Assembly (NCBI GenBank): GCA_965213925.1
Contig: OZ243927.1
Location: 3,040,001-3,104,000 of the forward strand
From: Trueperaceae bacterium
GTDB lineage: Bacteria > Deinococcota > Deinococci > Deinococcales > Trueperaceae
Direction of reading: 5' to 3'
Length of the DNA stretch: 64,000 nt
This document shows, one piece after another, positions 1 through 64,000 of the stretch. Positions within the stretch are counted from its first letter, which is position 1; each line of letters begins with the position of its first letter. The notes under the pieces are model-generated. The model was not told the origin of the DNA and searched no databases. It saw only the letters and a list, made by a program, of their open reading frames with translations. Made by a program: the position numbers and the translations under genes.

Positions 1-1018
1 CGCCGCCGTTGTCCTCTTCGCTCTGCGCCAGTTTTTCCACGTCTTCCGAGTTGCGGATGATGCCTAAGCCGTCGCGGAGCCACTGCACAACTGCGCCCGC
101 GATGAAAATCGCCCCCTCGAGCGCGTAGTCGGTGGTGCCGTTCATTTCCCAGGCGATGGTGGATAAGAGCTTGTTCTCGGACGCGACGTGCTCTTGACCC
201 ATATTCATGAGGAAGAAACAGCCCGTCCCGTAGGTGTTCTTGCCCTGCCCCTTCTCGAAGCAGACCTGCCCGAACGACGCAGCTTGCTGGTCGCCTAGAA
301 TGCCCGCAATAGGCACCTCGGCGCGGAGTTGCCCTTGCGTCGCGTGACCGTACACCTCAGAGGAGGACTTGACCTCGGGGAACATCTCACGGGGGATATT
401 AAGAATATCTAAAATCTCCTCGTCCCACTTTTTCTCGTGGATATTAAACATCAGCGTGCGGCAGGCGTTGGATACGTCCGTGATGTGGACCTCGCCGCCC
501 GTAAGTTTATAGATGAGCCAGCTATCGACGGTGCCGAAGAGCAACTCGCCCGCCTCAGCTCTCTTGCGCACCCCGTCCACGTTATCCAAAATCCAGGCGA
601 GCTTGCTGCCTGAAAAGTAGGCGTCTAAGATGAGCCCGGTCTTCTCCTGGAAGGTCTCCTCGTGCCCGTCCGCTTTAAGCTTATCGATGAACTGCGAGGT
701 GCGCCGGTCCTGCCAGACGATGGCGTTGTAGACGGGCTCGCCCGTCTTTTTGTCCCAGACGATCGTCGTCTCGCGTTGGTTGGTGATGCCGATGGCTTCG
801 ATGTCCGACGAGGCGATGTCTGCGTTCGCGATCGCTTCGGAGATGACGCCCGACTGTGTGGACCAAATTTCGTTCGGCTTGTGCTCGACCCAGCCCGGCT
901 CGGGGAAGATTTGCTCGAACTCCTTTTGCCCGGTTCCCACGATTTCGCCGTCGTGGTTGAAGACGATAGCTCTCGAGCTGGTCGTCCCTTGATCGAGTGC
1001 GATGATATAATCTGCCAC
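1..1018 (-). CDS. glpK: Glycerol kinase (3' end runs off the window)
   Basis: Not in the ORF track. Manual translation from GTG at 1018 (RBS AGGAGG upstream) gives [20 protein letters not shown], later [23 protein letters not shown] and KNTYGTGCF, all FGGY/GlpK motifs. Lies directly downstream of glpF. Confidence 0.96.
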
Positions 1019-1086
1019 TTTCTACCTCCTGAGTGAATTGGTACGTGAGCGAATGTGTTTCGTGGACTCAACTTGCCCTTCGAACC

Positions 1087-1809
1087 TCAGCTCGGGAAGA
1101 GCAAAGCGTAGCTGACGCCGCCCAGCGCGCCGCCGACGATGGGCGCGATGATGGGCACCCAAGCGTAGCTCCAGTTCGAGTCGCGCTTGTCGGGTATCGG
1201 CAGCAGCGCGTGCGCTAAGCGCGGCGAGAAGTCGCGGGCAGGGTTGATGGCGTAGCCCGTCGGCCCGCCCACCGAGAGTCCGATCGCCCACACCAAGAAG
1301 CCGATAAGAAGCGGCTGAAGACCCGTTCTGTCGGGCAACTCGCCCCCATAAAAGCCGATGGCGAGCACGCCGAAAACTAAGAGAAACGTCCCTACCATCT
1401 CGGTCACGAAGTTCGCGGGCAGGTCGCGGATGGCGGGCGTGGTGCAGAAAACGTCGAGTTTGGCTTGGGCGTCTTCAGTCTTGGCCCAATGGGGTCTATA
1501 GGCCGCCCACACCACCACCGCGCCGATAAACCCGCCGATAAGCTGCGCGAGAATATAGGCGGGCACTTGCGACCACGCAAACGCGCCGCTCGCCGCGAGC
1601 CCTACAGTCACAGCCGGATTGATATGAGCGCTGCTAAACTCAAACACGCTGTAAACCGCGATAGCAACGCCCAACCCCCACCCCGTCGTGATGACGATCC
1701 AGCCCGAGCCCTCGCCCTTCGAGCCCGCCAAACTCGCGGTCGCCACCACGCCGCACCCGAAAATCATCAGTATCGCGGTGCCTATAATTTCAGCTACGAA
1801 GAAATTCAC
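1087..1809 (-). CDS. glpF: MIP-family glycerol uptake facilitator
   Basis: Two NPA motifs (HINPAVT, INPARD; the D after the second NPA is aquaglyceroporin-type). GTG at 1809 fits the RBS better than 1815. Confidence 0.95.
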   Translation of the reverse strand: MNFFVAEIIGTAILMIFGCGVVATASLAGSKGEGSGWIVITTGWGLGVAIAVYSVFEFSSAHINPAVTVGLAASGAFAWSQVPAYILAQLIGGFIGAVVVWAAYRPHWAKTEDAQAKLDVFCTTPAIRDLPANFVTEMVGTFLLVFGVLAIGFYGGELPDRTGLQPLLIGFLVWAIGLSVGGPTGYAINPARDFSPRLAHALLPIPDKRDSNWSYAWVPIIAPIVGGALGGVSYALLFPS

Positions 1810-1970
1810 CCTCACTCCCTCTCAAACTTCGCTCTTCTTATTTCGCTCAGCTTCGCTTGTAGGTTTTCTCTACAGCACCCCCGAATCTGACGATATGGAC
1901 AAAAAGAATGAATAGAGGTCCCTTAGTGGGCACCACTTTTAGCTATCTGCTTGCTCACGAAGTTTCAGCG

Positions 1971-2002
1971 AGCATACATTTCGTTGACATCGCTTGTCAA
2001 CG
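1971..2002 (-). promoter_or_regulatory. Putative sigma70 promoter for glpF-glpK with a palindrome over the -35
   Basis: Minus strand TTGACA(2000-1995)-18 bp-TATGCT(1976-1971). CGTTGACA-N5-TGTCAACG inverted repeat at 1982-2002. Confidence 0.6.
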
Positions 2003-2143
2003 CTGCCGCGACTTTTGCAGTGTTTTGTGTGGGGGGTTTTGTGTGGGGGGCGCTTTACTACGGATTGGGCTCAAAAAGAGACCGTATGAGCGCGCCTAAA
2101 AGTGGTCAGTGTGCCATCCGCAAGTTGCTTTGGCTAGCTGGAC

Positions 2144-2187
2144 AAGGTGAGGCTCGAGCGCGTACGTACGCGCTCGAGCCTCACCTT
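2144..2187. repeat. Perfect spacerless 44-bp palindrome just downstream of the ABC substrate-binding gene
   Basis: AAGGTGAGGCTCGAGCGCGTAC|GTACGCGCTCGAGCCTCACCTT is its own reverse complement. Confidence 0.95.
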
Positions 2188-2205
2188 CACGAAAGGCAAA
2201 ACGCT

Positions 2206-3975
2206 TTAGTTAGAACCGCCGGTTGAGTCACTCGAGGACTCGCTACCGTCACCTGTCCACTGCTGCAAAAGCTCCTCATAGGGAACGGTCTGCGGCTCCT
2301 CGTCGGGGCGCTCGGGTTTGGGCGAGCCGGGTTGCTCCAACCAGTAGGACGCTTCGCGCGGCTCGTTGAGCTGGGGCGAGCAGGTTTCCATGTCGGCACG
2401 CTCGAGGCGAGCCATGATGCCGTCTTGCTGCTCAGCGAGCGTGTTCAAGGCTTCTTCGACGGTTGCGTCACCCGTGATCGCGTTGGCGATATTCTGCCAC
2501 CAGAGCTGCGAGAGTTTGGGGTAGTCGGGCACGTTGGGTCCCGAGTCGGTCCACTGGTTCTCAACAGGCGAGCGGTAGAACTCGATGATGCCGCCGTACT
2601 GGTCGATATTCTCAGTCAGGTAGTCGCTCTCCACCGTCGAGCGGCGCACGGGCGTCCCGCCGACCAAGAACTTCTTCAAGGAGACCGTCTTCGAGCTGGC
2701 GAACTGCGCCCAGAGCCAGGCGGCGGCGCGGCGGTCGCCTTCGACGTTCGTAAGGATAGTCCAAGAGCCCGCGTCCTGATAGCCGACCTTCATGCCCTCG
2801 TCCCAATACTTGCCGTGCGGCGTGGGGGCGACGCGCCAACGCAAGGAGCCGTCGTCATTGACAACCGGGTTGCCGGGCTCGCGGAAGATGGGGTCGGAGA
2901 GCCAAGTGATGTACTGGAAGACGCGCTGGGCGATCTGCCCCTGACCCGGAACGGGTCCCGCCTCGCTCCAGGTGATGGACGCTGCCTGAGGCGGCGCGTA
3001 AGCTTTGAGCCAGTCGATATAGGTCTGCAAGGCGTACTGCGCCGCCGGACCGTTGATCGCGCCGCCGCGCGTGACCGACGAACCCTGCGGGCGGCAGTCC
3101 TCGACGCGGATGCCCCACTCGTCCACCGGGATGCCGTTCGGCAAGCCCGTGTCGCCGACGCCTGCGATGCTCATCCAGGCGTCTGTGAAGCGCCAGCCGA
3201 GCGAGACGTCTTTTTTGCCGTAGTCCATGTGACCGTAGACCTGTGTGCCGTCAATCGTGCCGTCGCCGTTGACCTCGTTGGTGAAGAAGTTGGCGATGTC
3301 TTCGTACGCTGCCCAGTTCACGGGAACGCCCAACTCGTAGCCGTAGATATCCATGAACTGCTGCTTGATATTCTCGTCCGTGAACCAGTCGTAGCGGAAC
3401 CAGTAGAGGTTGGCGAACTGCTGGTCGGGGAGCTGAAGCTGGTTGCCCTCGTAATCCTGCCCGAACTCTAAGTTCATCCAGTCGTCTAGGTCCAACGTCG
3501 GGTTAGTGACGTCCGCGCCCTCGTTCGCCATGTAATCCGTGAGGTTCACCGCCGAGCCGTAGCGCAGATGCGTGCCGATGAGATCGGCGTCATTGACGTA
3601 GATGTCGTAGATATTCTGCCCCGAGTTGAGCTGCGTCTGGAGGCGCTCCACCACGTCGCCCTCACCGATGATGTCGTGGGTGACGTTGATACCGCAGATT
3701 TCGTTAAACGCTTGCGTCAGCGTTTCGGACTCGTAGGTGTGCGTGCGGATGTTTTCAGCGACAGAGGAAATCTCCATACCCCGGTAGGGCTCGCACGCCT
3801 GAATGAACCACTCCATCTCGGCGAGCTGCTCCTCACGCGAAATCGCCGAGGGCGTAAACTCGTCGTCGATCCAGCGCTCAGCCGCCGCCATGCGCTGCTC
3901 GGTGTCGTCTTGCGCGACGCCGGAGCTGACCATCAGCGCGGCGAGGAGACCTAAAACAATCAACTTGATCTTCAC
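2206..3975 (-). CDS. Glycerol ABC transporter substrate-binding protein (Rhizobium GlpV-like)
   Basis: Signal peptide. Motifs QLPDQQFANLYWFRYDWF, YGYELGVPVNWAAYEDIA and GHMDYGKKD are typical of this SBP family, and the gene is next to glpFK. Confidence 0.88.
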   Translation of the reverse strand: MKIKLIVLGLLAALMVSSGVAQDDTEQRMAAAERWIDDEFTPSAISREEQLAEMEWFIQACEPYRGMEISSVAENIRTHTYESETLTQAFNEICGINVTHDIIGEGDVVERLQTQLNSGQNIYDIYVNDADLIGTHLRYGSAVNLTDYMANEGADVTNPTLDLDDWMNLEFGQDYEGNQLQLPDQQFANLYWFRYDWFTDENIKQQFMDIYGYELGVPVNWAAYEDIANFFTNEVNGDGTIDGTQVYGHMDYGKKDVSLGWRFTDAWMSIAGVGDTGLPNGIPVDEWGIRVEDCRPQGSSVTRGGAINGPAAQYALQTYIDWLKAYAPPQAASITWSEAGPVPGQGQIAQRVFQYITWLSDPIFREPGNPVVNDDGSLRWRVAPTPHGKYWDEGMKVGYQDAGSWTILTNVEGDRRAAAWLWAQFASSKTVSLKKFLVGGTPVRRSTVESDYLTENIDQYGGIIEFYRSPVENQWTDSGPNVPDYPKLSQLWWQNIANAITGDATVEEALNTLAEQQDGIMARLERADMETCSPQLNEPREASYWLEQPGSPKPERPDEEPQTVPYEELLQQWTGDGSESSSDSTGGSN

Positions 3976-4090
3976 AAAAACCCCTTTATGAGTGTGTTGA
4001 CTAGAGCGTAGGGTTGGTGGATATAGGGCTTATCACCTCCTTTCAAGGATTTTCTTGTTACGACACGCCGCGCTTATCCGCTGCTTGCTC

Positions 4091-4119
4091 GTAGGGGCGG
4101 GTTCCAAACCCGCCCCTAC
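4091..4119. repeat. GTAG-type REP-like palindrome
   Basis: GTAGGGGCGGGTT-CCA-AACCCGCCCCTAC. A second degenerate copy (GTAGGGGGGATTCAT...GCCCCTAC) lies at about 4160-4198. Confidence 0.8.
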
Positions 4120-4233
4120 ACTGCGCCGCATCACCTACATGGGAAGACAGCGCTGCTTCGTAGGGGGGATTCATACAGTGATAAATATATGCCCCTACGC
4201 CGTCCGCAGTAGTGGCAAACATTGTGAAGGAAC

Positions 4234-4530
4234 CTACCCATAACGCACCACCACAAAGATGAGCACGAACGCAATCGGCAAGGCGTACCAGAGCGTCACG
4301 CCCGGCACGAACGCCACCCACAAGAGCATCGTCCCGAAAAAGATCAGTACGCTTAAAAAGAAGCGTTCGCCGCGTGTAAAGGCGACGGGCAAGAAACCTT
4401 GCCGCTTGACGCTCGAGTTGCGGACGTCCCAGATGGTCATGCCGGTAAGGGCGAGGGCTAAGAGGATGAAAAATACGGCGGTGGGAACCGTCCACTCCAT
4501 CCAACCTAAAAAGGTGCTCGAGCCACTCAC
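4234..4530 (-). CDS. Small membrane protein, DUF2160 family (GlpU-like)
   Basis: WMEWTVPTAVFF...RQGFLPVAFTRGERFFLS pattern, positioned between the permease and the SBP. Confidence 0.85.
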   Translation of the reverse strand: MSGSSTFLGWMEWTVPTAVFFILLALALTGMTIWDVRNSSVKRQGFLPVAFTRGERFFLSVLIFFGTMLLWVAFVPGVTLWYALPIAFVLIFVVVRYG

Positions 4531-4532
4531 AC

Positions 4533-5414
4533 TTACACCCGCCCTAACGCGAAGCCTTTAGCGAGGTAGTCGCGCACGAAGTAGATGAGAATCGCGCCGG
4601 GAATGATCATCAGAATCCCCGCCGCCGCGATCACGCCCCAGTCCCAGCCTTCCGCGCCCAACGAGCGAGAGAGCGTCACGACGATGGGCTTCGTCTCCGT
4701 GCCCGTGAGGGTCCGCGCCATGAGCAGCTCCACCCACGAAAAGAGAAAGGAGAAAAACGCTGCTACGCCGATGCCGGGACCGATGAGCGGCAGAAATATC
4801 TTGTAGAAGAACGCGGGGAACGAGTAGCCGTCGATGTAGGCGGTCTCGTCGATGGCTTTGGGTATACCCGACATAAAGCCCTCTAAAATCCAGATCGCGA
4901 GCGGCACGCTGAAAAGCGTATGGGCGAGCGCCACAGCGAGGGGCGTGTCGAAAATCCCCATGTTCGAGTAGAGCTGAAAGAAGGGCAGTAAGAAGACCGC
5001 GCCCGGAGCCATGCGGTTGGTGAGGAGCCAGAAGAAGAGGTGGTGGTCGCCGCGAAAGGTGTAGCGAGAGAAAGCGTAGGCGGCGGGCAGCGCCACCAAG
5101 AGCGTGATGACGACGTTAAGCGCTACGTAGGTCAGCGAGTTGAAAAACGCCTCACGCCAGAAGGGTTGGTTGAAGATTTCGGCGTAGTTCGAGAGCGTCG
5201 GGTTGCGCGGCAAAAAGCCTGTCGCACTGCCCGCTAGCCCCAAAATCTCCTCGTTCGTCTTGAACGACATCGAGAGCATCCAGAGAAGCGGCGCGAAGAG
5301 GAAGATGAAGTACGCCGCCATGCCGAGGGTGCGCACGCTAAAGTAGCGCCCTAGATTGAAATTGGTGCTGCCTTCTTCCGCCTTTGCCGCCCTCGGTTTG
5401 TCGGTCCTGTCCAT
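4533..5414 (-). CDS. Carbohydrate (glycerol) ABC transporter permease
   Basis: Six TM segments, EAA-like loop IDETAYIDG, C-terminal AKGFALGRV. Confidence 0.93.
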   Translation of the reverse strand: MDRTDKPRAAKAEEGSTNFNLGRYFSVRTLGMAAYFIFLFAPLLWMLSMSFKTNEEILGLAGSATGFLPRNPTLSNYAEIFNQPFWREAFFNSLTYVALNVVITLLVALPAAYAFSRYTFRGDHHLFFWLLTNRMAPGAVFLLPFFQLYSNMGIFDTPLAVALAHTLFSVPLAIWILEGFMSGIPKAIDETAYIDGYSFPAFFYKIFLPLIGPGIGVAAFFSFLFSWVELLMARTLTGTETKPIVVTLSRSLGAEGWDWGVIAAAGILMIIPGAILIYFVRDYLAKGFALGRV

Positions 5415-5415
5415 G

Positions 5416-6300
5416 TCAGCCCTCCTGTCCTTGCGCCTCGTTGCCCGTGCCCACGCTCGTCAGCACGAGGAAAAACACGTACGAGATGACCAAGATGATG
5501 AAGAAGTAAGTGAGAGACAAAGCTGCCGCGTAGCCGAACTCGAAGCCGCCCACCGCCTTGCGCACCAGCACGTCGCTCAAGAAGGTCGTGGTGTTGCCGG
5601 GTCCGCCGCCCGTTAAGAGCGAGACCTCGATATAGATGCGAAACGAGTCCATGAAGCGGAGCAAGATACCGATGGTCAACACGCTCCGCAGGCGCGGCAA
5701 GATGACGTAGCGAAAGGTCTTCCAGCGCGACGCGCCGTCGATTCGCGCGGCTTGGAAATAGGCGTCAGGAATCGCAGTGAGACCCGAAAAGCAGAGGAGC
5801 GCGATCAGCGGCGTCCAGTGCCACACGTCCATAAACACCACGGTCCAGTAGGCGTCGATGGAGTTTAGTGCGACGTTGTAGTCATAACCGAAGAGCCCGA
5901 AGACACCCGGCACAAAACCTAAGTCACCCCGCGTAAAGACGCGCCAGATGATGCCGACAACGTTCCAAGGAATGAGGAGGGGCAACCCGAGCGCGATGAG
6001 CGAGGCGGTCACGCCCCAACCCTTTTTGGGCATCCCGAGCGCGATGAGGATGCCTAAGGGCACTTCGATAAGGAGAATCAGCAGCGAGAAGATGACCTGG
6101 CGCTGCAACGCGCCGATAAAGAGAGGGTCATTCAGGACGGTGCGGTAGTTCTCCAAGCCTATCCAGAGCGGGTCTAAGCCTGGCAGGATATCCTGAAACG
6201 AATAGTTGATGACCGTCATAAAGGGGATAAAGGCGTTGACGGACAGAACAATCAGCGCGGGGATGAGGAAAAACCACGCTTTCTGGTTGACGGTCTTCAC
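5416..6300 (-). CDS. Carbohydrate (glycerol) ABC transporter permease
   Basis: MDVWHWTP, QAARIDGAS EAA loop, LTGGGPGNTT. Confidence 0.93.
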   Translation of the reverse strand: MKTVNQKAWFFLIPALIVLSVNAFIPFMTVINYSFQDILPGLDPLWIGLENYRTVLNDPLFIGALQRQVIFSLLILLIEVPLGILIALGMPKKGWGVTASLIALGLPLLIPWNVVGIIWRVFTRGDLGFVPGVFGLFGYDYNVALNSIDAYWTVVFMDVWHWTPLIALLCFSGLTAIPDAYFQAARIDGASRWKTFRYVILPRLRSVLTIGILLRFMDSFRIYIEVSLLTGGGPGNTTTFLSDVLVRKAVGGFEFGYAAALSLTYFFIILVISYVFFLVLTSVGTGNEAQGQEG

Positions 6301-6347
6301 CGGGCTACCTCTTTCACAGCGATATCTCCTTCACAGCAATACCCCTC

Positions 6348-7430
6348 TCACAGCGACATCTCTACACGCTTCACAGCTTCGCCGTCTTCGTAGACCATCA
6401 CGCGGTCTTCGGGAAACCGCGCGTAGAGCGTGTCCCCCTTATTCACGCCCGCGCTTTCGTCCATCCGAGCTTTGAAGTCGAGATTCGCGCCCTCTAAATC
6501 CACGATTAGCGCACTGCCCGTCAGGTTCACAGCGTTCACCTTACATTCCATCCAGTCGGGGCGAAGCTCGAGGCTCGTCTCCACAAACTCAGGGCGAATC
6601 CCTAGCTGAAGCTCGCCGCCGCTTTGCTCATCCACGACATCTTGCAGCGGCACGACGTAGTCACCTACTTTGACCCCCTGATCCACCTTTTCCGCGTCGA
6701 AGAGGTTCATCCCTGGGCTGCCGATGAAGTAGCCCACGAAGGGCGCTTGCGGTTCGTCGTGTAGGGCTTGGGCGTCGCCGGTCTGGAGCGCCTTGCCAGC
6801 GTTCATGACCGTCACCTGGTCGGCGAAGGTCAGCGCCTCGTGCTGGTCGTGCGTGACGTAGACCATCGTGATGCCCAAGCGGTCGTGGAGTTCTTTGAGC
6901 TTGCGGCGCAGTTGCCACTTCATGTGCGGGTCGATGACGGTCAAAGGTTCGTCGAAGAGCATGGCGGTGGTGTCTTCGCGCACTAGCCCGCGCCCCATCG
7001 AGATGCGCTGCTTTTCGGCGGCACCGAGCCCTGAGGCGTTCTTTTTGAGCACGTCTTCAAGCTCCAACATCTCCGCAATCTCGTTCACTCGTTTCTTGAC
7101 CTTGTCCTCGGCGAAGTTGCGGTTGCGGAGCGGAAAGGCGAGGTTGTCGAACACGTTTAAGGTCTCGTAGACCACCGGAAACTGGAAGACCTGCGCCACG
7201 TTGCGCTGTTGCGGCGTCAGCGCGGTGACGTCCTCCCCGTCCAAAAGGACGCGCCCCTCAGTCGGCTTGAGGAGCCCCGAAATGATTTTTAAGAGCGTCG
7301 TCTTGCCGCAGCCCGACGGACCTAAGAGCGCACTCGCCACCCCGTCGCGCCACTTGATGTTGATGTCTTTCACCGCGTAGTCGCCAGGCACGTAGGCGTG
7401 CGCCACGTCCACAAGCTCAATCGTCGCCAT
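6348..7430 (-). CDS. ABC transporter ATP-binding protein (MalK-like, glycerol system)
   Basis: Walker A GPSGCGKTT, Walker B LFDEPL, H-loop VTHDQ, TOBE-like C-terminus. Confidence 0.95.
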   Translation of the reverse strand: MATIELVDVAHAYVPGDYAVKDINIKWRDGVASALLGPSGCGKTTLLKIISGLLKPTEGRVLLDGEDVTALTPQQRNVAQVFQFPVVYETLNVFDNLAFPLRNRNFAEDKVKKRVNEIAEMLELEDVLKKNASGLGAAEKQRISMGRGLVREDTTAMLFDEPLTVIDPHMKWQLRRKLKELHDRLGITMVYVTHDQHEALTFADQVTVMNAGKALQTGDAQALHDEPQAPFVGYFIGSPGMNLFDAEKVDQGVKVGDYVVPLQDVVDEQSGGELQLGIRPEFVETSLELRPDWMECKVNAVNLTGSALIVDLEGANLDFKARMDESAGVNKGDTLYARFPEDRVMVYEDGEAVKRVEMSL

Positions 7431-8530
7431 CAGCGCACCGCCGCCGCGCTCTGCACGAGCTGCCCGTCCGCGCCGAAGAGATGGATACGCTTAGGGTCGA
7501 AGTAGACCGTCGTCTGCTCGCCCAAGCTGTGCTGGCGCAGGTCTTGCGTCAACACGGTGAGACGCAAGTCGCCGCGCGAGAGGTGCAGCGTCGTGTCCGA
7601 GCCGACGATTTCGGCGAGGTCGAGTTCGGCGGAGAGGGAGATGTCCTCCTCTAACGCCTCTTTTCGGTCAGCGCGGAGGTAGAGGTGATGGGGGCGAATG
7701 CCCAGGATATAGTCGCCACCGGACACGTCGGCGTTCATGGCGCGAAGGGGTATCTCGAGGTCCTCCGAGACCACCGCCTTACTATCTTTAACCGTGCACG
7801 GCAAGAAGTTCATCGGCGGGTCGCTGAAGTACTCGCCCGACTTGCGGTGCTCAGGTTTTTTATAAACTTCGCGCATCTCGCCGTACTGGATGATCTTCCC
7901 GTCGTGCAAAATCGCCGCGTGCGACGCCATCGTCAGCGCGTCAATCGGCTCCGGCGTCGCGTAGATAAAAATAGCATCCCGTTCTGCCGCCAAACTTTTA
8001 AGCTCTAAACGTAAATCCTCACGTAACTTATAGTCCAAGTTGCCCAGTGGTTCATCGAACAAAATCAGCCGCGCCTCTTTGACGATGGCACGCGCAATCG
8101 CCACGCGCTGCTGCTGTCCGCCGGAAAGCTCCTGCGGCAAACGGTCCAAGAGTTCCTCAATCTGAAGCTGCTCGGCGGCGCGGCGCACGCGCTTGTCGAT
8201 GTCCGACTTGTCGTACTTCTTCTTGCTCGCCCGCAAGGGTGAGGCGATATTTTCGTAGACCTTCAAGGACGGGTAGTTGATGAACTGCTGGTAGACCATC
8301 GAGACGTTGCGGTCTCTGACGTGCGTTCCCGTCACGTCCTCGCCGTCCACGAAGATGCGCCCTTTGTCCGGCTTTTCGATGCCCGCTAAGACGCGCAGCA
8401 AGGTCGTCTTGCCCGTTCCAGTTGGCGCAATGATGGACAAAAAGGTGTCGTCGGCGATCTCGAGATTCAAGCCCTTTAAGGTCTGATACCCCTCGCTTCT
8501 CTTGTGAATATCCTCGAGTCTAATCCCCAC
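7430..8530 (-). CDS. ABC transporter ATP-binding protein (glycerol system, first gene of the operon)
   Basis: [32 protein letters not shown]. Confidence 0.95.
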
Positions 8531-8632
8531 GGAGCCTCCAAAGCGGAAAAGTAGGTGCGCCCGTGCTTAGCGCCCCTAGACTGCGCGAAGCGAAGCACTC
8601 CATATAGATATAAAAACGTATTGCTTGGTGAG

Positions 8633-8662
8633 AGCATACCTATTCTTTGTGGAGACTGTCAA
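8633..8662 (-). promoter_or_regulatory. Putative sigma70 promoter of the glycerol ABC operon
   Basis: Minus strand TTGACA(8662-8657)-18 bp-TATGCT(8638-8633), the same boxes and spacing as the glpF promoter. Confidence 0.6.
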
Positions 8663-8753
8663 CGTGCGTGTGTGGACTTTGGCGTTAGGGACACTAGATG
8701 TAGTGACGCATCAGCCGTAAGAGGTTGCTTGGCTCCGCTATACTCTGGCTATC

Positions 8754-9245
8754 ATGCTTTCATTATCTTGCCAGAAAACACTGAAGCGCAAATGTTCGAG
8801 CGGAGCTATTTTCGGCACGGCGAGCAGCCTTTTTTTCGTTTGCTTTTTCGGATGGACGAACTGGAGTGACGCTCCGAGCTACAATCCTCTTGGCTTCGTG
8901 TTAGTGGTCGTTCCTTCCGCTATTATTGCTTTTCTGCTAACTCCAGGAGGACCCGAGTATACTGAGGCATTCTCCTGGGGCGACGCCCTCTTTCTCGGCA
9001 CTTACGTCACTTCGCTGTCTTACCTTGCAGGCTTCGCAATAGTGATGCTACCTTTTACTTTACCGTCACTCAACAATACTCTGGCGTCGCCTACTAACTT
9101 CATAAGTTTCGTGGGAAACATGATTGTAGCTGTTGTATTTAGAGCGTTCTACATACTTCTGCCCGCGTTACCCTTTGGCATGTTAGGCGGTTTGCTCTAC
9201 AGGTTTTTAGCAAAACGAACGCTAAGTATGAACGAAGCGTCCTGA
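8754..9245 (+). CDS. Hypothetical membrane protein (about 4 TM)
   Basis: Hydrophobic ORF that fills the gap and converges on the LysE gene. No family recognised. Confidence 0.55.
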   Translation: MLSLSCQKTLKRKCSSGAIFGTASSLFFVCFFGWTNWSDAPSYNPLGFVLVVVPSAIIAFLLTPGGPEYTEAFSWGDALFLGTYVTSLSYLAGFAIVMLPFTLPSLNNTLASPTNFISFVGNMIVAVVFRAFYILLPALPFGMLGGLLYRFLAKRTLSMNEAS

Positions 9246-9249
9246 CCTC

Positions 9250-9888
9250 TTACTTGCTCTTCCCCCCACCACTAAGCGCTGCCCCCACCCCGAGCAACAC
9301 GTAAATACTCCCGCTCACGTAATGCTGGATATTCAAGAACCGTCGGCTCCGCTTGAGCCAAGTGCCGAATGAACCTGCTAGGAGCGCGTAAAGGCCATCA
9401 CTCAGGAGACCGATGACGATAAATAGCGCACCGAGAACGAGAATTTGCGTCTCGATATTTCCTTTTGAGACTGCGACGAACTGCGGCAAAAAGGCAAGGA
9501 AGAAGATAGCGGATTTAGGATTAAGGACGTTGACGACAATACCTTCAACAAAAATCTTATGGAGAGGTTGCGGAGTTACGTCACCTGTCGAGGTGGCGAC
9601 AGCCTTGCTTAGTAGTTTACGCACACCTAAGTAGATGAGGTAGGCTGCGCCTAAATATTTAACAATGCTAAAGGCAACGACAGAGGACGCGAGCAGCGCG
9701 GAGATGCCTAACGCCGCCGCGAAGATATAAACAAGTGCGCCGACGGCCGCGCCTAGAACAGAGACTAAGCCCGCTATGCGCCCCTGCTCGAGGCTGCGGG
9801 CTACGACGTAGAGCACGACGGGACCGGGCGTAACGACTAGGGTAAAGGCCGCACCTACGAAGAGAAGGAGGGTGGAAAGTTCAGGCAT
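9250..9888 (-). CDS. LysE/RhtB family translocator
   Basis: TPGP...GRIAG, KYLGAAYLIYLG, LNPKSAIFFLAFLPQF. Confidence 0.93.
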   Translation of the reverse strand: MPELSTLLLFVGAAFTLVVTPGPVVLYVVARSLEQGRIAGLVSVLGAAVGALVYIFAAALGISALLASSVVAFSIVKYLGAAYLIYLGVRKLLSKAVATSTGDVTPQPLHKIFVEGIVVNVLNPKSAIFFLAFLPQFVAVSKGNIETQILVLGALFIVIGLLSDGLYALLAGSFGTWLKRSRRFLNIQHYVSGSIYVLLGVGAALSGGGKSK

Positions 9889-9916
9889 GGTTGGACCTCT
9901 CTAAAAGATAGTTGAA

Positions 9917-9962
9917 AGCAATGAGCAACGAGTCTAAAGATTTTCACTCATTGCTCATTGCT
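9917..9962. repeat. Heptamer-built inverted repeat (GCAATGA units), possible terminator
   Basis: AGCAATGAGCAACGAGT...ACTCATTGCTCATTGCT between the C45 and LysE genes. Confidence 0.7.
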
Positions 9963-9977
9963 TCTCTTTTCTCATTG

Positions 9978-11063
9978 CTATACCTTTAGCCGCTCGTACT
10001 CATTTTCAGACGGCAAGCCCCACACCGCCCAGAACTCACCCGTCGCAGGCCTCATAATCGCTGCGCCGCACGACTCGACGTGGTGGGGTGGTTTCGAAGT
10101 GACGCAGATGGCGTCGGGGTCTCTTGTTGCGGCTTGCAAATCTTCTTCGGTGAGATTGCCCTTCGACAAGAGGTCATGACCTCTTGTTAGCCGCGCCTCA
10201 GAACTCGCTTGTGAGGTAGGCTCGCGGGTACGCTCGACGCTGCAAGTGGAAGAGGTCAGGCAGTGGTTCGTGTGGACGAGCGGTTCGTCGCTCAACTCGG
10301 TAATGTGCGTCTGCGTCGGCATCGCCTCGACGTTGTAGCCTTTGCCCGTTCGGTCCATCAAGAGGTAGTTGTGTGCACCTGCGAGTTTGGCATCGGTAAT
10401 ACAGGCTAGGGCGTCATCTGCGGTGGACTGCTCGAGCGCTTTGCGAATCACAAAAGGCCACGTCACGCCAACTTGCCCATCCGCGCCGCCTAAGTTGTTG
10501 ATGCCGATGGCGACGCCCTCACTGTTCATCCCGATCATGCCGACGCAACCCACGGTTGTAAAAGCTAAAAACTCGGGCTTACTTTCTGGCTTGCCGCGCA
10601 GCATGACGACGTGCGGCGTGGCGCTGTCGTGCATATCCCAAGTTTGCCCATAAAAGCCCTTCTGAGTTGCGGAAACTTCATTAGGGACTAAAAACGCGGT
10701 GCAGTTGTCCGCGCCTGCATGGGCAGGAACTTTTGAAGAATGCGTGCTGTAGACTAAGTCCACGAAGTCGGTAAAGCCACCCACGATCACGAGTTCGGCT
10801 AGGCTCAGCCCGGTTGCCTCGCCGATACCTCTTAACTCGTCCAGCGAGTGCGGCGCGTAGCGTTCGTGCTCGTCCACGCACGCCTTGGCTAGCGCCAAGA
10901 CCTCTTGCCTAGACAAATCTTGACCCGACCACTTAGGGTCGCCGCTCAATTTCACTCGCTCATGGGTAAACGCCACAATATCTTCTTTGAACGCCTGCCC
11001 GTGCTTGTAGCCCATCTCGAAAGGTGTGCCGGAAAGCTCTAGCACCCGTAGTTTCTTCGTCAT
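9978..11063 (-). CDS. C45 family autoproteolytic acyltransferase/hydrolase (Ntn-hydrolase)
   Basis: GTPFEMGYKHG, DNCTAF (putative Cys nucleophile), GQTWD, GMNSEGVAIGINNL, HTNH. Confidence 0.88.
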   Translation of the reverse strand: MTKKLRVLELSGTPFEMGYKHGQAFKEDIVAFTHERVKLSGDPKWSGQDLSRQEVLALAKACVDEHERYAPHSLDELRGIGEATGLSLAELVIVGGFTDFVDLVYSTHSSKVPAHAGADNCTAFLVPNEVSATQKGFYGQTWDMHDSATPHVVMLRGKPESKPEFLAFTTVGCVGMIGMNSEGVAIGINNLGGADGQVGVTWPFVIRKALEQSTADDALACITDAKLAGAHNYLLMDRTGKGYNVEAMPTQTHITELSDEPLVHTNHCLTSSTCSVERTREPTSQASSEARLTRGHDLLSKGNLTEEDLQAATRDPDAICVTSKPPHHVESCGAAIMRPATGEFWAVWGLPSENEYERLKV

Positions 11064-11131
11064 AGAGGTCAGTCTAGCAGATAAGGCGACGCCCCTTCGT
11101 TCGGCTTTAAGGACGTGTTAGGTTAGGACGA

Positions 11132-11599
11132 ATGGACTTCGACAAAGTAGACAGAAAGATTTTGAGCATCTTGCGCGAGAACGGGCGGGCGAGCCACGCG
11201 ATGATCGCCAAAGAGGTCGGCTTGAGCGCGCCTGCCGTAGGGGAGCGGGTGCGCAAGCTCGAGTCACACGGCGTGATCAAAGGCTATCAGGCGGTCTTGA
11301 ACCCGGACGCCCTCGGACTCGGAATTTGCGCCTTCGTCTCGATTGCGCCGCAGCCGCGCAACCCCGGCGCGAGTTTGGTCGACAACCTCATGACGCTGCC
11401 CGAAATCGAGGAGTTGCACGCTGTCGCGGGTCAGTACAGCTACGTTGCGAAGGTGCGCGTGCCGACGACGCAAGAGCTGGACGAGTTTTTAGATAGGCTC
11501 TGGATTTTGGAGGGCGTGGAGCGGGCGCAGACGACGATGGTCCTGCGCACGAGTTTAGAGCGCCCCGTCCACCTCCCTTTCGAATTTGAAGAGGTCTGA
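11132..11599 (+). CDS. Lrp/AsnC family transcriptional regulator
   Basis: DKVDRKILSILRENGRAS...VGLSAPAVGERVRKLESHGVIKGY HTH plus RAM domain. Confidence 0.95.
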   Translation: MDFDKVDRKILSILRENGRASHAMIAKEVGLSAPAVGERVRKLESHGVIKGYQAVLNPDALGLGICAFVSIAPQPRNPGASLVDNLMTLPEIEELHAVAGQYSYVAKVRVPTTQELDEFLDRLWILEGVERAQTTMVLRTSLERPVHLPFEFEEV

Positions 11600-11600
11600 C

Positions 11601-12779
11601 ATGATCGTTCCCAAAACGGTTCGCGCGCTAGGCGAAGACGACTTGGAGCAGATGTTCGCGGTGCGTGAGGTGGCGTTTTTAGAGCCCGCAGACCTCAGTG
11701 ACCCCAAAACGCTACAACGTTACAAAGACCGGCTCCCTTACACCAGGGGCTACTTCGACGAAAGCACGCTCACAAGCGTCTATACCCTCTTTCCCTTCGA
11801 GATGTACCTGGCAGGTCGGCGCGTGAAGATGGGCGGTCTGGCGGGCGTGGCGAGTAAGCCCGAATATCGGCGGCGCGGTCACATCGCGACGTTGTTAGGG
11901 GACGCCTTGGAGCAGCTCCGCGCGGCGGGCGTCGGGTGGTGCTTGGAGTACCCCTTTGACCCGCGCTTCTATGCGCGCTACGGCTGGCAGAGCGTGAAGA
12001 GCGGTGCGCTGGTTGAAGTTCCGAGTGAGACGTTATTAAGGGGGCGTGCGCCGGACGCTGTAAGGCTCGAGCGGGAAGACGCCCAACAGTTAAGACCAAT
12101 CTACAAGAGGTGGGCGCAAGGTTATAACTTCACGCTCTCGAGAGACGACGGCGCACGCCCCGACTGGGCCCGGCACGTCAGGCGACCTTGGGAGGCGCGC
12201 GACAGGTTTATCTACAAACTTGAGGACGCCTACTGCCTCCTGGACTTCCGCGAAGACGAAAAGGCACGGAGCGTGCTGAACGTTCACGACTACGCCTTCC
12301 TTTCGCCCGCCGGACGCCGCAACCTCTTCGCGTTCTTAGGCTCCTTTCACGGACAAGTCGACGTCGTTAGCTTGCACCTGCCGAGCGACGAGCCGCACCT
12401 CTTGGACTGGCAAGCGTACGTCCTCAACAATGACGAGGCGTTGCAGGCGCGGGTTGTGGACGTGAAGCTAGCGCTCGAGGCTCTCCCCTGCCCCTCCGAA
12501 ACGAGTTTCATATTGCGCGTAGAAGATGACTTCTGCGAGTGGAATAACCAGATATTTCAGGTCACGCTAGGAGAAGAGAATGAAGTGGCGCTCGCGCAGG
12601 GTGCTTCACCGGACTTCTCACTTAATGTCAGAACGCTTGCGCTCCTGCTATCGGGTAGTCTGAACGCGGAGGCGGCGCGGCGTGCCGGGCTTCTCGAGGG
12701 TAATACCAAAGTGGCGAGGGCTTTGGTGTCTCTCGCAGGCGAGCGAACCTCATTTATGCCCCTTTCAGACTATTTCTAA
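11601..12779 (+). CDS. Eis-like GNAT acetyltransferase (GNAT plus SCP2-like C-terminus)
   Basis: GLAGVASKPEYRRRGH acetyl-CoA motif, YPFDPRFYARYGW, RVVDVKLALEAL, VEDDFCEWN, C-terminal DYF. Confidence 0.88.
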   Translation: MIVPKTVRALGEDDLEQMFAVREVAFLEPADLSDPKTLQRYKDRLPYTRGYFDESTLTSVYTLFPFEMYLAGRRVKMGGLAGVASKPEYRRRGHIATLLGDALEQLRAAGVGWCLEYPFDPRFYARYGWQSVKSGALVEVPSETLLRGRAPDAVRLEREDAQQLRPIYKRWAQGYNFTLSRDDGARPDWARHVRRPWEARDRFIYKLEDAYCLLDFREDEKARSVLNVHDYAFLSPAGRRNLFAFLGSFHGQVDVVSLHLPSDEPHLLDWQAYVLNNDEALQARVVDVKLALEALPCPSETSFILRVEDDFCEWNNQIFQVTLGEENEVALAQGASPDFSLNVRTLALLLSGSLNAEAARRAGLLEGNTKVARALVSLAGERTSFMPLSDYF

Positions 12780-12887
12780 TTTTCTGTACTTTCTCTCGGT
12801 TCAGACAGCTTCAGTCCGTATTCGAGACCCACGTGGCTTAGATTCGTAGCGAGAATCTCGGCGCAGATACTCGAATATCTAAAACTA

Positions 12888-12916
12888 TTGACGAGTTATC
12901 TAAATACCTGTACTAT
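12888..12916 (+). promoter_or_regulatory. Sigma70 promoter positioned for a leaderless transcript
   Basis: TTGACG(12888)-17 bp-TACTAT(12911)-6 bp-ATG(12923), with no RBS. TATCTAAA direct repeats flank the -35. Confidence 0.7.
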
Positions 12917-12922
12917 CCGCTC

Positions 12923-14098
12923 ATGAAAATCTTTTCTGATAGGACCTTGCGTAAGCTTCTCTACGCCCTTCCTCTAATCTCGCTCCTCCTCTCGAGCTGC
13001 TCCTCTGCACAAGCGCCTAGCGATTTGAGTAGCCCTGAAGAGGTAGAGATTTATCTAAAAAACCAGATAAGTGAGGGAAGTCAAGACGTCGCCCTCGCCG
13101 TCTACAGCGTCAACGAAGACGGCACGCTCCGCATGGATGACGCGCTCGCGTACAACGAAGACACGCCGATGCCGCTCGCGTCGACGGTGAAAATCGTGGT
13201 GCTCGCTGCCTACGCGCAGGCGGTGGCGGAGGGGAGCTTGAACCCGGACGAAGAGGTCAGCGTGAGGGATTGGGAGGCGTACTATCTACCTTTTACGGAT
13301 GGGAACGCGCATTCGTTGGCGCTCGAGTCCTTAGGTATTGCGTCAGACGAATTCGGGTTTGCAGAGGAAGATGTGAGCGTCCGCTTAGACGACATCGCGA
13401 GCGCCATGATCGTTCAGAGCGACAACGCGGCGACGGACTACCTCATGAACCGCCTCGGCGACGGGGCATTGGTGCGCGTGATTGAGGAGAACAACTTGGC
13501 GCAGCAAGAGGTCCCGCTGAGCATCCTCGGTACGCTGCTCGCGCTCAACGAAGCCGAACGTGAGGGGCGCACCTACGCGCCCGACGAGTTCAGACTCGCG
13601 ACTGAACGTTACGAGGAGCGTTACGTTTCCGACAGCGCCTGGCGAGAGGCGCAGATAGAAGCGCCTCTCGCTTCGCTCGGCAGCTTCGACAAACAAGCTC
13701 GGGCGTTCCAAGCGTTTACCAGCGGCAGCGCCGAGGACTACGCACGCATCATGGCGGGTGTGGTGAGCGAGACCTTTATAGGTGCCGAAGCGAGCGGGGT
13801 GATGCGCAGGCATTTGGAATGGCCCATGCAGATTCCGGGCAACGAAGAGGTATTTCAGACGTTTGGAGCAAAAGGGGGCAGTTTACCGGGCATCGTTACC
13901 GAGGCGTCGTATCTGGTTCCGAAAGAGGGCGACTTCGCAGGTGAACCGCGCGTCGCCGTGCTCTTTCTCAACCGCTTGAGCGAAGCGGCTTCGGGGGGTC
14001 TCGCCGAGAGCTTCGCACAGCAAACCGTCTTACTTCAACTCGCGGTAGACCGCGCCGCTGTAGAACGCTTCGCTGATATAATGCGGCTTAGTGAGTGA
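12923..14098 (+). CDS. Serine hydrolase lipoprotein, class A beta-lactamase-like fold
   Basis: Lipobox LLSSC, SxxK (ASTVK), SDN and KGG motifs. Confidence 0.85.
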   Translation: MKIFSDRTLRKLLYALPLISLLLSSCSSAQAPSDLSSPEEVEIYLKNQISEGSQDVALAVYSVNEDGTLRMDDALAYNEDTPMPLASTVKIVVLAAYAQAVAEGSLNPDEEVSVRDWEAYYLPFTDGNAHSLALESLGIASDEFGFAEEDVSVRLDDIASAMIVQSDNAATDYLMNRLGDGALVRVIEENNLAQQEVPLSILGTLLALNEAEREGRTYAPDEFRLATERYEERYVSDSAWREAQIEAPLASLGSFDKQARAFQAFTSGSAEDYARIMAGVVSETFIGAEASGVMRRHLEWPMQIPGNEEVFQTFGAKGGSLPGIVTEASYLVPKEGDFAGEPRVAVLFLNRLSEAASGGLAESFAQQTVLLQLAVDRAAVERFADIMRLSE

Positions 14099-14693
14099 CC
14101 CACGCGAAGATAGCAGCGTACGTGAAGATGAGGTAGGAGAGCTTAGGCGGCGTTTAGAAGAGGTCGAGAAGCGGGTGGGAAGGCTCGAGAACCCTACGCT
14201 CGCTCGAGATGCGGATGATGAGGTCGCACCCGGCGAAGTCGACCACGCGCTTCTCAACCGCTTGAGTCACCGCGACGCACCCGAATATCGCACCGAATAC
14301 GCGAAGGGCGCTATGACCTACGCCGGGGCGTACCGCTCCCCCAACGGCGACTTTGTCTGGCAGAGCGAACGCCCCGCCCCGCTCCTCTTGCGCGCCTCGG
14401 CGGACGAACTGAGCGTGACACTCGCCGCACTCGCTCACAGCGCGCGCCTCACTATCGTGCAGTACCTCTTAGAGCACGGTCCGAGCGAACGCAGCACGCT
14501 ACAAGACCTCATCGGCACCGCCTCGTCGGGGCAGCTTTATCATCACCTCAACACACTTTTAGACGTGGGCGTGATCGTGCTGCTCAGGCGCGGCGTGTAC
14601 AGCGTACCGGCGGAAAACCTCATCAAACTGCTCGCGCTGCTGAGCGCGACCTACGACCTCGCCGAGACCGCGCCTGCGGAGGGCGACTCGTGA
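14091..14693 (+). CDS. ArsR-like winged-helix regulator with an N-terminal extension
   Basis: LAALAHSARLTIVQYLL...SSGQLYHHLNTLLDVG...RGVYSV. Overlaps the stop codon of the hydrolase. Confidence 0.85.
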   Translation: MSDPREDSSVREDEVGELRRRLEEVEKRVGRLENPTLARDADDEVAPGEVDHALLNRLSHRDAPEYRTEYAKGAMTYAGAYRSPNGDFVWQSERPAPLLLRASADELSVTLAALAHSARLTIVQYLLEHGPSERSTLQDLIGTASSGQLYHHLNTLLDVGVIVLLRRGVYSVPAENLIKLLALLSATYDLAETAPAEGDS

Positions 14694-14749
14694 GCACCCT
14701 CAGTTAATGTCAAGGTTTACAGCCTGAACTTGCGTCACACGAACATCTT

Positions 14750-15003
14750 CTAAAAAGCGTGCAAAACGACCAGTTGAATCCCGAAGCGCTTATTGAACAC
14801 CCGTGCGAAAGGGATGTGCCTGCCTGTCTTCTCAATACGGGTTAGGTCAATCTTCAAGCGCACATTTCCGCGCCTGCCCCGTCTCGGTAGCGCATAGAAC
14901 TGCGCGAACTGCCAGACGGTAAGCTCTTCCCAGAACACTTTATCCGGCGCGTGCTCACACAACAGCGGCTCGCTGTACTTGCCGAGATACCCGTGATGTT
15001 GCG
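14750..15003 (-). pseudogene. Degenerate DDE transposase fragment (IS701-like, tentative)
   Basis: [41 protein letters not shown] resembles the first-Asp region of Deinococcota transposases. The upstream part ([12 protein letters not shown]) is in another frame, and the fragment is truncated. Confidence 0.55.
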
Positions 15004-17534
15004 TTTTTACATCTCACAACTGCCGACCAGCACATACTTCTTCAATCCTCTGCATCTTTGCAAAAGTTAAGTTAGAAATACTACTTTCGCTCATAGAGCG
15101 CTCACTGTTTTGTTATCGTTACTGCGTCTGTTGCGCTAATTTACTCGGGATAGTTTGCTCCTTGTAGCTAGCGCGGTCTCAACCGCTAACCTCTTCACGC
15201 CGTCGTCTTTATCAGCTATCTCCCTGCAAGTCGTTAGCAAAAACCATAGCTCGGGAGGGCTCATGCAACGAAGCTTGTACCGTTTCATTCCGCTTTTACT
15301 TCTCTCTTTTCTTTTTGTCTCATGTACCGAGAATTTGACCAACAATAATAGCCAACCCTCTATCGTCAATTTTGTCCCCTCGCCCGAAAGGGTGAGTCCT
15401 GGCAGTGACGTCACCCTCTCCTGGACGGTCAACAACGCGACCACCATCACGATTGATAACGGTATCGGCGACGTGACCGCAGACACGGATAACCAGGTCA
15501 CAGTCAATCCTGTTGTAGACACGACTTACATTTTGACCGCAACTAATGTCCAGGGTGACGTTACCGCCCAAACCCAAGTTGAGATGATAGGCAACACCGG
15601 CAACACGGGCGACACGGCCGACCCCACCGGCTCGTTCGGCGTGAGTGACTCGCAAAATGGACCCTTCGAAGATGATCAGCCGGGCGGCATTGATGGCCCG
15701 AACGATAGCCGCATTGTCACAGTTGCGCCGGGCGGCACATTCTACGCGCAAGTCGCTTATAGCGACCCGAGCGGCATTAGCAATATTGACATCAACTTAG
15801 TGAACAGTGCCCCTCCAGGTCTCAAAGGAGAACTCGATCCGACGCAAGGACCTTTCACGTTAGGTAACGCGGTAGGCGGTTGTGACCTCTCAAGTAACCC
15901 CATAAGCGTAACCTGCGTCTACCCCATCAACGTCGCTGCTAACGCTCAAAGCATCACCGAGTTAGCCGACAGCGGCAGCGAGTTCGCCTACGTCTTCCGC
16001 ACGCAAGTCACCGATACCGCCGGAAACATCTCGGACGAGGCGAAGCGCGGGTACGTGATTATTGAAGAAGATAGCAACAATGGTGGCAACGGCGATCAGA
16101 ACAGCGCACCCACTGTAAGCATTGCCGACGTTAGCGACTTAACTTTAGATAATGGCAGCGCGACCGCAAGTCTGAACACAACCGTGACCGACCCTGAAAG
16201 TGATATCTTTGACTACCAGTGGAGCGTATCGAATGGTGAGGCAAGCAACGTCAGCTTCACCTCGGCAACGAGTGAAGACACTGATGTTACGTTCAGCGCA
16301 GCCGGAAGCTATACGCTCGAACTTACTGCAACTGATATAAATGACGCAAACAGCACTGGCTCTGCCACAGTTGCTGTAACTGTAAAAGCTGATGGCGGCG
16401 ATGAAAACCAAAACACTGCGCCAACTGTAAATGTGGGTACAGATCAGGAAATCACCTTACCTGACGATTCTGTTGACCTTAACGGAACGGTTGATGATGA
16501 TGGATTACCTGATGGTAGTAGCGTAACCACGACGTGGAGTAAAGAGAGCGGCGCTGGTACAGTAACCTTTGGCGACGCTTCATCAGTGAGCACCACCGCA
16601 ACATTTTCTGAAGCTGACACATACGTTTTAACCTTGACTGCTACAGACGGAGACGAAACCTCTTCCGATAATGTGACTGTCGTTGTTAATCCAGCGTCCC
16701 CGGAACCCACAGTGAGTATCGCGTCCGCTTCACAGGACAATCCTGAGTTGTCGGATGGAGAAGTGACCCTCGAGCTAACTGCAACCGCTAGCAATTTTGA
16801 CAGTGACGCGCTTGCTTACACATGGAGTTCTACTTCTGACGACTCCTCTACCGATGCAACATTTGATCCTAACGGGTCTACCGAAGCTGCTAGCACTACC
16901 GCAACCTTTACTGAGGTAGGTACATACGAGGTCAAGGTAACTGCGAATAGCGATTCAGAGGCAGCCACCGTTTCCGCAAGTGTTACGGTCGAACCGGGAC
17001 CGACTGCTGACGCTGGTACGGATCAAACAGTAGAGTTGGATGATGAAGTCACGCTTGATGGGTCGGGCTCGAGCGACCCCGACGGAAACACTTTAACCTA
17101 CTCATGGGCAATCGCTAATCAACCTATGAATAGCACTGCGACACTCAGCAACGAAACGACATCGACTCCGAACCTGACACCTGACGCTCCGGGTGATTAC
17201 ACCATCGAGCTAACTATTGAAAATACCAATGGTAGTAGCGACACAGATTCTGTCACTATTACGGCACTCGATCTGACTGAGCCGACGGGTACATTTGGAG
17301 TAAGCGCAAACGCTGACGGACCTTTTCTGAGCGACGGTAGTGAAGAAGGGTCCATCACTAGCCCAGATGATCCTAGAATTATTGATGTTGCACCTGGCGG
17401 TACGTTCTACGCGCAAGTAGCTTATAGCGACCCTGGTGGTATCGCGGATATTGTGATCGTTTTAAGAAACACTAGTCCAGAAGGCCTCTTTGGCACTCTT
17501 AATCCAAATCAGCAGTTCTTTACTTGGTAGTGGT

Positions 17535-18013
17535 TCAATCCCGAATGATTTCTAAGTTATAGCGAACGAGGAAACGGTGCAAGCAGGTAAGGTGCATATG
17601 CTCGGACTTGGAGAAGGCTAAGGTCTTGCGGACGAAGCGAGCGAGGCGTTGGCGTAAGGTGTTGTTAAAACGTTCGACATGAGCGGTTAAGCCAGAGGCT
17701 TTACTGACGGCTTGGTGGTGTTCGTCTGGTAGTACGCTTTGGTAGGCGTCCCAGAAGTCGCTGTAACAGAGACCTTGCTTGTAGCTTTGAGGGATACCTT
17801 TCCAGAGTTGCTTACAAGTAGCTGCGCCGCGCCCACCTATGACGCAGGCAACGACTTGACGGGTCTGCTTACATAGCGCCACCCATACCCAACGCTTCTT
17901 CGCTTTCTTCTGCACAAACGAGTGCATCTCGTCGAGTTCTAGCTCTACATGTTGAGGCTGGTCGAACGAGACAAGGGTATCTTTTAGAGCTGGGAGTTTT
18001 CTTCGTTTTTTTT
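17535..18013 (-). CDS. insB: IS1 InsB-like DDE domain, fused to InsA by a programmed -1 frameshift
   Basis: Slippery A8C run at 18013-18005. The -1 frame is open through RRKLPALKDT...ELDEMHSFV...YSDFWDAY...HVERFNNTLRQRLARFVRKT. Confidence 0.9.
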
Positions 18014-18262
18014 GAGCCAGCGACTCACTGTGCTACGCGCCACACCGAAGGTGCGCTCTAGTCCTCTCAAACTTGAACGCTCCTCGTAGGCACTTAGAAT
18101 CTCCTCTTTGCGCGGCTCGGTGTATCCGTTCGGGCTCGGCTCCTCGCGACTCTGCTTCTTACAGTCCTTACAGCGGTACTTCTGCTTGCCATTCGGCGCT
18201 ACGCCGTTCTTGACGATGTTCTCGCTGCCGCAGTGGTAACAGGTCAGTGTCTTCGTAACCAT
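17984..18262 (-). CDS. insA: IS1 InsA-like protein (zinc finger plus HTH)
   Basis: CYHCGS...KNG...GKQKYRCKDC zinc ribbon, followed by the SLRGLERTFGVARSTVSRW HTH. Confidence 0.9.
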   Translation of the reverse strand: MVTKTLTCYHCGSENIVKNGVAPNGKQKYRCKDCKKQSREEPSPNGYTEPRKEEILSAYEERSSLRGLERTFGVARSTVSRWLKKNEENSQL

Positions 18263-18565
18263 GCTCTATTATAGCATTCGGGGTGCGACCACTACCCTTT
18301 ACTTTAGGTGATCCGGTAGGAGACTGCGACCTCTCAGGTAGTCAGACAAGTGTAACCTGTACGTATCCGATTACGGTCGCTGACGACGCCGTAAATATTG
18401 ACGAGTTAGACGGTGCTGACAGTAGAGAGTTTGCTTACATCTTCCGTGCTGAAGTGATTGATAGTAGTGGTAACGCATCTGATTTTTCGTCACGAGGTTA
18501 CGTCATGGTCGAAGCGAGTAATGGTAGCAATTGAGCATTCTTAACATCAAAGTTGTTGATATACG

Positions 18566-18865
18566 CTAACAGGAACAATACTTCGGACAGGTTTTGGGTA
18601 TATAGCTCGCGTCCAGTGCGGCTACTAGGTCTCCCTTTCTAAAGCGCTGTGCTAGACAATTCAGGTTGAACCTCTCAAAATTAAAGCTGCGTCTGAATCC
18701 TCTTCGGTAGGTCTTCTCACTAAGTGCGCTGTGTCTCGCTAAACTACTAAAATTGAGCTTGTCGCAAAGTAGCAGCGTGGTGCTAAACAATTGTCGCAGA
18801 AAATCTCGTTGCCATTTGCCGACCTCTGGTATCTTCAACAGCGCTTCGTCTATATAGCAGTTCAC
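18566..18865 (-). pseudogene. N-terminal transposase remnant, truncated just after the first catalytic Asp
   Basis: KLNFSSLARHSALSEKTYRRGF...VAALDASYIPK pattern, after which the similarity ends abruptly. Confidence 0.65.
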
Positions 18866-19064
18866 ATAAGCACTGAGCTTGAGTCACGCAAGTATCATTT
18901 CCAAACGTGCGCGCTAGACTGCGTTCCCTCTTCTCGGATTGGCTCAAACCAAATGATACTTGCTATAATTCGTAGCAAGCCATCATCTGTTTGTTTCATC
19001 GCACATTCAAACTGGCGTGATGGCTTCTTTCTTTTCAAATCTGTCCGAAGTGTTGATAGTCACG

Positions 19065-20276
19065 CTAGAGGGTGCCAACGCCTTTGGCGTCTTGGAGGCT
19101 CGCCGCTTCGAAGTGCGCCACCATCCGCGCGATAGTGGTTTCGATAGCGTACTCTTTGAACACGTGCGCTTTCCCCTTTTGCCCGGTTGTCTTCCTTAAC
19201 TCGGCGTTGCGAAGGAGGCGCTCCAGAGCGTCCGCCAAGGGCTCGGGCTCTTTCGCTGGCACGAGCAGACCCCGGCCGTCCGCGAGCAGCTCGGGCATCC
19301 CGCCGACCGAGGTCGTCACGGCGGGGACCCCGTAAGACATCGCTTCGATGATCGCCACCGAGATACCTTCATGCAAGCTGGGCATGACGATGATGTCGAC
19401 TTCGCCCGTGCGGTACTTTTCGATGAGCTTTTCGTGGGCGACTTGCCCCAGAAGTTCGACGTGCTCGCCGAGCCCCTTTTGGGCGATGAGCGCCTCCAAT
19501 TCGGCACGCTGCTCGCCGCGCCCGGCGACGCCTATCTTAAACACTAAGCCTCTGTCTTTAAGGCGTGACGCAGCTTCGATGAGGTATTTCAGTCCTTTGC
19601 GCGGGATGAGGCTCGCAGGGCAGATGATGTAGGGGCGCGCGGTCTCTCGGCGAGAGGTCGCGACCTCTTCTAGCTCGACGCCCATGCGAATCACGCTGCC
19701 TTTGCTGTCCAACTGCTCGATACCGAGCGCGTAAGCGTCGTCGAGCCCGTCTTGCGAGATGAAGCGGGTGAAGCTGCTGCTCGAGACCTTCTCGTTCAAG
19801 AGGTTGTTCTCTTCGATGTCCCAGCGGTGCGCGGTAAAGCTCCAGGGGATGCCTGTAGCCTCGCCCGCGATAAGCGCGACGGTGGCGGGCGTCGAGGCCC
19901 AGTAAGCGTGGATATGGTCCGCGCCCCACGCCCTAGCAACGTGCGCCAGCCAGAGACCTTTAGGAATGACCGAGGCATTTTTAAGGGGCGTCGTGAGTTT
20001 ACGACCTCTCAGCACCTTGACCGCCGTGCGAAGACTCCGGCGCGGCGTGTGGGTCAGCGCCGCGCCCATCCCTCTAATGATACTCCCCGAGATGAGCGGC
20101 TCGGCGCGGGTCAGCGGCAGGAGTTGCGCCGCGTCACCGTGCGTGATCTCGCCGGGAATTTGCCGAGGCGCGAGCAACACCTCGTGACCCTTGCGGACGA
20201 GTTCGTTGATTTCGGAGATCGCAAACGCTTCGGTGTGACCGAAAGGAAGATGCGCGGTGACATAGATGATTTTCAT
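19065..20276 (-). CDS. Glycosyltransferase family 4 (WcaL-like)
   Basis: HIHAYWA, SFTAH, PRKG, EGISVAIIEAMSYGVP (EX7E). Confidence 0.92.
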   Translation of the reverse strand: MKIIYVTAHLPFGHTEAFAISEINELVRKGHEVLLAPRQIPGEITHGDAAQLLPLTRAEPLISGSIIRGMGAALTHTPRRSLRTAVKVLRGRKLTTPLKNASVIPKGLWLAHVARAWGADHIHAYWASTPATVALIAGEATGIPWSFTAHRWDIEENNLLNEKVSSSSFTRFISQDGLDDAYALGIEQLDSKGSVIRMGVELEEVATSRRETARPYIICPASLIPRKGLKYLIEAASRLKDRGLVFKIGVAGRGEQRAELEALIAQKGLGEHVELLGQVAHEKLIEKYRTGEVDIIVMPSLHEGISVAIIEAMSYGVPAVTTSVGGMPELLADGRGLLVPAKEPEPLADALERLLRNAELRKTTGQKGKAHVFKEYAIETTIARMVAHFEAASLQDAKGVGTL

Positions 20277-20594
20277 AGTTCAACTTTCATAGCACGTTTA
20301 GTCTCGCCGTGCGCTTTAGCACTGAGGATGCAGCGTGCTCAGTTCGGTGTAGCGCGTTCGCCACGCACAGACGCGACGCTAAGGCGTCTTATATATTCTA
20401 TATGTTGCAGCTTGCCCGACACGGGTAAGTGCGGGGCGCGAATAGCTTCAAGGTTAGTTTACCCGCTCTACACCCCATCGGGGTGTACATTTGAACGACC
20501 CGAACGAGCTTGACTAAGCAGACGTTCTGGCTCATGAGGACGTGTTTGTTACATCTGCGGAAAGTGCCGCGGTTAAATATGATAGCTTAACCGC

Positions 20595-21896
20595 ATGCGC
20601 ATCGTTTACCTCGAGCAATTTTTTCGCACCACCGCCATGATAGGTCATACGAGAGCTTACGAGATCGCCCGGCGCTTCACCGCCTGGGGACACGAAGTTC
20701 ACATGGTGACCTCGAGCTTCGGCAACACCTTGAATAGCCCCAACTACAAGAACGTGTCCGTTTTAGACGCTTACCCCAACGCCAAACCTGACGGACGCTG
20801 GTACGAGGCGGAAGAGGACGGCATCAAGGTCCACCTGCTGCCCAACCCCTACTCGAACTACATGGGCTTCGCCGAACGCATCCAGTCCTACTTTCGCTTC
20901 GCCACGGGCGCGGCGCGTAAAGCCGCCTCGCTCGACGGGGACGTTATCTTCGCGACGAGCCCCGCGCTGACGATCTCGCTGCCCGCGATGTACGCGGCTA
21001 GGCGCTCGCGCACGCCCTTCGTCTTCGAGGTGCGCGACCTGTGGCCCGAAGCGCCGATCCAGATGGGCGCGCTCACCTCCAAGCCCGCTATCTGGAGCGC
21101 GCTGGCGCTCGAGCGCCTCGCCTACAACCAAGCGTCTCACATCGTTGCCCTCTCGCCTGGCATGAAAGAGGGCGTCCTCGCTAAAGGCGTCCCTGAAAGC
21201 AAAGTCAGCGTCATCCCTAACTCGTCCGACTTGGATATTTTCAGCCCCGACGTAGACGCGGGCGACTTCAGAGAACGCTTGGGCGTCGGCGACAAGTTCA
21301 TGCTGCTCTACTTCGGCGCGATGGGCGAGGCGAACGGTCTAGGTTTCGTGTTAGACGGCGCAGCCGAACTCAAACGGCGCGGCAGAGACGACGTCGTCTG
21401 CGTTTTGCACGGCGACGGCAAAGAGCGTCCCATGCTAGAGGCGCGGCAAAAAGCTGAGGGCTTAGACAACGTCGTCTTCTCCGACCAGGACCTTCCTAAA
21501 AGCGACGTGGCGCGGCTCGTCGCCTCGGCAGACGTTGCGATGACCATCTACAAAAACGTGCCGATCCTCTACACCTGCTCGCCCAACAAGATGTTCGACT
21601 CGTTCGCCGCTGGCAAACCTGTTTTGACCAACATGCCGGGTTGGTTGCAGGGCTTGGTCGAGAACCACAACGCGGGCGTTTTCGTGGAGCCTGACAACGC
21701 GCAAGACTTTGCGGACAAAGCGGCCGAGCTAGCTGCGCACCCCGAACGCTGCGAAATGTACAGCAAGAACTCGCGCAAGCTCGCCGAGGAGATGTTCGCC
21801 CGCGACAAGCTCGTCAAGGAGTTGGAGCGCGTTTTGAGCGCCCAAGCGAAAAACCGCGACGTGTTAGCGAGCGCGCAAGCGCAAGTCAAAGAGTAG
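20595..21896 (+). CDS. Glycosyltransferase family 4 (WbuB-like)
   Basis: FEVRDLWPE, SPNKMFDSFAAGKPV. Confidence 0.92.
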   Translation: MRIVYLEQFFRTTAMIGHTRAYEIARRFTAWGHEVHMVTSSFGNTLNSPNYKNVSVLDAYPNAKPDGRWYEAEEDGIKVHLLPNPYSNYMGFAERIQSYFRFATGAARKAASLDGDVIFATSPALTISLPAMYAARRSRTPFVFEVRDLWPEAPIQMGALTSKPAIWSALALERLAYNQASHIVALSPGMKEGVLAKGVPESKVSVIPNSSDLDIFSPDVDAGDFRERLGVGDKFMLLYFGAMGEANGLGFVLDGAAELKRRGRDDVVCVLHGDGKERPMLEARQKAEGLDNVVFSDQDLPKSDVARLVASADVAMTIYKNVPILYTCSPNKMFDSFAAGKPVLTNMPGWLQGLVENHNAGVFVEPDNAQDFADKAAELAAHPERCEMYSKNSRKLAEEMFARDKLVKELERVLSAQAKNRDVLASAQAQVKE

Positions 21897-21936
21897 CGCG
21901 CACAGAGCGGCTCCTCCTTAGGTCTTTGCTCGTTGT

Positions 21937-22857
21937 TTAACGTTCCCGCAAAAACCCCTCGAGTTCCTCTTTCGTCGGCGGATTTGCGCCCGCTCTGGTG
22001 CAGTTGAACGCGGCGGCGGCGGCGGCGGTGCGAAGAACCTCTCGCCAGGCTTCTTCAGAGAGATCTTGAACGCTATCCTGCGCCAAAAGCGACACCATGA
22101 GCGCCCCCGTAAAGGTATCCCCCGCCCCGACCGTATCCACCACCTCGACCTCGAAAGAGGGCGCGCGCAAGTCGTCGTGTCCAGCACGGTAGAGCGTGAC
22201 CCCTTCGCCGCCACCTGTCACGATGACCGCGCGAGACCCGTGCTCTAGCCACCTCCGCGCGACCTCTTTGTAAGCCGTATCGGGGTAAAGCCAGCGCAAA
22301 TCCTGCGAACTCACCTTGACGATGTGGCTGATCGGCAACCAGTCGCGCCTGAGCCGCGCTTCGAACGCCTCCCTGTCGGGGATGAGCGCCGGGCGCACGT
22401 TAGGATCGAAAACGATCGTTGCGCGCTTCACATGTTTCGCGGCGGTCTCGGTGAGCGTTGTGGCGGCAGGCTCTTGTAGCAGGCTGATCGAGCCGAACTG
22501 CACCATCTTCACGTCGCCGAAGTCCTGACGCGGCTGCGGGTCGTAAAGGACGTCGGCGGAGCTGTTCGCGATAAAGTCGAACACGGCTTCGCCCTCCACC
22601 TCGCCGACGAACGCGAGCGTCGAGGGCGCGTCACTCTCCAACAAAAAATTCGTATTCACGTCGTTATCCTGCAAATGTGCTCGGATAGCCTGCCCGAACT
22701 GGTCCGAGGATATTTGCGACGCGAACCCGACCGTTTCGCCGAGCCGCGCCGACGCCACCGCTACATTTAAGGGCGAGCCGCCCACATACCCCTTAAAGGT
22801 CAGCGTGTCAGTTTCCTTAAAGTCGATGAGGGCGTCGCCCATACAAATGATGTTCAT
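21937..22857 (-). CDS. PfkB family carbohydrate kinase (fructokinase-like)
   Basis: GGSPLNVAVASARLG, FDPNVRP, VDTVGAGDTF. Confidence 0.93.
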   Translation of the reverse strand: MNIICMGDALIDFKETDTLTFKGYVGGSPLNVAVASARLGETVGFASQISSDQFGQAIRAHLQDNDVNTNFLLESDAPSTLAFVGEVEGEAVFDFIANSSADVLYDPQPRQDFGDVKMVQFGSISLLQEPAATTLTETAAKHVKRATIVFDPNVRPALIPDREAFEARLRRDWLPISHIVKVSSQDLRWLYPDTAYKEVARRWLEHGSRAVIVTGGGEGVTLYRAGHDDLRAPSFEVEVVDTVGAGDTFTGALMVSLLAQDSVQDLSEEAWREVLRTAAAAAAFNCTRAGANPPTKEELEGFLRER

Positions 22858-22931
22858 GCAAGACCTCGCTCGTTCTTGAGTGGCTCACTCTATCAGAGCA
22901 CCGGCACCACTGTCACGAAACCACTGTCACG

Positions 22932-22962
22932 AAAAAGACCCGACCTCTTTTCAAGGTCGGGC
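22932..22962 (-). terminator. Rho-independent terminator of ssrA
   Basis: Minus strand CCCGACCT-TGAAAAG-AGGTCGGG-TCTTTTT immediately after the tmRNA 3' end. Confidence 0.8.
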
Positions 22963-22968
22963 TGCTAG

Positions 22969-23334
22969 TGGAGGCGGCGGGAGTCGAACCCGCGTCCGAG
23001 ACTCCTTCAGACGGGTTTCTACGTGTGTAGTCACCGAATCGTTGTCGGCTGAGGGCAGGCTCGGTGACAGACCTGAGCCCCCAGCTTAAACATCATTTTA
23101 GTTTCGCTGCGCCCCGACGTTAGAAGACGCAGCTAGCTTGTTTTAGGACGTCCCTCTAGCGAGCCACAAGCGGGGCTTCTAGCGGACGGTTAGCTACTCT
23201 TACGCAGCTAGTGCAAAGCTCTGTGAGCTATTGTGGTTGCCAGTTATTGGCTGTGCCGTTTTTTAGAGAGGCCAACGGCGTCCTCTACACGCTACCCTAT
23301 CCTCCGTGAGCCCCGTCGAGACCAGGTCGCCCCC
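22969..23334 (-). ncRNA. ssrA: tmRNA (transfer-messenger RNA)
   Basis: 5' GGGGGCGACCTGGTCTCGACGGG and 3' GCGGGTTCGACTCCCGCCGCCTCCA, forming the T-arm and an acceptor stem with G3-U. Tag ORF 23241-23200 reads (A)GNHNSSQSFALAA*. Confidence 0.97.
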
Positions 23335-23423
23335 AGGAGTATGGCAAGGTTTAGTATAGCACATAAGCGCCTGTTCGGGATGAAGCCGGTAACGTTTCAA
23401 AGGCTTTTATCGTCACCTTTGAA

Positions 23424-23606
23424 TACACTGTTAACTAAGTTTTGCATCACTGTTGTCACCCCGAGCGCAGCCGAGGGGTCTCGCATTACAATCTCTGTCA
23501 GGGAAAGAGGCAAATGCAGAGATTCTTTCACTCCGCGGAGTCTATCCTACGCTCGCCGTAGGGCTCCGTTCAGAATGACATCACTCATTTTTTAGTTGAC
23601 AGAGTA
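23424..23606. mobile_element. MITE-like element, copy A
   Basis: TA-CACTGTTAACTAA...TTAGTTGACAGAG-TA ends, with internal TGTCACCC, GGGTCTCG, GAGATTCTTTCAC and GTTCAGAATGACA blocks shared with the other copies. Confidence 0.75.
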
Positions 23607-23816
23607 CTGAAGCTCGATTTTCTTTGTCTTTACTACGCCAAGAGCAGTTCAGCTCGTCAGCCTGTCAGCTAAGCGTTTGTCCTAAAAGGCTGACAGGCTG
23701 ATCGCCTGACTCTCTACGCTTTCACCTTGGGGGATAAAAACCTGGTTTCGGCTCCTTATGCCCCCACCTGTAAGGGACGCTCGAGTCTCCCTCCTCCAAA
23801 CGGTTTATAAGAAGGC

Positions 23817-25439
23817 ATGGGTTCCGAAACAGCTTTTCCCACCTTGGACGACGCACAGATCGAAACGCTCAGGGGTTACGGCGAACTTTGGCAGACCGAA
23901 CAGGGGCAAACGCTCTTCGAGGTAGGCGACCCGACCTACCGCTTTATCGTCATCCTGTCGGGCAAAGTCGCGGTGGTCGAGCGCTTAGGAGACGAGGAGA
24001 ACGTTATCGCGGAGAGCGAGGTGAGGAGCTTTCTAGGCGAACTCAACATGCTCACCAACCAGGCGGTCTACCTCACGGCGGTGGTGCGCGAAGCGGGCGA
24101 GGTCATCGCGATTCCGCCCGCGGCGCTACGCGACATCATCGCCTCGGAGCCGGAACTGAGCGACCTCATTCTAGGTGCGTTCATCGCGCGGCGCGAGCTT
24201 ATCGTGGCGCGTTCGTCGGCGTTTTTGCGGCTCATCGGACCGGAATACTCCGGCGAGACGCTGCACCTGCGCGAATTCATGGTGCGCAACCGGCTCTCGC
24301 ATAGGTGGCTCGAGCCCCATGAAGAAGACGCCCAGGACCTCTTGGCGCGCTTCAACGTGTCGGCTGAGGACGCCCCTATCATCATCTGGCAAGATCGCGA
24401 GGTGTTGACGAACCCCAGCCTCAGCGAACTCGCCCAGACCATCGGTTTAGACCTCCAGGTGACGGACGGGCACTTCGACCTCATCGTCGTGGGCGCGGGC
24501 CCGGCGGGCTTAGCCGCATCGGTATATGGCGCGTCTGAAGGGCTCTCCACCGTCGCGGTCGAGTCCATCGCCACGGGCGGGCAAGCGGGCACCTCGTCGA
24601 AAATAGAGAACTACTTGGGCTTTCCCGCCGGGCTTTCGGGCGCGGAACTCGCGAGCCGCGCGGAGGTGCAAGCCTTGAAGTTCGGCGCGCGCATCACCGT
24701 GCCGCGTTCGGCGCAGCGCCTTAGGCGCGAGGGCGAATGCTACGCCGTAACGCTGGACGACGACAGCACGCTCACCGGAAGGAGCGTCGTCATCGCGACG
24801 GGCGCACGCTACCGCAAGTTGGGCGTACCGCGCCTAGACGAGTTCGAAGGTGTGGGCGTCTACTACGCCGCCACCGACATCGAGGCGCGGCTCTGTAAGG
24901 GCGACGAGGTCATCGTAGTGGGCGGCGGCAACTCGGCGGGACAGGCGGCTGTTTTCCTGTCGCGGCACGCCGCGAGGGTCCACGTAATGATTCGCGGCGA
25001 CGACCTGGGCAAGAGCATGTCGCGCTATCTGCTCAGCCGCATCGAGACCCTCTCGAATATCGAAGTGCACTATCACACCGAAATCGCCGAGCTGCACGGC
25101 GGCGAGGGTCACGGGAGGTTGACGGGCGTCACGGTCAAAAACAATCAGAATGGCGAGAGGTCGCGCGTGGACGTGTCGGGTGTCTTCACCTTTATCGGCG
25201 CGATTCCCTATACCGAGTGGCTGGACGGAACCTTGGCGTTGGACGAAAAAGGCTTCGTCTTGACGGGCGAGGACGCCGAGCGAGAGACCGAGAACCGGTC
25301 TCTACTAGAGACCACCCTCCCTGGCGTCTTCGCGGTGGGCGATGTGCGGAGCGGCTCGGTCAAGCGCGTCGCCTCGGCGGTGGGCGAGGGTTCGATCGTG
25401 GTGCGGTTTATTCACGACGCGCTAGAGGCACAGGCGTAG
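23817..25439 (+). CDS. cNMP-binding domain FAD-dependent oxidoreductase (thioredoxin reductase-like)
   Basis: N-terminal cNMP domain (LFEVGD...FLGELNML), GAGPAGLAASVYGASEGL, IENYLGFP, GGGNSAGQAA, AVGDVRSGSVKRVASAVGEG. Confidence 0.9.
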   Translation: MGSETAFPTLDDAQIETLRGYGELWQTEQGQTLFEVGDPTYRFIVILSGKVAVVERLGDEENVIAESEVRSFLGELNMLTNQAVYLTAVVREAGEVIAIPPAALRDIIASEPELSDLILGAFIARRELIVARSSAFLRLIGPEYSGETLHLREFMVRNRLSHRWLEPHEEDAQDLLARFNVSAEDAPIIIWQDREVLTNPSLSELAQTIGLDLQVTDGHFDLIVVGAGPAGLAASVYGASEGLSTVAVESIATGGQAGTSSKIENYLGFPAGLSGAELASRAEVQALKFGARITVPRSAQRLRREGECYAVTLDDDSTLTGRSVVIATGARYRKLGVPRLDEFEGVGVYYAATDIEARLCKGDEVIVVGGGNSAGQAAVFLSRHAARVHVMIRGDDLGKSMSRYLLSRIETLSNIEVHYHTEIAELHGGEGHGRLTGVTVKNNQNGERSRVDVSGVFTFIGAIPYTEWLDGTLALDEKGFVLTGEDAERETENRSLLETTLPGVFAVGDVRSGSVKRVASAVGEGSIVVRFIHDALEAQA

Positions 25440-25622
25440 ACGAGGGGTCTCGGTTGGCTATGCCAAAACTCTGTGACTTTCAATCTCTGCAAGAGGAGTC
25501 AGCAAGGGCAGAGATTCTTTCACGGAGTCTATCCTATGGTTTACCGTAGGGCGGAGTCTATCCTACACTCGCCGTAGGGCTACGTTCAGAATGACATGAC
25601 TCATTTTTTACTTGACAGTGTA
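25433..25622. mobile_element. MITE-like element, copy B (left end missing)
   Basis: GAGGGGTCTCG...GAGATTCTTTCAC...GTTCAGAATGACA...TTACTTGACAGTG-TA, with an internal tandem duplication of CGGAGTCTATCCTA...CCGTAGGG. Confidence 0.7.
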
Positions 25623-25728
25623 TTCAGTGTCGCTTCTCGCGACAACACGCCGACTGCTCTGACATGGGGGCTGGTATATTGCGCTATTCGTTGAGTTAAG
25701 CGCGTGGCAGATTAGCCAGAGGAGTTCG

Positions 25729-26484
25729 ATGAAAATTATCAGCATTATCAAGCAAGTTCCTGACGCTGAAGCGAGGATTCGCAGTTCTGCCGAGGGTATT
25801 GACCTAGAGGGCGTCACCTTTGTCATTGACGGAATGGACGAGTACGGCGTGGAGCAGTCGCTCCGCGTCAAAGAGTCGGGCGAAGACGCCGAAATCGTCG
25901 TGCTCGCGCTCGGTCCTAAACGCTTCGAAGAAGCGATCCGCACCGCGCTCGCGATGGGCGCAGACCGCGCGGTTCATATCGAAACGGACGACCCGCTCGA
26001 CCCCATCGCTCAAGCGAAGGTGCTCGCTAAAGTGATCTCGGACGAAGGGGCGGACGTGGTTTTTGTGGGCGGACAGGAGGCGGACTGGGACTCGTCGGCG
26101 CTCGGTCCGGCGGTGGCGGAAGCTCTGGGGTGGGCGCATGCGGACTGGACGACGAAGCTCGAGTTCCAAGACGCCCAGGCGAGCGTCACCCACGACAGCG
26201 ACGAGGGCAGCGAAGACCTTACCCTGCCCTTACCTCTTGTCATCACCACCCAGCAAGGCTTAAACGAGCCGCGTTATCCGACGCTCCCTAACATCATGAA
26301 AGCCAAGCGCAAGGAGCTGAAAAAGCTCAGTTTAGAAGAGGTCGGCGGCGCGGAGGCGAAAACGGTCGTCGTCAAAGAAGAGATTCAGGTGCGCGAGCGC
26401 CGCCAGCACATGATTGAAGGAGACGCGGCGGAGGCGGCGCAGGAACTTGCGAAGCTGCTGCGAGAAGAGGAAAAGGTTCTGTAA
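25729..26484 (+). CDS. etfB: Electron transfer flavoprotein beta subunit
   Basis: IKQVPD, ALAMGADRA, LNEPRYPTLPNIMKAKRK. Confidence 0.96.
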   Translation: MKIISIIKQVPDAEARIRSSAEGIDLEGVTFVIDGMDEYGVEQSLRVKESGEDAEIVVLALGPKRFEEAIRTALAMGADRAVHIETDDPLDPIAQAKVLAKVISDEGADVVFVGGQEADWDSSALGPAVAEALGWAHADWTTKLEFQDAQASVTHDSDEGSEDLTLPLPLVITTQQGLNEPRYPTLPNIMKAKRKELKKLSLEEVGGAEAKTVVVKEEIQVRERRQHMIEGDAAEAAQELAKLLREEEKVL

Positions 26485-26734
26485 ATTGTGTCTTGCAGAA
26501 ACACCTAAGACCCGCCTAACAACGCCTTTCTTTGCCTGAAGCTTTTAGCGATTAGGTATTAGCTCAAAAACCTTTGCTAACCGCTAAGGGCTAAAAGCTC
26601 CGACAGTGTCGCGTTGTGTGTCCACCGAATGGATGCAAGACATAAGTATAAGCAGCTCAGCGTTTCAGCCAGTCAGGGAAAGAACCTAACGAGCGGACAG
26701 GCTGACTTGCTACCACGCTCTCCGAAGGAGAAAA

Positions 26735-27703
26735 ATGATTTTACTCGTAGCAGAACATAAAAACGGCAAGCTTCGCAAAAGCGCGTCTGAACTCGTGACG
26801 GCGGCAAAGGCGTTGGCGGAGCCTTTAGACGCACAGGTGGCGGGGCTCGTCATCGGTAGCGATACGGACGCAGCGGCGGGTGAACTCGCCAAGTATGTCG
26901 GTGCGGTCTACACGGCGACGGACGAGGCGCTCGGCACGTTTCGGGCGGAACCCTATACAACCGTAGTGACGCAAGTCGCTAAAGCAAAAGAGGTCAAGGC
27001 GGTGCTCGTCGCGGCGTCTCGCTCGGGGCTTTCGTATAGCCCGCGCGTGGCGCTCAGGCTGGACGCGGGGCTGCTCGAGGACGTCACCTCGTTAGAGGTT
27101 CAAGACGAAAAGGTCACAGCGCGGCGGTTCTCGTACCTCTCGCGCGTCACCGAGACTGTCCAAGCGCAGAGCCTACCTGTTGTCGTTAGCGTCAAGCCGA
27201 ACATCTTTCCCGTCGCCGAGGAGAGCGGTGAGGGGCAAATCGAAGCGGCCGAGGTTTCGCTGGGCGAGCACGATACCCGCGTCGAGGTAGGCGAGCGGCA
27301 TACCGCAGGGGGCGAGCGCGTCGCGTTAGAAGAGGCGAGCGTCGTGGTGACGGGCGGGCGAGGCGTGGGCAGCGCGGAAGGGTTTAGCACCTTGGTCGAA
27401 CCGCTTGCCGATGCGCTTTCGGCGGGGATAGGCTCGACCCGCGCCGTTGTGGACGCGGGCTGGCGACCTTACGGCGAGCAGATCGGGCAAACCGGCAAAA
27501 CGGTTGCGCCTAACTTGTACGTGGCTTTAGGCGTATCGGGCGCGGTGCAGCACCTCTCAGGGATGAACCGCTCGAAGGTCATCGTCGCGATCAACAAAGA
27601 CGCCGACGCGCCGATCTTTAAGGTGGCGGACTACGGAATCGTCGGCGACGCGAACGCGGTTGTGCCGGAGTTTCAAAAGGCGGTACAAGAGGGCAAGGAG
27701 TAG
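26735..27703 (+). CDS. etfA: Electron transfer flavoprotein alpha subunit
   Basis: [44 protein letters not shown]. Confidence 0.96.
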
Positions 27704-27725
27704 CTTTAATTCGTTCGGAGTTGAG

Positions 27726-27977
27726 TACACCGTAAACTAAGTATTGACACCTTCGCTGATGTCACCCTGTTCACGAAGTAGAGCGAAGCTTCGGCGAAGG
27801 CGTAAGGGTCTCGTTTGGCTATGCCAAAACTTTGTAACTCGCAATCTCGGCTATTGGGGAATGGAAGACGAGATTCTTTCACTCCGCTGTCGCTCCACAG
27901 GTCAAGGCTAAGAGCCTACTGAGCTTTGCTCTAACCTAGTTCAGAATGACATTACTCATTCTTTAGTTGACGGTGTA
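27726..27977. mobile_element. MITE-like element, copy C
   Basis: TA-CACCGTAAACTAA...TTAGTTGACGGTG-TA ends, with the same internal blocks as copy A. Confidence 0.78.
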
Positions 27978-27982
27978 TTGAG

Positions 27983-28224
27983 TACACCGTTAAACAAGGA
28001 ATGCAACACTGTTGTCACCCTGTTCACGAAGTACGGCGCAACCTGGTTATCGAAGGGTCTCGTTCGGCTGTGCCGAAACTGCGTAATTGGCTGCGCTAAA
28101 ACTGCGTAACTTTCGTTCTCTGTCAGAGGAGTCAGCAAGGTCAGAGATTCTTTCACTTCACGGAGCCTGCCCTGGTGAGGGTTGCGTTCAGAATGACATC
28201 ACTTATTCTTTACTTAACGCTGTA
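27983..28224. mobile_element. MITE-like element, copy D (in tandem with C)
   Basis: TA-CACCGTTAAACAAGGAAT...ATTCTTTACTTAACGCTG-TA ends, with the same internal blocks. Confidence 0.75.
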
Positions 28225-28317
28225 TTGAGTCACGCCTAGCAATTTGCAACAGCTAGGCGTGACCTCGTCTATAGAAGAGGCGTAAGGCGAACGAAGCGCG
28301 TCGGCTCGGCTGCGCTC

Positions 28318-28764
28318 ATGCACGTCGTCCTCGCGCAAACGGTATTTCTACTCCCCTCTAGCACGTTCATAGAGGCGCGCGCAGTCGGTCCCGAGTGCGT
28401 AATCTGGGCGGTGCGTTCGGCGTGTGTAGCGGAGCAACTCGTCGGCAAGAGACGCTACAAAGGTGAAAGTAAGCAGCGGCAAACTGCTGGGATGCGCTCG
28501 GTGCGCCGAGAGATGTTAGAGACGCTGCGCTCGGGTCGGTGCGGGGTGACGCTCGAGCTGGGCGACGTGCTCGCGGCGTACCTGCTCGACGACGCGGCGG
28601 GACACGCGCTCGGCGCGCTGCTCTGCGCTATTCGGGTTGCGCAAGCTGTGAAGCGCGACGTGGTGGAGCGTGTACCAGGTGCGCCGCGGCTCGAGAAAAG
28701 GTATCCGCAGCGGCTCCGCGCGTTCTCGAGCAGCGTGGAGCCCATCCAGATACAAGCTCCGTGA
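28318..28764 (+). pseudogene. Probable C-terminal remnant of a DUF429 (RNase H-fold predicted nuclease) gene
   Basis: AEQLVGKRRYKGESKQRQT...RREMLETLRSGR...LLDDAAGHALGALLC resembles the DUF429 C-terminal half as I recall it. The N-terminal half is absent and the D-x-x-D positions are changed. Confidence 0.5.
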
Positions 28765-29008
28765 TATCGAACAACCGAAGCTAAGCAACTACGGCGAAAC
28801 GCGGCGCGAGGTCCGGTATTGATCGTCGTAAAAGATGAGTTCTCCCGTACGAGACACGTCATCTTTCAGTACGGCGATAACAACCCTGCAGTCAGCGTGC
28901 CCGTTACGCGGAAGCCGCGGCGCGCTGCACGCGCTCTCGTAACCCACGCCCCCTCTTCCAGCAGTTCGGTATTCCACGCCCAAAGGTTCTATACAGGCGA
29001 CCGTCCCC

Positions 29009-29272
29009 TCAAACGGACTCCGCGACCTCCGAAAGCGTGAAGCGCACCTCTTCCATGACCGGATTGCTGAGCACGTTTGTGGCGACCTCTTGAAGTTGCG
29101 CCTCGACCGCTTCACGCTCGCCCGAGAGGGTGAGTTCGATGTATTTGCCCACGCGCAAGTCGCCTATATTGCTATGACCTAGGCGCTTGAGCGTATTCTC
29201 CACGGTGCGCCCTTGTGGGTCTAGGATAGCGCGTTTAAGCGTGACGTACACTTCGGCGTGGTACTTAGGCAT
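29009..29272 (-). CDS. purS: Phosphoribosylformylglycinamidine synthase subunit PurS
   Basis: [27 protein letters not shown]. Confidence 0.96.
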
Positions 29273-30014
29273 GGCGTGTTCCTCCGGACGGCGCTGAAGC
29301 TAAGACGCGCTTGGCGACCTCTCTATACGCCTCTTCGACGCCGCCTAAGTCGCGCCGGAAGCGGTCTTTGTCGAGCTTTTCGCCACTTTTTATGTCCCAC
29401 AAGCGGCAGGTATCGGGGCTGATCTCGTCCGCCAAGATGATCTCCCCGGAGGGCAGGCGACCGAACTCGAGCTTAAAGTCCACCAGCCTCAACCCGCGCG
29501 CCGCAAAAAAAGGTTCCAACACGCCGTTCACCTCGAGCGAAGTCTCCTGCAGCGTCTCTAGCTCCTCTTCGGTCGCGAAGCCGAGCGCCACCGCCGTCAT
29601 ACTGTTCATCGGCGGGTCGCCGAGTTCGTCGGACTTGTAGCACCACTCCACGACGCGCGGGCTCAGTTCGAAACCCTCAAGGACGCCGTAACGCTTTGAA
29701 AACGAGCCCGCCGCCACGTTGCGAACGATCACCTCGACGGGGACGATACTCACCGCTTTGACGAGCTGCTCGAGGTCGGATAACGCCTCGACGAAATGCG
29801 TGGAAATATCCTGCGCTTCCAAGACCTCGAAGAGCCGCGCGCTCACCGCGTTATTCACCGCGCCTTTGCCCTGAACCGTGCCCCGCTTTTGCGCGTTAAA
29901 CGCGGTCGCGTCGTCCTTATACTCGACGATGAAGAGGTGCGGGTCGTCGGTGGCGAACACCTTCTTCGCCTTGCCTTCGTAGCGCTGCTCGAGTTTCTCT
30001 ACGGGCGTGTTCAC
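29265..30014 (-). CDS. purC: SAICAR synthetase
   Basis: [46 protein letters not shown]. Confidence 0.97.
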
Positions 30015-30040
30015 GGGGTCACTATAACAGGACTGAGAGA

Positions 30041-30091
30041 AAAGGACTGAGGACTGAGAGAAAAGATTTTTCTCTCAGTCCTCAGTCCTTT
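30041..30091. repeat. Heptamer-built perfect inverted repeat (GGACTGA units)
   Basis: 24-bp arms AAAGGACTGAGGACTGAGAGAAAA / TTTTCTCTCAGTCCTCAGTCCTTT with a 3-nt loop, between the divergent purC and rlmB. Confidence 0.9.
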
Positions 30092-30160
30092 CACCTCTTC
30101 TCTTTGTCCGTAAAGAAGCAGCGACCTCGACCAGTCCATATTCAGGCTACAATGCCCTCT

Positions 30161-30880
30161 ATGCTCATCTACGGTAAACAAGCGGTCATTGAAGCTTTGC
30201 AAGAGGGCGACGTGCAACGTCTTTTCATCGCCAACGGCGTGCAGCCGGGCACAGTCAAGCAGTTGGAATCTTTAGCCAAACGCTTTGGCGTCCCCTTCGA
30301 CCACGTGCCGCGCATCGACTTAGACCAGACCTTAAAGACGACGCGGCATCAGGGTATCGCCGCCGAACTGCCCGAGCTGACCTACGCTGACCCCGAGGCA
30401 CCTTTTAGGCTCGCGGAGGAGCGAGGCGAAAAGCTCCTACTTGTCCTGTTGGATCAGGTGAGCGACCCGCGTAACTACGGCGCGATCATTCGCAGCGCCG
30501 AGGTGTTGGGCGCGCACGGCGTCGTGACCGAGGAGCGGCGGAGCGCACCCCTTTCGGCTGTCGTGGCGAAAACATCGGCGGGGGCGAGCAGCCACTTGCC
30601 GCTCGTCCAGGTCAAGAACTTGCCACGCTACATCGACGGGCTCAAAAAGCGCAACGTCTGGATTTATGGCGCGTCGGGCGACGCCTATAACAAGCCAGGC
30701 GACATCGACTGGGACAGAGACGCCGCCTTGGTCATCGGCTCCGAAGGGTCGGGCATGCGCCGTTTGGTAAGGAACAAGTGCGACGACACCGTGATGATCC
30801 CGATGCGCGGGCAGGTCGCGTCCTTGAATGCGTCGGTGGCGGCGGGGATACTGATTTATTCGGTGATGAACGCACGGTAG
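30161..30880 (+). CDS. rlmB: 23S rRNA Gm2251 2'-O-methyltransferase (SpoU/TrmH family)
   Basis: MLIYGKQAV, HQGIAA, DPRNYGAIIRSA, IGSEGSG, SLNASVA. The ATG lies 7 bp after TACAAT. Confidence 0.93.
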   Translation: MLIYGKQAVIEALQEGDVQRLFIANGVQPGTVKQLESLAKRFGVPFDHVPRIDLDQTLKTTRHQGIAAELPELTYADPEAPFRLAEERGEKLLLVLLDQVSDPRNYGAIIRSAEVLGAHGVVTEERRSAPLSAVVAKTSAGASSHLPLVQVKNLPRYIDGLKKRNVWIYGASGDAYNKPGDIDWDRDAALVIGSEGSGMRRLVRNKCDDTVMIPMRGQVASLNASVAAGILIYSVMNAR

Positions 30881-31144
30881 AGGTGTGTAGCAGGTTCCTT
30901 CGGAAAGCTTCGCGCAATCAAAGTCTGTCTCCCGTTGGTCGGAGCTGGTCGGAAACACGCTCACTTGAGAAAGCATTGACTAGCACGCACTTCAAGGGAT
31001 GACATCTGCGGAGAAGCGTTGCTGCGCACAACTCCGTTCAAGCAATGTTGTGAGGAACCGCTATAGAAGTAGCGACGAAACTACGCCTCCACTTCTCCCC
31101 TATCCCGGCTAGCCGCAACGCTCGAGACGAGCTAAACTCAAAAT

Positions 31145-32680
31145 GTGACTTCGCTCGCGCACCTCTTCTTACACCACGCCGAGACCTCGCCCGATAAAAC
31201 GTTCATTCATTTCGAGGGCGACGCTTACAGCTACGCCGACCTCTTCACGCACGTGAGCCGCGCCGCCGGTTCTTTACGCGCGCGGGGGCTCCGCAAGGGC
31301 GAACGGGTCGCGCTCTACCTGGAGAACTTGCCGAGCTTTATCGTCGCATATCTCGGCGCGCTATGGCTGGGCGGCGTGGTCGTTCTGGTCAACACCCGCT
31401 ACAGAGAGACCGAGTTACGCTATATTTTGGGCGACTCGGGCGCGAGGCTCGTCGTGACGGACGCTGAGCGAGCCGGGAGGTTGGGCGGCGTTTTAGGTCA
31501 TCCGGGTGAAGTGGACGTCATCCAGTTAGGTCAGAGCTTAGTAGAAGACGACGAGGTGTGGCGGACGCTCGCCCCTTGTCCTCCGCTAACCTCGCCCGCT
31601 GACCTCACCCCAGACAATCTCACCTCGGATGACCTCGCCGTCATCGCCTACACCTCCGGCACCACCGGACGCGCTAAAGGCGCGACGCTCACGCACGGCA
31701 ACTTCGTGAGCAACAGCCGCGCCGTAACCCGTGCGTGGGGCTGGACGGCGGACGACCACCTCTTGCTCACGCTGCCGCTCTTTCACATGCACGGGCTCGG
31801 CGTGGGCTTACACGGCACGCTGGTGCAGGGCTCGGCGCTCACCCTAAAGCGCACCTTCGACGCGGCGGATGTACTGAACGAAATAAGAAGGGGGCGCGTC
31901 ACCATGTTTTTCGGCGTGCCGACGATGCACACGCGGCTGCTTCAGGAGGTGAAAAGGAGCGGGCGAACGCGCGAAGAGGTCGCAGGGTTGAGGCTACTCG
32001 TTTCGGGCTCCGCGCCGCTCAGTCCGCAGATCATGAGGGAGCTTGAAGCGGTCTTTCGTCTCCCCGTTTTGGAGCGCTACGGCATGACCGAAACAGTGAT
32101 GAATTTAGGCAATCCGCTACGCGGTGAGCGGAAAGCGGGCTCGGTGGGCGTGCCCTTTGCGGGCGTCCAGGTACGCGTTGTAGACAAGGACAACAACGCC
32201 GTGACGCCAGGCACAATAGGCGAGTTGCAACTGCGCGGTCCCAACGTCACGAAAGGGTATTGGAATAAACCGGCTGAGACGGAAGCGAGCTTCGTGGACG
32301 GCTGGTTTAAGACGGGCGACTTGGGCTTTATGGACGAAGACGGCTACTACTTCCTGACCGGACGCGCCAAGGAGCTAATTATTTCAGGTGGCTTTAACGT
32401 CTATCCTCGAGAGGTCGAAGAGGTCTTGGCGCAGCACGGCGCGGTGCAAGAGGTCGCGGTGCTGGGGCTACCGGATGACGATTTGGTTGAGCGGGTGGTG
32501 GCGGCTGTTGTGGTGGACGGGAAAGTTGAGGCGTCCAAACTGCAAGCGTTTTGCAAGGAGAAGCTGGCGAGTTTCAAGAAGCCCAAAGAGGTCTTTTTCG
32601 TGGACGAGTTGCCGCGCAACGCGCTGGGAAAGGTGCAGAAGCATGTGTTGAGAGAGAAGCTCGAGTCCAGCGCGGTCTAA
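31145..32680 (+). CDS. Acyl-CoA synthetase (MatB/malonyl-CoA synthetase-like)
   Basis: YTSGTTGRAKG, LPLFHMHGL, ERYGMTET, GWFKTGDLG, LPRNALGKVQK. Confidence 0.88.
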   Translation: MTSLAHLFLHHAETSPDKTFIHFEGDAYSYADLFTHVSRAAGSLRARGLRKGERVALYLENLPSFIVAYLGALWLGGVVVLVNTRYRETELRYILGDSGARLVVTDAERAGRLGGVLGHPGEVDVIQLGQSLVEDDEVWRTLAPCPPLTSPADLTPDNLTSDDLAVIAYTSGTTGRAKGATLTHGNFVSNSRAVTRAWGWTADDHLLLTLPLFHMHGLGVGLHGTLVQGSALTLKRTFDAADVLNEIRRGRVTMFFGVPTMHTRLLQEVKRSGRTREEVAGLRLLVSGSAPLSPQIMRELEAVFRLPVLERYGMTETVMNLGNPLRGERKAGSVGVPFAGVQVRVVDKDNNAVTPGTIGELQLRGPNVTKGYWNKPAETEASFVDGWFKTGDLGFMDEDGYYFLTGRAKELIISGGFNVYPREVEEVLAQHGAVQEVAVLGLPDDDLVERVVAAVVVDGKVEASKLQAFCKEKLASFKKPKEVFFVDELPRNALGKVQKHVLREKLESSAV

Positions 32681-34161
32681 CGTCTCGACACCTCGACAAC
32701 TTGCCCCAGCCACCGATTGAACAGCGGCACCAGTGGATTATCCTCAGCCGTTACAATGTCGATATGGGTGAGACCGGGCAACACATACGCGGAGAAAAAG
32801 ACGCTCGCGCGCGCGTTGTTATACGCCGAGAAGCCGTCTAGCGTCGGCACGAGCCCGCGACCCGCGCCCACCGCGAGCGTCGGCGTGTTCACCTCGCTGT
32901 TCGGCACGAAACCCGGCTCATCGCGCAAGGTGACGTCTAAACGCGCCATGTCGAGCAGCAAGCGTACTGGGAAGTACCACTCGTTGAAGTTGGTGTCGGC
33001 GGTGACTTGCGACGCGATGAGCGTGCGTAAGTCGGTGCGCTCTCGGCTCGGGTCGCCGCGCTCCCAGCGCACGGCGTCGTACCCCTCCGCGACGCCAGAG
33101 ACGCTGCGTGAGCGTGCGCCCTTCTTCCCTTCGGACAAAAACGCGATGAGGTTGCCGTGGAAGGTCGCGCCGACAGGCTCGCCCACCGACGCGCCGAACG
33201 CGGGCGAAAACTCGTAGCGGTCGTCGATCGCTACGCCAGCCGCCGCAAAGTTCGTGATGGGAAAGTCGGCGAGGTCTTCGGGCGCGAGTTCGCCCGGCTC
33301 GAGCTGCGCGAGCAGCACCAAAGCTTCGGTTCGGGCGTACGTATGCGGCGCGAACGCGAGGGTGAAGTACGGGTTGCCGCGGCCGGACTCCAAGCTCGCC
33401 ACGTCCGGCACAAGCTTGATGGGTCCGACCGAAACCCCTCCCTCGCGGCTGAACGCGCCCGTGCGCCCGAGCGTGCCGTCGATGAGCAATAGACCGTCCA
33501 GGTGGTCGTCGCCTAAATCCGGGCGGCTCTCGTTGCCGAAGTTATACGCCGCATAGAGCGCCGTCATGCTCGCGCCGAGCGAATGTCCGCCCAGAACAAC
33601 CGTGTCCGCAACCGTATGAGCGCGTTTAACGAGTTCGTGCAGGTCGCGCAGGTGAACCTCTAAACCCCAAGAGGCGAGAAAGGGAACCTCTTCGGGCGGT
33701 ACCGCGTTAAAACCGTCCTTCTTACCGCGATTCTTGACGTAGTAGTCGTAGGCGGTGGTCGGGTCGCCCGTGCGCAAGCTCTCCAACGTCGCGCTGCGGT
33801 CTTCTAGAAGGTTGGCGCGGCGGTCCACCGTCCAGACCTCTAGCCCCGGCTGGCTCGCCACCAATTGCCGCGCCACGATGTCCATCGTCGCCGCGCCGCC
33901 GAAGATGCCCGGCACGAGGATGAGCACCGTCTCGCTGGGCTCGTCCACTTTCGGCGCGGTGTAGCGCACGTAGAGAGCTTTGTTGTAGCGCCCTGGCGTG
34001 TTGGGCGCGGCGTACCCCGGCACACTGACGTATTCACTCCTTACGCGCTCTGGCGCGAAGCGGTACGTCGCACTCGGCACGTCGAGGTCGACGCGCATGT
34101 CGGGGATGGGCAGACAGCCCGCCAGAAGGATGAGCAGCAGTAGCGCGGCAGAGCGAAACAC
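32677..34161 (-). CDS. Alpha/beta-hydrolase fold lipoprotein
   Basis: Lipobox LLAGC, nucleophile elbow GHSLG, C-terminal THID. GTG at 34161 preferred as start. Confidence 0.8.
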   Translation of the reverse strand: MFRSAALLLLILLAGCLPIPDMRVDLDVPSATYRFAPERVRSEYVSVPGYAAPNTPGRYNKALYVRYTAPKVDEPSETVLILVPGIFGGAATMDIVARQLVASQPGLEVWTVDRRANLLEDRSATLESLRTGDPTTAYDYYVKNRGKKDGFNAVPPEEVPFLASWGLEVHLRDLHELVKRAHTVADTVVLGGHSLGASMTALYAAYNFGNESRPDLGDDHLDGLLLIDGTLGRTGAFSREGGVSVGPIKLVPDVASLESGRGNPYFTLAFAPHTYARTEALVLLAQLEPGELAPEDLADFPITNFAAAGVAIDDRYEFSPAFGASVGEPVGATFHGNLIAFLSEGKKGARSRSVSGVAEGYDAVRWERGDPSRERTDLRTLIASQVTADTNFNEWYFPVRLLLDMARLDVTLRDEPGFVPNSEVNTPTLAVGAGRGLVPTLDGFSAYNNARASVFFSAYVLPGLTHIDIVTAEDNPLVPLFNRWLGQVVEVSRR

Positions 34162-34485
34162 CCGTCCATTGTGACCTTTTACGTTTCCGACATCCACACC
34201 GTGGTTTACGCAAGTTCGCCGCGCCGACGCGAACATGAAGTTTTTTACACCGGGTCGGGCTCGTATTGAAAGGCAAACCACAGTGTTTCGCGGCGCTCCG
34301 GAACCTCTACTGAGGTGGTAGCAGCGAGCGAAACTGACCTAAGCGAAATCTGCGCGATGTTCCTCGGTACCTGCATACTCTTTACATTTTGTCAAGTAAT
34401 GCTTTAGGATAGAACCGCAATGGTGTAACAGAAAATTTGGCGAAAGTTCAGTTTTGCGCAGGTCTCGAGCCCAAGGGAGAAGAGG

Positions 34486-36216
34486 ATGAACCTATCTGTC
34501 CAGGCTTTAATCGCCTTTACGCCCATCTTAGCTGCCGCGGTTATGCTCATCGGGCTGCGCTGGCCCGCCCGCTACGCCATGCCGATCGTTTACGTCATAG
34601 CAGCGCTTCTCGCGCTAGCAGTGTGGAGCGTCCCTTTTGCGCAGGTCGCCGCTTCGACGGTCGAAGGGCTCTTCATCACCTTCGACATTTTGTTCATCGT
34701 CTTCGGGGCGATTTTGCTTTTGAATACGCTCGAGCACTCCGGCGCGATCCAGACCATCCGTGCCAACTTTGTAGACATCAGCACCGACAGGCGCGTGCAA
34801 GTCGTCATCATCGCGTGGCTCTTCGGCGCGTTTTTAGAGGGCGCGGCGGGCTTCGGCACGCCCGCCGCCATCGCCGCCCCTCTGCTCGTCGCGCTCGGCT
34901 TTCCCGCGATGGCAGCGGTCGTCATCGGCTTGATGATCCAGAGCACGCCCGTAACCTTTGGCGCAGTCGGCACGCCCATCGTCATCGGCGTGACGGGCGG
35001 CTTAGAGAACTCGCAAGCGACGGCGCAGCTCGACAACGCCGGCGTACCCTTCGACGCCTACTTACAGATGGTCACCGCCGAGTCCGCCATTATCCACGGC
35101 ATCGTCGGCACGCTCATACCTCTTTTTATGGTCATGATGATGACGCGCTTTTTCGGTAAGAACCAATCTTGGACCGAAGGACTGTCCATCTTGCCCTTCG
35201 CGCTCTTTGGCGGCGTGGCGTTTACGATTCCTTACACGCTTACCGGCATTTTCTTAGGACCGGAGTTTCCCTCACTCATCGGCGCACTAGTAGGGCTGGC
35301 TGTCGTTACATTTGCGGCGCGGCGCGGCTTTTTGCTGCCGGACGACACCTGGGACTTTCCGCCCAGGGAGGAGTGGAGCGAGCGCTGGCTCGGCAACATG
35401 GACCAGCGCCTCGACACCACGGCGGAGAAAGTCATGTCCACGTGGATGGCGTGGACGCCCTACGTGCTCCTCGCGCTGATCTTGGTCGCGAGCCGCATCT
35501 TCACGCCGTTTACAAACGCCCTCCAAGCGCTGACCATCAGCGTGCCCAACCTCTTCGGTACGGAGATCACCCCGGCGACTTCACCTCTTTATTTGCCGGG
35601 ATTTATCCTCATCGTCGTCGTCGCTATCACCTACTTTTTGCACCGCATGTCCGGGGGAGAACTCGGTAGAGCTTTTCGCGAATCCGGGCAGACGCTTCTC
35701 GGCGCGGGCTTCGTCCTCGTCTTCACCGTGCCGATGGTGCGCATTTACATCAACTCGGACGTAAACGCCGCCGACTTAGCGAGTATGCCCGTGGCGATGG
35801 GCGAGTGGGTCGCGGCAACCGCGGGCGGCGTGTGGCCCTTTTTCGCGCCGACGATTGGCGCGTTGGGCGCGTTTATCGCGGGCAGCAACACGATCAGCAA
35901 CCTCATGTTTAGCCTCTTCCAGTTCAGCGTAGCGCAGCAGCTCGCGGTTTCTACCGCCGTCGTGGTGGCGCTGCAGGCGGTAGGCGCGGCGGCGGGCAAT
36001 ATGATCGCGATTCACAACGTTGTGGCGGCGTCCGCGACGGTGGGGCTTTTAGACCGAGAAGGGGATGTGCTGCGCCGAACGATTTTGCCGACGATTTATT
36101 ACGTCATCTTTGCAGGGATTTTGGGGATGGTTGCGATTTATCTCTTGGGCGTTTCTGCACCCGAACTAAGCGGAGCGCAAGCAGCGGCGGAGATACCCGT
36201 TCAGTTATCACAGTAG
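34486..36216 (+). CDS. L-lactate/glycolate permease (LctP family)
   Basis: [32 protein letters not shown], many TM helices. Confidence 0.93.
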
Positions 36217-36230
36217 CGATAGCCCCGTCA

Positions 36231-36258
36231 GTAGGGGCGATTCATGAATCGCCCCTAC
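36231..36258. repeat. GTAG-type REP-like perfect palindrome
   Basis: GTAGGGGCGATTCATGAATCGCCCCTAC, identical to 43204-43231. Confidence 0.9.
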
Positions 36259-36402
36259 GCCGCTCGCTTCATCACACGTTTTGTTCGTGGAACGTGGATT
36301 TGAAAACAAGAGCAAACGACGCAGATGTCATTCCGATCATGGTTTTCTCAGCTATGCAGGCACCGCTAAGTACGTCTCTGACCAAATGGTACCTGCTTAA
36401 TC

Positions 36403-38325
36403 TTAATCCGCCGCTTGCGACCTCTCCTGATACTGCAATTCGTAGAGCTTGCGGTAGTAGCCCTCTTCTTCTAAAAGCTCGAAGTGGTTGCCCTGCTCAA
36501 TCAGCTTGCCCTTTTTCATGACCATGATGCGGTCGGCGTCCTGAATAGTCGATAAGCGGTGCGCGATGATGATACTAGTGCGCCCTTGCATGAGCTTCTC
36601 GAGCGCGTCTTGGATGAGTTCTTCGGTCTCGGTGTCCACGTTGGCAGTGGCTTCGTCTAAGACTAAGAGGATGTCGGGGTTTTGGACCAGAGCGCGCGCA
36701 AACGCAATAAGCTGTTTCTGCCCTGTCGAGAACCCTGCACCTCTTTCCAAGACTGGGCTGTCGTAGCCTTGCGGCAACTTCTCGATGAAGCCGTGCGCGT
36801 TGACGAACTTAGCAGCTTCGACGACGCGCTCTAAAGGTATTGAATCGTCATTGAGCGTGATGTTACTCCGCACCGTCCCGCTGAACAAGAACGGGTCTTG
36901 TAAAACGATACCCACGTGCTGCCGCAGTTCAACTTGGTCGTAGTCGCGCACGTCTTTTCCATCAATCTTAATAGACCCGCGCTGCACGTCGTAAAAGCGG
37001 CTCACGAGGCTGATGATCGTCGTCTTGCCCGCACCCGTGTGCCCGACAAAGGCGACGGATTCTCCTGGCTCGATCGTGAAGTTGAGGTCGCGCAGCACCC
37101 ACTCGTCCTCTTGGTAGGCGAACGACACATCCTCGAACTTGATCTCACCCCGAAACTTGCTCTCGAAGTGCGCGGGGTCGGGGCGGTTCGTGACCGCTTC
37201 GGGCGTATCTAAAAGCTGAAAGATACGCTCAGACGACGCCATCGCCGCTTGCAAGATGTTGTAGCGGTCGCTCAGGTTCTGGATCGGGCGGAAGAAGTCT
37301 CCGGAGTACTGCAAAAACGCTGTCAGCACACCGATGGTCACTGCGCCGCCTGCACCCGGTCCTAAAATCTGCGTCGCGCCGTAAAAGAGGATCATCGCGG
37401 TGGCGAGTGCGCCGATGAGTTGCACCGTCGGGAAGAAGAGGCTGAACCATCTAACCTGCTCGATGTAGGCGTCTAAAAGGCGCAGGTTCATCTCGTCAAA
37501 TTTCTTTTGATTGCGCTCCTCGCGGTTGAAAAGTTGAATCGTCTTCATCCCCGAGAGGTTTTCGGACAGGTACGAGTTCGAGCGCGAGAGCCGTAACCGC
37601 ACCGCTCGGTACGCATCGCGGATGCGCTTGCGCACGTAATTGAGGATGAAGTACAAGACGGGCATCACCGTCAGCGTAATGAGCGCGAGTTGCCAGTTGA
37701 TGCTGAACATGTAGACCGTCAAGCCAATTAGCAGACCGAAGTCCGCCACCATGCCCACCACGCCGTCCGTGACCATGCGCTCGATGGCTTCGATGTCGGA
37801 GGTAATGCGGGTGATGAGGCGTCCGACGGGGGTGCGGTCGAAGAAGCCCATGTGCATCCGCTGAACTTTAGAGAAAATCTCCTTGCGGATATCGTAGATG
37901 ACGTGCTGCCCCATCCACGAAACGAGGTAGGTGTAGCCGTAGCGCAGCCCGAAGTTGAGGAGGCGGAGGCCCATGTAGATCGACACAATAACGAGGATGC
38001 CCTCGTAACGGGCGTCCACCGAGAGGTTGGTAAAGGGCTCGCTGACCGGGCGGATGTAGCGGTCGATAATGAGCGAGATGAGGTAGGGGAAGACGGGGAC
38101 GATGGCGCTGTAGACCAGAAGTAAAGCCATCGCGCCGAAAACCTGTTTGCGGTAGGGGCGCAAGTAGACGAGTAAGCGCTTGGTGATGTCCCAGTCGAAG
38201 GTCTTCTGGAACGCTTCGCCGTCCTCGTCGAAGTCGCCCTCTTTGCGAAGCTGCTTAACGCGCTTTTTGCGGTTACGCTGCGCCTGGCGCTTCATCTCCT
38301 CGACGCTGTAGGTTATTTTTGCCAT
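36403..38325 (-). CDS. ABC exporter, permease plus ATPase (heterodimer subunit B)
   Basis: TM domain, GHTGAGKTT, FSTGQKQ, LDEATANVD. Confidence 0.95.
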   Translation of the reverse strand: MAKITYSVEEMKRQAQRNRKKRVKQLRKEGDFDEDGEAFQKTFDWDITKRLLVYLRPYRKQVFGAMALLLVYSAIVPVFPYLISLIIDRYIRPVSEPFTNLSVDARYEGILVIVSIYMGLRLLNFGLRYGYTYLVSWMGQHVIYDIRKEIFSKVQRMHMGFFDRTPVGRLITRITSDIEAIERMVTDGVVGMVADFGLLIGLTVYMFSINWQLALITLTVMPVLYFILNYVRKRIRDAYRAVRLRLSRSNSYLSENLSGMKTIQLFNREERNQKKFDEMNLRLLDAYIEQVRWFSLFFPTVQLIGALATAMILFYGATQILGPGAGGAVTIGVLTAFLQYSGDFFRPIQNLSDRYNILQAAMASSERIFQLLDTPEAVTNRPDPAHFESKFRGEIKFEDVSFAYQEDEWVLRDLNFTIEPGESVAFVGHTGAGKTTIISLVSRFYDVQRGSIKIDGKDVRDYDQVELRQHVGIVLQDPFLFSGTVRSNITLNDDSIPLERVVEAAKFVNAHGFIEKLPQGYDSPVLERGAGFSTGQKQLIAFARALVQNPDILLVLDEATANVDTETEELIQDALEKLMQGRTSIIIAHRLSTIQDADRIMVMKKGKLIEQGNHFELLEEEGYYRKLYELQYQERSQAAD

Positions 38326-38395
38326 ACGTAACTCCTAAATTTTGTACAGATGAGCTGATGTTCACCGCGACAAGAAGTAAACAAGAATCCGATTC

Positions 38396-38947
38396 TCAAA
38401 GCCTATAATCCTCGATAGCGGTGAATTCACAGCCCGTAACACCTTCTGACTCGAGAAAATCCTTCAACTCTTGACTAACAACTGTGATAAATGATTTGAA
38501 GCTCGGGTCTCGAGCCATTGGAATATTTGCACGCTCGAAATCTGTGTCCAGCACAAGCTGTTTTATACGTCGCTTACTCACTTGAGAGCGGTCTTGGTCG
38601 AAGATTTTCACTCCTTTAAGAAGGTGAAATACAACATGCTCCTCTGAAATCACCGTGACGCTATCTCGTTCGGTAATGAGGGTGGGAAAACATTCATACT
38701 CAACTCCGGCACTGCTGAGGAGAGCTATGAGCTTCGGAGAATACACATTAAAATTCGTTCCAGTTTCATGATTATCAAGAAGTTTTTGACTACGCCTTTT
38801 CGAAAAGTTAAGGAGAGGAAAAGGAGCAGTCAATGGTTTAGTTTGCCACATATTTGGATATGGAATGGGAGGCGGATTCTCAAGCTCCAAGTGGCAGGAA
38901 GAACACCGGATAGCAAACCAGGAAGCCTCAAACTTATAAAACTTCAT
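38396..38947 (-). CDS. Imm11/DUF1629-like protein
   Basis: VYSPKLIALL...FP...VFHLL...FDQDRS...LVLD...VVSQELKDFLESEGVTGCEF pattern. AT-rich. Confidence 0.65.
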   Translation of the reverse strand: MKFYKFEASWFAIRCSSCHLELENPPPIPYPNMWQTKPLTAPFPLLNFSKRRSQKLLDNHETGTNFNVYSPKLIALLSSAGVEYECFPTLITERDSVTVISEEHVVFHLLKGVKIFDQDRSQVSKRRIKQLVLDTDFERANIPMARDPSFKSFITVVSQELKDFLESEGVTGCEFTAIEDYRL

Positions 38948-38980
38948 AGGACATGGTATAGCCGTAGTCTAACCACCTGC

Positions 38981-40834
38981 TCACGCCGCATCTAACGACT
39001 CCTCCAACTGCTGCCGCCTGTCGATATCCGCGTACCAGCCGTCTTGCGCAATTAGCTCCTCATGCGAGCCTTCTTCGAGGATGCGCCCCTCTTCCAAAAC
39101 GAGGATGCGATCGGTATTTTGAAAGCCCGAGACGCGGTGTCCGACGATGATGCTGGTGCGCCCCGGCATCACCTCAGCGAGCCCGTCCAAGATGAGCGCC
39201 TCGGTCTGGGTGTCCACAGCGGAGAGGGCGTCGTCCAGAATGAGGATATTCGGATTGCGGATAATCGCCCGCGCCATCGCCGTGCGCTGCCGCTGACCAC
39301 CCGAAAGCGTCACGCCGCGCTCGCCCAAACTCGTGTCGTAGCCTTGCGGAAACTCCTCCACATCGCCCGCGAGCTGAACGAGCCGCGCGACCTCTTGCGC
39401 TTTGAGCTTCAGGTTTTCTGGCGTGTCGTCGGGGATGCCGTAGGCAATGTTTTCAGCAATCGTATCCGAGAAGAGGAAAGGTTCTTGCGGCACGAGCCCG
39501 ATGTGGCTGCGCAGAATTTGGAGCGGGTACTTTTTAACGTCCACGCCGTCAATCAGCACGGTTCCAGAAGTCGGGTCGATGAGGCGCGTGATGAGGTTGA
39601 CGATGATGGTCTTGCCCGAGCCCGTATGCCCGGTGACGCCGATGCTCTCCCCCGCCCGGATGCGGAAGGAGACGTTCTCCAAGGCGCGGAACTCGCCGAA
39701 GTCCACGGTGACGTCGCGAAACTCGATGTCGCCGCGCACGGTATTGAGGCTGTAGTCCGTGTTCTCGTCGTCCTGAATCTCGGGCTCCGCGTCGAAAATC
39801 TCCTTGAGCCGTCCCCAGGAGGTGTAGCCGCGCTGGGCAATGTTCGCAATCCAGCCGAGCGCCAAAAGGGGCCACTGAATCTGCGCGAAGAGCAAGACGA
39901 AGTCCACGAAGCCGCCCACCGTCAAGCTGCCACCGAGCCCAAGCGTGAAGCGCCCGCCGACGAGTAAAAGTGCGGAAATCGCGACACCGAACAAGAGTTC
40001 CATGAGCGGGAAGAGAGGTCCGTCTACTTTCGTTAGGGAGAGGTTGCGGCGGATGAACTCGTCGTTCAAACGTCCGAAGGCGTCCGTCTCGCGCGCTTCG
40101 ATGCCGAAGCCCTTGACCACGCGGATGCCGCTGAAGTTCTCCTGCGCCATCGCGGAGACGTTCGAAAACTGCTCCTGCACGCGCTCGTAGCGCCTGTAGA
40201 CCATCCGCAAGAGGATGAAGAAGCTGACCGTAATGAGCGGAATGATGAGGAGTGTCATCAGCGTCAAGTTGACGTTGAGGTTGAACATCCGGTAGAGCGT
40301 GAAGCCGATGAGCAAGAATGTGTTGATACCCTGAAAGACGCCCACGCCGATAAGCTGGCGTACTGCGCTCAAATCCGCCGTGAGCCGCGCCATGAGGTCG
40401 CCGACGCGCGTGTTGTCGTAGTAGTTCGTGCTCAAATCCGTAAAGTGGTCGAAGAGGTCGTGGCGGATGTCGAACTGGATTTCCCAACTGGCGTTGAGGA
40501 TGGTGCGGCGGACCATGATCATCGCGTAGGCAGCGACGCCCGCGACGAGCGCCAGACCGATGATGTAGAGCCAGATGCTCGGGTTTTCGGGGGGCGTCGT
40601 GAGGTTGCGGTAGAGGTCTTGGAAGGTTTCTACGTTGCTGAACAAACCGGCAAAATAAGCCCAGGGAGCTTCGAGGGTCATCACCTCGCGGTTAAAGGCG
40701 TCGATAGCGTTACCGATGATTCTGGGCGTTTGCACCGTAAAGAAGCTGTAGACGACGAGCATGAAGATGCCCACCGAGAACTGTCTCGGGTAGCGGCGGA
40801 TATAGGCGTAGAGTTCTTTCGTCATTTTTAGCAT
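38981..40834 (-). CDS. ABC exporter, permease plus ATPase (heterodimer subunit A, degenerate Walker B)
   Basis: GHTGSGKT, LSGGQRQR, ILDDALSAVD. Confidence 0.95.
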   Translation of the reverse strand: MLKMTKELYAYIRRYPRQFSVGIFMLVVYSFFTVQTPRIIGNAIDAFNREVMTLEAPWAYFAGLFSNVETFQDLYRNLTTPPENPSIWLYIIGLALVAGVAAYAMIMVRRTILNASWEIQFDIRHDLFDHFTDLSTNYYDNTRVGDLMARLTADLSAVRQLIGVGVFQGINTFLLIGFTLYRMFNLNVNLTLMTLLIIPLITVSFFILLRMVYRRYERVQEQFSNVSAMAQENFSGIRVVKGFGIEARETDAFGRLNDEFIRRNLSLTKVDGPLFPLMELLFGVAISALLLVGGRFTLGLGGSLTVGGFVDFVLLFAQIQWPLLALGWIANIAQRGYTSWGRLKEIFDAEPEIQDDENTDYSLNTVRGDIEFRDVTVDFGEFRALENVSFRIRAGESIGVTGHTGSGKTIIVNLITRLIDPTSGTVLIDGVDVKKYPLQILRSHIGLVPQEPFLFSDTIAENIAYGIPDDTPENLKLKAQEVARLVQLAGDVEEFPQGYDTSLGERGVTLSGGQRQRTAMARAIIRNPNILILDDALSAVDTQTEALILDGLAEVMPGRTSIIVGHRVSGFQNTDRILVLEEGRILEEGSHEELIAQDGWYADIDRRQQLEESLDAA

Positions 40835-41028
40835 GAGTTCCCCTACCCAGGAATGGTCGCGGTGGTCGTAAGTAATATAGATTTGTGGAGGCTCGAGGCG
40901 TCAAAAGCGCTAAGCAGCCTGTGATATTAGCACGTTTTCAAGATGGGAGGTTAGTGCCCGCTAACACAACATCACAAAAGTACCGTACGCAATAACAGCG
41001 CTAACGGTACGCCGGTGAGCACTGCTTC

Positions 41029-41053
41029 GTAGGGGGAATTCATGAATTCTTAC
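41029..41053. repeat. Degenerate GTAG-type REP
   Basis: GTAGGGGGAATTCATGAATTCTTAC. Confidence 0.6.
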
Positions 41054-41064
41054 GCGCTGCACTC

Positions 41065-42117
41065 TCAACCTTGCAGCGCCGCCTCGTCCTCCTGCGCCAG
41101 CTCCGCAAGCTTATCGAACTGCTGCACCGTCCCGAGCGAGATGAGGTGGTCGCCCGCTTGCAGGGTGAAGTCCGCGTCTGGGTTACTGATGGGCTCGCTG
41201 CCGCGCAAAATCGCCAAGATATTGACGCCGGAGCGCCGCCGCAAGTCGAGCGACCCTAAGCTTTTGCCTTCGAAGGTGCTCGCAGGTTGGACCTCGAACT
41301 CTTGCACCCCTAAAGCCGCCTGCCCCCGCATCAACGTCGTCTCTAAAAAGTCGATCACGGCGGGGTTGATGGCTAAATTGACGAGCCGCCGTCCGCCTAC
41401 AGCGTAGGGGTTGATCACCCTGTCCGCGCCCGCTTGCTTGAGCTTGCGCAGGGCGGCGTCCTCGTCCGCACGGGCGATAATCAGCAGGTCGCGGTTCAAG
41501 GCCCGCGCGCTCATCGCGATAAAGGCGTTGCTCGCGTCGTTACCGGCCGCCGCGATAAGTCCTTTCGCGCGTTCGATACCTGCCAGTTCCAAGACGTCAT
41601 CCTCAGTGGCGTCGCCGCGCACGAAGAGGTAGCCCTCCCGCTCGGCGACATCGAGTACAACGTCATCGTTGTCAACGACGACGAACGCTTCCTCGCTTTC
41701 GCGCAGTTCGCTCGCGGCTTGCTGCCCCATCCGCCCGAAACCCGCCAGAATAATGTGTTTGCCCAGTTGCGCGATTTTCTCTTTCATCCTGCGCCTTTCT
41801 CCCTGACCGCTGAGTTGCACCGCGACGAGGTGCTCCATTACCGCCGTGAAGAGGTAAAACAGACTGGCAATCCCCGTTATCGCGATAAACACCGTGAAAA
41901 TACGCCCGACGCCCCTCAGCGGATGAATTTCATTATAACCAACCGTCGTGATGGTGATGAAGGTCATGTAGAGCGCGTCGAGCCAGGTGCCGCCCTCGCT
42001 GAGCCACAAGAGGTAGTAGCCCACCGTACCGACGACAATCACGCCGATGGCGAGAAGGATAGGATACTTGAGGCGGCGGATGAGGTCGGAGAAGTTCGGG
42101 GCGCTGGCGTTTGGCAC
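41065..42117 (-). CDS. Potassium channel family protein (2 TM pore plus TrkA-N/TrkA-C RCK domains)
   Basis: WLDALYMTFITITTVGYNE pore, GFGRMG, GDAT, AGADRVINP. Confidence 0.92.
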   Translation of the reverse strand: MPNASAPNFSDLIRRLKYPILLAIGVIVVGTVGYYLLWLSEGGTWLDALYMTFITITTVGYNEIHPLRGVGRIFTVFIAITGIASLFYLFTAVMEHLVAVQLSGQGERRRMKEKIAQLGKHIILAGFGRMGQQAASELRESEEAFVVVDNDDVVLDVAEREGYLFVRGDATEDDVLELAGIERAKGLIAAAGNDASNAFIAMSARALNRDLLIIARADEDAALRKLKQAGADRVINPYAVGGRRLVNLAINPAVIDFLETTLMRGQAALGVQEFEVQPASTFEGKSLGSLDLRRRSGVNILAILRGSEPISNPDADFTLQAGDHLISLGTVQQFDKLAELAQEDEAALQG

Positions 42118-42278
42118 AGGGATATTATCGCCTAAACCGTTCGGGCAACACAAATGGATTTAGGCGAACGCAACGGGAACAAGCAGACGCTAAGGTCCTG
42201 ACCATCTCACATAGACTACGTGCGCCATGCTCTAAGTGCCATCCCCGCATCAGCAGACCGCGAGCGAAACGCCCTGCG

Positions 42279-43109
42279 TCAACCGAACGAAATTTTCTTA
42301 AATTCCTTTGTTTGCTCCTCCAACGCTCTCTCCACAGGCAGCCGCTCCATGCTGCTCGCCCCGTAAAACCCGTTTACATGCTTGCAATGTTTGAGGACAT
42401 ATTCCGCGTCGTCGGGCATCGCGATAGGTCCGCCGTGACAGAGGATGATGACGTCGTCTCGCACCGACTTCGCCGCGTCTGACCATTCGTCGATAAGAGG
42501 TACACAATCCTCTAAAGTCTTACCCGTCTCCGCGCCGATGGCTCCACCTGTCGTCAAGCCCATATGAGGAACGAGAATGTCCGCGCCCGCTTCGGTCATA
42601 GCCGCGGCGTCCTCCGCGCTGAAGATATAGGGTGTAGTGAAGAGGTCTAAAGCGTGCGCGTTCGCTATCATCTCGACCTCTAGGTCGTAACCCATCCCAG
42701 TCTCTTCCAAGTTCGTCCTAAAGTTGCCGTCAATCAAACCGACCGTAGGAAAGTTCTGCACGCCGGAAAAGCCCAAATATTTGAGGTCTTCTAAAAAAGA
42801 GTTCAACATGAAGGGGTCCGTTCCGTTGACACCTGCTAGGACGGGCGTCTCCTTAACGACGGGCAGCACCTCTTTCGCCATCTCTACAACAATCTCGTTG
42901 GCGTTGCCATAAGCCAAAAGTCCCGCTAACGAGCCGCGCCCCGCCATGCGGTAGCGCCCCGAGTTGTAAATCACGATGAGGTCAATCCCGCCCGCTTCCT
43001 CCCACTTCGCGGAGAGCCCCGTGCCTGCGCCCCCGCCGATGATGGGCTCACCGCGCTCAATCATGCGGTTAAATTTAGCTAAGAGGTCGGAACGTTCGAA
43101 TTGGGGCAT
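42279..43109 (-). CDS. TIM-barrel protein, phosphoenolpyruvate-hydrolase-like family (homologue of the Tm-1 C-terminal domain)
   Basis: [57 protein letters not shown]. Confidence 0.92.
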
Positions 43110-43202
43110 AAGGTCTCCTAGGAGAAGGGTCAGCTTGTTAGCATTTCGGCGGGTCAGCTCGAGTTTACGTAGCAGCGTTGGCTATAAATGAATGCGGCGC
43201 GG

Positions 43203-43232
43203 CGTAGGGGCGATTCATGAATCGCCCCTACG
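43203..43232. repeat. GTAG-type REP-like perfect palindrome
   Basis: CGTAGGGGCGATTCATGAATCGCCCCTACG. Confidence 0.9.
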
Positions 43233-43240
43233 GAGAAGCG

Positions 43241-44437
43241 TTACTGGACGACCTCATTAAAATGCTGCACTAACGCCTCGGCGAACTCCGGGTCGTTAAT
43301 GTTGTGGGGCAAGCGGATGAGCTGGCGGTGTTCAGTCTGCTTCACGGTCTCTTCCAATGCGCCAAAGAGCGCCTTGTCCGCTTCGGGGTCGTGAAACGGT
43401 TGACCCTCAGCGTCCAGCATCGAGACGCCGCCCTCGGGAATCAAAAAGCGTACGGGTCCCGCGCACTGGTTGAGCTTTTCGCCGATCCAACGCCCCATCT
43501 TCTCGTTCTCTTCAGGTGTGGTGCGCATAAGCGTAACCTGTGGATTATGAACGTAGAGGTTGCGGTCTTGGTACTTCCCCGGCACCGTCTCCTTCGCGCC
43601 GAAGTTCACCATGTCGAGCGCCCCGCACGAGCCGACGTAGGGAAGACCTGTTCTCGCCACAGCGCCCAACCTATCTTCGCCTGCGCTCATCACCCCGCCC
43701 ATCAAGAGGTCGGCGACTTCGGTGGTGGTGAGGTCGACCACGCCCGCGACGAGACCGGAGTCAACGAGTTTTTCCATCGACTGCCCGCCTGTGCCGGTAG
43801 CGTGGAAGACCAGACAGTCGTAGTCGTTCTCGAGCCTCTCCCGCACCGCTTCGGCGCAAGGCGTCGTCACGCCGAACATGGTGATGCCTACGGCGGGCTT
43901 CGACTCCTCGACTTGCGGAACCTGGTTCGCGACCATGCCCGCTACGGCGTGAGCGGCGTTGCCTAAGACGCGCCTCGAGATTCTATTGAGCCCCGCCACG
44001 TCCGTCACCGAGTACATCATGCAAATGTCGCTCGGTCCCACATAAGGCGCGACGTTGCCCGACGCAACCGTGGAAACCACGACTTTTGGCACGCCGACTT
44101 TCAAGGTGCGCATCGCGGGCGTAACGAGCGCCGTGCCGCCCGAGCCGCCGAGCCCAAGCATCCCCGCGACGTCGTTTTTAGTTTGGATGAAGTGCTCGAA
44201 CGCCGTCGCCATCGCACCCACCGCTTCGCCTCTATCATCGCTGAAAACAGCATCCTGACCCTCTGGATGATGCGAGGCGACCTCTTGTGCGCTCACGTCA
44301 ACCTCTCCCTCACCACGCTTCGTGCCAACGTCAACGGTGGTGACGGACGCACCTGCTCGTCTCACTAAGTCTGCAACATAGCGTAGCTCTTCACCTTTTG
44401 TATCGAACGTGCCGACGACATAAACTGCCATACTCAC
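43241..44437 (-). CDS. Tm-1-like ATP-binding protein (UPF0261)
   Basis: [60 protein letters not shown]. Confidence 0.93.
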
Positions 44438-44868
44438 CCGCGTTTGGGCGTTTCGCCCGCCGGAAAGACTTGCACGCCAGGGACGCCGCGCAGCACGTCT
44501 TCGGGGCCGGGCGGCGCGTAGATCGCCACCAGTTTAAGGGGTTCCCAACCCGTGTTAATCGTCTCGTGAAACACGTCTGGCGGAATATGGATGAGCGTCC
44601 CCGCGCCCACCTCGCGCCGCTCCTCTTGCGTCTCGCCGTTTCCGTCCGAGACCTCGACCATCTGCTCGCCCGTACCCGAAATGACGTAGAGGATTTCCTC
44701 GACGCCGGGGTGGTTGTGGCGCTCGTGACTTTTGCCGGGTTCTAGGATGACGACGCCCGCTGTAAACCTGTCGGTCTTCGTCACCTTGGGTTCAGAAAGC
44801 CATTTGATGCTGCCCCAATCGAAGACGAGAGTTTCGACGTTGTTGGGGTCGATAAAAGGGGATGCCAT
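44434..44868 (-). CDS. Cupin domain protein
   Basis: [20 protein letters not shown] and [13 protein letters not shown] metal-binding cupin motifs. 4-bp overlap with the next gene. Confidence 0.92.
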
Positions 44869-44982
44869 AAGGTACTCCTCGCAAATTCACTTGCTACTCA
44901 TTTCTTCCGGTTTCTACTGAGTTGGCTATTAGCTTTTAGCGGTTAGGTACTAGCAAAGGTCCTCAGCTAATCGCTAAAAGCT

Positions 44983-45013
44983 AAAAAAGGGCTGACCTCG
45001 TCAGCCAGCCCCT
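44983..45013 (-). terminator. Putative rho-independent terminator after the CoxM-like gene
   Basis: Minus strand GGCTGAC-GAG-GTCAGCC-CTTTTTT. Confidence 0.6.
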
Positions 45014-45037
45014 CACGTCAGCGTCGCCAAAACATCC

Positions 45038-45892
45038 TCAAGCGTTTTCCCACGCTTCTAAAAGTGCCCGTTTGGTCAGCGCTTTCGTAAGCTGACGGCG
45101 GTAGTCCGCGTTAGCGAAGGGGTCTTCTAACGGCATGATGTCGTCCGCCGCGTGCTCCGCCGCTTGGCTCGCGAGGTCTGCGCTAAAGGTCTGTCCCGCC
45201 AGTGCATTTTCGGTGCCTTCAGCGCGGTACGCCCCATCCGACATACCCGTGACACCGACGCGACACGTTTTGACGGTATCACCGTCTTTCTCGAGCACGA
45301 CCGCCACACCAACCACGGCGTAACCCGACGCCGGGTGGCGCATCTTCTGGTAGGACGAACCGCCCTTTTGATAGGGCACGCGAATCTCGGTTAAGATTTC
45401 GCCCTCTTGCACGGCGGTCTCGAAGAAGCCGAAGAAAAACTCACCTGCAGGAACGGTGCGCTCGCCCTCCGCGCCGCGGATGACCATCTCCGCTCCTAAC
45501 GCCAAAATCGCCGCTGGCGGGTCGCCTGCCGGGTCCGCGTGCGCAATCGCTCCGCCGAGCGTCCCGCAATTACGTACCTGCATGTCGCCGACGTTGTTGA
45601 TGAGCTGCGCTAGAAGAGGCGCTTTATCCCTGACGATATCATTACTTTCGACTTGGTAGTACGTTGAGAGCGCGCCGATTGCGATGTGGTCGCCCTCATC
45701 GCGGACGTGTTGCAAGTCGCCGCGCAGCTTGCGCATGTCGATGAGGTGCGCGGGCGTGGCGAGGCGCAGCTTCATGGTCGGCATGAGGCTGTGCCCGCCC
45801 GCGAGAAGCTTCGCGTCGCTGTGTTCGCTCATCAAGCTGAGCGCCTCGTCGATGGACGTAGGGGTGTGGTAGGTGAAGCTGGCTGGGTGCAT
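45038..45892 (-). CDS. coxM: Molybdenum hydroxylase FAD subunit (CoxM/CutM-like)
   Basis: LAGGHSLMPTMKLR, QVRNCGTLGG, ADPAGD. Confidence 0.9.
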   Translation of the reverse strand: MHPASFTYHTPTSIDEALSLMSEHSDAKLLAGGHSLMPTMKLRLATPAHLIDMRKLRGDLQHVRDEGDHIAIGALSTYYQVESNDIVRDKAPLLAQLINNVGDMQVRNCGTLGGAIAHADPAGDPPAAILALGAEMVIRGAEGERTVPAGEFFFGFFETAVQEGEILTEIRVPYQKGGSSYQKMRHPASGYAVVGVAVVLEKDGDTVKTCRVGVTGMSDGAYRAEGTENALAGQTFSADLASQAAEHAADDIMPLEDPFANADYRRQLTKALTKRALLEAWENA

Positions 45893-45913
45893 AGAAATTC
45901 CTTTCAGGAATTG

Positions 45914-45973
45914 AGAGAAAAGTGCTGAGGACTGAGGTGAAAGAGAAAAACTCAGTCCTCAGCACTTTTCTCT
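45914..45973. repeat. Heptamer-built inverted repeat (GTGCTGA/GGACTGA)
   Basis: 23-bp arms AGAGAAAAGTGCTGAGGACTGAG / CTCAGTCCTCAGCACTTTTCTCT. Confidence 0.88.
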
Positions 45974-45985
45974 TTTCTCTCGCCT

Positions 45986-48352
45986 TTAATCTGCTGCCTG
46001 CGCTAACTGCGCGTCTTGCATGGCTTGCCAGACGCGGGGGGCGCTCATCGGCATGTCCATGTGGGTGATGCCGAAGGGTTGTAAGGCGTCCGTGACGGCG
46101 TTCGCGACTGCCGCCGTGCTCGCGATGCAGCCGGCTTCGCCGACTCCTTTGACGCCCAAGGGGTTTTGCGGCGCGGGGGTGACGGTGTGGTCGATTTCGA
46201 AAGAGGGCAAGTGTGAGGCTTTGGGTAGGGCGTAGTCCATGTATGAGCCCGTGAGGAGCTGACCGTTGTCGTCGTAGACGGCATTCTCAAGGAGGGCTTG
46301 CGAGACGCCCTGCGCGATGCCGCCGTGCACCTGTCCCTCGACGATCAAGGGGTTGATGAGGTTGCCGCAGTCGTCCACCGAGACGTAGCGAACGAGCTTG
46401 ACCTCGCCCGTGTCGGGCATAACTTCGACCATCGCGATATGCGTGCCGAAGGGGTAGGTGAAGTTCGTCGGGTCGAAGAAGGCGGTCTCCTCGAGCCCCG
46501 GTTCCAAATCATCCGGGTAGTTGTGCGCCAAATATGCCTGCAGCGCCACGTCGCCGAAGCCCACTGAATTCTCCGAGGAGCCCTTCACGCGGAAGTTGCC
46601 GTCTTCGTACTCTAAGTCATCTTCGCGCGCTTCCAAGAGGTGCGCCGCGATTTTCTGCGCTTTATCTTTAACCTTACGCGCCGCGTTGATGACCGCGCTG
46701 CCGCCCACCGGACCGCTCCGGCTGCCGTACGTTCCCCACCCAAAGGGCATCTTGCCCGTATCGCCGTGCACGACTTGGATATTTTCCATCGGCACGCCGA
46801 GTTCGTCGGCGACGATCTGCGCGAACGCGGTTTCGTGCCCTTGTCCGTGGCTGTGCGAGCCCGTGAAGACCTCGATCATCCCGGTCGGCGCGACGCGCAC
46901 GAGCGAGCTTTCCCACTGCCCCGCTTGCGCCCCGATGCTGCCGACCAAGGACGACGGAGCCAAGCCGCACGCCTCGACGAAGCACGAGAAGCCGATGCCT
47001 AAGTAGCGCCCGTTCTTGCGACCTTCGTCGCGCTCGCGCTTGAAGTCTTCGTAGCCGACCATCTCGAGCCCTTTATCCAACGCCCGCTCGTACTCGCCGC
47101 TGTCGTAAGCTAGCGCGACGGGCGTCTGATACGGGAACTGCTCGGGCTGGATGAAGTTTTTGCGGCGGAATTCTGCCGGGTCTTCGTCAAGTTCTATCGC
47201 CATGCGGTTCATGAGTCGCTCAATGACGTAAGTCGCCTCGGGTCGCCCTGCGCCGCGGTAGGCGTCCACGGGCGTCGTCGTCGTGAAGACGCCGTTGACC
47301 TCACAGTAAATCGCTGGAACTTGGTACGTGCCGGAGAGCAAGCAGCCGTAGAGGTACGTCGGCACGGCGGGCGCGAAGAGCGTTAAGTATGCGCCTAAGT
47401 TCGCATCCGTGTGGACGCGCACGCCCAGAATCTTGCCGTTCTCGTCCGTCGCCATCTCCGCTGTGGTGTGGTGGTCGCGCCCATGGGAGTCCGTCTGGAA
47501 GCTCTCGCTGCGCTTCGCGGTCCACTTGATGGGTCGCTTATGCTTTTTCGAGGCGTGTAAGACGACGACCTCTTCGGGGTACTGGAAAATCTTCGAGCCG
47601 AAGCCGCCGCCCACGTCGGGGCTCACGATGCGCAGCTTGTTCTCGGGGATGCTCATGACGAACGCCGCCAAGATGAGGCGGTGGACGTGGGGGTTTTGTG
47701 AGGTGGTGTAGAGCGTGTACTCGTCCGTGCCGGGGTTGTAGTCGGCTAGGGATGCTCTCGGCTCAATCGCGTTGGGGATGAGGCGGTTGTTACGCAGGCG
47801 GATGCTGACCGTGTGCGCCGCTCTGCCAAAGTTGGTGTCCGTCTCGTCCTTGTCGCCAATGGACCAGTTGAAACACTGGTTGCCGGGGACGTCGTCGTGG
47901 ACGCTCGGGGCGTCGTCCTCCAACGCCCTGTCCGCCCGCGCCACACCCGGAAGCTGCTCGTAATCGACCTTGACTAAGTCAACCGCGTCCTCCGCCGCGA
48001 CAACGCTCTCCGCGATGATCGCCGCAACGATTTCCCCTTGAAACCGCGCCTTATCGGTGGCGATCGCGTAGTGGGGCGGCGTCTTGATGTCGGGCAGGAG
48101 CCAACCCGGTGGAATCGAGCCGATGCCCGCATCCAGGAGTTCTTGCCCCACGATCACGTCGAGGACGCCGGGGTGCCTCAGCGCCTCGCTCGGGTCGATG
48201 CTGCTAATTTTCGCGTGCGCGTAGGGGCAGCGCACCATGACCACGTAAGCTTGCCCATGTAGGTTGATGTCGTCCGTATAGCGCCCTTCGCCCTTGATGA
48301 ATTTAGGGTCTTCGGTGCGCTTGACCGCCTTACCGATATATTTTTCGCTCAT
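45986..48352 (-). CDS. coxL: Molybdenum hydroxylase large subunit, form II CoxL-like
   Basis: VGGGFGSK, active-site loop AYRGAGRPE (form II, not form I AYRCSFR), HGQGHET, GVKGVGE. Confidence 0.9.
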   Translation of the reverse strand: MSEKYIGKAVKRTEDPKFIKGEGRYTDDINLHGQAYVVMVRCPYAHAKISSIDPSEALRHPGVLDVIVGQELLDAGIGSIPPGWLLPDIKTPPHYAIATDKARFQGEIVAAIIAESVVAAEDAVDLVKVDYEQLPGVARADRALEDDAPSVHDDVPGNQCFNWSIGDKDETDTNFGRAAHTVSIRLRNNRLIPNAIEPRASLADYNPGTDEYTLYTTSQNPHVHRLILAAFVMSIPENKLRIVSPDVGGGFGSKIFQYPEEVVVLHASKKHKRPIKWTAKRSESFQTDSHGRDHHTTAEMATDENGKILGVRVHTDANLGAYLTLFAPAVPTYLYGCLLSGTYQVPAIYCEVNGVFTTTTPVDAYRGAGRPEATYVIERLMNRMAIELDEDPAEFRRKNFIQPEQFPYQTPVALAYDSGEYERALDKGLEMVGYEDFKRERDEGRKNGRYLGIGFSCFVEACGLAPSSLVGSIGAQAGQWESSLVRVAPTGMIEVFTGSHSHGQGHETAFAQIVADELGVPMENIQVVHGDTGKMPFGWGTYGSRSGPVGGSAVINAARKVKDKAQKIAAHLLEAREDDLEYEDGNFRVKGSSENSVGFGDVALQAYLAHNYPDDLEPGLEETAFFDPTNFTYPFGTHIAMVEVMPDTGEVKLVRYVSVDDCGNLINPLIVEGQVHGGIAQGVSQALLENAVYDDNGQLLTGSYMDYALPKASHLPSFEIDHTVTPAPQNPLGVKGVGEAGCIASTAAVANAVTDALQPFGITHMDMPMSAPRVWQAMQDAQLAQAAD

Positions 48353-48367
48353 ATTAATACTCCTTTA

Positions 48368-48419
48368 GGACTGAGTGCTGAGGACTGAGTAGAAAAGTCT
48401 TTCACTCAGTCCTCAGTCC
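48368..48419. repeat. Heptamer-built inverted repeat
   Basis: GGACTGA-GTGCTGA-GGACTGAGT...ACTCAGTCCTCAGTCC. Confidence 0.85.
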
Positions 48420-48436
48420 TTTTCTCTTTCAACTTC

Positions 48437-48949
48437 CTAATCCGCCGCGACTGCTTGCTCCTGCGACGCCTGCATCTTATTCGCGGCATACTGCACCGCT
48501 TTGACGATGTTGTGGTAACCCGTGCAGCGGCAGTAGTTGCCCTCTAACCCCTCGCGTATTTCCGCTTCGGACGGGTTGGGGTTGCGCTCTAAAAGCTGCA
48601 CGGCGGTCATCAAAAAGCCGGGCGTGCAGAAGCCGCACTGTAAGCCGTGCTCCTCCCAGAAGCCCTCTTGCAGCGGGTGAAGCTCGTTGCCGTTAGCTAG
48701 GCCTTCAACGGTCTGAACTTCAGATTCATCAGCTTGCAAGGCGAGGATGGTGCAGGACTTGACGGCTAAACCGTCTAGCATCACGGTGCACGCGCCGCAA
48801 CTGCTCGTGTCGCAGCCGACGTGAGTGCCGGTCAGTCCTAGTTGGTCGCGGATGAGGTGAACCAAGAGCGTGCGCGGTTCGACTTCGCGGGTGTAGGGTT
48901 TGCCGTTGACGGATAGGGTGACGGAAACGGTAGAAGAAGGGGTGCTCAT
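48437..48949 (-). CDS. coxS: Molybdenum hydroxylase 2Fe-2S subunit (CoxS-like)
   Basis: [25 protein letters not shown]. Confidence 0.93.
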
Positions 48950-48959
48950 CTAAACTCCT

Positions 48960-49442
48960 TTAGGCTGGTTTGGCGGCTGGGGTTGTGGGTGTTGGGGTGT
49001 GCTGATAGTCTTGAGCCTGCTTGCTGACGCTTTCAAAGAATTGCCCGGCGAGTTTCTTGGCGACGCCGCCGACCAAGCGTGCGCCGACTGAAGCTAAGCG
49101 CCCGGAAATCTGCGGCTCGCCCTCGTAGTGGACGATGGTGCCGCTCTGAGCTTCCTCGAGCCGCAAAGTCCCCACCGCCTTCACCCCGCCAGGACCGCCG
49201 GAGCCGTCCACGGAGAGGACGAGCGAGTCAGGAAGCTGCTTTTCCATCACCTCAACGTGACCTGAGAACTCCCCCTTGACCGGACCGATGCCAAGCTCCA
49301 AGACGGCGCGGTAATAATCTTCGCGCTCCATCTCCATCTGCTTGACGCCGGGCGTCGCTTTAGAGAGCACCTCCGGGTCTTGGAGCATGTACCAGACCTG
49401 CTCCCTCGGTGCGGCGATGGTATGTGAACCCGCTACTTTCAT
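48960..49442 (-). CDS. coxG: CoxG/SRPBCC family protein
   Basis: APREQVW...DPEVL...PG, GPVKGEF, GRLASVGARLV...FFE. ATG at 49442 follows an RBS. Confidence 0.85.
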   Translation of the reverse strand: MKVAGSHTIAAPREQVWYMLQDPEVLSKATPGVKQMEMEREDYYRAVLELGIGPVKGEFSGHVEVMEKQLPDSLVLSVDGSGGPGGVKAVGTLRLEEAQSGTIVHYEGEPQISGRLASVGARLVGGVAKKLAGQFFESVSKQAQDYQHTPTPTTPAAKPA

Positions 49443-49645
49443 CCTTTCCTCCAATGGTGCGCGTGCTATGAAGAGGTCGGCTCCGGAGGGAGCGCAGGGG
49501 TAAGCGAAAGGCTTTGAACAGCTTGATTAAGGTTAAGCCTAGCGCATAAAGAGGTTCACGTCAATGTTGTGCGGAGGCTGTCCTGGTGTACTTTCACGCT
49601 TTTGTAACTTTTGTCACAAGTTTGAGGCGGTGAGAGGCTCGAGCC

Positions 49646-50491
49646 CTACAACCCCTCCCGAATCTTCCGCGAAAAGTCCGGGTCAGTTACAAACTTCGTC
49701 GCTTTCTCCTTGACGTTGAAGTGGCTGCGCAGTCTCTCAAAAGGCAACTCCGTCTCGATGAGGTCGCGGCTGTAAAGAATCCGGTCCGACCAACCCGGCG
49801 CGACTTGCGCCACCGTGTAGCGCGAGAGCGCCGAGGGGTCTACCTCGGTGACATGTTTGACGATGCCGCTCGTGCAGTTGTCGAACAGACTGTTGTAAAA
49901 GCGCGGCTCCTCTACGAGTTTATCGGCGGCGCGAAGGTAGCTCAGCAGAAGCTCCCGAATAACCTCGGGCGTGGCGCGAATCGGGTAGAGGTACACGTCG
50001 TGGTCTAACACGAAAGCGCGGCGGGCGATGAGGTCGCGCTCGTCGCCGAAGAGGTACACGAGTTCGAAGCTTTTGAACAGCCCGCGCAAGAGGTCGTAAT
50101 GTTCGCCTTCGGGGATACGCGCTTCGATGGAGATAGCCAAGTAGCGTCCGTCCGAAAAACCGAAACTCAGGAGCGTGTGGGCAACCGCGTCGAAACGGCT
50201 AAAGGACTCTAGGACGAGCCATAAGGACTCGAGTTTGTCCAAATCAAAGGTGCGTGTGTCATACGCAATCTTGACGTCTTGCGGGTCGCCAGCGCCGTCC
50301 ACCTGACCGTAGCGAAAGTCGCGTAAATCGCGAATCGTGACCTCTTGTCCTTCGATGTCAACACGGGGCATGACCGCATAATCTACCTTCCAGTCGCGGT
50401 CATGGCGCGGCTTTTTCGGACTCAGTGAGAGAATGAGGTAGAGAAGACCACCAAGGACCGCTAAAGAAGCGAAGTAGAGAGGGGGGGTCAT
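49646..50491 (-). CDS. DUF4105 (Lnb-like papain fold) domain protein
   Basis: AHTLLSFGF, ISIEAR, FYNSLFDNCTS. N-terminal membrane anchor. Confidence 0.85.
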   Translation of the reverse strand: MTPPLYFASLAVLGGLLYLILSLSPKKPRHDRDWKVDYAVMPRVDIEGQEVTIRDLRDFRYGQVDGAGDPQDVKIAYDTRTFDLDKLESLWLVLESFSRFDAVAHTLLSFGFSDGRYLAISIEARIPEGEHYDLLRGLFKSFELVYLFGDERDLIARRAFVLDHDVYLYPIRATPEVIRELLLSYLRAADKLVEEPRFYNSLFDNCTSGIVKHVTEVDPSALSRYTVAQVAPGWSDRILYSRDLIETELPFERLRSHFNVKEKATKFVTDPDFSRKIREGL

Positions 50492-50531
50492 GGGCTCAAG
50501 ACTCGAGCGAGGCGTCTAAAAACCATAGACC

Positions 50532-53500
50532 CTAATTGCCCCCCGTCTCGACAAACACAGCCGTCGTGCGAGCGGGTACTTGAAGTGTGCCGCCGCTCAG
50601 CTGCGCCTCTTTCACTCTGTCATCGCCGCTCCCCTGCTGCACCGGGTGAAGTTGAAACGTCGTTTCGGCGAGAGGTAGGTCTAAAGTCTGCGCTTCATCC
50701 GTAGCGTTAAAGGCGACGACGATATTCCCGTATCTACTCTGCGCCTCAGAACCATCCGCGCTCAAACTCATCACAATCACGCCAGGGACTTGCTCGGGAC
50801 CCGTGTTATGAAAGGTCAACTGGCTCTGCACCGCTTCGGCACTCTCCAAGCGGAAGAGGGGCGAGCTTTGGCGGACCGCGAGCATCTCGCGCAGGTGCTC
50901 CGCTGACCTCTCGATATGCGCCGCTTCTGGCACCTCGCGCCCCTGCAGTATCGGCGTCATGATAGCCCAATTGTCCTCGTTCGACCACGCGGGCGGCAAG
51001 CCGACGCCCCAGTTGTTGTTCTCATAGCTGTAGTCAAGTTTGTTAAACCAGTCGCCCGAGTCGTACGAGTCGCGGTCCAGTGATTTTGAGCGCAGCAGTT
51101 CGCTGCCCGCGTGGAAGAAGGGCGTGCCTTGCGAGAGCGCGACGATGCTGAGACCTAGGTTCTGTGCGCGCACGCGCTCGTCCATAGAGAGGTCGGCAGG
51201 GTGCTTGTACTCGTTATTGTCCCACAAGGTTTGATTATCGTGCGCTGAGACGTAGGTCACGACCTCTTGCGGGGCTTCCGCGTACCCTACAGGTGAGCCA
51301 TTATAGTCCACCGCCGCGCCGCTGACCTCTTCGCCTCGGGCGTTTTGGAAGGTGTAGCTGGATAAGTTCCCTGTGAGCCCCACGCGAATCTGATCGGCGG
51401 CGAGTAGGAGTACGTCTCGCTGTTCCTCTTCGGACGCCGCGACCTCACTGTTCGGGTTGTAGAAAAGCCCATTGATAAAGCCTTGATTCGTCACCAAATC
51501 CGTTCCGCTGTCAAAAGGTCCGCCGCCGCGCACCGCGTCGCGCAACCTGTCGTTAAAGGTAGCGATCCCCAGACCGCCCGTGTTGAGCTGCGTCGCGTTG
51601 AGCCCCCTCGCCCCGTCCGCGACCTCGCCGAAGTTCCAGCCCTCGCCGTAGAGGAGAATGGTCGCGCCATCCACGCCGTCTTCTTCCATCGTCAAAGCGT
51701 TCAGCGCCTCTTTGACGACGACCATGTTGTCCACCATGTGGTGCCCCATCAAGTCGAAGCGGAAGCCGTCCACCTTGTAGTCACGCGCCCACGTCACAAG
51801 CGAGTCCACCATCAGCTTCTCCATCATCGCGTGTTCAGTGGCGGTGTTCTGGCAACACGTCGAGGTCTCGACCTCACCTTCTAAGTTGAGGCGGTGGTAG
51901 TAGCCGGGCACGACCTTATCCAGCACGGAGCGCTCGTTTTGCCCGCTCGCGTGGGTGTGGTTGTAGACCACGTCCATTACGACACGCAGCCCCGCCTCAT
52001 TCAAGGCTTTGACCATCTCGCGGTACTGCAGCGTGCGCGGCGTGCCCATCGGCTCCGTGCTGTAGCTCCCTTCGGGAACGGTGTAGTGATACGGGTCGTA
52101 ACCCCAGTTGAAGGGGTCTTGCTCCCGAATCTCGCCGATGGCAGCTTGTTGCTCCTCGGAGGCGGGACCATACGAGGCGAGGTCGCCCGCCGGTTCTCTC
52201 CACTCGGACTTGTCCTCGTTGATAGTCGCGATATCGAACGTCGGCAAGAGGTGGAGGTGAGTGAGCCCTGCGTCGGCTAAAGATTTGAGGTGCGTCATGC
52301 CGTTCGAGTCGGGATGGGTGAAGGCTAAGTACGTGCCCCGCTCCTCTTCGGGTACGGTCTCATCGCCTACGCTGAAGTCGCGCATGTGGAGTTCGTAGAC
52401 GCTGCTGTCTCTGGTCGAGGCTAAAGGGGGTTTTTCCAAGCTCGTCCATCCCTCCGGCTGAAGCTCTGCGCTCTGCAAATCTACGATCTGTGAATGTGTG
52501 CTGTTCTGCGCCAAGGCGTGCGAATACGGGTCGGTGACGAGGTTGGTTTCAATCTGCTGGGTGGTAGGCGCGTAAACCGTTGTCTCGAGGAGGTAATACT
52601 GCTCGTTCCAGTCAGAGTTTCCTGTGACGCTCCAGATACCCGTGGTGTCGTCAAAGGTCATCGCTTGCACCTCCGCCTCGCTGTCAAGGCTTTCAAAGAG
52701 GTGGAGCCTCACGTTCTGCGCCGTCGGAGCCCACACGCGCACAGTAGGGGCGTCACCGTCCCACACCACGCCAAGAGGTTCGTCGTAGGCAGCCTCCGCG
52801 TAGAGGTCGTCCAGGACGCCTGGAATCTGCACGCCCGTCGCCCTCAAGAGAGTACCTTCGCTGTCCCTCACGACCACGGCGAGTTGACCGCGCAAGAGGT
52901 CGGGGGCGTTGGGGGGGTCTGCTAGCTCGAGCCTCCCATACTCAGCGAGGTGTGGAAAGTCCGTCCTGACCTCTTCACTTAATCCATCTTCATCTAGCGT
53001 CAGCGGAAACTCGTCTCCTGCTAAGCTCTCCGCGCTCAAGCCCGCATCCGCTGCGTAAATGAGCGAGTATTGCGCGTCCTCTGGCAAACCGCTCGTGTCC
53101 AGCGCGAGCGTGTCCTCCCGGAGCCAGTGCGCTTCCGCTTGGCTGAGATTACCGACCGAAGCCGTGACCTCTTCGCCACTCGGCTGCTCCGTATAGAGCG
53201 TGCTGTCGCCCGACACGAGCCAGACCTCCTGACCCATCTCGCCGAGGTCCAAACTCATGTCAGGACCGGGGTCTTTCTCGTCGCCTTTATGGACGATGAA
53301 GTTAAGCGTCTCCGCGTTCTCCATCAGACCGACGTCCCAGTAGACGCCGTACTCGTCCTCACCGGAAATCTCCAAGCCGTTTTCCCACTCGGTGGGCTGG
53401 GTAGTGTCCTCCCACACGTGGAGCCGCCAACCTTCGTACACCCCATCTGGGCGGGTGTAGTGGATGCGGGCGGCGTTGTCGGTTTGCGCTGAGGTCACCG

Positions 53501-53558
53501 TAAGCGAACTTAGAACGGTAGATAGCGCGAGCAAAAGAACTAGCCAGAACGTTTTCAT
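50532..53558 (-). CDS. pulA: Secreted pullulanase-type alpha-1,6-glucosidase (CBM41 plus GH13)
   Basis: Signal peptide, IHYTRPDG..YEGW.LHVW, FNWGYDP, DVVYNH, DGFRFDLMGH, YGEGW, YVSAHDN. Confidence 0.95.
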   Translation of the reverse strand: MKTFWLVLLLALSTVLSSLTVTSAQTDNAARIHYTRPDGVYEGWRLHVWEDTTQPTEWENGLEISGEDEYGVYWDVGLMENAETLNFIVHKGDEKDPGPDMSLDLGEMGQEVWLVSGDSTLYTEQPSGEEVTASVGNLSQAEAHWLREDTLALDTSGLPEDAQYSLIYAADAGLSAESLAGDEFPLTLDEDGLSEEVRTDFPHLAEYGRLELADPPNAPDLLRGQLAVVVRDSEGTLLRATGVQIPGVLDDLYAEAAYDEPLGVVWDGDAPTVRVWAPTAQNVRLHLFESLDSEAEVQAMTFDDTTGIWSVTGNSDWNEQYYLLETTVYAPTTQQIETNLVTDPYSHALAQNSTHSQIVDLQSAELQPEGWTSLEKPPLASTRDSSVYELHMRDFSVGDETVPEEERGTYLAFTHPDSNGMTHLKSLADAGLTHLHLLPTFDIATINEDKSEWREPAGDLASYGPASEEQQAAIGEIREQDPFNWGYDPYHYTVPEGSYSTEPMGTPRTLQYREMVKALNEAGLRVVMDVVYNHTHASGQNERSVLDKVVPGYYHRLNLEGEVETSTCCQNTATEHAMMEKLMVDSLVTWARDYKVDGFRFDLMGHHMVDNMVVVKEALNALTMEEDGVDGATILLYGEGWNFGEVADGARGLNATQLNTGGLGIATFNDRLRDAVRGGGPFDSGTDLVTNQGFINGLFYNPNSEVAASEEEQRDVLLLAADQIRVGLTGNLSSYTFQNARGEEVSGAAVDYNGSPVGYAEAPQEVVTYVSAHDNQTLWDNNEYKHPADLSMDERVRAQNLGLSIVALSQGTPFFHAGSELLRSKSLDRDSYDSGDWFNKLDYSYENNNWGVGLPPAWSNEDNWAIMTPILQGREVPEAAHIERSAEHLREMLAVRQSSPLFRLESAEAVQSQLTFHNTGPEQVPGVIVMSLSADGSEAQSRYGNIVVAFNATDEAQTLDLPLAETTFQLHPVQQGSGDDRVKEAQLSGGTLQVPARTTAVFVETGGN

Positions 53559-53775
53559 TGGTCTCCCCTTGATCTTGTGAAGTAGGGTGAGTTTACCGCA
53601 GGTCCGCAGGAATGAAAGGGAGAAGAGGCGTTCTTAAAGACACATTCTTGAAGACGCATTCGCAGCCGTCAACCTGAGACGAGGATGTCTCGAGCGAGGA
53701 CATGGTTGACTCTCCTGCTCGACTCGCTTAGCGCTGCGCTAGAGACGTGTTAGGCTCACCTCATTTTAGGAGGTC

Positions 53776-55110
53776 ATGATGGAACGCCTGATCAGTCTTC
53801 TCGGCATGGTGGTACTACTTGGCATCGGCTTTTTACTCTCCAAACATAAACGCAGCATCAGCCCGCGTACGGTCTTAGGCGCGCTCGCCATTCAGGTCTT
53901 GTTCGGCTTCATCGTGCTGCGCTGGCCCCTGGGTCGGCAAGCCTTGCAAGGGGTCTCGTCGGGCGTGCAAAACGTCATCGGCTACGCGAACGAGGGCATC
54001 AACTTCCTCTTCGGCGGGCTCACCGCGCCGAACTCGGAGATCAGTCAGAATCTAGGGACGGTCTTCGCCTTTCAGGTTTTGCCCATCATCGTCTTTTTCT
54101 CGTCGCTGATTTCGGTGCTCTATTTCTTGGGCATCATGCAGTGGGTGGTGCGGCTTTTAGGCGGCGCACTCGCGAAGCTCTTGGGGACGAGCCGCCCCGA
54201 GTCTTTATCAGCGAGCGCGAACATCTTTGTGGGGCAGACCGAAGCGCCCTTAACCGTGCGCCCCTACATCGCCAAGATGAGCGAGTCCGAACTCTTCGCG
54301 GTGATGGTGGGTGGACTGGCGTCGGTGGCGGGCTCGGTCTTGGCGGGCTACGCGCAGTTGGGGATACGGCTCGAGTACCTCATCGCCGCGAGCTTCATGG
54401 CGGCACCTGCGGGCTTACTCTTCGCCAAGCTCATCATTCCCGAGGTCGAAGCGGAGTCGGACGATAAGGTGACGCTGGACGGGGCGGATGATGGGTCCGA
54501 CTCAACCGAAAATAAAGAGGTCGATGAAGAAACCGAAGCGAGAGAGGACGAGAGCGCAAATGAAAATGGGGGTGAGAGCGCCGCGGACGCCGCCAACGTC
54601 TTCGACGCGGCGGCGAGGGGGGCCTCGGACGGGCTGCAACTCGCCCTCAACGTCGGCGCGATGCTGCTCGCCTTCGTCGGGCTGATTGCACTTATCAATG
54701 GGCTTTTGGGCGGCGTCGGCGGACTGTTTGGCTACCCCGAACTCTCCTTCGAGCAGCTTCTGGGCTACCTCTTCGCGCCGCTCGCTTTTGTCATCGGCGT
54801 GCCCTGGGCGGACGCGCCTTTAGCGGGCAACTTCATCGGGCAAAAAATCGTCGTGAACGAATTCGTCGCCTTTATCGCCTTTCAGGATGTTTTAGGAGAT
54901 TTGAGCACGCGCACCGAAGCGATCATCACCTTTGCGCTGACGGGCTTCGCGAACTTCGCGTCCTTGGCGATTCTGTTAGGCGGGCTCGGCGGGATCGCGC
55001 CCACAAGACGCGCCGACATCGCTCGCTTAGGGCTTTACGCGGTGGCAGGCGCGACGCTGGCGAATTTGATGAGCGCGGCGATTGCGGGGTTATTTGTAGT
55101 GGGAGGATAG
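53776..55110 (+). CDS. nupC: Concentrative nucleoside transporter (NupC/CNT family)
   Basis: [34 protein letters not shown]. Confidence 0.93.
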
Positions 55111-55350
55111 AGCGTTGTAGCTAGTCAAAAGGGTCTGACCCTCTGCCGCTTGCGACGTAAGGAGCTTCATCAATATGACAAAGATGTACGACGACTCCTT
55201 CGAATACTCTATCCGCTTGCGGCGAAGTTTGCTATTCGAAACGCAAACTGCGTTATGTTTCTTAGACTGTGTCACGCAAAGGCTTAAGCGACTACTTGAG
55301 TAAGAAAGCTGTAAAACTAGATTGCTTATAGTCTTAGGTCGGGAGGCTAT

Positions 55351-56751
55351 ATGAGATCACAGCTTTTTTTATCCGTTCTTCTAACTTTAGTAACCCTTTC
55401 TACGTGTGCTTTTGCGCAACCAGACTTTTCTGTGCAGGCTCGAGAGCTTGATAAGGTTGCGGTCAAGCAAGCCGTCAGTATGGCGCGTTCGCTGCCTTCA
55501 GCCCAGCTAGCCGTCAACGTTCTTGAAAAAGAACAAATTCTACCCTTATGGAATAACGCTAAGGGGGCAGGAAATAAAGAGCAAATAGCGCTAGTTGTTC
55601 CAACGAATGTTGACACAGTAACTCTTCAATTCTATCTAAACCAGAACGAGCTAACGTCAACGGTTATTCATACTATATCAACAGACGGCTATCCGATCTG
55701 TCACTACCCGAAAGGGAATGTAGAAAACGCTCATACGCTTTTTGTTGGACGCGCGGCTATCAAGGCTCACCTTAGTCAACACGGCGATACCTTAGGTCCA
55801 TGTGAGGGGGGAGAACACGCTAAGGGAGTAGAGGCAACATACATTGATGTGAGCGCCGGATTTGTACTTCGCTATCTGCTTTTGCCTAATGCAAAGATCA
55901 AAGGACAAGAAGCGGCATTGTGGCAAGGAGCCGGCAGCTTGCAGGAGATGAGCACGCCTGTCCCTACCAATACGGATTCGCTCAAGAAGTTCTTAGAAGA
56001 TAATCCTGTACCAGACCTTCCTGAACCGTTGGAGCCAGAGCTAGGTTCTCAAGGGTGGCTTTCAACACTTGGACCAAATGAGTGCGGTGCGCAAGGCGAA
56101 GAGTGTGCCATCAGTGACCCGACACCACCACCTGATCAAACTCCTCCAAACCCTTTCGAACCTATCCCTGGCGATGACAGTGGTGCTCCCGAAGAAGATA
56201 CTTGTGACGAAGAAAAACTAGGTGACTTGCGAGATGATAGAGATGATGCGCAAGGTGAGCTTATTGATGCTGATTTTGTGAAAGACACTGCGAGAGACGC
56301 GGCAGATAAAGTGTACAAAGAAGTTGTAGACCTTCGTTTCTTGCTAACAGATATCTACCAAGATTTGGATTCTGTCAATGAAGACATCGAAGATGCTCTA
56401 GATGACCTCAACGCTGTACTAAGCGACGGAAATACGAACGCCGGAGAAATAGGGTGGGATTGCATTGGAGGCTTAGATTTAATGGCTTGCTGGCGTGAAA
56501 ACTTTCAGAACAAAGGTCTAAATCAAGAGGCTAAAGAGATAAACCAAAAAATTGACGACTTACAGAAACGTGCGGATGAGTTGACGAAAGACTATACCCA
56601 AGTTGCAGGTGAGCTTGGAAGAAAAAATGCGGAATATGAAAACCTCAAAGCTGTATATGAAGAAGCCAAGCGCGTCTACAACGAAAAGCGCGAAGCCTAC
56701 AACACGGCAAACCAAAAGTATCAGAACTACAAAGATAAGAACTGCGACTAA
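55351..56751 (+). CDS. Secreted hypothetical protein with 8 mature Cys, Pro-rich linker and long coiled-coil C-terminus
   Basis: RBS GGAGG, signal peptide ending AFA-Q, long open frame in AT-rich DNA, heptad-like helices. No family recognised. Confidence 0.85.
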   Translation: MRSQLFLSVLLTLVTLSTCAFAQPDFSVQARELDKVAVKQAVSMARSLPSAQLAVNVLEKEQILPLWNNAKGAGNKEQIALVVPTNVDTVTLQFYLNQNELTSTVIHTISTDGYPICHYPKGNVENAHTLFVGRAAIKAHLSQHGDTLGPCEGGEHAKGVEATYIDVSAGFVLRYLLLPNAKIKGQEAALWQGAGSLQEMSTPVPTNTDSLKKFLEDNPVPDLPEPLEPELGSQGWLSTLGPNECGAQGEECAISDPTPPPDQTPPNPFEPIPGDDSGAPEEDTCDEEKLGDLRDDRDDAQGELIDADFVKDTARDAADKVYKEVVDLRFLLTDIYQDLDSVNEDIEDALDDLNAVLSDGNTNAGEIGWDCIGGLDLMACWRENFQNKGLNQEAKEINQKIDDLQKRADELTKDYTQVAGELGRKNAEYENLKAVYEEAKRVYNEKREAYNTANQKYQNYKDKNCD

Positions 56752-56772
56752 AACCACGAAAGGAGCAATAAG

Positions 56773-57492
56773 GTGAAAAATTATCTGATTTTTCTGCTGC
56801 TAATCAGCCTACTCGCTGCGTGCGGTGGTGTGAGTGCCCCTGACAGCGACACAACTTCGCAAGTAACTTTCGATGTACGAGGAGGTACGCTTAATTACTC
56901 AGCAGGGGTTGGAACGAGCTTTATCTTCGACTTCGGTCTAGCTGACAAAGCCACTAATGAGGTCGAGGTGAGCATTGTAGGACCGGAGGGATGGAATTAT
57001 AACAAACCTGTGCAAAAACGCTATAGCTACACTACTCCGGGGCATAAAATAACCTGGACACAGGTCTTCCAGGATGACGGTGGACGGCATCTCGAGGTAT
57101 TACCCGGTGCCTATGAAGTCACTGCGAAGATAAGTGGCATAGAGAAAAAGAAGGCACTGCGAATCGACTCCGAAGCCCTCAGTAAACCGCAAGGCCTAAA
57201 ATTGACTGAGCTAAGTGAAGGCGTTGTCGCGGCTGAGTGGTCAAGTGTTCCGGCAGCAGAATCTTATCTAATTGAGGTTTTTTCGCCGCAAAGCGGCCTA
57301 GAGCGTGGTATCATTTATACCTACTCAAAACTCAATACTGCTGTGTTCGAGGACTATATGCTTACGCCTGGTGCAACACACTACTTAGGGGTAACAGCTT
57401 TAACAGTTGATTATAGTTCCGTACCCTCTAGCTTAGCTTCCGTGCCAGCCTTCAACACCTCGTACGGTTATATCAAGTTCATCGCTCCCTAA
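56773..57492 (+). CDS. Hypothetical lipoprotein, beta-rich with an FN3-like C-terminal half
   Basis: RBS AGGAG, lipobox LLAAC, P.GL......AEWSSVPAAESYLIEV...LTPGATHYLGVTA FN3-like pattern. Confidence 0.82.
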   Translation: MKNYLIFLLLISLLAACGGVSAPDSDTTSQVTFDVRGGTLNYSAGVGTSFIFDFGLADKATNEVEVSIVGPEGWNYNKPVQKRYSYTTPGHKITWTQVFQDDGGRHLEVLPGAYEVTAKISGIEKKKALRIDSEALSKPQGLKLTELSEGVVAAEWSSVPAAESYLIEVFSPQSGLERGIIYTYSKLNTAVFEDYMLTPGATHYLGVTALTVDYSSVPSSLASVPAFNTSYGYIKFIAP

Positions 57493-57534
57493 TTCAAGAT
57501 TTGGACAAAACATCGGTTGTTCTAGCTGACAGTC

Positions 57535-57562
57535 AAGAGAGCGCAAGTTTGTGCTCTCTTTT
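57535..57562 (+). terminator. Terminator hairpin between convergent genes
   Basis: AAGAGAGCGCA-AGTT-TGTGCTCTCTT-TT. Confidence 0.7.
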
Positions 57563-57600
57563 TAGCTTATTAGTGGATGAGCAAAGACGAGAAAGTGCTT

Positions 57601-58608
57601 TCAAACATTGGGCGTAATCAAAATCTTTCCCTCTGTCATACTCTGCTCGTAGTCGCGGATGCCGTCCACGGCGTTCTCGAGTGAATACCGTCCGCGAATA
57701 TCCGCGCGTAAGTCCGTGGCTAAGGCGCGTTGGACGCGCACGGTGCGTAAGAGGAAGTTGGGTAACGCCAAGTTCTCTAAGTAGTCCGAGAGCCAGAAGC
57801 CTTCGACCCGCTGGTCTTCGAAGATGAGACCTCTCGGGTCCATGCGCACAGGTTCTTCAGATAACGCGCCGTAAACCAAGACCTTACTGCTGCGCGGCAT
57901 GGCGTAGAGGAGTCTCTGCGGCATGTCGCCCGCCACCGCGTCAAAAGCGAAGGTCGCACCGAGTTTATGACACACCTCTTTAAGTTCACTGTCAAAGTCT
58001 GCGTCGCTGCTGTTTAAGACGTGCTCCGCGCCCAGACCTCTTAGCAACTCGACTTGCTCCTCACGCCGCACCACGTGAATCATCGGGAGCTTAAAGCGTT
58101 TGCCGAGTTGCAAGACCATCCGCCCCAACGCGCTCGCGGCGGCGCTCTGCACGACGGCGCGATGTTCGCCCTGCCGCGCCCTTTCGACCAGACCCCACGC
58201 GGTAAAAGGGTTGACTAAGAGCATCGCGCCTTGCTCCGTTGTGACCCGTTTCAAAAGAGGCAAACACATCATCGCATCCACCAAAACGTACTGCGCCCAA
58301 GTGCCGTCCCCTTTCTGCTGCACGCCGCACGCCACACGCTTGCCGACGAGCCATTTTGCGTACGCCCCTTCGCCCGCCACAACCACGCCGCTCGCCTCGA
58401 AGCCGGGCACCGTCGGCAAGGGCTTTTTGAAACCGTACAAGTTGCGCATGAACATGAGGTCGGAGGGGTTGACCGCCGCCGCTTCGACCCTGACGAGGAC
58501 TTGACCCTCTTGCGGCTCGGGGACCTCTTTTTGAGTAAGCTCGAGCGCGTCCAGACCCTCATAGGCGGAGAGTTGTAAAGCGTTCATAGTGCCGGGAATG
58601 TCTGACAT
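57601..58608 (-). CDS. MDR-family (zinc-independent, quinone/enoyl reductase-like) oxidoreductase
   Basis: AVNPSDL, VPGFEASG, VNPFTA, AAASALG, GKILI. The real start is MSDIPG at 58608 after RBS AAGGAG. Confidence 0.9.
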   Translation of the reverse strand: MSDIPGTMNALQLSAYEGLDALELTQKEVPEPQEGQVLVRVEAAAVNPSDLMFMRNLYGFKKPLPTVPGFEASGVVVAGEGAYAKWLVGKRVACGVQQKGDGTWAQYVLVDAMMCLPLLKRVTTEQGAMLLVNPFTAWGLVERARQGEHRAVVQSAAASALGRMVLQLGKRFKLPMIHVVRREEQVELLRGLGAEHVLNSSDADFDSELKEVCHKLGATFAFDAVAGDMPQRLLYAMPRSSKVLVYGALSEEPVRMDPRGLIFEDQRVEGFWLSDYLENLALPNFLLRTVRVQRALATDLRADIRGRYSLENAVDGIRDYEQSMTEGKILITPNV

Positions 58609-58642
58609 AAAATCTCCTTTTGTAGAGGTTACGATACCCTTC

Positions 58643-59359
58643 ATGCCCCTCACAGACCTCTCCGTGCTCCTCATTGTCACCTTCGCCGCCTTTGTCCGCG
58701 CGACGGTGGGGTTTGGCGACGCGCTCATCGCCATGTCGCTGCTCGTTTTGGTCACAGGTTTGGAGACCGCGACGCCGCTCGTCGGTTTGCTCGGCGTTTC
58801 GACGGCGGCGCTTATGCTGCTCCTCTCCTGGCAACAAGTGGACATGAAAAGTATCGCCCCCTTTCTCGGCGCGTCGGCGCTCGGCATTCCGCTGGGCGCA
58901 CTTCTCTTGACCCGTTTCAGCGGCGACGTTCTTATCGCAGGCTTAGGCGTGGTTCTAGTGAGTTTCGGTCTCTTTAAGCTTGCGCAACCTACGCTGCCCG
59001 CCCTGCGCCACCCCGCGCTCACGTTCACGCTCGGGCTGCTCTCCGGGCTTTTCGGCGGCGCGTATAACGTGAGCGGTCCCGTAGCCGTGCTCTACGGCGG
59101 GTTGAGGAGGTGGCCGCCGGAGGTCTTTAGGGCGAGCTTGCAAGGCTACTTCATCGTGACGAGCGTGCTGATCGCCACCTCGCACGGGGTGTACGGGCTC
59201 TGGAGCGCACACGTGTGGCAGCTTTACGCCTTCGCCGTGCCGCTCTCCGCGGCGGCGATCGTTGCAGGGCATAACGTTGCGAAGCGCGTGCCGCGCGGGG
59301 GGTTGGAGCGCCTTATCAACGTCGCCACCGTGCTGCTAGGGCTCACGCTGATGTTCTAA
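58643..59359 (+). CDS. TauE/SafE (TSUP) family transporter
   Basis: ATVGFGDALI, GLLSGLFGGAYNVSGP, hydrophobic throughout. Confidence 0.88.
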   Translation: MPLTDLSVLLIVTFAAFVRATVGFGDALIAMSLLVLVTGLETATPLVGLLGVSTAALMLLLSWQQVDMKSIAPFLGASALGIPLGALLLTRFSGDVLIAGLGVVLVSFGLFKLAQPTLPALRHPALTFTLGLLSGLFGGAYNVSGPVAVLYGGLRRWPPEVFRASLQGYFIVTSVLIATSHGVYGLWSAHVWQLYAFAVPLSAAAIVAGHNVAKRVPRGGLERLINVATVLLGLTLMF

Positions 59360-59419
59360 ATGTGCGCGCGCAGCGCCGGGTAAAGAAAGAGATATGTCAT
59401 TCTGACCCTACGAACATCT

Positions 59420-61237
59420 ATGAGCCTACCCGACTACAAACTACAGTTCGACTTTCCTAACGCTTCCGGCGAGCGCGAACGTCTCTCCTTCGACCACCCC
59501 ACCGAGCTGATCGTCGCACATCATGTAGATGAAGTTCAGCCTTGCTTTGAAGCGGTGGAAAGAGCCGTGAGCGAGGGCAAGTACGTCGCGGGCTACGTAG
59601 CGTATGAGGCGGCTCCCGCGTTTGATAGCGCGATGTCCGCCGCTGAGACCAGTGCCGAGACCAACGCCGAGACTAAGGCTGAAATCAACGCCCGCTTTCC
59701 CCTCCTGTGGTTCGGTGTTTTTGGTCCGCCGAGTACCGCACCTTTATCTCCTGAGGACGAAACACACGAAGACGAAACGTACACCCTATCGGCGTGGGAA
59801 CCCAACGTAACCAAGCCGACGTACGCCTCGGACATCGCGCGCATCAAAGCGGCGATCGCGGGCGGTGAGACCTACCAGGTGAACTACACGCTCAGGCTGA
59901 ACGCCTCGTTTGCGGGCGACGCTTTCGCGCTTTACGAGCAGATGAAGCGTTCGCAAAGAGCGAGCTACAGCGCCTTTTTGGACACGGGTCGGTACAAAAT
60001 CTTGTCGGCGTCGCCTGAGCTATTTTTCAGACTGGACGAAGGAACGTTGCAAACGAAGCCGATGAAAGGGACCATTCGGCGCGGACGCTGTGTCGAGGAG
60101 GACATGGCGCTAAAGTCCGAACTCTACACCTCAGAAAAGAACCGCGCCGAACACGTAATGATCGTTGACCTCTTGCGAAACGACCTGGGTAGAGTCTCCG
60201 AGATGGGCTCAGTTGAGGTGGAAGACCTGTTCGCCGTCGAGACCTACCCGACCTTTTTCACCATGACCTCGACGATCAAGTCGAAGCTCGAGCCGGATAC
60301 GTCCTTCGCTGAACTGTTCGCTGCGCTGTTTCCGTGCGGCTCCGTCACGGGCGCGCCCAAAATTCAGACCATGAAGCTCATCGCGCAGTTAGAAGGCTGC
60401 CCCAGGCGCGTCTACTGCGGCGCGATCGGCTACATCACGCCGGAACGTAACGCCGTCTTCAACGTCCCTATTCGCACCGTGCTGATCGACGCCGAGGCTG
60501 AGCGCGCTGAATACGGCGTCGGCGGCGGCGTCGTGTGGGATTCGGAGGCGGCGGACGAATATGACGAGGCGATGCTCAAAACCTCGTTCTTGAGCACTTC
60601 GCGCCCGGACTTCGACCTACTCGAGACCCTTAAATTCGATGGTCGTCATTATGTGGTGTTAGAGCGGCACATCGCACGCCTGCTAGCGTCGGCGGCGTAT
60701 TTCGGTAGAGACGTCTCTGAGCTTGCGGTGCGGCAATCTCTACAGTCCGTGGCCGAACGTTACGAGGGAAGACCGCGCCGCGTCAGGTTGCTCGTCGGTG
60801 AAGCGGGGCAGGTGTGCGTCTCGAGCACGCCCTTAGGCGACGTTCCCTCACAGATGCGCGCCTGCCTCGCCTCATCACCTGTGAATACGGGCGACGTGTT
60901 TCTCTATCACAAGACCACTAACCGAGACCAATACGAGGCGCATCTCAAAGCGGCGGCGTCTCTAGGCGTCGATGACGTGCTGCTCTGGAACGAACAGGGC
61001 GAGTTGACGGAATTTACCAAAGGCAACGTCGTCGTGGAGCTAGGCGGGGTCAAATGGACACCCTCAAGAGACTGCGGGCTCTTGCAGGGGACGCTCGCGG
61101 AGGAGCTGTTGGCGAAGGAGCAGATTTATCTCAAACGGTTACACAAATCGTGCTTGGACACCTCCTCAAAGGTTTGGTTCATCAACAGCGTGCGGGGTTG
61201 GGTCGAAGTCACGTTGGTCACTCCTAGTCTGACGTAG
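59420..61237 (+). CDS. pabB: Aminodeoxychorismate synthase component I fused to an ADC-lyase (class IV aminotransferase-like) domain
   Basis: GETYQVNYT, SASPELFF, MIVDLLRNDL, FPCGSVTGAPK, then LLETL...HIARL...HKTTNR...INSVRG. Confidence 0.93.
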   Translation: MSLPDYKLQFDFPNASGERERLSFDHPTELIVAHHVDEVQPCFEAVERAVSEGKYVAGYVAYEAAPAFDSAMSAAETSAETNAETKAEINARFPLLWFGVFGPPSTAPLSPEDETHEDETYTLSAWEPNVTKPTYASDIARIKAAIAGGETYQVNYTLRLNASFAGDAFALYEQMKRSQRASYSAFLDTGRYKILSASPELFFRLDEGTLQTKPMKGTIRRGRCVEEDMALKSELYTSEKNRAEHVMIVDLLRNDLGRVSEMGSVEVEDLFAVETYPTFFTMTSTIKSKLEPDTSFAELFAALFPCGSVTGAPKIQTMKLIAQLEGCPRRVYCGAIGYITPERNAVFNVPIRTVLIDAEAERAEYGVGGGVVWDSEAADEYDEAMLKTSFLSTSRPDFDLLETLKFDGRHYVVLERHIARLLASAAYFGRDVSELAVRQSLQSVAERYEGRPRRVRLLVGEAGQVCVSSTPLGDVPSQMRACLASSPVNTGDVFLYHKTTNRDQYEAHLKAAASLGVDDVLLWNEQGELTEFTKGNVVVELGGVKWTPSRDCGLLQGTLAEELLAKEQIYLKRLHKSCLDTSSKVWFINSVRGWVEVTLVTPSLT

Positions 61238-61453
61238 AGACTTTCGTGCTTACCTTGGCCGCGTCCTCCCTCATCTGTCCAGAGCGCTACACTCTTCCCC
61301 TCGAGGTATCGCTATGGTAAACCTAAAGCGTGAATTCAGAAGGTTATACGCGCCGTTATAACAAAGTGCAGGTATCGTCTTATAACGTGCACGTTAGCCG
61401 GTAACGTCTTAGACTGAGCGCGTTTCAGATGATACCTGCACTCGGAGGCTGAC

Positions 61454-62905
61454 ATGGATAAAAAAGCAGACATCGGGCTTATCGGGCTTGCGGTGATGGG
61501 GCAAAACCTCGTTTTGAACATGGACGACCACGACTTTAACGTGGCGGTCTACAACCGCACCACCTCCAAAATGACCGACTTCGTCGCTGGACCCGCCTCG
61601 GACACGAACGTCGAAGGCTTCGAGGAGTTAGAGGACATGGTGGCAGCCTTAGAGAAGCCGCGCCGCGTCATGCTGATGGTCAAAGCGGGCAGCGCCGTGG
61701 ACAAGGTGATCGAGCAGCTTCTGCCGATGTTAGAAGAGGGCGACATCATTATCGACGGAGGCAACGCGAACCATCACGACTCGATACGGCACGCCGAAGA
61801 GCTAGAGGAGAAGGGGCTGCGCTACATCGGCACGGGCATCTCGGGCGGCGAAGAGGGCGCGCGCAACGGTCCCTCGATCATGCCGGGCGGCACGCCGAGT
61901 GCCTGGGAGCACGTCCAGGACATCTTCCAGAGCATCGCCGCGCAAGTGGACGACGTGCCCTGCTGCGACTGGGTCGGCGAGAACGGCGCAGGTCACTTCG
62001 TCAAGATGGTGCATAACGGAATTGAATACGGTGACATGCAGCTCATCTGCGAGGCGTATCACCTGATGAAGTCCGCGCTCGGCATGGACAACGACGAGAT
62101 CGGCGAGACCTTTAGAAAATGGAACGAGGGCAAACTCGACTCGTACCTCATCGAAATCACGGGCGAAATCTTCAAGGCGAAAGACGAGGACGGCTCACCC
62201 CTTATCGATAAGATTTTGGACACAGCTGGACAGAAGGGGACGGGCAAGTGGACGGCGGTCGCCGCTTTAGAGCAAGGCATCCCCTTAACGCTTATCGGCG
62301 AGGCGGTCTTCTCGCGCTTTTTGTCTGCTCTTAAAGGCGAACGCGAAGCAGCCTCAAAAATCCTCGAGGGACCGAGTGACGATGTCGAGATCGACAAAGA
62401 CACCTTCCTCCAAGACCTCGAGCAAGCCCTTTTCGCCGCCAAAGTCACCTCTTACGCGCAGGGCTACATGCTCCTAGGCGCAGCCGCCGACGAGTACGGC
62501 TGGAACCTCAACTATCCGGGCATCGCGCAGATGTGGCGCGGCGGCTGCATCATCCGCTCAGCGTTTTTGAGCGACATCATGGAGGCGTACCAAAGTAACG
62601 AGAACTTGCAAAACCTCCTGCTCGCGCCCTTCTTCAAAAAGCAGATCGACGAGGCGCAAGGCGCGTGGCGGCGCGTGGTCGCTAAGGCGGTCGAACTAGG
62701 GATTCCGGTCCCCGCGTCATCCAGCGCCCTCGCCTTCTACGACGGCTACCGCACAGCGCGGCTGCCCGCCAACCTCCTGCAAGCCCAGCGCGACTACTTC
62801 GGGGCGCACACGTATGAGCGCGTGGACAAAGAGCGCGGCGAGTTCTTCCATACCGACTGGACGGGGCATGGCGGGGACGTACCGTCGGGGTCTTACGAAG
62901 CCTAA
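61454..62905 (+). CDS. gndA: 6-phosphogluconate dehydrogenase, decarboxylating (NADP+)
   Basis: GLAVMG, GISGGEEGA, VKMVHNGIEYGDMQ, QKGTGKW, QAQRDYFGAH. Confidence 0.97.
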   Translation: MDKKADIGLIGLAVMGQNLVLNMDDHDFNVAVYNRTTSKMTDFVAGPASDTNVEGFEELEDMVAALEKPRRVMLMVKAGSAVDKVIEQLLPMLEEGDIIIDGGNANHHDSIRHAEELEEKGLRYIGTGISGGEEGARNGPSIMPGGTPSAWEHVQDIFQSIAAQVDDVPCCDWVGENGAGHFVKMVHNGIEYGDMQLICEAYHLMKSALGMDNDEIGETFRKWNEGKLDSYLIEITGEIFKAKDEDGSPLIDKILDTAGQKGTGKWTAVAALEQGIPLTLIGEAVFSRFLSALKGEREAASKILEGPSDDVEIDKDTFLQDLEQALFAAKVTSYAQGYMLLGAAADEYGWNLNYPGIAQMWRGGCIIRSAFLSDIMEAYQSNENLQNLLLAPFFKKQIDEAQGAWRRVVAKAVELGIPVPASSSALAFYDGYRTARLPANLLQAQRDYFGAHTYERVDKERGEFFHTDWTGHGGDVPSGSYEA

Positions 62906-62920
62906 AAGTATAGAAATGAT

Positions 62921-62948
62921 GAGAGGTAGGGCGCTAGCCTCACCTCTC
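62921..62948. terminator. Hairpin after gnd
   Basis: GAGAGGTAGGGC-GCTA-GCCTCACCTCTC imperfect stem with no U-tract. Confidence 0.45.
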
Positions 62949-63104
62949 AGCGTTGACTTGCGGTCACGACAACTCTGTCCTAAGCCTGGCTACTGCGGCT
63001 CTCGGACAAGCGTCTCTTGTTTGAGGCACCCTTCTGCTCAAATTAAAAGGCGTGCAAATAGCACTACGCCTTCGGAGATTGCGTCACACACGTGAAGAAC
63101 TAGG

Positions 63105-63671
63105 CTACCCAGATTTACCCTGCGCCGCTTGCGCCACGGCCGCGCGGATGCGCTTCGCCCTCGTTTCCGCCCTCTTCGCGGTTTTGATTTGCAGAAGGAT
63201 TTGTTTCTTGACCGAGTCGGGGAACGCCTGGAAGGGTTCCCACGCTCCGCCCTCTTTAAGCGCCGCCATGAGGTCAGTCGGCACCTCTAAGCGCTCGACC
63301 GAATCCAGAAACGTCCACGACCCGTCCGCCTTAGCTCGCTCGATTTTCGCCCTACCCGCCGGGGTCATCTTGCCTTCGGCGAAAAGCTTCACCAAGCGCT
63401 CCTTGTTGACTTTCGACCAGACGCTGCCCACCTTGCGCGGCGTGAAGACCTGTTTGTAGCGCGCCTCGTCCACGCGGTTGACCTTGCTGTCTATCCAGCC
63501 GTAACAGAGCGCCTCCTCGACAGCTTCGTCCCAGGTGACGCTCGGCTCGCCGCTGCCCACCTTGTAGTAGACGAGCCACACGCCGGGGCTCGAGGCGTGA
63601 TTTTCGCGTAGCCAGGTCCGCCAGGCGGCTCCGTTACGGGCATAGACCTCTTCGAAATCAGCTAAGCTCAT
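63105..63671 (-). CDS. YdeI/OmpD-associated family protein
   Basis: WRTWL, EEALCYGWIDS, FTPRK.GS.WS..NK, AKRAETRAKRI. Confidence 0.9.
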   Translation of the reverse strand: MSLADFEEVYARNGAAWRTWLRENHASSPGVWLVYYKVGSGEPSVTWDEAVEEALCYGWIDSKVNRVDEARYKQVFTPRKVGSVWSKVNKERLVKLFAEGKMTPAGRAKIERAKADGSWTFLDSVERLEVPTDLMAALKEGGAWEPFQAFPDSVKKQILLQIKTAKRAETRAKRIRAAVAQAAQGKSG

Positions 63672-63809
63672 CCTTCGCTCCAGGGGTCGTTTGGTAGCCG
63701 AGTGTAACACGGCGCGGCTGGGACGTATCTCGCCGACCTAGATACCCGGCGCACAGACCAATTCACACGCGCGGGCGCATATTAAGCTGGACGCAGATAG
63801 GAGCCCTAC

Positions 63810-64000
63810 GTGACCCAACGCGCCCTCCTGAACGCTCTACTCATCGCTTTCACGCTCTCGGGTGTCGTTCAAGCGCAATCCTCCCATACGGACCGGGAGC
63901 CCGACACCTTCTCGTTCGCGCCCGCCTTTCGCGCAGAGGGTTTTGACGACTTCTCGGTCGGCTTCGCGCTGCGCGGCGTGACCTCAGAGGGGTCGCGCGT
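63810..64000 (+). CDS. Partial secreted hypothetical protein (runs off the window)
   Basis: RBS AGGAG, GTG start, MTQRALLNALLIAFTLSGVVQA-Q signal peptide, frame open to the window end. Confidence 0.6.
   Translation, partial: MTQRALLNALLIAFTLSGVVQAQSSHTDREPDTFSFAPAFRAEGFDDFSVGFALRGVTSEGSR

Follow-up and report, generated by a model that had tools for sequence, protein, structure and literature searches.

A horizontally inserted two-gene cassette of a Trueperaceae bacterium encoding a predicted coiled-coil hairpin protein and a tandem-FN3 lipoprotein

What kind of system is encoded by two adjacent, low-GC genes of a Trueperaceae bacterium whose products, a predicted exported protein with two long helices (P1) and a predicted lipoprotein (P2), are named by no family library? 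An earlier note on this DNA, made from the letters alone, had read P1 as a disulfide-locked helical hairpin with a hydrophobic tip and had likened that tip to the hydrophobic tongues of ClyA-type toxins or to fusion loops. Here, we follow up this reading with structure models, homology searches and comparisons of genomic loci. The window, i.e. the whole 64,000-nucleotide stretch of contig OZ243927.1 that was analysed, provides the coordinates used throughout (Table 1).

Table 1. Coordinates in the window of the inserted unit and of the features read or predicted within it.
Feature	Position	Strand	Basis
Low-GC insertion with both genes	55104..57605	.	Flank alignment against G001/G002, GC, GC3
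Shine-Dalgarno-like GGGAGG	55341..55346	+	Sequence; 4 nt upstream of the P1 ATG
P1 gene (P0001), 466 aa	55351..56751	+	ORF; one close homologue, P0003
P1 signal peptide, residues 1-22	55351..55416	+	Read from sequence; predicted signal-peptidase-I cleavage after AFA
P1 N-terminal globular alpha/beta domain, residues 30-225	55438..56025	+	AlphaFold2, pLDDT 81-95 per 10-residue block
Cys/His module, P1 residues 114-153	55690..55809	+	C117-H118 ... T129 ... H140 ... H144-G-D ... C151
P1 disordered acidic Pro-rich linker, residues 231-284, with C245/C252	56041..56202	+	AlphaFold2 and composition
P1 base Cys285 and acidic helix 1 (287-364)	56203..56442	+	AlphaFold2, charge, heptads
P1 hairpin tip, residues 365-381 (GEIGWDCIGGLDLMACW), with C371/C380	56443..56493	+	AlphaFold2, pLDDT 54-65
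P1 helix 2 (377-464) and C-terminal Cys465-Asp466	56479..56748	+	AlphaFold2, charge, heptads
Shine-Dalgarno-like AAGGAG	56760..56765	+	Sequence; 7 nt upstream of the P2 GTG
P2 gene, 239 aa, GTG start, lipobox L14-A-A-C17	56773..57492	+	ORF; model; fold and profile matches
Terminator-like hairpin, 11-bp stem, then T-run	57535..57570	+	Consensus scan; 43 nt past the P2 stop

A mobile two-gene cassette

The window unit is a horizontally inserted two-gene cassette, and the insertion itself was observed directly. A discrete 2.5-kb segment carrying both genes is missing from the corresponding site in 2/2 sister species, whose flanks match at query positions 49-1404 and 3907-5001; the nucleoside-transporter and Zn-dehydrogenase genes on either side are separated by 110 bp in one sister (G001), by 220 bp in the other (G002) and by 2.5 kb here. 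Alignment of the insertion junctions for terminal repeats gave nothing beyond an 8-nt match. The segment has a GC content of 0.46-0.48 versus 0.584 for the genome, and in 400-nt windows GC amounts to 0.42-0.52 within the unit and ∼0.60 in the flanks, with the hand counts made before (23/60 at 56521-56580 versus 40/60 at 54961-55020) proving exact. The GC3 of the two window genes is 0.41-0.47, as compared to a median of 0.75 and a 5th percentile of 0.63 for the long ORFs of the genome. Both ORFs, their ribosome-binding sites and a terminator were recovered from the sequence, bearing out the proposed two-gene unit; for the terminator, whose stem and T-run it placed at 57535-57560, the scan returned five such sites versus 3.6 expected from shuffles, so a consensus match by itself is weak. 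The ORF list contains no small polytopic membrane ORF at this locus.

The window genome (G000) holds three diverged P1/P2 copies, each a low-GC islet, and GC3 falls between 0.41 and 0.52 in 6/6 genes of these three pairs. The cassette of the L003 type is absent from the corresponding site in both sisters, while G002 carries a copy of this type elsewhere (74-84% nucleotide identity); the L002 cassette found no match in either sister species. A copy in another genome (G296) sits in a lower-GC stretch beside ORFs read as IS200/IS605-like. At every locus examined, a P2-like gene adjoined the P1-like gene (5/5 loci in 3 genomes), namely at 3/3 loci of G000, at the single locus of G296 (1/1, 14-bp gap) and at the single, decayed locus of G002 (1/1). 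Besides, the metagenomic protein P0089 is a natural fusion of a P2-like N-terminus, 32% identical to P2 itself (P0002), and a P1-like protein. Together, adjacency and fusion support the conserved linkage of the two genes that had been suggested. The divergences of P1 and P2 show no measurable correlation (Spearman 0.16, p 0.65), a comparison that carries little information because all pairs are about equally distant.

Architecture of the two proteins

P1 belongs to a rare, unnamed family that we define by an N-terminal domain with a single Cys/His module, by an acidic linker, by a two-helix hairpin at the C-terminus and by a P2-like gene next door; alignments, model and adjacency show all of these for the window copy. 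The single close homologue of P1, P0003, is 54% identical over the full length. No Pfam or NCBIfam model passes its curated cut-off for either P1 or P2, in line with the initial impression that neither has a named family; ESM Atlas returned no usable match for P0001, a literature search with motif strings retrieved no paper, and a keyword search retrieved unrelated papers only.

Export of P1 would start from a signal peptide for which we infer cleavage after residue 22, both from the sequence and from P0003, in which Tyr replaces Cys19 and the cleavage point falls between TSA and QP. The N-terminal domain that follows is common to the paralogues of the genome and to metagenome relatives; the fold-search matches listed for P1 span residues 274-466 only and hence not this domain. 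Within it lies what had been described as a small His-rich module. The module is indeed present, but it is one copy of a widespread, unnamed unit of ∼40 aa that we found in 768 proteins at E<=1e-3, most of which match this stretch only and which often carry it in tandem. Seven of its residues are invariant in the family alignments (C117, H118, T129, A136, H140, H144 and C151). A scan of genome contigs confirmed 369 stretches, of which the best 80 were kept and nearly all cover the module alone; of these best 80 of 369, the four that are covered over the greatest length (L007, L017, L081 and L052) were rejected as full-architecture relatives. Neither did any of 5 loci from the metagenome-contig scan show the full architecture (0/5), the viral-contig scan confirmed 1/24 candidate stretches, again matching the module only, and a tblastn search of plasmids with P0004 found no match. 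Being widespread, often tandem and absent from Pfam and NCBIfam, the module deserves a family definition, and it matters whatever the function of the P1 family proves to be.

The linker has a pLDDT below 50 over residues 231-282 and contains 11 Pro, with a net charge of -11. It leads into the hairpin of the AlphaFold2 model (mean pLDDT 79.2, above 90 in both long helices): two long helices, whose connecting loop includes a short helix (residues 368-372). The a/d heptads run unbroken through both helices, of which the first carries a net charge of -17 and the second a net charge of +1 with 17 Lys/Arg. Given the rise of an alpha-helix of 1.5 Å per residue, ∼78 residues per helix correspond to a rod of roughly 12 nm. 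Residues 283-466 superpose on two-helix hairpins with Z scores of 9-12 in VIA, a range that VIA rates as common where long helices are concerned and that dynein stalks, SMC arms and colicins reach as well. Among the VIA matches listed, neither a spanin nor a colicin pore-domain structure stands out from the generic hairpins. Foldseek gave 0 matches to the P1 model at E<=1e-3 in the PDB and likewise in BFVD, the best PDB matches short of that threshold being two-helix hairpins. The antiparallel hairpin, with one acidic and one Lys-rich helix, that had been deduced by eye is therefore supported by model and superposition, with the charges bearing out its acidic and its Lys-rich helix.

Cys residues occupy positions 19, 117, 151, 245, 252, 285, 371, 380 and 465 of P1, leaving the eight mature Cys counted previously, provided that cleavage takes place at residue 22. 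In a comparison of 12 family proteins, the two residues of every Cys pair are kept or lost jointly, with one truncated protein as the exception: the linker pair (C245/C252) and the tip pair (C371/C380) each occur in 9/12 and the base pair (C285/C465) in 8/12, while 3/12 lack both base residues. P0003 retains all eight. This joint presence or absence supports the disulfide pairing put forward earlier, and the hairpin is likely stapled by predicted disulfides at its base and tip.

The tip itself measures 12-17 residues, contains Trp, Ile, Leu, Met and Gly along with three acidic residues, and reaches a maximum 19-residue hydropathy of 0.52. The distal half of the hairpin evolves fast: between P1 and P0003, the hairpin aligns without indels, but the base halves of the helices share 73-78% identity, as compared to 32-33% for the tip halves. 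Taken together, the module and the base helices are 72-78% identical.

The signal peptide of P2 ends in ...SLLAAC17GG, to be compared with the lipobox consensus [LVI][ASTVI][GAS]C, and its Cys is kept in 9/12 aligned relatives, identifying P2 as a predicted lipoprotein. In the P2 model (pLDDT 83.3, pTM 0.76), strands form two blocks, comprising residues 32-131 and 143-237. Foldseek returned at least 500 matches at E<=1e-3, with tandem FN3 pairs at the top (E 4.7e-7), and a profile search of the PDB matched fibronectin (6mfa, E 6.4e-9) over profile positions 137-213, i.e. the second domain. The Pfam fn3 model did not match P0002 itself and reached E 0.0029 on the paralogue P0005 (18.2 bits versus a cut-off of 25), and the first domain found no sequence family in Pfam or NCBIfam. 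The description of P2 as an FN3-like lipoprotein thus holds for fold type and lipobox, but not for the single domain that it implied, since the model shows two Ig/FN3-like domains. Orthologues of equal length and 74-76% identity exist on other contigs, and relatives with a named source are found in records of Meiothermus and Deinococcus-Thermus. P2-like lipoproteins occur in 108/364 genomes of the phylum, as opposed to 3/364 for P1, and in Meiothermus-type genomes their genes adjoin unrelated genes. Consequently, P2 does not represent a dedicated partner family.

Longer-tipped relatives and their small membrane proteins

Most P1 relatives carry a lipobox Cys, whereas window P1 has, as read from the sequence, a predicted signal-peptidase-I-type signal. 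Their tips differ as well. P0003 aside, the tip of all 10 relatives is a low-charge segment, 19-44 aa long, in which Gly and Ala make up a fraction of 0.32-0.54. Its maximum 19-residue hydropathy reaches 1.6 or more in 4/10 but only 0.98 and 1.28 in the G000 paralogues. In alignments with Hbl L1 and AopB, these tips fall on the hydrophobic heads of both, albeit without significance, and in the case of Hbl L1 with zero compositional bias. A word-based search with the hairpin region of one relative, P0053, returned only P0053. PADLOC proposed LmuB, JetC and LeoB; we rejected these matches as compositional because they fall only on the coiled-coil arms of SMC-like ATPases.

Small polytopic membrane ORFs lie at 3/3 intact longer-tip loci and also at the decayed G002 copy. 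Those of the L003 copy in G000 and of the G002 copy share 41% identity. However, the three small membrane ORFs that were compared have no detectable similarity to one another (E 0.9-3.2) and matched no family, such that a common function of these unrelated ORFs is an assumption.

Possible roles and likeness to known systems

Our preferred, albeit tentative, reading is that the inserted cassette provides an exported rod protein and a tandem-FN3 lipoprotein that binds or presents this rod at the envelope. After removal of its signal peptide, P1 would start with a globular domain and continue through a disordered, acidic linker into the antiparallel coiled-coil hairpin, and P2 likely binds it or presents it at the cell envelope, as gene order and the one fusion suggest. 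The family probably acts at the envelope or surface, by membrane insertion in the relatives and by ligand binding here. In its usual form, P1 may be lipid-anchored and insert a Gly/Ala-rich, glycine-zipper-like head at the hairpin tip into a membrane, with the small polytopic membrane protein serving as membrane partner or as an immunity-like protective factor of the long-tip P1, a role modelled by analogy on polymorphic membrane-active toxins. The window copy would then be a derived, soluble form, with the lipid anchor replaced by a signal-peptidase-I-type signal and the tip trimmed to a disulfide-closed loop. Such a soluble, short-tipped form whose locus has no small membrane gene would more probably bind a surface or protein ligand, through its variable distal rod and tip, than form a pore. 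A role in antagonism between bacteria or in surface interaction can only be guessed at from the mobile, patchy, multi-copy and fast-diverging nature of these cassettes.

A more far-reaching reading, which we consider doubtful, would make the P1 cassettes undescribed, Sec-exported and lipoprotein-tethered membrane-inserting toxins, composed of a disulfide-stapled coiled-coil rod with a glycine-zipper head, a tandem-FN3 lipoprotein presenting it and a small, polymorphic membrane immunity protein, and employed for antagonism between bacteria in Deinococcus-Thermus, with the window copy retargeted and non-inserting. The pair described here speaks against insertion in that its tip is too weakly hydrophobic to span a membrane. 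Were the family membrane-active, it would enlarge the known means by which bacteria reach and breach membranes by a structurally simple one, in which a rod of two disulfide-locked helices bears a hydrophobic head, is exported through Sec and has an Ig-like lipoprotein as its companion; to our knowledge, few antagonism systems are known in Deinococcus-Thermus. The three natural variants of G000, which differ in tip length, lipid anchor and small membrane gene, offer a ready comparison for tip function.

Rather unlikely, in our view, is an envelope-spanning tether laid out like a unimolecular spanin or periplasmic ruler, in which the N-terminal lipid anchor sits in one membrane and the hydrophobic head in the other or the same one, the coiled coil sets the distance and the window copy is a soluble derivative competing with or modulating such tethers. 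Most relatives do pair a lipobox Cys with a hydrophobic tip, the rod has a length of roughly 12 nm, and both the host and the named P2 relatives belong to Deinococcus-Thermus, a group with a complex, multilayered envelope; besides, the Rz-like LysB model weakly matches one relative (E 4.5e-4, 20.5 bits versus a cut-off of 92.75). Yet a tether should be conserved, whereas this family occurs in 3/364 genomes of the phylum, in low-GC islets, and has decayed in a sister species. The two genes do not lie in a phage lysis cassette, their neighbours being the nucleoside transporter and the Zn-dehydrogenase rather than a holin and an endolysin, and the one stretch confirmed on viral contigs covers the module only. 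Window P1, moreover, has neither anchor.

The initial proposal, according to which window P1 is a ClyA-type alpha-pore-forming toxin whose Trp/Gly tip inserts and whose rods oligomerise, with P2 as chaperone, anchor or immunity factor, now appears unlikely, and membership of P1 in the ClyA family is not supported. In Hbl L1 (7nmq), NheA (6ezv), MakA (6dfp/7p3r) and ClyA (2wcd), long antiparallel helices flank a ∼40-residue Gly/Ala-rich hydrophobic head, as they do in the P1 family profile, and the profile search of the PDB produced sub-threshold, non-significant matches to Hbl L1 (E 0.008), MakA (0.015), Nhe (0.016) and ClyA (0.5). The cassette is mobile and fast-evolving, the tip does contain hydrophobic residues and Gly, and the Gly/Ala-rich tips of the relatives with their alignment onto the Hbl L1 head may lend the tongue idea indirect support, if not for window P1. 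However, a tip as short, as acidic and as weakly hydrophobic as that of window P1 argues against a tongue, for which about 30-40 residues capable of entering a bilayer would be expected. Besides, the tail of ClyA-superfamily proteins is an elongated bundle of four to five helices in solved structures, whereas the P1 model comprises two helices and no bundle tail, and its heptads show only the a/d seam, hence little surface for a larger bundle. The best NCBIfam match, alpha-xenorhabdolysin subunit A (alph_xenorhab_A, E 0.009), scores 15.3 bits against a cut-off of 125, and no ClyA-family chain occurs among the Foldseek or VIA matches listed, although generic two-helix hairpins fill these lists and a family may match without appearing there. 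Unlike the long-tip loci, the window locus has no small membrane gene, and as compared to ClyA-superfamily toxins, P1 adds an N-terminal domain, a disordered linker and predicted disulfide staples.

The hairpin might alternatively act like the regulatory coiled coils of EnvC, PcsB and RipA, with its tip engaging the periplasmic part of the small polytopic protein and controlling another activity carried by the N-terminal domain, which we regard as slightly more improbable still. RipA (9hmx/6ewy), EnvC (8tzl_E) and PcsB (4cgk) have extracytoplasmic antiparallel hairpins of a length similar to that of P1 and are VIA neighbours of the latter (RipA Z 12.0, Cg1735 10.2, EnvC 9.7, PcsB 9.2), RipA (6ewy) has a Foldseek probability of 0.98, and a membrane-protein gene adjoins at long-tip loci. 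In addition, the ESM Atlas neighbours of P0053 (residues 320-561) are coiled coils of NlpC/P60 and M23 hydrolases (TM 0.55-0.69), but these are generic and the P0053 model is poor (pLDDT 0.52). Dynein stalks, SMC arms and colicins match in the same Z range. Furthermore, the P1 hairpin is C-terminal and predicted to be disulfide-stapled, scans of P0001 and of a set of 13 proteins revealed no hydrolase, LytM, CHAP or NlpC/P60 domain, the ORF lists of the examined loci show nothing FtsEX-like, and the window locus has no membrane-protein gene. Finally, although the window pair lacks a lipid anchor on P1, a long tip and a small membrane gene, and a sister species holds a clearly decayed cassette, it is very unlikely to be the non-functional leftover of a long-tip cassette in decay, given two intact ORFs with ribosome-binding sites and terminator, a homologue (P0003) that preserves the eight mature Cys, the indel-free hairpin and the identity of module and base helices, and equal-length P2 orthologues.

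An exported rod presented by a lipoprotein, as we tentatively propose, invites comparison with several further systems. P2 resembles tandem FN3 and cytokine-receptor-like ectodomains in that one beta-sandwich domain follows another (Foldseek E 4.7e-7 to 1e-5), but it is a bacterial lipoprotein with 10-16% identity to these matches. Among type III translocators, the coiled coil of AopB (3wxx_B) lies next to a Gly/Ala-rich membrane hairpin onto which the P1-family tip aligns (E 0.01, not significant), and the P1 hairpin superposes on the coiled-coil fragments of IpaB and SipB at Z 9.0-9.6 (VIA); unlike translocators, P1 has a Sec signal peptide, and no injectisome genes appear in the ORF lists of the examined loci. 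Colicins E2 (2ysu), E9 (5ew5) and E3 (2b5u) and a fragment of E1 (7nna) possess an antiparallel two-helix rod like that of P1 (Z 10.0-11.9), whose distal end meets the target, and colicin and P1 genes are both mobile. On the other hand, P1 has no cytotoxic domain past the hairpin and features a Sec signal or lipoprotein anchor as well as predicted disulfide staples. Pore-forming colicins have small membrane immunity proteins, as one report states (PMC5380434), a pairing that resembles only some P1 loci. More generally, two reports describe small, hydrophobic and highly polymorphic immunity proteins that accompany ionophoric or glycine-zipper toxins (PMC11630599, PMC5380434). Among the systems with Gly-rich hydrophobic segments and co-encoded small, polymorphic membrane proteins are Caulobacter CdzC/CdzD-CdzI (PMC5380434), the CDI ionophores with CdiI (PMC11630599) and EsxX (PMC12744356). 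Unlike P1, these toxins take the form of small peptides or of C-terminal domains and reach their targets via type I, V or VII secretion, and the likeness is one by description only, with window P1 having no long Gly-rich segment and its locus no small membrane gene. What the glycine-zipper systems and the P1 family have in common is horizontal acquisition and a patchy distribution.

An insertion carrying two genes

The unit in the window is an insertion, one of three copies in this Trueperaceae genome (4.75 Mb, GC 0.584). In two sister species of the same genus, G001 and G002, its flanking genes directly neighbour each other: the gap between the nucleoside-transporter and Zn-dehydrogenase genes is 110 bp in G001, 220 bp in G002 and 2.5 kb in the window. 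By junction alignment, homology to the sisters ends at the stop codons of both flanking genes, and no terminal repeats were found at the junctions beyond an 8-nt match. On the dehydrogenase side, the mechanical 475-aa ORF at window 57601-59028 (- strand) is probably over-extended; its Zn-dehydrogenase domains begin ~139 residues in, translation begun at window 58611 instead yields 336 aa containing ADH_N and ADH_zinc_N, and the excess part is overlapped by a + strand ORF for a membrane protein of 256 aa.

Both ORFs reported in the earlier note, encoding P1 (P0001) and P2 (P0002), lie where it had placed them, and its GC hand counts (23/60 and 40/60) match our recount exactly. The AT-rich unit it described shows up as a dip in GC to 0.42-0.52, against about 0.60 on either side. 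Its claims of own ribosome-binding sites and a terminator likewise held, with a Shine-Dalgarno-like site preceding P1 and P2 alike and a terminator-like hairpin (11-bp stem) 3' of P2.

The cassette is mobile, multi-copy and fast-diverging. Besides the window pair, the genome carries two more diverged P1/P2 pairs (loci L002 and L003), and the six genes have a GC of 0.46-0.53 and a GC3 of 0.41-0.52, compared with a median GC3 of 0.75 (5th percentile 0.63) for the long ORFs of this genome. The L003-type cassette is not at its site in either sister, and a decayed L003-type copy lies elsewhere in G002 (74-84% nucleotide identity). What is left of the decayed G002 cassette (L139) is a set of P1 fragments and two truncated ORFs, that of the small membrane protein and a P2-like one lacking its N-terminal part; its site differs from that of its intact counterpart. 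For the L002-type cassette, no counterpart was found in either sister.

Features of the window cassette and of related loci
Feature	Location	Strand	Basis or context
P1 gene (P0001, 466 aa)	window 55351-56751	+	ORF
~40-residue Cys/His module (P0001 residues 114-153)	window 55690-55809	+	HMMER matches
P2 gene (P0002, 239 aa, GTG start)	window 56773-57492	+	ORF
Small membrane ORF, 131 aa	G000:C1:2040113-2040508 (this genome)	-	inside paralogous cassette
Small membrane ORF, 140 aa	G000:C1:3631003-3631425 (this genome)	+	inside paralogous cassette
Small membrane ORF, 171 aa	L138:3481-3996	+	inside G296 cassette
Decayed three-gene cassette	L139 (G002:C4:859000-868000), about 2900-5740		ORFs

Structure and cysteines of P1

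P0001 has Cys at positions 19, 117, 151, 245, 252, 285, 371, 380 and 465. The mature protein would keep eight, as the earlier note had counted, provided that cleavage occurs after AFA at residue 22, which we infer because the close homologue P0003 has Tyr in place of Cys19. The Pro-rich linker contains 11 Pro, and the described contrast between an acidic first helix and a Lys-rich second one was borne out (net charge -17 vs +1, with 17 Lys/Arg in helix 2). An AlphaFold2 model from a 12-sequence alignment (mean pLDDT 79.2, pTM 0.62) showed a confident alpha/beta domain (residues 30-225), a disordered linker (231-282) and the antiparallel hairpin proposed earlier, with helices at 287-364 and 377-464, mostly at pLDDT >90, and a lower-confidence tip between them. 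The a/d heptads are unbroken in both helices, which have little further hydrophobic surface; the predicted rod would be ~12 nm long.

Over 12 family proteins, the module Cys pair was present in all 12 and the linker pair in 9, with both residues absent from the other 3. Both base Cys were present in 8 and absent from 3 (the paralogues P0004 and P0006, and metagenome relative P0068), and both tip Cys were present in 9 and absent from 2 (P0004 and the metagenome protein P0089). At base and tip alike, one protein, the apparently truncated P0118, has one Cys only. Since no intact protein keeps half a pair, the disulfide pairings proposed in the earlier note (117-151, 245-252, 285-465 and 371-380 in P0001) are supported; that the base Cys would lie close together follows only from the hairpin geometry of the model. 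In the two helices, identity between P0001 and P0003 is 73% and 78% over the base halves but only 33% and 32% over the tip-proximal ones; the module stands at 72% and the tip at 47%, and the hairpin is free of indels throughout. The hairpin register is kept, and the distal half changes fastest.

The module follows the consensus C-H-x-P-P-G-N-P-x-N-A-H-T-I-x-V ... A-H-L-x-H-G-D-x-L-G-x-C. Across the P1 family, its two Cys and three His never vary, which would fit a metal site as well as a knot closed by a disulfide. An exhaustive HMMER search with P1 matched 768 proteins at E<=1e-3, all counted as module proteins; the module is present in P0007-P0155 and at loci L007-L086. Most matches are confined to residues ~115-153, a stretch that frequently matches more than once in a protein. 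The module often forms tandem arrays, with as many as 15 copies, within giant secreted proteins; its hosts include Myxococcota, Planctomycetota, Chloroflexota, Actinomycetota, Gemmatimonadota and Nitrososphaerota-type archaea, and neither Pfam nor NCBIfam has a matching model.

The accompanying lipoprotein and the distribution of the pair

The view of P2 as an FN3-like lipoprotein held as regards its lipobox (LAAC17) and FN3 matches, and needs amending in that the model (pLDDT 83.3) has two beta-sandwich domains. Tandem FN3 pairs head its Foldseek matches, of which there were at least 500 at E<=1e-3, and a sequence search matched the second domain to fibronectin (E 6.4e-9). At the loci examined, the cassette encodes a signal-peptide protein with a rod-like, disulfide-bearing hairpin, always beside a tandem-FN3 lipoprotein gene: a P2-like gene adjoins each P1-like gene in the window genome (3/3), in G296, another genome of the phylum Deinococcus-Thermus (1/1), and in the decayed G002 copy (1/1), in an order that differs between loci. 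In P0089 (681 aa), a P2-like lipoprotein (residues 1-255) is naturally fused to a P1-like protein; P0089 has neither the linker nor the tip Cys pair and extends 42 residues past the second base Cys. No co-divergence of P1 and P2 was measurable.

Among 5.8 billion clustered proteins, P0001 has one close homologue, the full-length P0003 (54% identity). Among the 150 matches listed out of 768, seven have the whole P1 architecture (P0037, P0053, P0068, P0083, P0089, P0096 and the truncated P0118; like P0003, these are metagenome proteins), and P0021 is an N-terminal fragment only. As sole query, P0001 matched 0/40 relatives. Searched with the family profile, 364 genomes of the phylum gave some match in 23, and the architecture was covered only in the window genome (3 loci), G296 (1 locus) and G002 (fragments). 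The G296 pair sits within a lower-GC stretch. Directly upstream of that cassette, two ORFs (L138, G296:C11, 60-739, - strand) resemble, as read from the sequence, N-terminal regions of tnpA and tnpB of IS200/IS605 and are putative transposase genes of that type.

Lipoproteins of the P2 type are much more widespread than P1 (108/364 genomes, a tally that takes in the unpublished genome G329 with its weak matches); named P2 relatives are 'hypothetical protein' entries from Meiothermus and Deinococcus-Thermus records, and in Meiothermus-type genomes the P2-like genes adjoin unrelated genes. Several of these genomes carry a conserved ~225-aa P2-like lipoprotein beside a gene for a protein with a C-terminus like that of a primary sigma factor (...RERIRQIENKALRKLKYHESRTRKLRDFLD; L093, L095, L101, L102, L104 and L106, family f4 genomes), with no P1-like gene near those pairs. 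The earlier note had recognised no named family, and in Pfam and NCBIfam P0001 indeed gave just coiled-coil noise and P0002 nothing past the cut-off. As far as Pfam, NCBIfam, PADLOC and PDB searches go, the P1 family and the module are undescribed; motif strings gave 0 matches in the literature covered.

The hairpin tip, small membrane ORFs and candidate functions

In the tip of the window P1, GEIGWDCIGGLDLMACW, the highest 19-residue Kyte-Doolittle hydropathy is 0.52; the value for P0003 is 0.60. In the other ten family proteins the tip is a low-charge stretch of 19-44 residues, of which Gly and Ala make up a fraction of 0.32-0.54, and hydropathy peaks at 0.77-2.35 (>=1.6 in 4/10); most of the ten carry a lipobox Cys behind the signal peptide, and several a Big_5 Ig-like domain. 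Each of the two paralogous loci, like the G296 locus, contains a small ORF of low GC with some four hydrophobic segments, which the window locus lacks. The three ORFs have no detectable similarity to one another and no family match, and the decayed G002 copy retains a homologue of one of them (41% identity).

In its usual form, the P1 family might insert its Gly/Ala head into a membrane, with P2 holding or presenting P1 and the small membrane protein acting as partner or protector. In the window copy, both the anchor and the long head appear lost, together with the small membrane gene. One alternative is that the P1 family is an envelope tether; the lipobox of most longer-tip relatives speaks for it, its apparent loss here against it. 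Another is an EnvC/PcsB-like regulator. Foldseek gave no match to the P1 model at E<=1e-3, its best matches being antiparallel two-helix hairpins; VIA aligned residues 283-466 to such hairpins (RipA, colicin E1/E2/E9 fragments, YscO, FliJ, ROP, IpaB/SipB, EnvC and PcsB) at Z 9-12, which, as the tool warns, may mean merely a common arrangement for long helices. The lost parts might also mark the window pair as a decaying remnant. However, P0001 shows conservation with P0003, and orthologues of its P2 exist at 74-76% identity; we therefore read the window P1 as a probable functional soluble derivative, binding rather than inserting.

A profile search of the PDB with the P1 family gave no significant match; matches to SMC, lamin and gp26 involve coiled coil only. 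Hbl L1 (compositional bias 0.0) and AopB also aligned non-significantly, with the family Gly/Ala tip on their hydrophobic heads and helices flanking it on both sides. A true ClyA-like pore former, the reading to which the earlier note inclined, is a further, unlikely alternative. Membership of P1 in the ClyA family fails, as the matches are not significant, the bundle tail that is a feature of that family is absent from P1, and P0001 is without a hydrophobic head. As for the small membrane ORFs of the usual family form, immunity proteins that are small, hydrophobic and highly polymorphic typically go with ionophoric toxins and with glycine-zipper toxins (PMC11630599, PMC5380434, PMC12744356).
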